From assembly GCA_963582235.1 (NCBI GenBank), contig CAUZRT010000002.1, forward strand, positions 1 to 36,734: a stretch of DNA of 36,734 nt, read 5' to 3'. Below, in pieces: positions 1-36,734 of the stretch. This DNA comes from Lentisphaeria bacterium (lineage in GTDB: Bacteria; Verrucomicrobiota; Lentisphaeria; JABSQK01; CAJWLW01). The notes beneath the pieces are model-generated. The model did not search any database. It was not told where the DNA came from and saw only the letters and a program-made list of their open reading frames with translations. The translations under genes and the position numbers were made by a program. Position 1 is the stretch's first letter. Each line of letters starts with the position of its first letter.

Positions 1-1
1 C

Positions 2-904
2 GATCGATTGCTGGCCGAGGGCAACGATGTCATCTGCATGGATAATTTCTTTACCGGCAGAAAGGAAAACATCCGGCATCTGTTGCCCCATCCCGGCTTC
101 GAGCTGGTCCGGCACGACATCACCTTGCCGGTCTATCTCGAGGTTGATGAAATCTACAATCTGGCCTGCCCCGCTTCGCCAATTCATTATCAGCAGCAAC
201 CGGTGCAGACGACGAAAACGTGCGTCCACGGCGTCATCAACATGCTCGGCATGGCCAAGCGGCTCGGTGTTCCCTTTCTGCAGGCGTCAACATCGGAGAT
301 CTACGGCGATCCCGCAAATCACCCCCAGGTCGAGGAGTATTGGGGCAACGTCAACCCCATCGGTCCACGATCGTGTTATGACGAAGGCAAGCGCTGTGCC
401 GAGACGCTCTGCTTCGACTATCACCGGCAGATCAAGCTCGCCGTCAAGGTCATTCGCATCTTTAATACCTATGGACCGCGTATGCACCCCAACGACGGAC
501 GCGTTGTCAGCAATTTTATTGTTCAGGCGCTGCGCGGGAAGGACATTACGATCTACGGGGACGGCACGCAGACACGCTCGTTTTGCTACGTCGATGATCT
601 CATCGAGGGCATGATACGAATGATGGCAACCCCGGTGGATGTCATCGGCCCCATAAACATCGGTAACCCGGGTGAATTCACCATTCAGGAGTTGGCCGAG
701 CAGATCGTCAGCCTGACCAACACCGCATCGAAGATCGTCTTCCGGGAGTTGCCGGCCGATGATCCGCAGCGGCGCCGCCCCTGCATCGACAAGGCGCGGT
801 CGTTGTTGAACTGGCAACCTCGTGTCGATCTCGAAGAGGGGCTGCGGCGGACCATTGCTTTTTTTGAGGACGAATTAAAAAACAGTCCGGATGCGTTTGC
901 CTGA
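2..904 (+). CDS. UDP-glucuronate decarboxylase (UXS-type extended SDR), 5'-truncated at window edge
   Basis: The frame is open from nt 2. The translation [24 protein letters not shown]...[13 protein letters not shown]...STSEIYGDP...YDEGKRCAE is typical of the UXS subfamily, with catalytic YxxxK = YDEGK. The GxxGxxG N-terminus lies upstream of the window. Confidence 0.85.
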
Positions 905-997
905 CCTCGGCTCGCGGGTATAGTACAAGTCTTTCCTGTTACCAGAAATTAGAAACACAACACGACGAAACCGAGACGCTATCGGAACAAGGCACAA

Positions 998-1621
998 ATG
1001 TCAGTTCGACTACGATTACGACGTACCGGGGCGCGGAAAAAAGCCTGCTTTCGGGTGGTCGCGGCGGACCAGCGAAGTCCGCGAAACGGCCGTTTTATCG
1101 AGGTCATCGGGGTCTATGATCCCCGCAAGGACCAGGAAAAACTCAATCTCGAGCGTGTGGATTACTGGCTTTCACAGGGCGCCGTGCCCAGTGAAACGGT
1201 CGCTGCTATAATACATCGCGTCCGTGAGGGTTTGCCGGCACCGCCGCGCCGGCAGAAAAAGCGATATCGCGACGGGCAGGCTGCCGAGGAAGCGGAGACC
1301 CCGGCCGCCGTGGAAGCCGCCCCGGACGAGGCCGCCGAGCCCGAAGTTGCGGAGTCCGAACCAGCGGAGGTTGCCGAACCGGCTGCCGAAGCGGTCGCCG
1401 TGGAAGCGGAAGTTGCGGCGTCCGCAAGTACGGAGCCGACCCCTGAGGAAACCGTAGACGCCGCAGCTGCCGAAGCGGTCGCCGCGGAAGCGGAAGTTGT
1501 GGCGTCCGCAAGTGCGGAGCCGGCCCCTGAGGAAACCATGGACGCTGCGGCTACGGAACCGGCTGGCGCGGAAGCGGCGGAAGCGGCGGACAGCGATGAA
1601 GAGCGCCCCGCGGGCGCATGA
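998..1621 (+). CDS. rpsP: 30S ribosomal protein S16 with ~120-aa Ala/Glu/Pro-rich C-terminal extension
   Basis: The N-terminal ~85 aa (MSVRLRLRRTGARKKACFRVVAADQRSPRNGRFIEVIGVYDP...VDYWLSQGA) is canonical S16. It heads the rpsP-KH-trmD-rplS gene order. The tail is low complexity. Confidence 0.9.
   Translation: MSVRLRLRRTGARKKACFRVVAADQRSPRNGRFIEVIGVYDPRKDQEKLNLERVDYWLSQGAVPSETVAAIIHRVREGLPAPPRRQKKRYRDGQAAEEAETPAAVEAAPDEAAEPEVAESEPAEVAEPAAEAVAVEAEVAASASTEPTPEETVDAAAAEAVAAEAEVVASASAEPAPEETMDAAATEPAGAEAAEAADSDEERPAGA
1382..1549 (+). repeat. 84-nt tandem duplication (2 copies, 1382-1465 and 1466-1549) inside the rpsP tail
   Basis: Direct comparison of the two 84-nt units shows only a handful of substitutions. 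They encode AAEAVAVEAEVAASASTEPTPEETVDAA and AAEAVAAEAEVVASASAEPAPEETMDAA. Confidence 0.85.
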
Positions 1622-1722
1622 TCGCCGGGCGGCGAGCCCATCTTGATCTTCGGGCTCGCGTCACCCATGATCTTTAACTAAGCGAGCGTTGCTCGCCTAA
1701 CGCGTTACGACAGGACCGAGCC

Positions 1723-2070
1723 ATGCTGAAAAGTATTTTCAGAAAGTTAATGGGCGGCGGCGCCGCGACGGCGGCGGCCGGAACGTCAGGTGACGCACCC
1801 GCCAAATCGCAGAGCGCCGTCGCTTCGGGCGAGGCCAATCTGACCGGCTTCGTTGATTACGTCGCGCGGAATCTTGTTGATTGCCCCGAAGACGTTGACA
1901 TTGCCCACGACGTATCGAACGAATGTCTTATGATCAAGGTGAAGTGTCGGAAAAGCGACATCGGCAAGATCATTGGCAAGAACGGCAAGACGATCAATGC
2001 GATTCGCTCTCTGGTCCAGGGGGCAGCGGTTCGTTTGAATAAGAAGGTCAATGTGGAAATCCTGGAGTAA
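1723..2070 (+). CDS. KH-domain RNA-binding protein (YlqC/UPF0109 family)
   Basis: The C-terminal ~75 aa ([17 protein letters not shown]...[28 protein letters not shown]) carries the GKxIGKxG KH motif. It sits in the conserved position between rpsP and trmD. The Ala/Gly-rich N-terminus leaves the start uncertain. Confidence 0.8.
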
Positions 2071-2771
2071 TGACGACGCTGGACTTCATAACGATTTTCC
2101 CAGCGATGTTCACCGGCCCGTTCAACGAATCGATTATGAAGCGGGCCTGCGAAAAAGGACTTGTTCAACTCAACCTGATCGACCTCAGGGAGTTCACGTC
2201 GGATCGTCACCGTACCGTCGACGATCGCCCGTATGGCGGCGGCGCCGGCATGGTCATGAAGCCGGAGCCGCTGTTCGCGGCGGTCGATAACCGGCGGCGG
2301 ACGGACAGCCGTGTTATTCTGCTGACTCCGCAGGGCCAGCCCTTCACGCAGGCGCATGCGGACGGGCTGGCAAAGCGGGCGCACCTAATCCTGATCTGCG
2401 GCCATTACGAGGGGGTCGACGAACGCGTCCGCACAGGGCTTGTTGATGAGGAGATCTCGATCGGCGATTATGTATTGACGAACGGCAACCTGGCAGCGAT
2501 GGTAGTGGCCGATGCGGTTGTCCGGCTGCTGCCGGGTGTGCTCGGCTGCGGGCAGTCGACGGTCGAGGAGTCGTTTAACCGCGGCTTACTCGAATATCCC
2601 CAGTATACACGGCCCGATAATTATCGCGGGATGAAGGTACCCGAGATACTGCTCTCCGGTGATCATGGAAAGATCGAAGAATGGCGCCATCAAGCGGCCC
2701 GGCAGCGGACCCGTGAACGGCGACCTGATTTGATTGAGGCGGCCGAGGACAAGGACCGGTCGCCAGATTGA
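2070..2771 (+). CDS. trmD: tRNA (guanine37-N1)-methyltransferase
   Basis: [14 protein letters not shown]...[17 protein letters not shown]...[12 protein letters not shown]...[10 protein letters not shown] are TrmD signatures. The ATG overlaps the upstream TAA by 1 nt (TAATG at 2068-2072). Confidence 0.93.
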
Positions 2772-2829
2772 GCCGTATCAGGCGGTTTCGACAAAGCCTG
2801 GTGAACGAATCGAAATAAGGACCTGAGCT

Positions 2830-3186
2830 ATGAATGTATTAGAGAAAATAAACAAAGAGCAGTTGAAGGATGACGTTGCTGATTTTGCCATTGGCGACAC
2901 CGTGCGGGTTCATGTCTTGATCCGTGAGGGGGAGAAGGAACGCGTCCAGGGTTTCACCGGGACGGTGATCGGCCGCAGCGGCGGCGGCGTCAAGGAGACA
3001 TTCACGGTTCGGCGAGTCGTTTATGGTCTCGGTGTCGAGCGTGTGTTCCCGCTGCATTCGCCACGCGTCGCCAAGATTGAGGTCGAGCGGCGCGGCGATG
3101 TACGCCGTGCCAAGCTATACTATCTTCGCGAGCGATTTGGAAAGGACGCACGCGTCAAGGAAAAGCTGCGTAGCGAGAAGGCGTGA
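2830..3186 (+). CDS. rplS: 50S ribosomal protein L19
   Basis: Translation: [69 protein letters not shown] lies upstream of the ATG. Confidence 0.93.
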
Positions 3187-3231
3187 ACGGCATTTTGATT
3201 TTCGATTCGTCATTCATTCCCCACCCCCCGA

Positions 3232-3308
3232 GAAACAGTACTCGTAATCGATTACGAGTACTGTTTCCGCCTGCCAAACTGACTGCGCCGGAACCTCGCT
3301 GAATAGTT
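3232..3308 (-). repeat. Composite intergenic element, copy 1 (conserved module 3272-3308 plus perfect 36-nt palindrome 3232-3267)
   Basis: 3272-3308 (TGCCAAACTGACTGCGCCGGAACCTCGCTGAATAGTT) matches 34994-35031 at 32 of 38 aligned columns. 3232-3267 (GAAACAGTACTCGTAATC|GATTACGAGTACTGTTTC) is a perfect inverted repeat and a possible terminator for rplS, but it has no U-tract. Confidence 0.8.
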
Positions 3309-3339
3309 TTTTCATCCTCCCATCCCTCCCATTTTTCCC

Positions 3340-4008
3340 ATGCTCTTTCCGGAAGAGCCGGCGGACCTGTTTGAAATCGAGAACATCGTGTATCGGTGCG
3401 GCTACCAGCGGGTTGTCGGCATCGACGAGGCTGGACGCGGGCCGCTGGCCGGTCCCGTCGTCGCGGCAGCCGTCATGCTTCCGCGGGGCTGTACACTCGA
3501 GGGCCTGGCCGATTCAAAGACGTTGACGGCGGCCCGACGCCAGGCTCTTTACGAGCGGCTGGCAGCAGCACCGGAGGTCGTCACAGCCGTCGTCGCCATG
3601 GCGCCGTCGGAGATCGATCGGCTCAATATTCTGCGGGCGACTCATGCGGCTATGCGCCGGGCGGTTGCCCGAGTGTGTCCAGCGGCGGATTTCATTCTTG
3701 TCGACGGCCGCCCGGTCCCGGATCTTCCCTGCGCCGCACGCAACATCATCAAGGGCGATGCCAAATGTGCATGTGTTGCCGCTGCCGGTATCATTGCCAA
3801 GGTTACGCGCGACCGTCTTATGTGTGACGCGGACCGCGAGTATCCCGAATACGGCTTCCGCCGGCACAAGGGGTACGGCACGAAAGCGCACATCGCGGTC
3901 CTCAATCGACTCGGTCCGTCGCCCATTCACCGTTTTTCGTTCGCCCCGGTAGCAGCAGCCGACGGGGCCGGATCGAAGCAGACCCAATTCGAGTTCATGG
4001 ACGATTAG
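3340..4008 (+). CDS. rnhB: Ribonuclease HII
   Basis: VVGIDEAGRGPLAGPVVAAAV...DSK.L...R...I.GDAKC..VAAAGIIAKV.RD......YPEYGF..HKGYGT..H are RNase HII motifs. Confidence 0.9.
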   Translation: MLFPEEPADLFEIENIVYRCGYQRVVGIDEAGRGPLAGPVVAAAVMLPRGCTLEGLADSKTLTAARRQALYERLAAAPEVVTAVVAMAPSEIDRLNILRATHAAMRRAVARVCPAADFILVDGRPVPDLPCAARNIIKGDAKCACVAAAGIIAKVTRDRLMCDADREYPEYGFRRHKGYGTKAHIAVLNRLGPSPIHRFSFAPVAAADGAGSKQTQFEFMDD

Positions 4009-4237
4009 GGGTGACTATTCAGGTGGACGGTGGGGGGTGGACGGTGAACGCTCGCGCCGGAGTTTCCAGCGTCTACCGCAATATTCGCGAAGGCGATCAC
4101 CCTGAGCATGCAATATTCGTTGGACGGGGTTTCTCCCTCCAACGTCCACCTCCCACCTAAAAGTCAAGTTGCGCGATCGTATTTTGGCCTCCCGCCGGAT
4201 TCGGTAAGACCTAATTCACCCATCCACCCTTCACCCC
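4008..4237 (+). other. Structured rnhB-M48 spacer: ACTATTCAGGT core, G-word arm, two C-word arms, 10-nt direct repeat
   Basis: 4029-4048 is complementary to 4138-4157 (17 Watson-Crick pairs plus 1 G.U out of 20). 4008-4014 is perfectly complementary to 4231-4237. GCAATATTCG occurs at 4078-4087 and 4110-4119. Confidence 0.6.
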
Positions 4238-4247
4238 TGCGTGCTCC

Positions 4248-5489
4248 GTGCCCATCAACCCCTATCTGATCGCCGTCATCGGCATCCTGCTCGGATCCTG
4301 CTTTTTGCGGCTGATCATCGAAGTTCTCAATGTCAATCATCTGCGGACCGAACTGCCGGAAGGTTTCGAGCGCGTCTATGACCCGGAGCGCTATCGCCGC
4401 TCACAGGAATATCTAATTGACAACACCCGCTTCGATGTGATGGAATCGTCGGTGACGACGTCGTTTCTCGTCATATTCATTCTGGCGGGCGGCTTCAATT
4501 TCGTCGATATGACGGCGCGCCGTCTTGGGTTCGGTGAGATTCTTACGGGTCTGGCGTTTGCGGCCATGCTTGTCATTGTCGCCGTCATCTGGCGTCTGCC
4601 CTTTGCGTGGCACCGGACGTTCGGTATCGAGGGACGCTACGGCTTCAATCGAATGGATGGCCGGACCTTCCGGATCGATATCGTCAAGCGACTCTTCCTG
4701 ATGGCCGTGATCGGCGGCCCGGTCCTGGCGTTGGTAATCTGTTTTTTCGCAGGCGCCGGATCCTGGGCCTGGGTGTATTGCTGGGCGGCAGCCGCCGCCA
4801 TTCATCTTTTTCTGGTCTTTGTTGCGCCGACCATCCTCATGCCGCTGTTCAATCGGTTCGAACCGCTTGCCGACGGCAAACTCAAAGAGAGCATCACACG
4901 TTACGCGGATGAACAGGGCTTTGCTGTGGGCGGCATATTGACCATGGACGGGTACCGCCGTTCAACCAAAACGAACGCCTTTTTCGTCGGCTTTGGCCGA
5001 ACCCGGCGCATCGTCCTTTACGACACGCTCGTCGACAAGCATGACCCCGAGGAACTGGTCATCATCCTGGCACATGAAATGGGGCATTTCAAGAAAAAGC
5101 ATGTGCACAAGCTTATTGGCTTTGCCATTCTCTCGATGGGCCTTATGTTCTATATTCTGTCATTGTTCATTAACAATGCCGACCTGTTTTCAGCATTTAG
5201 AATGACGCACACGTCGGTGTATGCGAGCCTGGTTTTCTTCGGTTTTATCTACGGGCCGATCGCAGCGGTGCTGGCGATCGCGACCAATGTTGTGGCCCGC
5301 GGTTTCGAATTCGAGGCAGATGCGTTCGCATCGGCAACCTACGGCAATCCGGAACTGTTGATCCGGGCATTGAAGAAGCTGAGCGTTGATAATCTAACCA
5401 ACCTGACACCGCATCCATTAAAGGTGTTTTTCGAGTATAGCCACCCGCCCGTACTTGAGCGGATCCGGCGGCTTGCCCGGGAGCCGTGA
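4248..5489 (+). CDS. M48-family zinc metalloprotease (Ste24 / CAAX prenyl protease 1-like), polytopic membrane protein
   Basis: HEXXH motif (LAHEMGHFKKKH), multiple hydrophobic segments and a Ste24-like N-terminal domain. GTG start. Confidence 0.85.
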   Translation: MPINPYLIAVIGILLGSCFLRLIIEVLNVNHLRTELPEGFERVYDPERYRRSQEYLIDNTRFDVMESSVTTSFLVIFILAGGFNFVDMTARRLGFGEILTGLAFAAMLVIVAVIWRLPFAWHRTFGIEGRYGFNRMDGRTFRIDIVKRLFLMAVIGGPVLALVICFFAGAGSWAWVYCWAAAAAIHLFLVFVAPTILMPLFNRFEPLADGKLKESITRYADEQGFAVGGILTMDGYRRSTKTNAFFVGFGRTRRIVLYDTLVDKHDPEELVIILAHEMGHFKKKHVHKLIGFAILSMGLMFYILSLFINNADLFSAFRMTHTSVYASLVFFGFIYGPIAAVLAIATNVVARGFEFEADAFASATYGNPELLIRALKKLSVDNLTNLTPHPLKVFFEYSHPPVLERIRRLAREP

Positions 5490-5927
5490 TCCGGGGGCAG
5501 TGTTGAGTAACGCGCGAATTCAGGCAACCGCATAGCGGTGAAGGATTCGCTGGCTTCGGGATGTTGCCTTGGGTTCGGCGTTTGTGGATTCTGCCATCCG
5601 TCAACTGACGGATCACGTTCAGCGTGTCGCGCGTGCGGAATGGTTACGTGATCTTCAGATTCTCTGAATCCAGACGTCCGATTCTGGATACCAACGAATG
5701 AAAGTTAGGCCCCTGGGATGCGATCCAATTTCATACGACATAGCCCGGAGGGCGGTCCATCGTCTGCCAGATCGCCCGGCAGCGGGCAATCCGGAATGAA
5801 TCCGATCACTAACCACTGACCGCTGATAACCCATTCCGGCGCGAATAGTCCCGACCTTTCTGCTGGACAGCAGAGTCGAGACGCGCCGATTCGCATTCGT
5901 CATTCCCCAATCTCCGCATCTTCATCC

Positions 5928-7159
5928 ATGGCCTGGCGATTAAACGAAAGTGTGCAGCGCGGCGAGATCGACAACACGATTGCCGGTCGCGTAACCGGGC
6001 GCATCTGGCTCCTCGGCCGTTCGGATCCCGTGGCCCTGAAGCTGACGGGGAATTGTCACCGTGACCTCGCCGGCTGCCGCATGACATTCGAGAACTCGGA
6101 CCCGAAGACCGAGGACCATACTGGCCTGGCGCCGGATCAGAAAGGCGTTGGCGGCGATATAACGGCGTCCCGCAAATGCCGGATTCCGCTGGTGCCAATC
6201 GCCGAAATTCTGCGACTAAGCAAGGCGGGCAAGTCGTTTCCCATGTAAGTGGGGCAACACCATCTATCTCGAGTGGTTCTCCAAACGTAACGGTCGGGTT
6301 GTTATTGAAAGCCACAATTACCAGGTGCGTGTGTCCGATCCGGACTGGCAGATGTCACGGACGAGGAGCGCCGACAGTTCGAGGAGAACCAGAAGAGCAT
6401 GGCCGACTGGTTCGGGCAGCTCGGGCAGGCCGTCGAGGCGTCCGTGGACGAAGCCGCTGACGCCAATTCGCCGGCAGCGGACGACCTGGCGGACAACCCG
6501 CCAATGGACGAATTCGAGTGGGAGCAGTATCTCCGTGAATCGGACGAGTGCGCCGACCGCTTTGCGGACCTGTTGGAAACCTATAATTACCACTCGGACC
6601 GCGACACCGTCTGGTGGCCCGCGAAATGGGCTGGGACTGGCTCGAAGAGGCGTTGGACGCCGCAGAGAAGGGAAACCCCGAAAGCGGCCACGAAAAAACC
6701 CCGATGCCCGCGGTGCTCAACCACTCGAGCCGAATCCACTCACTGAAGGGAATCGACTGGGTTCGGGACGACCACGGGCACGTCAAGCATCCGCTCAGCA
6801 AACGCGCCTTTGATCTGAGCCTGGAGATGTGGCTCGCCTGCCAGGCCGAGGGGCATATGGAGGACGACGGGGACGCGGACCTGCACAGCATGGTCTTTCA
6901 ATTTCAGATGACCGCGGCCAACCTCGCCGGGCCCCTCGACCATGTCGGTTACGATATTCCCGCCAACGGCGCCTTTATCGTTGCCTGCCTAAAACGCAGC
7001 CTGCGGTGCCTGCACAGCAGCATCGACGCATTGGCGAAAGTCGAGGGCAAAGCATTGATCGATGCGGCGAGACTGAACGGCTACCGCAAAAGCCTGTTCG
7101 CGATACGCCAGGATATTCTCGAGTTAATGAACACCTACCGCAAGCGAACCGATTTCTGA
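5928..7159 (+). pseudogene. Conserved-looking hypothetical gene disrupted by three frameshifts
   Basis: Protein-like translation continues across frames 3>1>3>2. The junctions are FPM|KWGNTIYLEW (extra nt near 6246), SDPDWQ|DVTDEERRQFEE (missing nt near 6350) and YNYHSDRD..|LVAREMGWDWLEE (6600-6612). Confidence 0.6.
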
Positions 7160-7169
7160 GCCATCCTGA

Positions 7170-7739
7170 ATGTCCCTCATTAATTTCCTCATCTTTCCCG
7201 CGGTCGGCGCTGCCATCGGCGCTCTCACCAATCAAGTCGCGATCAAGATGCTGTTTCGTCCGTACCGTCCCATACGCATCGGCCAATGGCAGCTTCCGTT
7301 CACGCCCGGCGTCATCCCCAGTAACCGCCGGCAGATAGCGCGCAACATTGCCGAGACCTTTGAGGCGAAGCTGTTGTCGGGCGGAGAGATTCACGCTGTG
7401 ATCACCGGCGCCCGAGCACGCCGCGCCGTTATCCGCAAGATCAGCGAGATGTTCGATGTCCTGGGGCCGCTTGCCGCAATGCTCGACCCGCTGACACCGA
7501 AGATTGCCAACAAGATTCTCGAGGCGGTTGAAGAGATGGCGAACGAAGCCGTTGCCCATGGCGGCGAGCTTGACATCGGTCGCAAGATCGAAGAAAAGAT
7601 CAACGCCATGGACATCGTTCAACTCGAGGAGCTGGTGCTCGGTGTCTCGCGCCGGCAATTCCGGCACATCAACCTGTTCGGCGGTGTTCTCGGCGCGCTG
7701 ATCGGCCTGGCTCAGGCGCTGATCAATCTCTTTCTCTGA
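7170..7739 (+). CDS. DUF445-family membrane protein
   Basis: GAAIGALTNQVAIKMLFRPYRP....LPFTPGVIPSNRRQIARNIAE plus the C-terminal hydrophobic GGVLGALIGLAQALINLFL are typical of DUF445. Confidence 0.7.
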   Translation: MSLINFLIFPAVGAAIGALTNQVAIKMLFRPYRPIRIGQWQLPFTPGVIPSNRRQIARNIAETFEAKLLSGGEIHAVITGARARRAVIRKISEMFDVLGPLAAMLDPLTPKIANKILEAVEEMANEAVAHGGELDIGRKIEEKINAMDIVQLEELVLGVSRRQFRHINLFGGVLGALIGLAQALINLFL

Positions 7740-8319
7740 TTACAACTGCGGCTTGGTGCTCGCGCAATACCGACGGAAAAAAAGTTCCCGATCTCACGAA
7801 TAATTTTCTTGTGCAAAAAAAAAACTACCGCTATTTTAGGGGCATAGGCCGAAATCCTACGAAAAATGATGATCTGCCCTTATTCGTTTCAGAATAAATC
7901 GATCATCCCGGGATTCAAAACTCATTGCATCGAGGTCGGTTACAGCTTTGCGGCCGGCTTCGAAGTATAACACAATAACTGGTTGTGCACAAGAGAATGA
8001 TCAAGACTTTCCTATCACGACTGTTCGACGAGATGAGCCCTTGTCATGGGTGAGTGAGGCTACCGGCTGAAGAAGTCGGTTGACAGTACGCCAAGCGCGC
8101 TATCGGCCAGCAGCAAGCGATTTGGATGGACGTTATCCGCTCACGGCGAACGGATGTCGCGGTTTACCGCATGCAGCTGACCTGTCACATAGGCTTCCAA
8201 GACCTCGAAGGTGCCTATCTGGCGCATCACCTCTACGCGAACGGGGGCTCCCGGACTACTACTCACTGTTCATCAACTGTGACAACATCGTGAACAGTGG
8301 CATCAGCTCGAATCTCTAC

Positions 8320-8709
8320 ATGTCGGAGCGAGACCCCCATTCGGCAGTTCACAACGCGAAGATCGCCATGGACCGACACATCATTCCATTTCTGGATAGG
8401 TACTCAGACACGCCTACGCTGGTCGCCAACCTTGAAGACCCCGGCTACCAGAAACGCGTATCATCTGATCCGTTGTCCAACGCAGTGATTCTCTTGAGCT
8501 ATCACGCGTTTCGCGGCGAGGCCGACGCCTTCAATGCGGCCACAGATAGGCTGATGGTCTATTGCGGAAGCCGCTCTGGCGAGGGATCCGCATTGGGGTT
8601 CGTCCATCCTGTGGCGTTCGGAGTTTCGCAACATTCTGGCGGGCTATCTCCGGCGCGGAGACCTGGCTGTAAACGCGGTGACACGTTGTCTGGAGGGTGC
8701 GAAATATAA
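8320..8709 (+). CDS. Hypothetical protein (weak call; could be a gene remnant)
   Basis: This is the only sizeable ORF in an AT-richer, gene-poor stretch. I recognise no motif. The track ORF begins at 8080, but its first 80 codons are Arg/Pro-rich and not protein-like. Confidence 0.25.
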   Translation: MSERDPHSAVHNAKIAMDRHIIPFLDRYSDTPTLVANLEDPGYQKRVSSDPLSNAVILLSYHAFRGEADAFNAATDRLMVYCGSRSGEGSALGFVHPVAFGVSQHSGGLSPARRPGCKRGDTLSGGCEI

Positions 8710-8813
8710 AGGTGAATACGACCTGGATTCGATCGGCCGTGACGCTCATTATTTCCCTGCAACCATGATCCGTTATTGACGGCCGTGCGGCATGACCACA
8801 GGATTCTTGGCAC

Positions 8814-9826
8814 TCACTCATTCGGACGCTCGGTTGGCCGCAGCATTGAGGGTGGGACGCTGCGCACCAGGCGGAATCCGCACATATTACCATGTGAATC
8901 GGGCGGTAGCCGGTAGCGGCTGGCAAAGCGGCAGTTGGAATAATCGGCAAGCCAGTTGCCGCCGCGGATGCTCTTGCGGACAGCATCCACGTCAGCGGGC
9001 TCGAGGTAGTCGTAAAAGTCATTCGCACACCACTCCCAGACGTTGCCGCGCATGTCGCAGATTCCCCACGCGTTGGGTCGCCGGCGTCCGACGAGACGCG
9101 TGCCTTTCGGCTGCGTTTGTGCGTAGTCCGCATAGCGCCTCAGATCCTGCCACGAGCCGCTGCAGCAATACGGTGTCCGGGTCCCGGCACGACACGCGTA
9201 TTCCCGCTCTTCTTCGCTCGGCAGACGATAATTTCCGCGTGGCAATTTCTCGAGCCCGCACAAGCGGGCGGCGAACTCTGCGCACATGGCCCACGTAACT
9301 TCTTCGACCGGCCGATTCAGCGTCGTGTCCTGGAACCAGGACGGGTTCTGTTCATGGCCCATGACCGCCATCCATTGTTCCTGCGTGACCTCACACGCGG
9401 CGACGTACAACGGGGCGGTGACGGCGGACGACATGTTCCGGTTTGTCCGCCCCACGTCCGGGTTCGGATGCGGGGCTGCCCATCACATAGGTGCAGTGAG
9501 GGATCAGACGGAATCGCATACCGATGGAGTTTTCGATTTCGACCGGCAGCCGGTAGTTCAGGACGGCACGCCGTTGGGCCGCCTGAGATGCGGCACTCCC
9601 CGCCGCGAGGCCCTCGAGGGGTGCCCAGCAGGGGCCCCGCAACGACCCGTGTGCCAGGCAGAATAAGGGCCCGCGTCGCCGAGGTCCGGGCCGGGGCGCG
9701 GAGCGGGGATGCCACGTCTGTCACCTGACCCGGCATACCGGCCCGGGTCACCGCCAGGTGCGTTGCCAGGCGGCAGGCAACAACCACGAACAGGACGGCA
9801 AACCAGAATGCCAGTCGCAGCTTCAG
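8814..9826 (-). pseudogene. FGE-sulfatase (SUMF1-like) domain protein, frameshifted
   Basis: The domain is split over three frames. The signal-like LKLRLAFWFAVLFVVVAC has no ATG. ENSIGMRFRLIPHCTYVMGSPASEPGRGADKPEH lies in ORF 9391-9642. VTAPLYVAACEVTQEQW...NAWGICDMRGNVWEW...RGGNW...GFRLV lies in ORF 8814-9455. One shift is near 9425. Confidence 0.65.
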
Positions 9827-9964
9827 GCGTTGCCGGCGTTAGTGACGCCGTGGTGCACCGGCTCGACGGACCGAGCCGGTGGCCTGACGCCGGCGAAACC
9901 TGTCTTCGGTGGCGGCCAGTTCATCCGGGAAGAGATTGTTGAAGTCGCCACGAACCATCGGAAG

Positions 9965-10035
9965 GATTGGGAGATTGGGAGATTGGGAGATTGGGAGATT
10001 GGGAGATTGGGAGATTGGGAGATTGGGAGATTGGA
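9965..10035. repeat. Tandem 8-nt repeat (GATTGGGA) x 8 plus a partial copy
   Basis: Read directly from the sequence: perfect copies from 9965 to 10028, then GATTGGA. It starts 20 nt 3' of the LptF/G-family stop codon and lies upstream of the decayed FGE-like gene. Confidence 0.95.
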
Positions 10036-10055
10036 CCGATAGAAGAATGGTGTGT

Positions 10056-11204
10056 TCAGCCCATCTCCATTATTTCCCATATACCCCAACAGGTGAAAGC
10101 GAGAAAGGGCAAGGCACCGGCTACGACCGGCGGTAGCATCTGGCTTTTGCCGAGGACGATCAGGATTTCCGTCATCACCATGTACATGACCATGATTCCG
10201 ATTGCCGTCAGAAAGCTGCGCATGGCGGTCCCGCGCTCATTGGTAACAGCCAGCGGCAACCCCAGCAGAACGGCGACGAGGCAGGACAGCGGAAAGAAAA
10301 TGCGATTAAATAAATAGGTCTTCAATATTGCCTCCGTGCTAGGCGAGACGTTAATGGATTGCGATCGAAGTATGCGCAGAATCTTTGGAATTGCCATACT
10401 TTGGTTCAGCTTCAGATTGTAGATAAACGAGATGTCTCTTGGATCCTCCGTCAGATCGGGACAGGTCAAATGCTCGAAACGTTCCGGCGGACGAAGCGTC
10501 TGATCGCCGAGCCGAGTGAACTCTTGTTTGACACCTTTGATGAAGATCCAGTTGTCGGTGATATAGTCGCCCCCCTCGGCACGCAATTCCCACTCCTCGG
10601 TGCCGTCGAGTCGAAACTGGGTAATGAAGATGCCGGTGCTGATACCGTTTTGATCAAAGTCTTCAAAGAGCCAGTCGCGCAGCTCCTCGGAATTGTGATA
10701 TGCCAAATAGGCCGAGGTCGTGTTGCCATGGATGCGCTGTGGATCCGTTGTCAAGGTCTTCAAAGCCTGGGCGCGTTGGATTGCCGCGGGCGCCCACCAC
10801 TCGGCGGTCACGAAATGCAGTGCGGAGCAGATCAGGGCGACGATCCAGATGGGCGTTGCGAGTTGGGCAACCGATATGCCATTGGCGCGAACGGCGGTGA
10901 TTTCGTTGTGCCGGCACAGATTGGCGACGCAATACATGGTCGCCAACAGCAGTGACATCGGCAGGCCGTTGACGAAGTGGGTGGGCTGCAGGAGCATAAA
11001 GTACCGGGCAATAACGCTCACGGGAGCCCGGACTTTGAGAAAGTCTTCGAGATCGTCATACACCGCCGCCAGCAGGAAAAGCATGAGGAAAGCGACGAGA
11101 CAGTTGACGAGAATGACGAGGAAGTTCGTAAGGACGTAACGGAACAGCCGGGGCAGCAGTATGCGGCCGGCTCGGTCGGGCTGTCGTATAGCTGACGCGG
11201 TCAT
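10056..11204 (-). CDS. LptF/LptG-family (YjgP/YjgQ) permease
   Basis: The N-terminus ILLPRLFRYVLTNFLVILVNCLVAFLMLFLL..VYDDLEDFL, the size (382 aa) and the layout of 3 TM, a periplasmic domain, then 3 TM are characteristic. Confidence 0.8.
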   Translation of the reverse strand: MTASAIRQPDRAGRILLPRLFRYVLTNFLVILVNCLVAFLMLFLLAAVYDDLEDFLKVRAPVSVIARYFMLLQPTHFVNGLPMSLLLATMYCVANLCRHNEITAVRANGISVAQLATPIWIVALICSALHFVTAEWWAPAAIQRAQALKTLTTDPQRIHGNTTSAYLAYHNSEELRDWLFEDFDQNGISTGIFITQFRLDGTEEWELRAEGGDYITDNWIFIKGVKQEFTRLGDQTLRPPERFEHLTCPDLTEDPRDISFIYNLKLNQSMAIPKILRILRSQSINVSPSTEAILKTYLFNRIFFPLSCLVAVLLGLPLAVTNERGTAMRSFLTAIGIMVMYMVMTEILIVLGKSQMLPPVVAGALPFLAFTCWGIWEIMEMG

Positions 11205-11216
11205 GCCGCCGGGGGG

Positions 11217-11936
11217 TTAGTCACGAACACTGATTCGCACGATTCGGCATCCGGACAGTGCGTCCTGAATCGCGCGTTTACTCGGCAGTACGAAAGTGAA
11301 GATGACCGTTGACCAAAAGAACAACAGATAAAAGAGAGTGAAACAAAAGGCGCGGCCCATGAGTACCGGTTCCCCCTCTTTGCGGACAATCATGAGGCCC
11401 CAGAAATACTGGCCGAGGGTCTGTGCGGTGAACCCTAGAAGGACGGCGTAGTAAAAAAAGATCGTCACCAGATAGACAGCGGTAAACAGACGGAATACGT
11501 CGTCCTTGTTTGTGCCGCCGTTGATGAGGGTACAGGCGATGGCCCAGAGGATCCCACCGGCGACCATCAGGACAAGCGTATCGAGCACCCAGGCACCGAA
11601 GCGCAAACCCGAGGTCCCCGGGGAATACTCGAATCTGCCGGACTGATGCAGCCCTTGAGAGGCTTGCGTTGGTTTCTGCTTGTCCTTGGGGTGGACGAGG
11701 ACCGAGAGCTTGTCGGATAGTTTGTCCGCCTCGCTCATGTGATACCGTTTCTCGAGCGCTTCGTCGAGGGACCGCAGATCGGTCACCGGTTTCCAGGCCT
11801 TCATGAGTGAATTTCGGATCTGGCTGCCCGGTGGGATGCGGCCCGTTTCGGCCCATTGAACCAACAAATCCTCCTCCGCGGGACCATACTCTTTTCCGTC
11901 CGGCGTAAGCACCAGATATTTCATTGTACTGGCCAT
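11217..11936 (-). CDS. GYF_2 (DUF4339) domain + RDD-family membrane protein
   Basis: The N-terminal KYLVLTPDGKEYGPAEEDLLVQWAETGRIPPGSQIRNSLMKAWKPV is GYF_2-like. The C-terminal half has an RDD-type arrangement of three hydrophobic segments. Confidence 0.7.
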   Translation of the reverse strand: MASTMKYLVLTPDGKEYGPAEEDLLVQWAETGRIPPGSQIRNSLMKAWKPVTDLRSLDEALEKRYHMSEADKLSDKLSVLVHPKDKQKPTQASQGLHQSGRFEYSPGTSGLRFGAWVLDTLVLMVAGGILWAIACTLINGGTNKDDVFRLFTAVYLVTIFFYYAVLLGFTAQTLGQYFWGLMIVRKEGEPVLMGRAFCFTLFYLLFFWSTVIFTFVLPSKRAIQDALSGCRIVRISVRD

Positions 11937-12050
11937 TTTTGGGAGCGCTCCTGCGGCGGCTAGAAATTTTTGAACAGCACTATTGAATCATCACAAACGG
12001 GAATTAACATACACCGAGACTCGAAATAATTCGCCTCCCCGCACTTCGAT

Positions 12051-12102
12051 TTTACCTTCCCAATCCGAGGAAACGCCCTTTACCTTTTCAACCCGAGGAA
12101 AC
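12051..12102 (+). repeat. Two imperfect 24-nt direct repeats (12051-12074, 12079-12102), each containing CCGAGGAAAC
   Basis: TTTACCTTCCCAATCCGAGGAAAC versus TTTACCTTTTCAACCCGAGGAAAC, 21 of 24 identical. The second copy supplies the SD-like GAGGAAA just upstream of the ATG at 12107. Confidence 0.8.
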
Positions 12103-12106
12103 ATCC

Positions 12107-12487
12107 ATGGTATTTTCCCCCGAGGACTTCAAATACTCCCATCACCACCTCTGGGTAAAACCGGACGGCCGTGTCGCCGTTGTTGGGATTACCGAGGACC
12201 TTCATGATCAGCTCAAGGACGTGCAGAGCGTTGATCTTCCGATGGAGGCGGACGAGTTGGAACCGGACACCGAATGTATGACCTTCCATTTAAAAACCGG
12301 GCTCTACGATATCATGTCGCCGCTGACCGGCCGAATCGTTTCGACCAACAAGCGGCTCATCCTGAACCCCTCCAAAATGTTGATTGCCCCGTACACGGAT
12401 GGATGGCTCTTCAAGATGGAATACGATGAGCCGGAGGAACTGGAGTTGTTGATGAGTTCCGAAGAGTATTCCGCAATGACGGCATGA
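12107..12487 (+). CDS. Glycine-cleavage H-protein family protein (GcvH-like, divergent lipoyl motif)
   Basis: It aligns by eye with GcvH: FKYSHHHLWV...VVGITE..........VDLP.......C.....LKT..DI.SPL.G.IV..N........P...PY.DGWLFK. The Lys aligns with the lipoyl lysine, but the context is HLKT rather than ESVKA. Confidence 0.75.
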   Translation: MVFSPEDFKYSHHHLWVKPDGRVAVVGITEDLHDQLKDVQSVDLPMEADELEPDTECMTFHLKTGLYDIMSPLTGRIVSTNKRLILNPSKMLIAPYTDGWLFKMEYDEPEELELLMSSEEYSAMTA

Positions 12488-13215
12488 ACTTCGCAATGCT
12501 TCTCCGGGTAATTCGCAGCCTAGACGGGATCCTCTATGCTACGCTGGCAACGGTCTTCGTACTTGTTTATCCGTCGATCGGTCGCAACGAATTGCTCTAT
12601 GTTGACGTCGCTTGTGTGTTGCCGATGGCCGCTCTTGCCTGGGTTTGTTTCCGCCTTCCCAGCCGTTGCCAAGGAATCGCTCGCTGGGAATTCACAGTTT
12701 TCAGACTCCGCTGTCTGACGGTCGCCATGATTGGTTTCGCACCCGGCGCCATTTTTGGTCTGCGGGCGCCGGACAATATGTACCTGTTCCTGAATTCGAT
12801 CTTCGCCTCCCTGGCCGGGGTCGGGCTTCTTTTCAATGTCGTCCTTTTGGCCACCTGTCTGGCAGTGTCATACCGTGATTTCGGCAGTGAACGCCTGGGC
12901 CGCGTCACGCAGTTCATCATCTTTTATCTCCTGCTAGTACCCTTGCTTGGCGCCGTGATCTCGCTCATCACGTTCACCTTCATGACCAGCTACGCGGAGG
13001 CCATCGAGGGATTTCGTCGTCTCTGGCTGCGTAAACCGTGGATCCTGCTGGTTGTTCATGCCCACGTCATCATTGCCATCGTTTTCTTCGGCGTCGTCGT
13101 TCTTCGGGTGCGTGGCTTGCTGGTGCGGAAATTCGCCGCTGCGGTCGGAGATGGGAAATTTCCGTACACGGGGAGTTGGAATGCGGAAGCGGCAATGAAC
13201 GAAGATGACAAATGA
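12484..13215 (+). CDS. Hypothetical polytopic membrane protein
   Basis: About six hydrophobic segments. The ATG overlaps the GcvH-like stop (ATGA at 12484-12487), which implies translational coupling. No motif recognised. Confidence 0.6.
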   Translation: MNFAMLLRVIRSLDGILYATLATVFVLVYPSIGRNELLYVDVACVLPMAALAWVCFRLPSRCQGIARWEFTVFRLRCLTVAMIGFAPGAIFGLRAPDNMYLFLNSIFASLAGVGLLFNVVLLATCLAVSYRDFGSERLGRVTQFIIFYLLLVPLLGAVISLITFTFMTSYAEAIEGFRRLWLRKPWILLVVHAHVIIAIVFFGVVVLRVRGLLVRKFAAAVGDGKFPYTGSWNAEAAMNEDDK

Positions 13216-13274
13216 GTCGTAGATGCGACGTCCCGACAACGGCGCAGACGCTCACCCTCCAGCGGTCGCCCCGG

Positions 13275-13319
13275 GCGGCCATTTTCATTTCACTTATTTC
13301 ACAACCGCACAATGGCCGC
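13275..13319. terminator. Hairpin between convergent genes (9-bp stem GCGGCCATT/AATGGCCGC, 27-nt loop)
   Basis: The inverted repeat was read directly. It lies between the convergent 12484-13215 (+) and 13364-14101 (-) genes. The large loop and missing U-tract make a terminator function uncertain. Confidence 0.3.
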
Positions 13320-13363
13320 TGCCACGCCCGGGAAGCTCGCCATTTCGATTCCAGTAGACCCGC

Positions 13364-14101
13364 TCACCGTTCCCGCAGATTGTCCCGATACTGATTGTGC
13401 GCCAGGCGGCTGAGAAGCCCCGGCACCAAGGACAAAAGGTATAACAGCCGGCTCGCACTGTCGGGCAGAACGCGACGTTTGCGATTCATGATCCCTCGAA
13501 TCACGACCGGTGCAATGCGTTCCGGATCCGCACCCCGGCCTCTATCGAAGCCGGCATAGAAGCGCAGGTGGTCCGTTCGCATGGGCCCCGGATAGACGCG
13601 CGTGACGGTTATTCCGCAGCCATGCAGATAGGCATCGAGGGCTGCAGCGAACCCATCCAGTGCGGACTTGCTGGCGGCGTAGGCGAGGGCAATCGGAAAG
13701 GGAAAAAAGACGGTCGCCGAACAGATAAAGGCGATGCGCCCATCCGCCGTCAGCCGGTTGGTCCGCAACAGTTGCTTGACCAACTGAATGTGGCCGAGCG
13801 TATTGACAGCGAATACCCGCTCTTCATCGGCAAACGGAATCTCGCGGAAATCGCCGCTGATACTGATTCCCGCGTTGCAGATCACAATATCATAGACATC
13901 CGTTGCCGACGCGAGATCGGAAGCGGCAGGATCGGCGACATCCAATGGGACGTACGCGATGTTATCACGCTCACCGGCGAGACACCGTCCGTTTTCATGG
14001 TCGATATCGGCGACCGTGACCCGGCAGTCGTCGGCGGCGAGATGCCGCGTCAGCGCCCGTCCGAGGCCGGCTGCCCCGCCGGTGATAAGCACATTTCGCA
14101 T
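13364..14101 (-). CDS. SDR-family oxidoreductase
   Basis: TGGAAGLG Rossmann motif, NAG, and catalytic YAASK. Confidence 0.85.
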   Translation of the reverse strand: MRNVLITGGAAGLGRALTRHLAADDCRVTVADIDHENGRCLAGERDNIAYVPLDVADPAASDLASATDVYDIVICNAGISISGDFREIPFADEERVFAVNTLGHIQLVKQLLRTNRLTADGRIAFICSATVFFPFPIALAYAASKSALDGFAAALDAYLHGCGITVTRVYPGPMRTDHLRFYAGFDRGRGADPERIAPVVIRGIMNRKRRVLPDSASRLLYLLSLVPGLLSRLAHNQYRDNLRER

Positions 14102-14302
14102 TCGTGTGGCTCCTGAGGAACTTGGATCTAGATTTCAGGTGTTCGGGGACCGGTAGATTGCAGTCATAGCCCTGGAGGGCAAGCGTCCGGCTACCAACAA
14201 AAGTTTCGATTTGTAATAATCCGTCTTCCGTCGGCTGACGGAGACGGATCGTAGCGGGAGGCGGCGGGCGCTCCTGAGGAACGATCCAGCGAAGGCGGAA
14301 AG

Positions 14303-14423
14303 CGTACAGGGTTCAGTGACTTTCTGGCGCAGCCAGTTTTGGCAGTCAGAAACATATCGTCCTCGTCCTCGTCCTCGTCCTCGACTGCAAATCGATAACG
14401 AGGACGAAGGACGAGAAAGTTTC
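14303..14423 (+). repeat. Composite intergenic element, copy 2 (module 14303-14353; (TCGTCC)4 / GGACGA hairpin 14357-14415; GAAAC 14349-14353 / GTTTC 14419-14423)
   Basis: TTCAGTGACTTTCTGGCGCAGCCAGTTTTGGCA (14312-14344) matches the reverse complement of the 35-kb copy at 27 of 33 positions. The stem 14368-14383 pairs with 14399-14415 with one bulge. Confidence 0.8.
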
Positions 14424-14459
14424 AAATCCGGCCTTCCCGCTCACGTTCCAGGATGTCCC

Positions 14460-15221
14460 TCAGTCGCCCGTAGTGCTTCCGGTTTCGGACCGGCGGCGGC
14501 GCCACCGTTGCAGCGCTACAATGGCGTCCTCAAAAACCATGGCGACCTTGCGTACCAGCGCCCAGTCGGCAGCCAGGGTAGTGATTCCAGTTCGCGTCAG
14601 CATTGCTTCGTAGAGGCGGTTGCCGATCAATTCCTGCGGCTTGAACATGGATTTCTTTTCAATCTTTAGGTCGGCCTTGTCGTGAAACGGTGTGTCGACG
14701 GGGCCGATCTCGACACAGAGCAATGGAAGATCGGGGTATTCCAGTGAAACGGCGTTATAGAATTGGCTGAGGCCGGCCTTGGAGACGGCGTAGCTGGCAT
14801 ACTCCCGGCCCGGCATACGTGCGACGATCGAACTGACGAAGACGATCTTCGTTCCGTGTGCCTGAATGGCGGGCATCATCCCATGGACGATGCGCATATT
14901 TGTCAGCAGGTTCGTCTCCATGATATCGTCCATAGTCTGTTCCGCGAGCCTGTGAAAGCGGCCCACCTTCGCACATCCGGCATTCAGCAGAATGATGTCG
15001 AATGCCGTTCCTTTGGCGCCATCGACGAAGTTTCGGACGGCGGCACGATCGGCCAGATCGGCGACGTGCACCTGCAGCCGGTCGCTGTGCCGGTGAAGCA
15101 GTTCCGTCCGTTGCTGAGCATTGCGAACGACCGCTGAAACCGTATGGCCGTCCTCGAGAGATCGTCGCAATACGACTCGGCCGATGCCCGACGTGACGCC
15201 TGTCAAGAGCAATGATAGCAT
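14460..15221 (-). CDS. SDR-family oxidoreductase
   Basis: TGVTSGIGR Rossmann motif, NAG, and catalytic YAVSK. Confidence 0.85.
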   Translation of the reverse strand: MLSLLLTGVTSGIGRVVLRRSLEDGHTVSAVVRNAQQRTELLHRHSDRLQVHVADLADRAAVRNFVDGAKGTAFDIILLNAGCAKVGRFHRLAEQTMDDIMETNLLTNMRIVHGMMPAIQAHGTKIVFVSSIVARMPGREYASYAVSKAGLSQFYNAVSLEYPDLPLLCVEIGPVDTPFHDKADLKIEKKSMFKPQELIGNRLYEAMLTRTGITTLAADWALVRKVAMVFEDAIVALQRWRRRRSETGSTTGD

Positions 15222-15527
15222 GCCGGTAAGATGAACCCCGGCGACCGAAATAGCGAGCGGGAGGTCATTGATTCATATGGCCTGTGCGTTGTATTACGTG
15301 GGCGATAGGTTAAATTTATATTGCAGCAAGGCAGTGGTTCCGGGATGTTCCGGCGCTCCGCCTGGCGGCCCCATGCCTGCGACCAACGCTCTGAATTGAC
15401 GCCGCGGCCCAAGTCACTGTTGCCTTTTCTTTTTGGAACCCCCTGATTTTCAGCAAGTCATAGTATGATCAGGCGCTGACTTAAGGCACGTCCACGTTGA
15501 CAAAGCCACTTTCGATTCACAAACCCG

Positions 15528-17138
15528 ATGGCCCTCTTTCGAAACAATCGCTGTGTTGTTTTTACCTGGGACCCGGAGAGCCGGTTCTGCGGTGTCCGCT
15601 GTGATCGCGCCGGCGACACGACGCGAATCCGGGCATTCTGGCAGGCACAGCGCAAGAGCGGACAGTCCAACGCTCAGCTGCTACAGATGGGGCGTGCCGC
15701 TCTCGATGTCGACCCCGACACGACCGTCATTGTCGGCGGCATTTCCCAAAAAGCCTGCTTCATCGATGTGACCATGCCGAAAATTGCGCCCGAAGACCTG
15801 CGGCTGGCACTTCAGTTCGAATTGACCAAGTTTTCGCCGATCCAGGCCGATGAATTGACGTGGGGCTACCGCATCATCGGCAAGGCGCCGGAAGGCGATC
15901 TGAACCTGGTGCGCCTGGTGTATTTCCGGGAGGAGGACTGGAATGATTGGCTGGACGCATCGAGCGGTCTGGGGTCCGGCGTGGACATGATCATTCCGGC
16001 TACCGCCGCACTCGATCCGGTTTTGGCGGACACCGATGTCGGCCTCAGTGAAGGTATTAATGGGGACGTCTTTGTCTTCCGCCATCAGAATGGCGGCCGG
16101 CGCATGATCAGCTACACGTCGGAGATACCGGAGAACGGACAGATTTTTGGTCTGGGGAAGGAGCCGCTGACGGCGGGCGGTCTGCAGATCGGCGGTCTGG
16201 CCGAGCTGTCATCGGAAGAGCAGAGATCGTTCGCGGCTGCCTTGATTCTTGGACGCTACGGTCTGAGTGAACAATTCGCTCACGATCAGAAGAACTGGCT
16301 GCCGGTACCGCTGGAAATTCGTCCGCGGCGAAACCGTTTCTCCAAAATCTTTACCTTGGTCGCTGCCGTCTATGTGATTTTTGTTCTCGGTATGATCGGC
16401 AGTTCATGGGGCTACGACAATTACCAGAAGTATGCCGCCGTCGCAGCGGAGCGAAAACAGTTACAGGCGAAGCTCGAAATCCTGATGGTCCCGGAGACGA
16501 CCGAGGATCTGGCGGACCAGCTCGAGGCGGAAATAAAGGAGCATCGGACCCCACGTCTACCACTGATGGAAGTCCTCGCGGACTTGACATCGAATGCCAG
16601 TGATCGAATGTGGGCTACCGCGTTGAAATGGGACGCCACCGATGGAGATCTGCGCGTCGAGTTCGAAGCCGAGGCCGATGAACCGGAATTTATCGAGGCG
16701 GTACGGGAAAGCTCGATATTCGAGGAGGCGAGCTATGAGCAGAAAGCTATCCGTGGCACTGATGCCATGGGTTATTTCTTGAAAGGCCGGGTCAAGTATC
16801 GTCACGCGTATCGGGCCGAAACAGCGATGCCTGCACAGCCGCCGCCAATCGCGCCGGCACGAATGAACGACTTCGCGGCCCCGCCGCCACCACCACCGCC
16901 GCCGGCCGGCGCGATTGGCCCGGGGCCGCGAAGTCGTAATGATCAACTATCGCGCAGGATCTTACAACGACGCGCAGCGGCGGCGGCCGCCGAAGCCGCT
17001 GATGAAGAGGCACAAGCGAATGGCGAAGGGGAAGCCGAGGAGACGGACGGTGGACAGAGCGATGCGGACGACGCAACGCAGGAGCTAGAGTCGACGGAGG
17101 AGGCCCCGGCGGCCGACAGCGAAGAAATGGACGAGTAA
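15528..17138 (+). CDS. GspL-like / fused PilM-PilN-like bitopic assembly protein with Pro-rich and acidic tail
   Basis: The N-terminal cytoplasmic region carries LRLALQFELTKFSPIQADELTWGYRI, typical of PilM/GspL. There is a single TM segment (IFTLVAAVYVIFVLGMIGSSW) and a coiled periplasmic part. The tail contains PPPPPPPP and is D/E-rich. It lies next to a secretin and a GspE-type ATPase. Confidence 0.55.
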   Translation: MALFRNNRCVVFTWDPESRFCGVRCDRAGDTTRIRAFWQAQRKSGQSNAQLLQMGRAALDVDPDTTVIVGGISQKACFIDVTMPKIAPEDLRLALQFELTKFSPIQADELTWGYRIIGKAPEGDLNLVRLVYFREEDWNDWLDASSGLGSGVDMIIPATAALDPVLADTDVGLSEGINGDVFVFRHQNGGRRMISYTSEIPENGQIFGLGKEPLTAGGLQIGGLAELSSEEQRSFAAALILGRYGLSEQFAHDQKNWLPVPLEIRPRRNRFSKIFTLVAAVYVIFVLGMIGSSWGYDNYQKYAAVAAERKQLQAKLEILMVPETTEDLADQLEAEIKEHRTPRLPLMEVLADLTSNASDRMWATALKWDATDGDLRVEFEAEADEPEFIEAVRESSIFEEASYEQKAIRGTDAMGYFLKGRVKYRHAYRAETAMPAQPPPIAPARMNDFAAPPPPPPPPAGAIGPGPRSRNDQLSRRILQRRAAAAAAEAADEEAQANGEGEAEETDGGQSDADDATQELESTEEAPAADSEEMDE

Positions 17139-17175
17139 GCGCATTTACGGTCCTTAGCATCAGGAAAGGCAAGCA

Positions 17176-17772
17176 ATGGCCGGCAATTCAAAACTGACAT
17201 CGCGCAAGAAACTATTTTACGTGCTGGTCATACTGTTCCTGATCGGCTTGTACGCGCTCCACTTTCTCGAGCCCAGCAGTACCACCTTGCCGACGAAAGC
17301 ACGCATTGCCGAGGAAAAGGCGAAGATCCGCGACCTGAAAGAGAAGCTGGCCAAGCTCGAGGCCGTTGCCCATAAACGCGACAGCCGACGCGAGACCATC
17401 AAGCCAATGACGACCGGCTTCTGGCCATGGCAGGGACGGACGACGGCCAACGAAATCCAGTCCCGCATCCAGCGGATTGCCAATCAGGCTGGCGTCGAAC
17501 TGAGTAACGTCAGCACTCCGCAGATTCGCGAACTGAGTGATCACATTCGCGCCATCGAGGTCACGATTAATACGAGATCCAAGACCAGTATCAAATCCGT
17601 CTTCCGATTTATCCGAGACATTGAGGGGAACAAGCCGCACCTCCTAGAATTCAATGACTTTACGATTCGTCCCAACAAGCGGAAGGGACCGACCGGCGTC
17701 ACGGTAAAGAAGTGCAAGATCCGGGCATTCGTTCTTTCGAAGGAAGCGTCCGAATACCTGGAAGGGATCTGA
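17176..17772 (+). CDS. PilO/GspM-like bitopic protein
   Basis: N-terminal TM segment (LFYVLVILFLIGLYALHFL), a coiled coil, then an alpha/beta-like C-terminus. Assigned by position and architecture only. Confidence 0.4.
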   Translation: MAGNSKLTSRKKLFYVLVILFLIGLYALHFLEPSSTTLPTKARIAEEKAKIRDLKEKLAKLEAVAHKRDSRRETIKPMTTGFWPWQGRTTANEIQSRIQRIANQAGVELSNVSTPQIRELSDHIRAIEVTINTRSKTSIKSVFRFIRDIEGNKPHLLEFNDFTIRPNKRKGPTGVTVKKCKIRAFVLSKEASEYLEGI

Positions 17773-17839
17773 GACTTCAGGAAATGACGAATGACAGCCG
17801 GTCCGCCTCAGGCGGGAAATACATATCGGAGGTCGAACC

Positions 17840-18766
17840 ATGAAAGGGCTGCTGTTTCTCGCAAATATTCTGCTGACGGTGGCGGCGGTTCTGCTCACCG
17901 TCCATCTTGTGAAATCTTCGTCGGCCCCGACCGTATCCGACGAAGGGGCACTGGCCGCCAGTGAATTCCGGCCGCCATCGAAACGCAAAGCGGCACGACG
18001 CCCGAATGTGAATCGGGACGTCCGCCGGGCCGATGTTATCTGGGAGAAAAACCTCTTCCATCCGCAGCGGGTATTCGAGGAATTCGTCGAACCCGAAAAA
18101 CCCGAGATCGAAGAAGAGAAAGTCAACGAGGTTTTCGAACTGGTCAGCATTGCCCGGGTGCAGGACAGAGCCTGCGCCAGTATCATTTATCGGCAAGAGC
18201 GACCGAAGCCGAAGCGCGGACGCCGCACCCCGGCACGCCGGACCGCCAAGGCGCGCAAGCAACCGCCGCGGAAAGCCCGCAAGGATGAAAACCGAAAGGT
18301 TTATCGTCTTAACGATCCCGTCGGTGAGACCGGTTACATCCTCGCTAAGATCAACATCGATGCGGTGCTGTTGAGGAAAGGTGACCACGATCTCCCGTTA
18401 TATATCAATAAGGGAGATGAGTACAGCAAGGGCCGGCGGGAGGACGCCTTCAAGCAGTTAGCCAAGGCCGCCGATGCAGGGAAGAAGAAGACGGCTAGGG
18501 CGGGCCAGGCTGACAAAGCCAAAGCGGCGGCGAAAAAAGGCGCCCCGATGCGGCGGCCGCCGCCGCCGCCGCCGCCGCCGGCCGCCGCCGAGCCGACGCA
18601 GCCGGACGGCGGGAATCGGCAGACACGGATTCAGGACATTCGCAAGGCAATCACCGATACTGTCGGTGATGTCCGGACTCAGCGGCGGCGTGATGCCCGG
18701 ACTCGAAGAGACGACGTACGGCGGCGATTCATCCGCGGCGCCAGCGAAGGATGGGAAAGTGAGTGA
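17840..18766 (+). CDS. PilP/GspC-like bitopic protein with polybasic and poly-Pro low-complexity regions
   Basis: N-terminal TM segment. The core VFELVSIARVQDRACASIIY...KVYRLNDPVGETGYILAKINIDAVLLRKGDHDLPLYI resembles the GspC HR/PilP beta-domain. It sits immediately upstream of the secretin. Confidence 0.4.
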   Translation: MKGLLFLANILLTVAAVLLTVHLVKSSSAPTVSDEGALAASEFRPPSKRKAARRPNVNRDVRRADVIWEKNLFHPQRVFEEFVEPEKPEIEEEKVNEVFELVSIARVQDRACASIIYRQERPKPKRGRRTPARRTAKARKQPPRKARKDENRKVYRLNDPVGETGYILAKINIDAVLLRKGDHDLPLYINKGDEYSKGRREDAFKQLAKAADAGKKKTARAGQADKAKAAAKKGAPMRRPPPPPPPPAAAEPTQPDGGNRQTRIQDIRKAITDTVGDVRTQRRRDARTRRDDVRRRFIRGASEGWESE

Positions 18767-19228
18767 GAGCGCTGGACCCGGCTATCCGACGATGCAACAG
18801 AATTGACCGCATGTGACCGAGCCTTTTCAATCGTATCATTCAGTAATCATAGGCGAGCCTGTTTTGGACGTGAACAACGGGAGGTGCAAAGGTCTGTTCA
18901 GCCGTGGCTGAACAGACGGCACCGTGTTCTTACCTGACCACAATCGGCGTTTTTCCTCAGGGCGGCCCTGCCGACCCCGTCCGGGTCCAGCCAGGCGGCA
19001 AAAGGGACCATTCCCCGAATGACGGCCTGATCTCCGCGCACTTTCCATTCCTCTTGATGATTCCATGTGATCGTATCCGTTCAGAAAACCTGTAAAGAGG
19101 CGGTAGGTCGGGATCCCGCCGGGCTAGTACGGTGTACTAGTTCCGGAGGCGGAACCGGCGCCTCGTAGGCGGAGCCGGCAGGGGTGCGATTGCCGGTTCT
19201 AATCCCTAAAGATTCACAAAGGCCCTAC

Positions 19229-21493
19229 ATGATCAAGATTAACAATCTCCTGTTTCGCAGATTTTGCGGGCTGTTCATAGCCATTTTTGGCTTCACCTTC
19301 GTCAACGGCTGTCGCACGTTCGGTCCGCTGGCGACGGCCTATGCGGAGGCCGATGCACCGATGCCGGCGGCGGCAGGTCGCGCCGCTGAGACGATGCCGC
19401 CGGATGTCACGGCCGAAATCAAAACGGCCGGATTTGATGAAGGTGATCTGCCGCCGGACGGCATGGAAATGGATTATCCCTCCGAAGGTATTATTCTGCC
19501 GTCACGCAATCTCGAGCCGGATCCGGTGAAACCGCCGCGGTCGCGCTACCATCTCCCTGCCGATATGACCGCCGATATCGAGAACCCCGATGAGCTGACT
19601 CCGGTGGATTTTAATTTTGATGAATCCAGGATTACTGAAGTCGTCGAGATGTTCTCGATAACCCTCGAGTTTCAGTATCTGATCGATGCCAGCGTCTCCG
19701 GCACCGTCAATTTCAGGTTGACGGCAGAAATGCCGCGCCGCGAGGTGTGGGAGCTGTTTGAACACATTCTCTGGCTCAACGGGGCTTTCGCGACGAAAAA
19801 GCGAAAATTTGTCGAGATTCTACCGTTTGCTAAGATGCCACAGGATCGCTGGCTGTTCGCGACCCACGATCCCGTTCCGAACATCGACGTGTCGTTCGTA
19901 CGACTCTATAACACAGCGCCTAGTGACATCGCCGGCATGCTGAAGCCGTTCACGACCGAGGGCGCGACGATCCAACCCATTCAGCATTTAAACAGTCTAC
20001 TGATCATCGAGGCGCCGGCCAATATCGAGAAACTGTTGGAAATCATCGGTCGACTGGACGTCATGGGCGAGACGAAATGGCCGATGATCAGTTTTGCCTG
20101 CCACTATGTCGATGTCATGCAGATTCTGGACGAGCTCAAGGTGATCCTGCCGACACTGGGATTTCCCGTGACGACCAGTGAAAAAGGCGACGGCCACAGC
20201 ATCAAGCTTGTTGCTCTCGAACGGCCACAGGTATTGCTGGCCGCGGCGCCGACCGTCGAGGTCCTCGATGAGGTCCAGCGCTGGGTCGATCTCCTGGACC
20301 GCGAAAAGACCGGCGGAGACGAACAGGAGGAAATCTTTGAGTATGCGGTCAAATTCAACCGGGCCGACTTCCTCAGCGAGGCTGTCAGTGTGTTTTTTAC
20401 CGGCTCACGCACCACCGCTGCCTCGCCAAGCCGGCGGCGCCAGAGCGACGATACCCAGCAGCTGACCCGAGGGCAGGCGGCCCAGCCGGCGCAGATCCAG
20501 CAACAGTCGCGGCGCACCGCCGCTGCCGAAGGCGAAGCGCAGACCATATTCGACGTCCCCATCACCATCTTTGCCGACGGCAATCACAACCGCCTCATCG
20601 TTCGCACGACGCGGCGGGCGTGGGTGCGACTCAAACTCTTCCTCGAGAAATTCGACACACCGCCGCCCCAGGTCATGATTGAAATGTATATTGTTGATAT
20701 CCTGCTCGACAACGACACCGAGTTCGGCTTTAGATATGCCTGGAACGCCCGGTTCGGTGACTACGACGCAGACATTGGGTTTAATAAATCCGGCGAAGGC
20801 AATGTGCCCGGCAATAATTTCGGGTTTCTATTCGGGGAAGCCATTTCTCCGCAGGCATTGCTTCATCAGATAACGGCAATTGCCGGCGAATCAAACACGC
20901 GCGTATTGTCCACGCCACAAATCGTTGCTATGAGCGAGGAGACGGCGACCATCAACGTCGGTGACAGCGTCCCCATTCGCACGCGCACGGAGATAACCGA
21001 GGGGGGCCGGGATTTTTCGAACATTTCCTATCAGGACACCGGAACCATTCTCACTGTCACACCGCACATTACGGCAAAGAACATGGTTACTCTGGACCTG
21101 CAGCAGGAAGTCTCAGCAGCCAAAGCAACGGAATTCGGAGTTCAGGATACACCGACGATCACGCGCAGCACAGTGCAATCATCGCTCATCGTCGAGGATG
21201 GTGCGACGGTTCTGTTGGGTGGATTGATCCAGGAGGACAAGACGACGTCGGAGACCGGCGTGCCATTTTTAAAGGACTTGCCATATTTCGGCAGGTTCTT
21301 TACCGAAAAAAAGGAAAATGAAAAGCGCCGCGAACTGCTTCTGTTGATCACCGTCAAGGTGCTCGATATCCGGACTGACCATGCAAAGCTGGTCGAACGG
21401 TATGAAAGAGCTTTGGAAGTAATGGACGAGCGCGTTGGGCGCGCGACGGAAAGCCAATCTGGGCAGCCCCGAAAAATGATGTGGCGGTATTGA
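19229..21493 (+). CDS. Secretin (GspD/PilQ family), lipobox-like signal
   Basis: C-terminal secretin domain: NTRVLSTPQIVAMSEETATINVGDSVPI...ISYQDTGTILTVTPHI...TITRSTVQSSLIVEDGATVLLGGLI......GVPFLKDLPYFGRFF. I prefer the ATG at 19229 (MIKINNLLFRRFCGLFIAIFGFTFVNGC) over the track start at 19184. Confidence 0.9.
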   Translation: MIKINNLLFRRFCGLFIAIFGFTFVNGCRTFGPLATAYAEADAPMPAAAGRAAETMPPDVTAEIKTAGFDEGDLPPDGMEMDYPSEGIILPSRNLEPDPVKPPRSRYHLPADMTADIENPDELTPVDFNFDESRITEVVEMFSITLEFQYLIDASVSGTVNFRLTAEMPRREVWELFEHILWLNGAFATKKRKFVEILPFAKMPQDRWLFATHDPVPNIDVSFVRLYNTAPSDIAGMLKPFTTEGATIQPIQHLNSLLIIEAPANIEKLLEIIGRLDVMGETKWPMISFACHYVDVMQILDELKVILPTLGFPVTTSEKGDGHSIKLVALERPQVLLAAAPTVEVLDEVQRWVDLLDREKTGGDEQEEIFEYAVKFNRADFLSEAVSVFFTGSRTTAASPSRRRQSDDTQQLTRGQAAQPAQIQQQSRRTAAAEGEAQTIFDVPITIFADGNHNRLIVRTTRRAWVRLKLFLEKFDTPPPQVMIEMYIVDILLDNDTEFGFRYAWNARFGDYDADIGFNKSGEGNVPGNNFGFLFGEAISPQALLHQITAIAGESNTRVLSTPQIVAMSEETATINVGDSVPIRTRTEITEGGRDFSNISYQDTGTILTVTPHITAKNMVTLDLQQEVSAAKATEFGVQDTPTITRSTVQSSLIVEDGATVLLGGLIQEDKTTSETGVPFLKDLPYFGRFFTEKKENEKRRELLLLITVKVLDIRTDHAKLVERYERALEVMDERVGRATESQSGQPRKMMWRY

Positions 21494-21562
21494 GGAGATG
21501 GCGTGTTGGCATGATGGAATTGTGGAAGGTCGGAAGGTAACTATTCAGGTACTCGAACGCTT

Positions 21563-21609
21563 GGGTATTTGCGGCCCAACGGCGCGAGGTCGTCGGGCCG
21601 CAAATACCC
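21563..21609 (+). other. Perfect 15-bp hairpin (GGGTATTTGCGGCCC / GGGCCGCAAATACCC, 17-nt loop) in the secretin-ATPase spacer
   Basis: Read directly from the sequence. It begins 13 nt after AACTATTCAGGT (21539-21550). No U-tract follows. Confidence 0.85.
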
Positions 21610-21698
21610 GACGCCGAATGCACCTTCTGACCACTGTATATCGTCACAACAGTGCGCCATCATTCCACCATTCCGACAATCGCCGCAGGCGTTCCAAA

Positions 21699-23504
21699 AT
21701 GAACTCATCGGACAACATAAATGAGCCGGGATCGGACCAATCCATCCGCCGGCCGGATGACGACTTCGGCGCCCATGCGTCGACGGAGACCGGGCCCGCT
21801 CCGGCAACCGGCGACGCAGCCGCGACGGACGATCAGCCCGTTTCGACCACCGTCGATATCGATGCCATCCGGGACAAGATCCAGACGTTCCTCGATGACG
21901 GTGCGGCACTGGATGACTTTCAACCCATGGATGAATGGGACCTGTGCACCCAGGGGCGGCTGTCCGAACAGGACATTCTCCAGGGCTATGCGCAGGCGAC
22001 GGGTCTGCCGGTTATCGAGGACGAAGGACTGGAAAACATCAACAGCTTTTCGGGTATTACCTTCGACTATCTCAACAACTGGCTTTGCCTGCCCGTTTCG
22101 TGGGACGATGTGTCGGTTGCACTCGCTGTAGCGACGCCGTATAATCTTGGAGAGATCGCGTACCACTGGCGGCATCTGCTCGGTCGCAAGGTCGAATTTT
22201 ACCTTTCCCAGCGCACCCACATCGAACGCCTGCTGAGCGAGCTGTACGAACATAAGCCGGGTAAAGGCGACATCGACGGCCTGGCCGTTGACGGGGACGC
22301 CAGCGAGGAGGCGTTGCGGGACCTGGCATTGGAAGCGCCGATCGTCCGGCTTGTCAACGACATGTTCGCCCGTGCCGTCGAGATGACGGCCAGCGATATC
22401 CACGTGGAACCATCGGAAAAACAGCTGGCGATTCGATTCCGTATCGACGGTCTGCTGCAGACCGTCATGACGCCGCCGATCGCCTCCTATTCCGCCATCG
22501 CCAGCCGCTTGAAACTGATCGGCGGTTTGAACATCGCTGAACGCCGTCTGCCGCAGGACGGCCGCACCGACCTGCAGATCGGCCGCTCTCAGATCGATGT
22601 CCGCCTAAGCACCGTTCCCTCCATGCACGGCGAGAGCATCGTCCTGCGGATCCTGCGCAAGAACATCGAGCTCTTTACGCTGGAGAATATCGGCATGGGG
22701 TCGGAGTTGATGGGGCGGTTCGCGCAGCTGATCAAACTGCCCCACGGCATGGTCCTGGTCGTCGGGCCCACGGGCAGCGGCAAGACGACAACGCTCTATT
22801 GCGTCATGAATTTGCTGGACTCGGAGGAGAAGAAAATCATCACCATCGAAGATCCGGTGGAATACCAGATCGCCGGTGTCACGCAAATTCAGGTGCGGCC
22901 GACCATCGGGCTGACGTTCGCCGGCGGGCTGCGTCACATTGTGCGCCAGGATCCCGACATCATTCTTGTCGGTGAGATTCGCGACAAGGAAACCGCCGAC
23001 ATCGCCATCAATGCGGCATTGACCGGCCATCTGGTCCTGAGTACGCTGCATACGAACGATGCAACCGGCGCCATCAGCCGTCTCCTCGATATGGGGGTGG
23101 AAAAATTTCTCATCTCCTCAGCATTGGTGGGCGTACTGTCTCAGCGCCTGATACGGAAGGTCTGCGCTGTCTGCAAGGGCACCGGGTTGCCGGCCAGCGG
23201 TTTCGAGTACAATGCAACGCGCACCCATGTTGAAAACACCGTGACCGGCGAGCAGACGCAGACGATCCGGCCCTGCCGGAACTGTGCCGGCTCCGGCTTC
23301 CGCGACCGTGTCGGCATCTTCGAGTTTCTTGCCGTGGACGATGACATCCGCCGCGGCATCGCTCATGAAGTCGACAACGCCACATTGAATGCCACAGCCC
23401 GGAAGAACGGCATGCGGACGCTGCGTGAGGATGGCGAATCGAAGGCCGCAAGCGGCGTCACCACCGCCGCCGAGGTGGCGCGAGCCTGTCAGCTGGATTT
23501 CTAG
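21699..23504 (+). CDS. GspE/PilB-family secretion ATPase
   Basis: T2SSE_N-like N-domain, Walker A (GPTGSGKTTTLY), Walker B (DPDIILVGEIRD), His box (GHLVLSTLHTNDA) and a CxxC...CxxC cluster (CAVCKG...CRNCAGSG). I prefer the ATG at 21699 because the track start at 21498 reads through the structured spacer. Confidence 0.9.
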   Translation: MNSSDNINEPGSDQSIRRPDDDFGAHASTETGPAPATGDAAATDDQPVSTTVDIDAIRDKIQTFLDDGAALDDFQPMDEWDLCTQGRLSEQDILQGYAQATGLPVIEDEGLENINSFSGITFDYLNNWLCLPVSWDDVSVALAVATPYNLGEIAYHWRHLLGRKVEFYLSQRTHIERLLSELYEHKPGKGDIDGLAVDGDASEEALRDLALEAPIVRLVNDMFARAVEMTASDIHVEPSEKQLAIRFRIDGLLQTVMTPPIASYSAIASRLKLIGGLNIAERRLPQDGRTDLQIGRSQIDVRLSTVPSMHGESIVLRILRKNIELFTLENIGMGSELMGRFAQLIKLPHGMVLVVGPTGSGKTTTLYCVMNLLDSEEKKIITIEDPVEYQIAGVTQIQVRPTIGLTFAGGLRHIVRQDPDIILVGEIRDKETADIAINAALTGHLVLSTLHTNDATGAISRLLDMGVEKFLISSALVGVLSQRLIRKVCAVCKGTGLPASGFEYNATRTHVENTVTGEQTQTIRPCRNCAGSGFRDRVGIFEFLAVDDDIRRGIAHEVDNATLNATARKNGMRTLREDGESKAASGVTTAAEVARACQLDF

Positions 23505-23514
23505 TATTTTTTGG

Positions 23515-24075
23515 CTACCGCCTCAAAAAATACAGCACCGTATCACCGTACGTTTTTTCCCGGAAAACTTCCCACTCTCCCGTCGCGCCTTCCGCGAGCC
23601 GATTGTGTACGGACTGCTCGAGTACGAGCATCGCCGACCCGGCCCATTCCGCGAAGTCACTACTCTGCAGCAAATCGACAGCCCCTTTCTCCCCCGGCCC
23701 CGGATGATAGGGCGGATCGGCAAGTATTACATCCGGTCGCACGGCGGCCAGGATTTGCGGCGCCCGCATGACATCGCCACGAATGACATGAGCCGAATCC
23801 TTGCGGCCACAGGATTTGACGACTTTCGCCGCGTTGCGCTCGATCAGTCTGCAGTTCCGCGCCTGGTTTTCCACCAAGTAAACCGCCGCGGCGCCGCGAC
23901 TCAGGGCCTCCAGCCCAAGGGCGCCGGAGCCGGCGAAAAGATCGACGACGATCCGCTCCTGGAGATCGCCAAGTATAGCGAACATGGATTCCTTGACTCG
24001 GTCGGTGGTCGGCCGGACCGTCCGGGCTGGCGGCGACAAAACAACACCCTTGGCTCCGCCGCTGATAATACGCAT
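23515..24075 (-). CDS. rsmD: 16S rRNA (guanine966-N2)-methyltransferase
   Basis: MRIISGGAKG..L.......RPTTDRVKESMFAILG....VVDLFAGSGALGLEALSRGA......E......ADPPY. Confidence 0.85.
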   Translation of the reverse strand: MRIISGGAKGVVLSPPARTVRPTTDRVKESMFAILGDLQERIVVDLFAGSGALGLEALSRGAAAVYLVENQARNCRLIERNAAKVVKSCGRKDSAHVIRGDVMRAPQILAAVRPDVILADPPYHPGPGEKGAVDLLQSSDFAEWAGSAMLVLEQSVHNRLAEGATGEWEVFREKTYGDTVLYFLRR

Positions 24076-24094
24076 TTTTGATTTTCGATTCCCT

Positions 24095-25642
24095 TCATTC
24101 CCATTCGATCGTGCTGGGTGGTTTTGAGCTTATGTCGTAGCAGACACGGTTGACGCCACGGACTTCATTGATGATCCGGTTGGATATATGCCCGAGTATT
24201 TCATATGGAATATGCGACCAGTCGGCCGTCATTCCGTCGAGGCTCTCGACAATGCGGATGGCAATGGTGTTTTCATAGGTCCGCTCGTCGCCCATGACCC
24301 CGACGCTCTGCACCGGGAGCAGCACGGCAAACGACTGCCACACCTTGTAGTAGTGGCCGGTCTCTTTCATAATCTGAATGACGATCTTGTCGGCCTGACG
24401 CAGGACGGTCAGGCGCTCCGGCGTCACTTCGCCGATGATTCGCACGGCCAGACCGGGACCGGGGAAGGGCTGCCGCATAACGACTTCTTGGGAGAGCCCG
24501 AGCTGCCGACCGACTTCGCGCACTTCATCCTTGAACAGATTGCGCAATGGCTCGACCAGTTCGAGTTGCATGATCTCCGGCAGGCCGCCGACGTTGTGAT
24601 GACTCTTTATCAAGGCGCTCGGATTCCCGTCGATCGAAACACTTTCAATGACGTCAGGATAGGTTGTCCCCTGCCCCAGGAAACGGGCCTTTTCGAATTT
24701 CCGTGCTTCCTCCTCGAAAACGGCGATGAACTCATGCCCGATGATCTTTCGCTTCTCTTCCGGATCGATGACACCGACAAGCGGCTTCAAGAAGCGGTCG
24801 GTGGCGTCGACATAATCCAGGTTCATGGCGAAGGCATTGCCGAACATGCGGCGGACAGCCTCCGGTTCGCCTTCCCGGACCAGGCCGTTGTTTACGAAAA
24901 TACTGGAGAGCTGGGCACCGATGGCTTTGTGCAACAGGGCGGCGGCGACGGACGAGTCAACGCCGCCACTGAGACCGAGGATGACCTGGTCGTCTTTCAC
25001 TTGCTCGCGAATTTCACGTACGCTTTGATCAATGAAGGACGCCATCGTCCAGGTTCCGTGACACGAGCTGATGCTGCGGCAGAAATTGCGCAGGATGTCG
25101 GTCCCGTATTCCGTATGGGCCACCTCGGGATGAAACTGCAACCCGAAGAGCTTCGCCTCGATGTTGGCAATGGCTGCGAATTCACTGTTCGACGTGGTCG
25201 CGATGGTCGTGAATCCGGGCGGCAACGACAGCACCTTATCGCCATGACTCATCCATACCCTTTGCTGTTCGGGCAGCCCGTCTAGCAGATCCGTATCCAC
25301 CGCTCTGTCCAGCATGGCGTGGCCGAACTCGCGTCTGCTGCTTGATGCCACCTCGCCGTCCAAGTGGTAGACCATGAGTTGAAGCCCGTAACATATCCCG
25401 AGCACTGGAATACCCAGCCCGAACAGGGTCGGGTCGCATTGCGGCGCCTCCGAGTTGTAAACGCTTGCCGGGCCGCCACTGAGGATCATGCCGGCCGGAG
25501 CCAGACGTTCGATTTCCGCAACCGCGAGATTATACGGGACAACGCGGCTGTAGATATTCAGCTCCCGAACGCGCCGGGCAATCAACTGTGTATACTGGGA
25601 ACCGAAGTCAAGAATAATGATCGTTTCTATGGGAGTATCCAA
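24095..25642 (-). CDS. guaA: GMP synthase (glutamine-hydrolysing)
   Basis: [18 protein letters not shown], the GATase region, LSGGVDSSV (ATP-PPase P-loop) and the C-terminal PPSTIEWE. Apparent TTG start at 25642. Confidence 0.95.
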
Positions 25643-25654
25643 TGGATCGGGGAA

Positions 25655-25682
25655 AATGGTGAATGGTGAATGGTGAATGGTT
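25655..25682. repeat. Heptamer tandem repeat (AATGGTG) x3 plus one imperfect copy
   Basis: Read directly from the sequence. It fills most of the 38-nt gap between the Zn-ribbon ORF stop (25681-25683) and the guaA start (25642). On the coding strand it reads CCATTCA repeats. Confidence 0.9.
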
Positions 25683-25938
25683 AGTATCGCATCCGCTTCG
25701 ACGACCTCTTATCGCGGATTCGCACAAGAACATTACACGCGGGGCACCGCCTGACACGTTCCACCCGCCGACTCAGAAACGTCAAACCGCAGGCACGGCA
25801 GCGGCACAACAACTCCTCGGAGAGGTTCCAATGGCGACCGTTCAGCACCCATAGATGCCGGATACTGAGTACGGCCAGGCACCCAAGAGCAGCGACGATG
25901 CACACCAGGAAAAAATTACTAGAACCAATCGATATCAT
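25681..25938 (-). CDS. Small membrane-anchored zinc-ribbon protein (hypothetical)
   Basis: [26 protein letters not shown] forms a TM segment, followed by CRCRACG-x17-CPACN. The internal ATG at 25938 overlaps the upstream gene by 20 nt. The longer track ORF (to 26007) would overlap by 89 nt. Confidence 0.45.
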
Positions 25939-26779
25939 AACGTTGTTTTCGCTCGTCCGCTTCAGGTTCCTCGATGACTGCGCCGAGAAATCGCCAATGA
26001 ACGTCAAAACGGCTGTCCTCGCCCAGCCATGGGCTTGCCTTGCGCGCCAGGACCGTCTGGTTCTTGTCTCTGCTGAACAACCGCCGCAGATGAGTCACGG
26101 CGGCGGTATCGAGATCGATATCACCGCAGGAGCGAATCAACCGCACGCGGAACTGATCGTAATACGGTGAGACGCGGATTCGGGTGGGTCCCGTTGTCCG
26201 CCGCATGACAGTTAAATCGATACCATATGCACCCAAATCGAGCACCGGCAGCCCGTCAACGGTTCGTCCGTTTTCATCCGTCCAGACGATCCCCGGCGCC
26301 CGGCTTTCCACCTGCTGCTGCGTTCCCGCCATTGCCGGCGGGATCATCCGCCGCGACTTTTCCATATATTGCAGTAAATCGTCGACACCGGGCGTCAGTT
26401 GCAACGAGGGCGGTGTTGGCCGCTGGGCATAGCGGCCGGCGAAGGCCATACGTTCGAAGTCTGCGAAGGGGCGTTCGAAGTCCATATTCCGGATCTGGCT
26501 GAAGCCGTAGGTCTGATTCGGTAGTGAGATGATCGTCGGATCCAGTAAGTCGATCCAGGCCAACACGTGCTGCTGCCATTTCATCTGCCACGGTGGCACA
26601 TGCCGTTCAACCGGCAGAAAGATGACGTCGCCGAGGGCGGGTTCGAGATTGCCATCGATGGCCTTTGCACTGCTCTCGATGCGCAGGCCGAAGAGGAAGG
26701 CGGCGTAGACGGCGGCAACGACGACGATGGCATACAGGTAATCCCGTCTGTAATAGGAGCGCCTCGATGTACGGCTCAT
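25919..26779 (-). CDS. N-terminally anchored periplasmic protein, possible divergent TonB-like partner
   Basis: One TM segment (YLYAIVVVAAVYAAFLFGL). The ATG overlaps the ExbD stop (ATGA). The C-terminal IRVSPYYDQFRVRLIRSCGDIDLDTAAVTHLRRLF loosely resembles the TonB C-domain SSG..LD.AA motif. There is no Pro-rich linker. Confidence 0.5.
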   Translation of the reverse strand: MSRTSRRSYYRRDYLYAIVVVAAVYAAFLFGLRIESSAKAIDGNLEPALGDVIFLPVERHVPPWQMKWQQHVLAWIDLLDPTIISLPNQTYGFSQIRNMDFERPFADFERMAFAGRYAQRPTPPSLQLTPGVDDLLQYMEKSRRMIPPAMAGTQQQVESRAPGIVWTDENGRTVDGLPVLDLGAYGIDLTVMRRTTGPTRIRVSPYYDQFRVRLIRSCGDIDLDTAAVTHLRRLFSRDKNQTVLARKASPWLGEDSRFDVHWRFLGAVIEEPEADERKQRYDIDWF

Positions 26780-27201
26780 GGTTTTTCGGGAGTGGTGACC
26801 AGGGCGACTCGTGACGCGTAGCGCCTGGCAATCGACAGGATCCGAACGACGTCGTTGTTGGCAACCGTGCGATCGGCATTCAGCAAAATTACCGGTTTGC
26901 TCATTCGCTGCCCGGTTTTCCGATATGTCACTTCGGCAAGTTTATCCTCGAGCGCCTCCCAGTCCGGGACCGCTTGATCGTTAAAATAGATCTGCCGTTC
27001 CTTCGTAAGGATGATGATCAGCTTATCCGCGGCGGTCAGCGGATCGCCGGGGGTCTCGGGGAAGTCAACGGCGATGCCGGGCTGATTGACCACCATGTTA
27101 CCGAAAATAATAAAAATGAGGATCAGAAACAGCAGATCGACAAGGGCGGGCATGCCGAGGAACCAAGCGTTGCGGGTCCTGAGATTGCCTTTGAATTTCA
27201 C
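26776..27201 (-). CDS. ExbD/TolR-family protein
   Basis: N-terminal TM segment LVDLLFLILIFII and a periplasmic ExbD fold (LIIILTKERQIYFNDQAV...VILLNADRTV.NNDVVRILSIAR). GTG start. Confidence 0.85.
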   Translation of the reverse strand: MKFKGNLRTRNAWFLGMPALVDLLFLILIFIIFGNMVVNQPGIAVDFPETPGDPLTAADKLIIILTKERQIYFNDQAVPDWEALEDKLAEVTYRKTGQRMSKPVILLNADRTVANNDVVRILSIARRYASRVALVTTPEKP

Positions 27202-27206
27202 AACGG

Positions 27207-28034
27207 TCAGACCGTTTCCTTGGCGGCGCGTTCGATGGTCTCTTCCGACTCCCGGGCAACGGACGGCTCAGCGCCGGCCTCTGCAATCTCGTCCGGCCCG
27301 GGCAGCGTTTCGACGTTTGCCGTCGGCGGCAACGGTTCGCTGAATTCGATCTCTTCAGGTTCTGTCGGGACATTGCCGGCAACGGCTATTTCGCGATCAA
27401 CGAGAAAATGGATCATCTCCGCCGCTGCCTTTTCCATGTCGAGAATAATGCTCTTGACGCGATTCGTGAAGTAGTTGTGAAAACCGATGGCTGGAATGGC
27501 CACGGTCAGTCCTGCTGCCGAACTAATCAGTGCGGCCTTTATCGATTCAGCCATTTGCCCGACTTCAACCCATGTGCCTTGCCCTTCAATGGCCTTGAAC
27601 AGATCAATCAGACCGAGCATGGTTCCCAAAAGGCCGAGAAGTATGGTCAGTGTGGCAATGGATGCCAAGGCGTCGATACTCCGCTCCAGGCGCGGAATCT
27701 CTGCCAGGCCGGCATCCTCGACCGCCTCACACATCTTCTTTTCGCCGCGGCGGCTGTTGAGAATCGCCGCCCGAAGGATATGCGCCACGGGGCCGGGATT
27801 TTCCCCGCAAATACTGATGGCTTCCACGGTGTTGGCGTTTTCGCGGCTCAGGCCAGTGGTCACACCACGCATGAAATCCGGCACGTTTATCTGTGCGCGA
27901 TGCAAATGAAAAAGACGCTCGACAATAATGATGGAGGTGATTACACTGAACAGACAGATGATCCAGGTGATCGGTCCGCCGTCTCGCAAAAGATTCAGAA
28001 AAGCGCTGTAAATCTCCATATGGGAATCATCCAA
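27207..28034 (-). CDS. MotA/TolQ/ExbB-family proton channel with acidic C-terminal tail
   Basis: Three TM segments and the conserved LGLLGTMLGLIDLF......ESIKAALISSAAGLTVAIPA. The start is either TTG at 28034 or ATG at 28019. Confidence 0.85.
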   Translation of the reverse strand: MDDSHMEIYSAFLNLLRDGGPITWIICLFSVITSIIIVERLFHLHRAQINVPDFMRGVTTGLSRENANTVEAISICGENPGPVAHILRAAILNSRRGEKKMCEAVEDAGLAEIPRLERSIDALASIATLTILLGLLGTMLGLIDLFKAIEGQGTWVEVGQMAESIKAALISSAAGLTVAIPAIGFHNYFTNRVKSIILDMEKAAAEMIHFLVDREIAVAGNVPTEPEEIEFSEPLPPTANVETLPGPDEIAEAGAEPSVARESEETIERAAKETV

Positions 28035-28369
28035 CCGGTTGCTCTACGGTAGAAGCCGCCGGGACAGATTTCGAACCCATGCGGCACCCGTGAATAATGA
28101 GACACTCGACAACCGCAGAAGGTTGCTTAAGCTGCGAGGAAATATAGTTTCTGTTTGCCCGATTGTAACCGCGTGGTTCCCAAAAATTCGCCCTGTCATC
28201 ACTCGAGCTGGTGTTGCCGGCATCGGCGCCATCACCAGGACTGCTCCCGGGAGGCATTGCGAGCGTCGCCGGAACGAGTTATATTACTGGGTGCAGGCAG
28301 AGAACTTACAGTAATTCGGCAAGACGAGTTTACGGATTACAACTCCGAATCTCTAAGGAAAGTCACGTA

Positions 28370-29073
28370 ATGGCGCAGAGTTCCGATTCCGGGTCTGACG
28401 GAACCGGCCCTCAGGACGGTCAGAATTGGCAAGAGCCCATGTTGAACATGGAGTTTATCTGAATTAACGCGCTCGAAATGTGGATCGGCCGACACATGGT
28501 GACCAACGGCGAGTACCGAGCGTTCAACGCGGATCACGACAGTGGCAGTTACCATCACTTGTCGCTCAATGATGACCGGCAACCGGCAACCGGTATCAGT
28601 TTCGACGCCGCCGTCGCATACTGTGACGAGTTGACGGAACGACACCATCAATCCGGCGTCCTGGCATCAGAGTCTTTCTTTCGGTTGCCGAGCCGTGCAG
28701 AATGGTCGAACTATGCCCGTTGCGGCGACTATCGGACGTTATCCCTGGGGGGCAATGGCCTCCAACGATCGGGAATTATGGTGATGAATCGGCCAAGTCC
28801 CGCTTCCCCGATTGGGACCCGATCAGCGGCTACGATGACGGTTTTCCCGTCGCCTGTCCCGTCGAGGAAAGCGGCGTTAATGACTGGGGCTTATTCGGGG
28901 TCGGCGGCAACGCTTACGAATAGACCTTCGACACCGGCGGCACCGGCTGCGAACTGCGCGGGGGATCGTGGAGCACCAGCCAGCGCGAGTACCTGAAAAT
29001 TGACAATCGCTACCGCCGGGAACCGACCAGTAATCTGATCAATTTCGGTTTTCGAATGGTGCTGCTGCGTTGA
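28370..29073 (+). pseudogene. FGE-sulfatase (SUMF1-like) domain gene with at least five lesions
   Basis: In-frame TGA at 28460-28462. About 35 aa are missing between LNMEFI and WIGRHMVTNGEYRAF. There is an extra T at 28739-28740 and an extra G in the G6 run at 28747-28752; removing them restores RTYPWGQWPPTIGNYGDE. TAG at 28921-28923 sits where the conserved Trp of GGN.YEW is expected. The C-terminal RGGSW...GFRMV is still readable. Confidence 0.8.
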
Positions 29074-29116
29074 TCGTTCGTTATCGCTGCTAAGCAGGCA
29101 TCAGCGATGACACTCA

Positions 29117-30379
29117 TCAGGCCAGGAACGGTAGGCGCTCGAATTCCTGTTTGAGGACGGGCCCGGAATTGATACCGAGCCATTGATCGATGAGCGTTGC
29201 GTAAACCCGGCGAAAGTCCGTGTGAAACGCCAGGTCGCCGCGGTTCAGGCTCGCCAGTGAGGGATGCTTGCCGATGACGCCCGGCTTGACCGGGGCGCCG
29301 AAGATAAACAGCGGTGCCGCCTGCCCGTGATCGGTGCCACCGCTGCCGTTCTCAGCGACTCTGCGCCCGAACTCGGAAAAGGTAAAGGCGACAACCCTGT
29401 CCGCCTGTCCAAGCGCGGCCAGGTCAGTCTGAAACGCGGCGATGCCGTCAGCCAACATCTTCAGCAGGCGTTCGTGCGCACCTCGCTGATTGGCATGCGT
29501 ATCAAAGCCCGTCAGCGATGTATAATACACCTTCGTATCCATACCCCCGGCAATCAATCCCGCTATCAGCTCGAGGCTCCGGGCAAATGGGTTTTGCGGA
29601 TACTCGACGCTGTGCCGGACGCCGCGAACGGCGTCGCGTATCCGATCTGCCGAAAGCTGCGCATTCATAGCTGTACGGCGAAGGAAATCGAGCGGCGATT
29701 CCTCGACGTCGGACGCCGTTGCTGTGGGCCGGCGTGCAGACGACCTCGCATGGAGCCGGGTCATACGGTAGAAGCGTTCCGGATCATTCAAGGCGATGCC
29801 GATCGCGGAGCTGCCCTTCATGGCCGGATTCAAGGTGGCGTCGACGCTGACTCCCAGCGTTGGGCTGCATGGCTTAGGTAGATGCCGGTTGCTGCAGGCA
29901 TGGTCGAACAGGCGTCCGATCCAGCCATCCGTCGAAAAGTCTTCGGCGACGCCGGACTGCCAAATTTCCATGGATCGAAAATGGGAGCGATCCGGATTCG
30001 GATAGCCGATTCCCTGAAGGACGGCCAGCTCGCCATCGTCGTACAGCGCCTTTAACGGCGACAGTGTCGGATGCAGTCCGATCGTGTCGTTCAAACGGAG
30101 AACCTTGTCGGGCGGCACTGCCAGCTTTGGACGGGCCCGATAATAATGATCATCGGTATAGGGGACGACCGTGTTCAAGCCATCGTTACCACCGCTGAGC
30201 TGTATAACAACGAGCACACGCTCGTCGGTGCCGCGGGCCGCGGTGTCCGCAACGGGCGCGGCCAACTCCAGGAACGTGCGACTCAGGAATGTCGGCACGG
30301 TGGCCGTGGCGGCGACCATGGCGAGGCCGGATTTCAGAAACTCCCGCCGCGTGTGAAATCTGATTTGTGGTTTTGCCAT
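29117..30379 (-). CDS. DUF1501-domain protein (sulfatase/alkaline-phosphatase-like) with Tat signal
   Basis: Perfect twin-arginine motif (TRREFLKSGLAMVAATA), and the size and motifs are typical of DUF1501. It is paired with DUF1800 upstream. Confidence 0.8.
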   Translation of the reverse strand: MAKPQIRFHTRREFLKSGLAMVAATATVPTFLSRTFLELAAPVADTAARGTDERVLVVIQLSGGNDGLNTVVPYTDDHYYRARPKLAVPPDKVLRLNDTIGLHPTLSPLKALYDDGELAVLQGIGYPNPDRSHFRSMEIWQSGVAEDFSTDGWIGRLFDHACSNRHLPKPCSPTLGVSVDATLNPAMKGSSAIGIALNDPERFYRMTRLHARSSARRPTATASDVEESPLDFLRRTAMNAQLSADRIRDAVRGVRHSVEYPQNPFARSLELIAGLIAGGMDTKVYYTSLTGFDTHANQRGAHERLLKMLADGIAAFQTDLAALGQADRVVAFTFSEFGRRVAENGSGGTDHGQAAPLFIFGAPVKPGVIGKHPSLASLNRGDLAFHTDFRRVYATLIDQWLGINSGPVLKQEFERLPFLA

Positions 30380-30429
30380 CGTTGTAACCTCTTGATTTTT
30401 TCCGCAGTCTCCTTCGCAAGATAATGAAA

Positions 30430-31902
30430 CTAATGTAGTTGATACTGAGGCAGCAGCATGATGCTTCCGATTGCCTGTCGCAAGGCATTGTGCCGCGATC
30501 CCGTGCGGATGGCTGCTTCCAGCTCACGAACGATCGCGGAGCGCTCCCCCGGCGTCGGTGGCACGACCAGCAGCGCCGCGGCAAGCTGATCCACGATTGC
30601 GCCTGGCGCGCCGTTGTCGTTCACGAGCTTTTGTGGGTCGAAACTGATTGCCAGCGACAAGGGCCCCATCATCCTTCGCATCGCGCGTCTGGCCTGGCGT
30701 TGACGTTTTCTCCGTTCGGGTCCCGTCACCCGGTCGGCGCTTTCCATTCGGGGATCGATTTCCGCCGGTATCTGCCCTTTACTGACAATCTCAACAAACG
30801 TATAGCGTGTCACCAGACGGGAGGTGTCGATCCAGGCGCGGCCCGCGGGCCAGCCCTTCACATTCGGAGGTTGATAGGGAAGTTCCCCCATCATCATCAA
30901 CATACGCAGATAAAATATCGGGGCGGCAACGTCGAGGTCAAGCGTACGGGCGGTGCCGACGACGAGCTGCACGGGGCTCTTGATCATGCCGGCCGTGACC
31001 GCCGGCGAGTAAAAGGCCGGATGCCGGAACATGGCTGTCAGTAACGACCGAATGTCATAGTCCGACCGCCGAAAGGTCGACGCCAGCTCATCGACCACAT
31101 TCGGCGGCAGATGGCTGCCGGCGAAATGCGACCACAGCTTACGTGTCATGAATTCAGCGCAGGCCGGTTGATCGAGAATAATGCGAACAAAATCCTCACC
31201 ATCGAAAACGCCGGTCTGACCCAGGATCGTTTTGACGCCGTTGTCATGTTGAAACCGCTTGAACCGAAACTGGTAGGGAATGACACTGTAGCCGGTCAGG
31301 GCGCGCGCACCTTCTTTGATGTCCTGCTCGCTGTAATTTCCGGGGCCGAGCGAAAACAGCTCCATGAGCTCGCGTGCCAGATTCTCGTTCGGGTTGCCTT
31401 TGCGGTTACGTATGTTGTCCAGGTAGCGAAGCATCGCGGGGTCGCGGATGATCGCCTTCAAGAGTCCGCCGTAGTTTCCCAGGGCGTGGTCGTGAAACAG
31501 CTTGATCTGGCGGTAAATAAGCGGGCCTGCCTTGACTTTTCGCGAACTGGTTGCAAAATGCCCGTGCCAGAAGAAGCTCATTTTCTCATGGAGCATATCC
31601 GCCGGCGTCGGCGCGCTGATCATGAATTCCAACCAGCCGGCGGCCAATTCACCGAGTCGTTGCCGGCTTTCCCGCCTCATGGACTGTCGTTGATCGGGGT
31701 CCATTTCTTTTAGGTCGCGGGGTTTGACGGCCATGGCGTCGGCGAGCCAGGTGGGCGCCGGTAACGGGCGCGTCGGTCCGCCCAGCAGGTCGGCAACGGT
31801 GCCGGGCAGGCCCTTGGCAACGGCGGCATTGATTTCAGCCGGGCGGGCGCCGAAGCCCGCACGGAACAAAAGATGACGCGCGGTTTCCCGATTCCATTCC
31901 AT
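30430..31902 (-). CDS. DUF1800-domain protein
   Basis: ARHLLFRAGFGARP...FWHGHFATS...LDN..N......NENLARELMELFSLG are DUF1800 hallmarks. I prefer the ATG at 31902 over the TTG at 31920. Confidence 0.8.
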   Translation of the reverse strand: MEWNRETARHLLFRAGFGARPAEINAAVAKGLPGTVADLLGGPTRPLPAPTWLADAMAVKPRDLKEMDPDQRQSMRRESRQRLGELAAGWLEFMISAPTPADMLHEKMSFFWHGHFATSSRKVKAGPLIYRQIKLFHDHALGNYGGLLKAIIRDPAMLRYLDNIRNRKGNPNENLARELMELFSLGPGNYSEQDIKEGARALTGYSVIPYQFRFKRFQHDNGVKTILGQTGVFDGEDFVRIILDQPACAEFMTRKLWSHFAGSHLPPNVVDELASTFRRSDYDIRSLLTAMFRHPAFYSPAVTAGMIKSPVQLVVGTARTLDLDVAAPIFYLRMLMMMGELPYQPPNVKGWPAGRAWIDTSRLVTRYTFVEIVSKGQIPAEIDPRMESADRVTGPERRKRQRQARRAMRRMMGPLSLAISFDPQKLVNDNGAPGAIVDQLAAALLVVPPTPGERSAIVRELEAAIRTGSRHNALRQAIGSIMLLPQYQLH

Positions 31903-32072
31903 ATGGGGAGGGCCTCGCAAAACTTGTTTCGGGTTCGAGAGTCTATAAGCTTATACGCAAAGCCGGTGACAATGTTTAGCGGGAATGGGGAATTATTTTA
32001 ATGCGCCGAATTTGATGTCCTATCGGATCTGGAACGGATTATGCATTCAACATTCACAGGAGCATTCCAAAT

Positions 32073-32981
32073 ATGGCGACTGAAATACTGAAAGCTTACG
32101 AAGACATCGACTTTCTCAAGCGCCCGGAACTGCGGCCGCTGCGGTTGCAGGCGGAGCTGTTGAAGGCCCAGATTATACAAGATAACCTCAACGTGCTGTC
32201 GACCGTTGTCGTGTACGGCAGCGCTCGCATCGAAGCGCCCTCTGCAGTTCGCCTCGGCTTGAAGGAAGCCGAAGCGGCACTTCGCCGGAAACCGGATTGC
32301 GCGCACACGAAGCGGAGGTTGAAGCGGGCCCAACGGCTACTCGAGATCAGCCGCTATTACGACGTTGCCCGGGATTTTTCACGGGAGATGAGCCGCATCG
32401 GTCAGCATAACGGTGAGCTCGAGTACGTGATCGTGACCGGCGGCGGACCGGGGCTGATGGAGGCTGCTAATCGCGGGGCCGCCGACATCGACGCCAAATC
32501 AATCGGCTTAAATATTACCTTGCCCCTGGAACAGGAGCCGAACCCTTTCATCAGCCCGGAGCTCAGCTTCACATTTCATTATTTCTCCGTTCGCAAAATG
32601 CACTTCCTGTTGCGGGCCAAAGCGGTTTGCGTCTTTCCCGGGGGCTATGGCACACTCGATGAGCTGTTCGAGACCCTAACCTTGATCCAGACGCAGAAGT
32701 CCCGTACTATTCCCGTCATTTTGTTCGGTCCGGATTACTGGGGACAGATGATCAATTGGCAGCGGTTCGTCGATTTCGGAATGATCGATGAGGAAGATCT
32801 CGAGCTCTTCAGTTATGCCGACACGGCGGACGAGGCCGTTCGGATGATACTCGAACATTACGGTGAGGCCGACGCCGCAGCGACGACGAGCGACGGCGGC
32901 GTACCGAACGGGAAACTCGCCGACAGTCCGTCAGCGAGTGAGACGATCGAGGGAAGCCGGACGCATGTGGATCCGGCCTAG
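32073..32981 (+). CDS. LOG-family (TIGR00730) nucleotide 5'-monophosphate nucleosidase-like protein
   Basis: VVVYGSARI, TGGGPGLMEAANRGA, PGGYGTLDELFE and PVILFG..YW. AGGAG lies upstream of the ATG. Confidence 0.8.
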   Translation: MATEILKAYEDIDFLKRPELRPLRLQAELLKAQIIQDNLNVLSTVVVYGSARIEAPSAVRLGLKEAEAALRRKPDCAHTKRRLKRAQRLLEISRYYDVARDFSREMSRIGQHNGELEYVIVTGGGPGLMEAANRGAADIDAKSIGLNITLPLEQEPNPFISPELSFTFHYFSVRKMHFLLRAKAVCVFPGGYGTLDELFETLTLIQTQKSRTIPVILFGPDYWGQMINWQRFVDFGMIDEEDLELFSYADTADEAVRMILEHYGEADAAATTSDGGVPNGKLADSPSASETIEGSRTHVDPA

Positions 32982-33018
32982 GGTTGCGTTTCGTAAATAG
33001 CGTGGCAAAGCGCCGCCG

Positions 33019-33423
33019 TCAATACTTCAGCGTCAGGACGTTCAGTTTCATCAGGCCGGACTTGCGGCAACGATCGAGCAGCCGCACCAACTCGCGCTGC
33101 TCCGCCTCCTGGCTGACTTTGATGATGACCGTCTGCCCGGGATCAAAGGCCGCGATACTCAGCAACGTTTCCTCGAGGGCGTCCAGCGAGACGTTTTTCG
33201 TTCCCATGAGGAGGTATCGGCCGTATAGAACATGAATCTCGAGCAACTGCAACGGCGGTCGGTTGTCGTTCTTTTCGACGGCCGGCGCGGGGAGGTTGAT
33301 GTTGAGATGCGCCTCCGGTAGTTCGATCTTGATCGTCATGAGGAAATAGGCGAGCAGGAGGAACGTAACATCGATCATCGCCGCCATCGGCACATTGAGT
33401 TCTTCGTCCGATTTCCGTTTCAT
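33019..33423 (-). CDS. ExbD/TolR-family protein
   Basis: VPMAAMIDVTFLLLAYFLMT TM segment followed by an ExbD-like periplasmic domain. Confidence 0.85.
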   Translation of the reverse strand: MKRKSDEELNVPMAAMIDVTFLLLAYFLMTIKIELPEAHLNINLPAPAVEKNDNRPPLQLLEIHVLYGRYLLMGTKNVSLDALEETLLSIAAFDPGQTVIIKVSQEAEQRELVRLLDRCRKSGLMKLNVLTLKY

Positions 33424-33456
33424 CTATCGTTCGGTCCCTGCAATCGGCAATTGCAA

Positions 33457-33885
33457 TCAGTGTTTTCCGACGTCCAGCGACGCGACACTGACGCGGTACA
33501 AGCCAGCCCGGCCGATGGCCTGCATCACTTTGTCGACTTCACGATACTTGGTCTTTCCGGATGCACGAACAATGATCGGGATCTCGTCGCCGAAGCGGTT
33601 CCTTGCATTCTTCAAGAATGCCTCCAGTTCGTTTGTCTTGAAAGACATTCCGGCAATGGAGATCTTCGGCCGCTTGGTACCCAGGCGCCTTTTGATGTTG
33701 ATGGTGATCGCCCCGAGGTCTTTTCCCTGAGGCTTGACGTGATGCGACTGGGCCAGCTTAATCGTCGTATCGACAACATCCTGTTGAATCTCCGAAGTGA
33801 CGACGAAAAAGATTATCAGCAGAAAAACGATATCGATCATCGCCATAATCGGCGTGCGAATGTTTTCGTCTTTGGCAGTTTGCAT
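33457..33885 (-). CDS. ExbD/TolR-family protein
   Basis: TPIMAMIDIVFLLIIFFVVT TM segment followed by an ExbD-like periplasmic domain. Confidence 0.85.
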   Translation of the reverse strand: MQTAKDENIRTPIMAMIDIVFLLIIFFVVTSEIQQDVVDTTIKLAQSHHVKPQGKDLGAITINIKRRLGTKRPKISIAGMSFKTNELEAFLKNARNRFGDEIPIIVRASGKTKYREVDKVMQAIGRAGLYRVSVASLDVGKH

Positions 33886-33961
33886 AAGTTAGTCGGGATT
33901 GCTCGATGACGCTCCACTCTCCCACTCGTAGTTTTCTGTCGCCCTTCCGATCCTCACTCTG

Positions 33962-34786
33962 CTACGCCCCCGCGTCATATTCGACCATGCCCTCGGCCCC
34001 ATATTCGTCCTCGTCGTCTTCGATCTCGGCGTCGCGCAAGATCTTGATGAGATCCAGCACCGTGGCTTCGGATTCGAGCAGGACTTTGGTTGCCAGATTC
34101 TTGAAAATGGTAAAGGCAAGCAACGCCGGCACGGCAATCAGGAGTCCGGCGACGGTTGTCCACAAGGCGCCGGAGATGGCGAGGGCCAGTTGAGCATCGC
34201 GTGTCGGGCCGGCTTCAGCGAGGCTACTGAAGGCCCGCACCATGCCGGTCACCGTGCCGAGGAGCCCAAGCATCGGAGCGATCTGACCGCAAAGGTTGAG
34301 GTAATTGATGCGCTGTAGGATTTTCTCACTCTCGAGGTCCGTCGCGGCGCTGACCGTGTCCTGGACCACATCGAAGCCGTCCGAAATATTATAAAAACCG
34401 GCCTTCAGAATGTTCGACAGGGGGCCGAGATTCTGCTCGCAAATCGCCACCGACGAGCCGAGGTCCCCCTGGTTCAACGATTCACGAACGCCGTCAACCA
34501 CATGATCGGGCAGGATCTTCTCCCGTTTGGTCTGCATGAAACCGTCTACCGCCAGGGCGATTGTCGCGAACGACGCCAGAAATATCAGGGCCCAGATTAC
34601 GAGCCCGACGAAGCCGCTGTCAAAGACAACTTTTACAAAGGTGGGCTTCGGCACTACCGCCTCGACGGGAGCTGCCTGTTCAGCTACCGCGGCCCCTTCC
34701 CCGGCTTCCTGAGCGACGGTGTCGGTAACGGTTACGCCCAAGGCGATGAGCACGACACAGAGGGCAATGCAAATGAGTTTCGACAT
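33962..34786 (-). CDS. MotA/TolQ/ExbB-family proton channel with N-terminal signal peptide and periplasmic extension
   Basis: Signal-like MSKLICIALCVVLIALGVTVTDTVAQ. Conserved GQIAPMLGLLGTVTGMVRAF......ISGALWTTVAGLLIAVPA. Confidence 0.85.
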   Translation of the reverse strand: MSKLICIALCVVLIALGVTVTDTVAQEAGEGAAVAEQAAPVEAVVPKPTFVKVVFDSGFVGLVIWALIFLASFATIALAVDGFMQTKREKILPDHVVDGVRESLNQGDLGSSVAICEQNLGPLSNILKAGFYNISDGFDVVQDTVSAATDLESEKILQRINYLNLCGQIAPMLGLLGTVTGMVRAFSSLAEAGPTRDAQLALAISGALWTTVAGLLIAVPALLAFTIFKNLATKVLLESEATVLDLIKILRDAEIEDDEDEYGAEGMVEYDAGA

Positions 34787-34911
34787 CTATCGAATCCTTT
34801 ATGGATGAGGAGTTGAGGAGCTAAAGTATCGGCGCAGGTGGAATAATGGAGTGATAGTAATACTGATTAACTGTTCAGCTACTCGAAGCATGGGCTCAAC
34901 GCCCTCTCCAT

Positions 34912-35034
34912 AAAACTTAATCGTCCTCGTCCTCGATTGCGCGGCGGGTTCGAGGACGAGGACGAAGGGCGAGGACGATTCGTTTCCCAGTATTGCCAAA
35001 ACTGGCAGCGCCAAAACCTTGCTGAATAGTTACG
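34912..35034 (-). repeat. Composite intergenic element, copy 3 (module 34986-35034; perfect 16-bp (TCGTCC)n hairpin 34921-34965)
   Basis: 34994-35031 (TGCCAAAACTGGCAGCGCCAAAACCTTGCTGAATAGTT) matches 3272-3308 at 32 of 38 columns. TCGTCCTCGTCCTCGA (34921-34936) is perfectly complementary to 34950-34965. On the minus strand the clamp reads GAAAC...GTTTT. Confidence 0.85.
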
Positions 35035-35182
35035 AATAGGGGAATATTGTAATATTGGATCGCATTGCTCCGTCAGCCGACAGGCGATGACTGTAGCCGC
35101 CAGAGGCGGATTCCCGAATCTTCCGTCGGCTAACGGATCGGGATGGCTGAAAAAATGTTACCGTTGGCGTACTGCAATGGCG

Positions 35183-35974
35183 TTACGGATACTCGCTTCT
35201 CATCTCCTTTTCGAATTCAACGGCGCGATTGTCATTTAGCTCACGCAGCAGCGATACGACCTGTCGATATGCCTCCTTGCGAGGCGTCCCCGACCATTCC
35301 GCCTTGGGAAAGAGAAGAATTATCTTCATGTAGCTGAGAATCGCTTCCTTCTTCTGCCCGTTGGCTGCCAAAACCTCGCCGCGCATGTTGTAAATCAGGA
35401 TCGCCGACTTCGATTTCGCATCTTTCACCCGCAATTGGTCGACGATTTTCTTCGCATCAGGCACACGATTGTCTTTTAGTAGCAACGTCACCATTTCCTT
35501 ACTGAGCCGGATCTCGGTCAGTTTATCGTTTCGATACCGGAGGCCGTCGCGGAGGGACTTCTCTGCTTCCTTGGGCTGGTTTCTGGCCAGGTAGCATTTA
35601 CCGCGCACATAGCCGATGCGCCCACCCCAGCCGAGATGCCGAAACTTCGAATAAGCATCATCGATGCGTGACAGGGCGGCGTCGAATTCCCTGGATTTGA
35701 GCAGGCGATCCGCCTCCTTGATCAGCTTTGGTTTGGGTACATACGCGCGGCGAATTTCTGTCTTGCGAAACTTTCGCTGTCCTCTGCCGCCGGACAGCGT
35801 CAGGGTGATATCACCCTTCTCATTGGCCTCCAGAGCGCTGCCGTAAATCTTCTGCTTGTTCTTCAAGACGACGTAATAGTCCGTCTTCTTGATCGATTGG
35901 GCCGACAGCGGTATGGCGGCTACCAGAACAGCAATCGCCGCCGTCTGTATCCAGTTCGTGGCTGAACCTGCCAA
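35183..35974 (-). CDS. Secreted TPR-like repeat protein (hypothetical)
   Basis: I propose a TTG start at 35974, with GGAG 9 nt upstream and the signal-like AGSATNWIQTAAIAVLVAAIPLSAQS. This avoids the Arg-rich extension that overlaps the upstream gene. The C-terminal half is helical-repeat-like. Confidence 0.55.
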   Translation of the reverse strand: MAGSATNWIQTAAIAVLVAAIPLSAQSIKKTDYYVVLKNKQKIYGSALEANEKGDITLTLSGGRGQRKFRKTEIRRAYVPKPKLIKEADRLLKSREFDAALSRIDDAYSKFRHLGWGGRIGYVRGKCYLARNQPKEAEKSLRDGLRYRNDKLTEIRLSKEMVTLLLKDNRVPDAKKIVDQLRVKDAKSKSAILIYNMRGEVLAANGQKKEAILSYMKIILLFPKAEWSGTPRKEAYRQVVSLLRELNDNRAVEFEKEMRSEYP

Positions 35975-36038
35975 TTTTTCGTTCTCCAGTTGTCCAGTAT
36001 TACACAACCATTGGACACGGCGGCGGCGGCGGCAGACG

Positions 36039-36734
36039 TCACGGCGCGGGCGCCGGCGCCGTGCGGAAGAATTGCTGCGTCGGCAAGCTCTGAATCTCCT
36101 TGCGAAAGCTTCCCCGCGGGAATTTGGCCAGGTAGTTCTTGCGATATTCGTCCGCCTTTTCCGTTTCCCCAATCAATGAAAGCGCTGTGGCAGCATGAAA
36201 ATAAGCGCCTTCGATGGACGGCATCACCTCCGCATTGCTCGCTTCCGCGAAATTTAGAATCTGCATGAATCGAGCGACGGATTTCCTGACCGTTTCCCCT
36301 TCCGTCGCTGCCGCCATAGTCTTGCCGCTTTCGAGGATCGCGCGGTAGTAAACGCCGGGGTACTTGCGCGGATCGATATAGGTGAGGATCTCATCAAAGC
36401 TGCGCTGCGCCTCGTCCAGACGTCCGGCGGCGCGGTGGGCCTCGCCTTTGCCAAAGAGGACGTCGAAATAGTAGCCACTTTCGCGAATTTTCTCGCCCCG
36501 AGCGCGGCGCTCGGCATTCTTGCGCTCGGTCTCCTCCCGGACCTGATCGTACAGCGCGATGGCATCATCGGCCCGCTTCATTGCCACATAGGCCCGCGCC
36601 TGCTGAAACAGTGCCTTTTCGCGTTTGGTAACGGCTTTGGCATGATCGGGATTCGCCCAATCTCCGGCACGACGGATGATTTCCGAATTGGCCGCGGCGA
36701 CGACGGCCGGATCCAGGGCGGGCGTCTGAGCGTC
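36039..36734 (-). CDS. TPR-like repeat protein, 5'-truncated at window edge
   Basis: The frame is open to nt 36734 (DAQTPALDPAVVAAANSEII...). It shows helical-repeat character (AIALYDQV, EAHRAAGRLDEAQRSFDEIL, YYRAILE). Confidence 0.55.
   Translation of the reverse strand, partial: DAQTPALDPAVVAAANSEIIRRAGDWANPDHAKAVTKREKALFQQARAYVAMKRADDAIALYDQVREETERKNAERRARGEKIRESGYYFDVLFGKGEAHRAAGRLDEAQRSFDEILTYIDPRKYPGVYYRAILESGKTMAAATEGETVRKSVARFMQILNFAEASNAEVMPSIEGAYFHAATALSLIGETEKADEYRKNYLAKFPRGSFRKEIQSLPTQQFFRTAPAPAP

Follow-up and report, generated by a model that had tools for sequence, protein, structure and literature searches.

Genomic location and number of the copies

The window analysed here is the whole 36,734-nt stretch of contig CAUZRT010000002.1 from a Lentisphaeria bacterium. 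Three of its spacers, i.e., those between rplS and rnhB, between two short-chain dehydrogenase genes, and between a TPR gene and exbB, share one architecture, in which a conserved 45-nt module is followed by 4-7 nt, GAAAC, and a long hairpin. An earlier note on this DNA had described these spacers, and both their positions and their reads were confirmed. The strict module pattern TTCAGNNANNTTNNGGCGCNGNCAGTTT occurs at exactly three sites in the window (3276-3303 on the minus strand, 14312-14339 on the plus strand, and 34999-35026 on the minus strand), compared with no match in any of 100 shuffles. Identity of the module between copies is 80-88%; the repeat finder aligned 3276-3308 with 34999-35031 (85% over 33 nt) and 14312-14344 with 34994-35026 (82%, 27/33), in agreement with the hand alignments of the earlier note (32/38 and 27/33). 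The copies at 35, 14, and 3 kb are referred to below as copies 1, 2, and 3. As had been claimed, all copies are strictly intergenic, and the genes that flank them are co-directional; they occupy tandem spacers, on the downstream side of genes, and the four divergent spacers contain none.

The family is larger than the three copies first counted. A scan of JGI metagenomes with the strict pattern returned two matches, one of which is due to chance, whereas the other is a true fourth copy (contig L004, which is contig L087 in ENA) located between a cyclophilin-like gene and dapL. Since the same contig occurs in the ENA sample of the window's contig, L087 very probably belongs to the window genome. 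The spacer that hosts this copy is 328 nt long, compared with 26 nt in a relative whose DapL is 72% identical. A partial fifth copy was found on contig L092, which comes from a sister strain of the same species, in a MacB/ABC spacer. At least five module copies are present in approx. 50 kb of this species, which is the amount of sequence that could be reached. A 51-kb ENA contig (k141_1979445) is 99.99% identical to the window and extends the sequence to approx. 43 kb, reaching dnaA. The profile and pattern scans recovered these two additional copies in the same species only.

The copies have no coding potential, as shown by single-base indels between them and by stop codons in the reading frames (inspected by eye). 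A small protein was considered for the ORF at 3214-3315 (33 aa), which starts just upstream of copy 3 and has a good Shine-Dalgarno-like sequence; it was rejected because copies 1 and 3 are put into different frames by a 1-nt indel, and in copy 1 a TAA stands immediately upstream. Likewise, on the opposite strand, a short frame that ends with the TGA in CTGAA is interrupted in copy 2 by another TGA further upstream.

Separable parts: head and core

The 5' motif of the module, AACTATTCAG, is separable and is common to other elements. This head, (T)AACTRTTCAG, is 10-16 nt long, also borders other palindromic elements, and can form terminal inverted repeats. Its ACTRTTCAG portion occurs five times in the window, compared with 0.25 expected occurrences, and all five are intergenic; two of them belong to copies 1 and 3. 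The remaining three, at 4013, 21539, and 34869, are not attached to a core: the head at 34869-34878 (plus strand) faces that of copy 1 across the hairpin, and those at 4013 and 21539 each precede a long palindromic structure of a different kind. Copy 2 and the L087 copy retain only the TTCAG of the head. In other genomes the head motif occurs at chance frequency only.

The core, TTYYGGCGCWGYCAGTTT(T)GGCA, is approx. 30 nt long; together with the linker and GAAAC that follow, it is always attached to a hairpin. In four copies, TTCAG is followed after 9 nt, at fixed spacing, by a small hairpin with a 5-bp stem and a 3-nt loop (CTGGC-GCW-GCCAG), which is broken and not compensated in copy 3. In the alignment, module copy 1 (34994-35031, minus strand) consists of the head AACTATTCAGCAAGG and the core TTTTGGCGCTGCCAGTTTTGGCA; in copy 2 (14312-14344, plus strand) the head is reduced to GGTTCAG; and copy 3 (3272-3308, minus strand; AACTATTCAGCGAGGTTCCGGCGCAGTCAGTTTGGCA) ends 31 nt before the start codon of rnhB, which lies on the opposite strand. 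Some copies carry a further small hairpin motif upstream. Upstream of copy 2 this is CCGTCTTCCGTCGGCTGACGGAGACGG (14219-14247, plus strand), which includes the 14-mer GTCGGCTGACGGAG. Upstream of copy 1 (35068-35138, minus strand), the same 14-mer (35081-35068) is accompanied by an inverted partner with two mismatches (35125-35138). The 14-mer has the same orientation relative to both modules, which it precedes by 37 nt (copy 1) and 69 nt (copy 2).

Hairpins

The hairpins measure 36-80 nt and have stems of at least 16-18 bp (range 16-27 bp). That of copy 1, H1, extends together with GAAAC (34986-34982) over 34912-34986 and has a perfect 16-bp stem (34921-34936/34950-34965), the loop ACCCGCCGCGCAA, unpaired extra TCGTCC-type units at 34966-34981, and GTTTT on the far side (34916-34912). 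In copy 2 (14349-14423), GAAAC is followed by a (TCGTCC)4.5/(GGACGA) hairpin with a variant loop, CTGCAAATCGATAA, and by GTTTC. Copy 3 has a perfect 36-nt palindrome (3232-3267; GAAACAGTACTCGTAATC and GATTACGAGTACTGTTTC) that begins 45 nt after the rplS stop codon, its 18-nt arms including GAAAC and GTTTC. The ends of some Logan contigs fall inside this palindrome and in the module. These structures were delimited with inverted-repeat searches and TRF, which bear out the earlier description of two (TCGTCC)n/(GGACGA)n stems and a third stem formed by a perfect palindrome. The third stem had also been called unrelated to the others, which has to be revised: AATCGAT(A/T)ACGAG is common to the 3-kb palindrome and the centre of the 14-kb hairpin. 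The proposed GAAAC/GTTT clamp holds in part: GAAAC is present in all five copies, but GTTTC or GTTTT is found only in the three window copies, and contiguous pairing with GAAAC is seen in the 3-kb copy alone.

The H1 loop is conserved (CTCGA-A(A/C)CCG(CC/TT)GCGCAA-TCGAG) in copy 1, in the L087 copy, and, just outside the window, in the MacB/ABC spacer (contig L085, 18214-18258), where H1 stands without a module. Its orientation relative to the module is the same in copy 1 and on L092 and is reversed on L087. The module-side arm always contains more hexamer units than the far arm. In the L087 hairpin, (TCGTTC)3 in one arm stands opposite (GGACGA) in the other.

Borders of the 35-kb element and its core-less relatives

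A motif scan delimited the whole 35-kb element as a 165-bp unit (34868-35032, minus strand) with inverted termini, TAACTATTCAGC (35032-35021, minus strand) and TAACTGTTCAGC (34868-34879, plus strand). Read in one direction, the element is bounded by TAACTATTCAGC and GCTGAACAGTTA, an inverted repeat matching at 11 of 12 positions. Its mirror-side arm, the 'B unit' TAACTGTTCAGCTACTCGAAGCATGGGCTCAACGCCC (34868-34905, plus strand), is homologous to 21538-21565. This homologous stretch belongs to an element at 21538-21609 (plus strand) in which the head TAACTATTCAG is joined to a B-like arm, GTACTCGAACGCTTGGG, and a 19-bp hairpin. At 4013-4165 (plus strand), the head GACTATTCAG precedes a palindromic structure of approx. 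130 nt with a degenerate inverted terminus, CCTAAAAGTC. Both elements are without a core, and degenerate inverted termini occur in both. Terminal inverted repeats are clear only in copy 1 and were not found for copies 2 and 3 or the L087 copy, which are 'half' elements. TA stands on both flanks of copy 1 and precedes the 21538 head, although two bases are too short to be called a target-site duplication; the remaining heads are preceded by AA or TG.

The earlier view of one composite element can be kept insofar as its parts are real and repeated. However, they form a mosaic of a separable head, a core with GAAAC, and a hairpin; module, clamp, and hairpin together are the commonest combination, and the parts also occur separately.

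Comparison with a sister strain

Contigs of a sister strain were reached via cluster variants of proteins. Coding divergence from the window is 3.0% (i.e., approx. 97% identity), and the comparison covers the 3-kb and 35-kb copies; at the 14-kb locus the sister contig ends approx. 150 nt before the module. The 3-kb copy is present in both strains. Its linker and module show no differences in 41 nt and its hairpin one in 36 nt, i.e., one difference in the 77 nt of the copy compared with eight in the 76 nt of flanking spacer, and the leader adjoining the module has changed at 4 of 31 positions. This low divergence hints at constraint or concerted evolution, although it is non-significant against an intergenic rate of approx. 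5% (an estimate that gives approx. four expected differences, P ~0.09).

At the 35-kb locus, the sister strain (contig L099) reads TAACTATTCAGCAAGGTCGCGGGGGCGTTGATCCC. A segment of approx. 107-111 nt (34905-35015 in the window, boundaries ± a few bases in the MAFFT alignment), comprising the core, GAAAC, H1, and GTTTTATG, is absent, both heads are kept as a compact 58-nt palindrome, and exbB is retained downstream. Because five bases differ at the right junction (MAFFT), the difference is not a clean insertion or excision and could be a deletion or conversion.

At the MacB/ABC spacer, the situation appears to be the opposite, with the sister strain carrying a module where the window strain has none. 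Contig L092 contains H1 followed by GGACGAAGGACAATTTGTTTCCCCGTACTGCCAAAA and the contig end; the sequence after H1 (GTTTCCCCGTACTGCCAAAA) is the reverse complement of the module 3' end and is accompanied by GAAAC. This evidence consists of the last 29-36 nt of a short contig, and the module end differs from that of every other copy. In place of the sister's module, the window strain has a different, GGGGTTC-type hairpin. The palindromic elements also differ in other respects between the strains: the number of TCGTCC units varies, the 4013 element shows a 14-nt slippage indel, and at 13.3 kb the window has an extra palindromic segment of approx. 87 nt in a convergent spacer, flanked by GCTCRCC direct repeats.

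Distribution beyond the species

The strict pattern has no match in 185,579 GTDB species genomes. In 1.3 Mb of fetched loci from distant relatives, a module HMM (nhmmer) recovered only the known copies, and patterns for the core and the arms gave no match; nor were the module, termini, or core found in the viral contigs scanned. The nearest homologues outside the species are at most 64% (RNase HII), 54% (M48 peptidase), and 54% (MacB) identical, and searches with RNase HII, DapL, and MacB revealed nothing closer than approx. 54-75% identity except the sister strain. Exact protein look-ups of ExbB and the TPR protein gave no match, and 80 GTDB loci found via the M48 peptidase were too distant for comparison. 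The best matches come from metagenome-assembled genomes of Verrucomicrobia, Lentisphaeria, and Kiritimatiellae. Given this lack of close protein homologues, the host can be assigned to a poorly sampled PVC (Planctomycetes-Verrucomicrobia-Chlamydiae) lineage. The species has been recovered from marine metagenomes, among them one TARA Oceans sample. Judged by these searches, the repeat family appears to be restricted to one uncultured marine PVC lineage.

Orientation and a possible regulatory role

Along the direction of the genes, four of the five copies (2, 3, and those on L087 and L092) are arranged in the same order: stop codon, hairpin, GTTTC, reverse-complemented module, and start codon. 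Such an order would suit a cis-regulatory cassette, in which the hairpin ends or insulates the upstream transcript and the reverse-complemented module serves the next gene as promoter or protein-binding site; in the promoter version, transcription starts are expected just downstream of CTGAATAGTT. The short distances from the module to the start codons of rnhB (given above) and dapL (24 nt) agree with this, and they also imply that a promoter for either gene must overlap the module or lie upstream of the hairpin. Copies 1 and 3 contain CTGRCW and AATAGT separated by a 17-nt spacer, which match, by eye, 8 of the 12 positions of the sigma-70 consensus, and the copy 3 module is unchanged between strains beside an altered leader. 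However, no site passes a promoter scan (sigma-70 type consensus only), and the would-be -10 reads AACCCT in copy 2 and AACACG on L087. Moreover, the distance to the start codon is variable overall, ranging from 24 to approx. 200 nt, and 45 nt conserved at such identity far exceeds what a promoter needs. Copy 1 is oriented in the opposite way and faces into a convergently read gene at its 3' end, the resulting 4:1 split of orientations is non-significant, and the sister strain retains exbB despite lacking the core and hairpin upstream of it. A regulatory cassette is the main alternative to a repeat element, and we regard it as rather unlikely.

Possible hairpin-guided mobilisation

It is also conceivable that the element is mobilised as single-stranded DNA under the guidance of hairpins, as happens with IS200/IS605-derived palindrome-associated elements or REP/RAYT systems. 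TTCAG(YRA) would then be the target or cleavage site, with the small CTGGC-GCW-GCCAG structure located 8-9 nt downstream of it as the recognition hairpin of the left end. The fixed spacing between TTCAG and this hairpin in four copies fits the proposal, as do the lone heads elsewhere in the window and the head of the sister strain, TTCAGCAAGGT, which stands without a core like an 'empty' target. The lack of a consistent terminal inverted repeat or target-site duplication fits as well, given that neither is expected in the transposition mode of IS608 and ISDra2. However, no Y1/HUH transposase gene is present in the available sequence, the left and right hairpins are dissimilar, the small hairpin is imperfect in copy 3, the unpaired GTAG/CGTC tag of tagged REP super-families is absent, and the junction in the sister strain is not clean. 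Overall, this explanation seems improbable. A related idea, to which we likewise give little credence, is that the core (TTYYGGCGCWGYCAGTTT(T)GGCA-GAAAC) and the microsatellite-armed hairpin might form a self-contained mobile cassette that inserts beside TTCAG-type heads of resident palindromes and is moved by a putative enzyme that reads the structure of the hairpin and not its sequence. If this were true, the cassette would represent a new kind of hairpin-guided, target-specific miniature element, and read-through from one neighbouring gene to the other might be tuned by its invertible loop and by arms prone to slippage.

Folding and the small-RNA interpretation

The earlier note had also proposed a small-RNA family, with the module as a conserved body and the hairpin as its terminator; transcribed in the element orientation, such an RNA could equally be a cis-antisense RNA. 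In its favour, the body is conserved and the stems vary, and the three TCGTTC units of the L087 hairpin can pair with GGACGA, via G-U wobbles, on the element strand only. Accordingly, folding of the whole L087 segment gives -51.8 kcal/mol on the element strand and -35.9 kcal/mol on the opposite strand (-29.2 vs. -18.2 kcal/mol for the hairpin alone). The other copies, however, fold equally well or better on the opposite strand: the advantage lies with the opposite strand in copy 1, with the gene-sense strand in copy 2, and with neither in copy 3. Because the folding advantage switches strand between copies, the palindromes look like DNA-level features and not like structures of a one-strand RNA. 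Slippage of a single mutated unit better accounts for the three identical TCGTTC units, and no compensatory pairs were found in the module hairpin among the four to five sequences, including copy 3, in which it is broken. No U tract follows any hairpin, and an intrinsic terminator scan of the three window copies found no terminator (the hairpin tails read GTTTTATGG, GTTTCAAATCC, and GTTTCTCGGGG, with no T run). Nor did a sigma-70 type scan of these copies reveal a promoter-like site; in copy 3 and on L087, where the module starts 24-31 nt from the start codon, a promoter for such an RNA would have to be located inside the opposite-strand gene. Rfam has no match at the gathering score over the whole window, in line with the earlier note, which did not recognise the element as a described family, and matches at E<=1-5 around copy 1 and on L087 are at chance level. 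For want of a promoter, U tract, Rfam match, strand preference, and compensatory changes, the small-RNA proposal finds no support and appears very improbable.

Several other identities were considered. A sigma-54 promoter (TGGCGC...TTGGCA) was rejected since it would need a GG-to-GC spacing of 12 instead of the 16 (element strand) or 17 (other strand) observed. A Bacteroidetes-type -33/-7 promoter was another candidate, as was the ECF-type reading GAAAC-N16-CGTC, in which CGTC matches simply because of the hexamer repeat and has no counterpart in copy 3. We know of no type of attC, parS, dif, or IHF site that fits the element.

A probable mosaic family of palindromic repeats

The explanation that we consider probable is a lineage-specific, non-coding family of mosaic palindromic repeats of the MITE/BIME/REP-like kind; most likely, the element is not a new RNA gene but a selfish or REP-like repeat of an ordinary kind. 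The parts recombine in different combinations and turn over quickly between close strains. The dispersed REP/MITE-like element that the earlier note had proposed is supported by the extra copies, the lineage restriction, the sharp boundaries, the absence of coding potential, the terminal inverted repeat of the 35-kb copy, and presence or absence between strains. Against it, the inverted repeat is clear in copy 1 alone and the strain difference at 35 kb is not clean.

Comparison with described repeat families shows both similarities and differences. Like the BIMEs of Escherichia coli, the repeats are extragenic, are assembled from a few short conserved motifs and palindromic units whose combination and orientation vary, lie after genes within or between operons, and form hairpins without U tracts. 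There is no sequence similarity to BIMEs, however, and the hairpins here are longer (16-27-bp stems), are built of hexamer microsatellites, and are accompanied by a conserved 45-nt non-palindromic part, with no GTAG tag.

Tagged REPs are 20-40 bp long, the CGTC families have 8-9-bp stems and 4-5-nt loops, and the GTAG/CGTC tag is unpaired (Di Nocera et al. 2013, PMC3733652). REPs lie mostly downstream of coding regions in co-directional spacers and have also been reported in the PVC superphylum (PMC3733652). The present repeats resemble REPs and REPINs, which are associated with RAYTs, in being palindromic, extragenic, species-specific, and located downstream of genes between co-directional genes. 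By contrast, their hairpins are 36-80 nt long, the conserved flank consists of GAAAC and the 30-nt core within a non-palindromic 45-nt module, CGTC is found only inside the paired TCGTCC arms, and no GTAG stands at the hairpin foot. On the basis of stem length and the unpaired tag, they do not belong to the GTAG- or CGTC-tagged REP families. Furthermore, no transposase or RAYT gene was found in the 43 kb and the additional 3.4 kb of this species that were scanned for a mobilising gene (precomputed domains, with Pfam searches of ten otherwise unannotated ORFs).

With MITEs such as the Correia/NEMIS elements of Neisseria, the repeats share a length of approx. 100-170 bp, a non-coding and intergenic nature, and the occurrence of long and short variants at one locus in different strains, and the 35-kb copy is also reminiscent of them in its terminal inverted repeat and TA flanks; in both cases, co-transcribed hairpins could affect neighbouring genes. 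As in MITEs, the units are small, non-coding, multi-copy, and polymorphic between strains, at the 35-kb locus and apparently at the MacB/ABC spacer. However, most copies lack a second terminus, there is no clear target-site duplication, and the internal hairpin is of microsatellite type with an invertible loop. Finally, the BOX elements of Streptococcus pneumoniae (boxA-boxB(n)-boxC) are likewise modular, with conserved modules at the ends and internal units that vary in number. They are unrelated in sequence, and the units here are 6-nt microsatellites in two hairpin arms instead of 45-nt boxB modules.

With regard to mechanism, the mosaic repeats might be spread or exchanged as DNA, either by transposition in trans, through an enzyme with specificity for the shared termini or for the hairpin, or by recombination between copies. 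The hairpin arms would lengthen and shorten by replication slippage, and the loop would invert by recombination between the arms. Hairpins located within operons would be transcribed as part of the mRNA, where they may act as REP-like 3'-end barriers or partial terminators, not as independent genes.

Significance

Mosaic palindromic repeats are well known in other bacteria, and the present ones open no new biological question. If the assignment is correct, a marine PVC lineage that has been poorly sampled contains a repeat family not described before. Contig ends coincide with the repeats. Because the repeats differ between strains that are approx. 97% identical, they could serve as strain markers. 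Their value thus lies in annotation, in awareness during assembly, and in a candidate system for studying hairpin turnover, with its microsatellite arms and loop inversion. For the organism itself, the repeats may set transcript boundaries within operons.

Genomic context and gene features

The dnaA gene lies at 19626-20909 of L085, a contig that extends the window to approximately 43 kb. This corresponds to approximately 41.7-43 kb on the extended window, about 5 kb past the end of the window, and the replication origin may therefore be close to it. Among the three copies of the conserved module in the window, the orientations (-, +, -) show no relation to the position of dnaA or of the presumed origin.

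The 3' part of rpsP carries an 84-nt tandem repeat (1382-1577; 2.3 copies, 87% identical), which gives the S16 protein a repetitive C-terminal extension and an unusual length of 207 aa. The dehydrogenase gene at 13364-14101 has a 1-nt insertion in its 5' part in the approximately 97% identical sister strain and in a JGI contig (window 13990-14010 vs. L102/L103); with this insertion, the gene is called shorter, with a 211-aa product and a different N-terminus, and thus it may be decaying. There are also two long stretches without a called gene, at 7740-8813 (approx. 1.07 kb) and 9372-10055 (approx. 0.68 kb); a Pfam search returned no matches for the 209-aa ORF at 8080-8709 or the 203-aa ORF at 9117-9728.

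Many start codons are preceded by 25-40 nt with little G and abundant C, T and A (e.g., 3309-3339, 4209-4247, 5890-5927, 12051-12106, and 21660-21698; for rnhB, this sequence is TTTTTTCATCCTCCCATCCCTCCCATTTTTCCC). No Shine-Dalgarno-like GGAGG is found in these stretches. In front of gcvH, one such unit, 28 nt long, occurs twice in tandem.

Palindromes and repeats in the spacers

A palindromic segment of approximately 87 nt (13258-13344; CCCGGGCGGCCATT...AATGGCCGC...CGCCCGGG) is found in the spacer where the 243-aa ORF and the dehydrogenase gene converge; the sister strain lacks it. The direct repeats GCTCACC/GCTCGCC flank this segment in the window, an arrangement compatible with a target duplication as well as with a slippage deletion. 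A hairpin with 27-bp arms of GGGGTTC-like repeats is located in the MacB/ABC spacer (L085 18136-18203; approx. 40.2 kb on the extended window), where it is adjoined by a degenerate form of H1, the (TCGTCC)n/(GGACGA)n hairpin; on the opposite side, TGAACCC-type repeats carry on.

The repeats of the module-hairpin family coincide with breaks in metagenome assembly and are probably their cause: Logan short-read contigs of the species stop inside the perfect palindrome of module copy 3 (L002 starts at 3238 and L096 ends at 3264), and contig L092 ends inside a module.

Three perfect intergenic microsatellites with units of 6-8 nt were also found: (GATTGGGA)8.8 at 9965-10034, 3' of the lptF/G gene; (AATGGTG)3.9 at 25655-25681, immediately upstream of guaA; and (TAGTGCG)25.6 directly after dapL, at the end of the same-species contig L087 (3244-3429). 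Considered alongside the GGGGTTC and (TCGTCC)n repeats, these arrays suggest that slippage is unusually active in the spacers of this organism.
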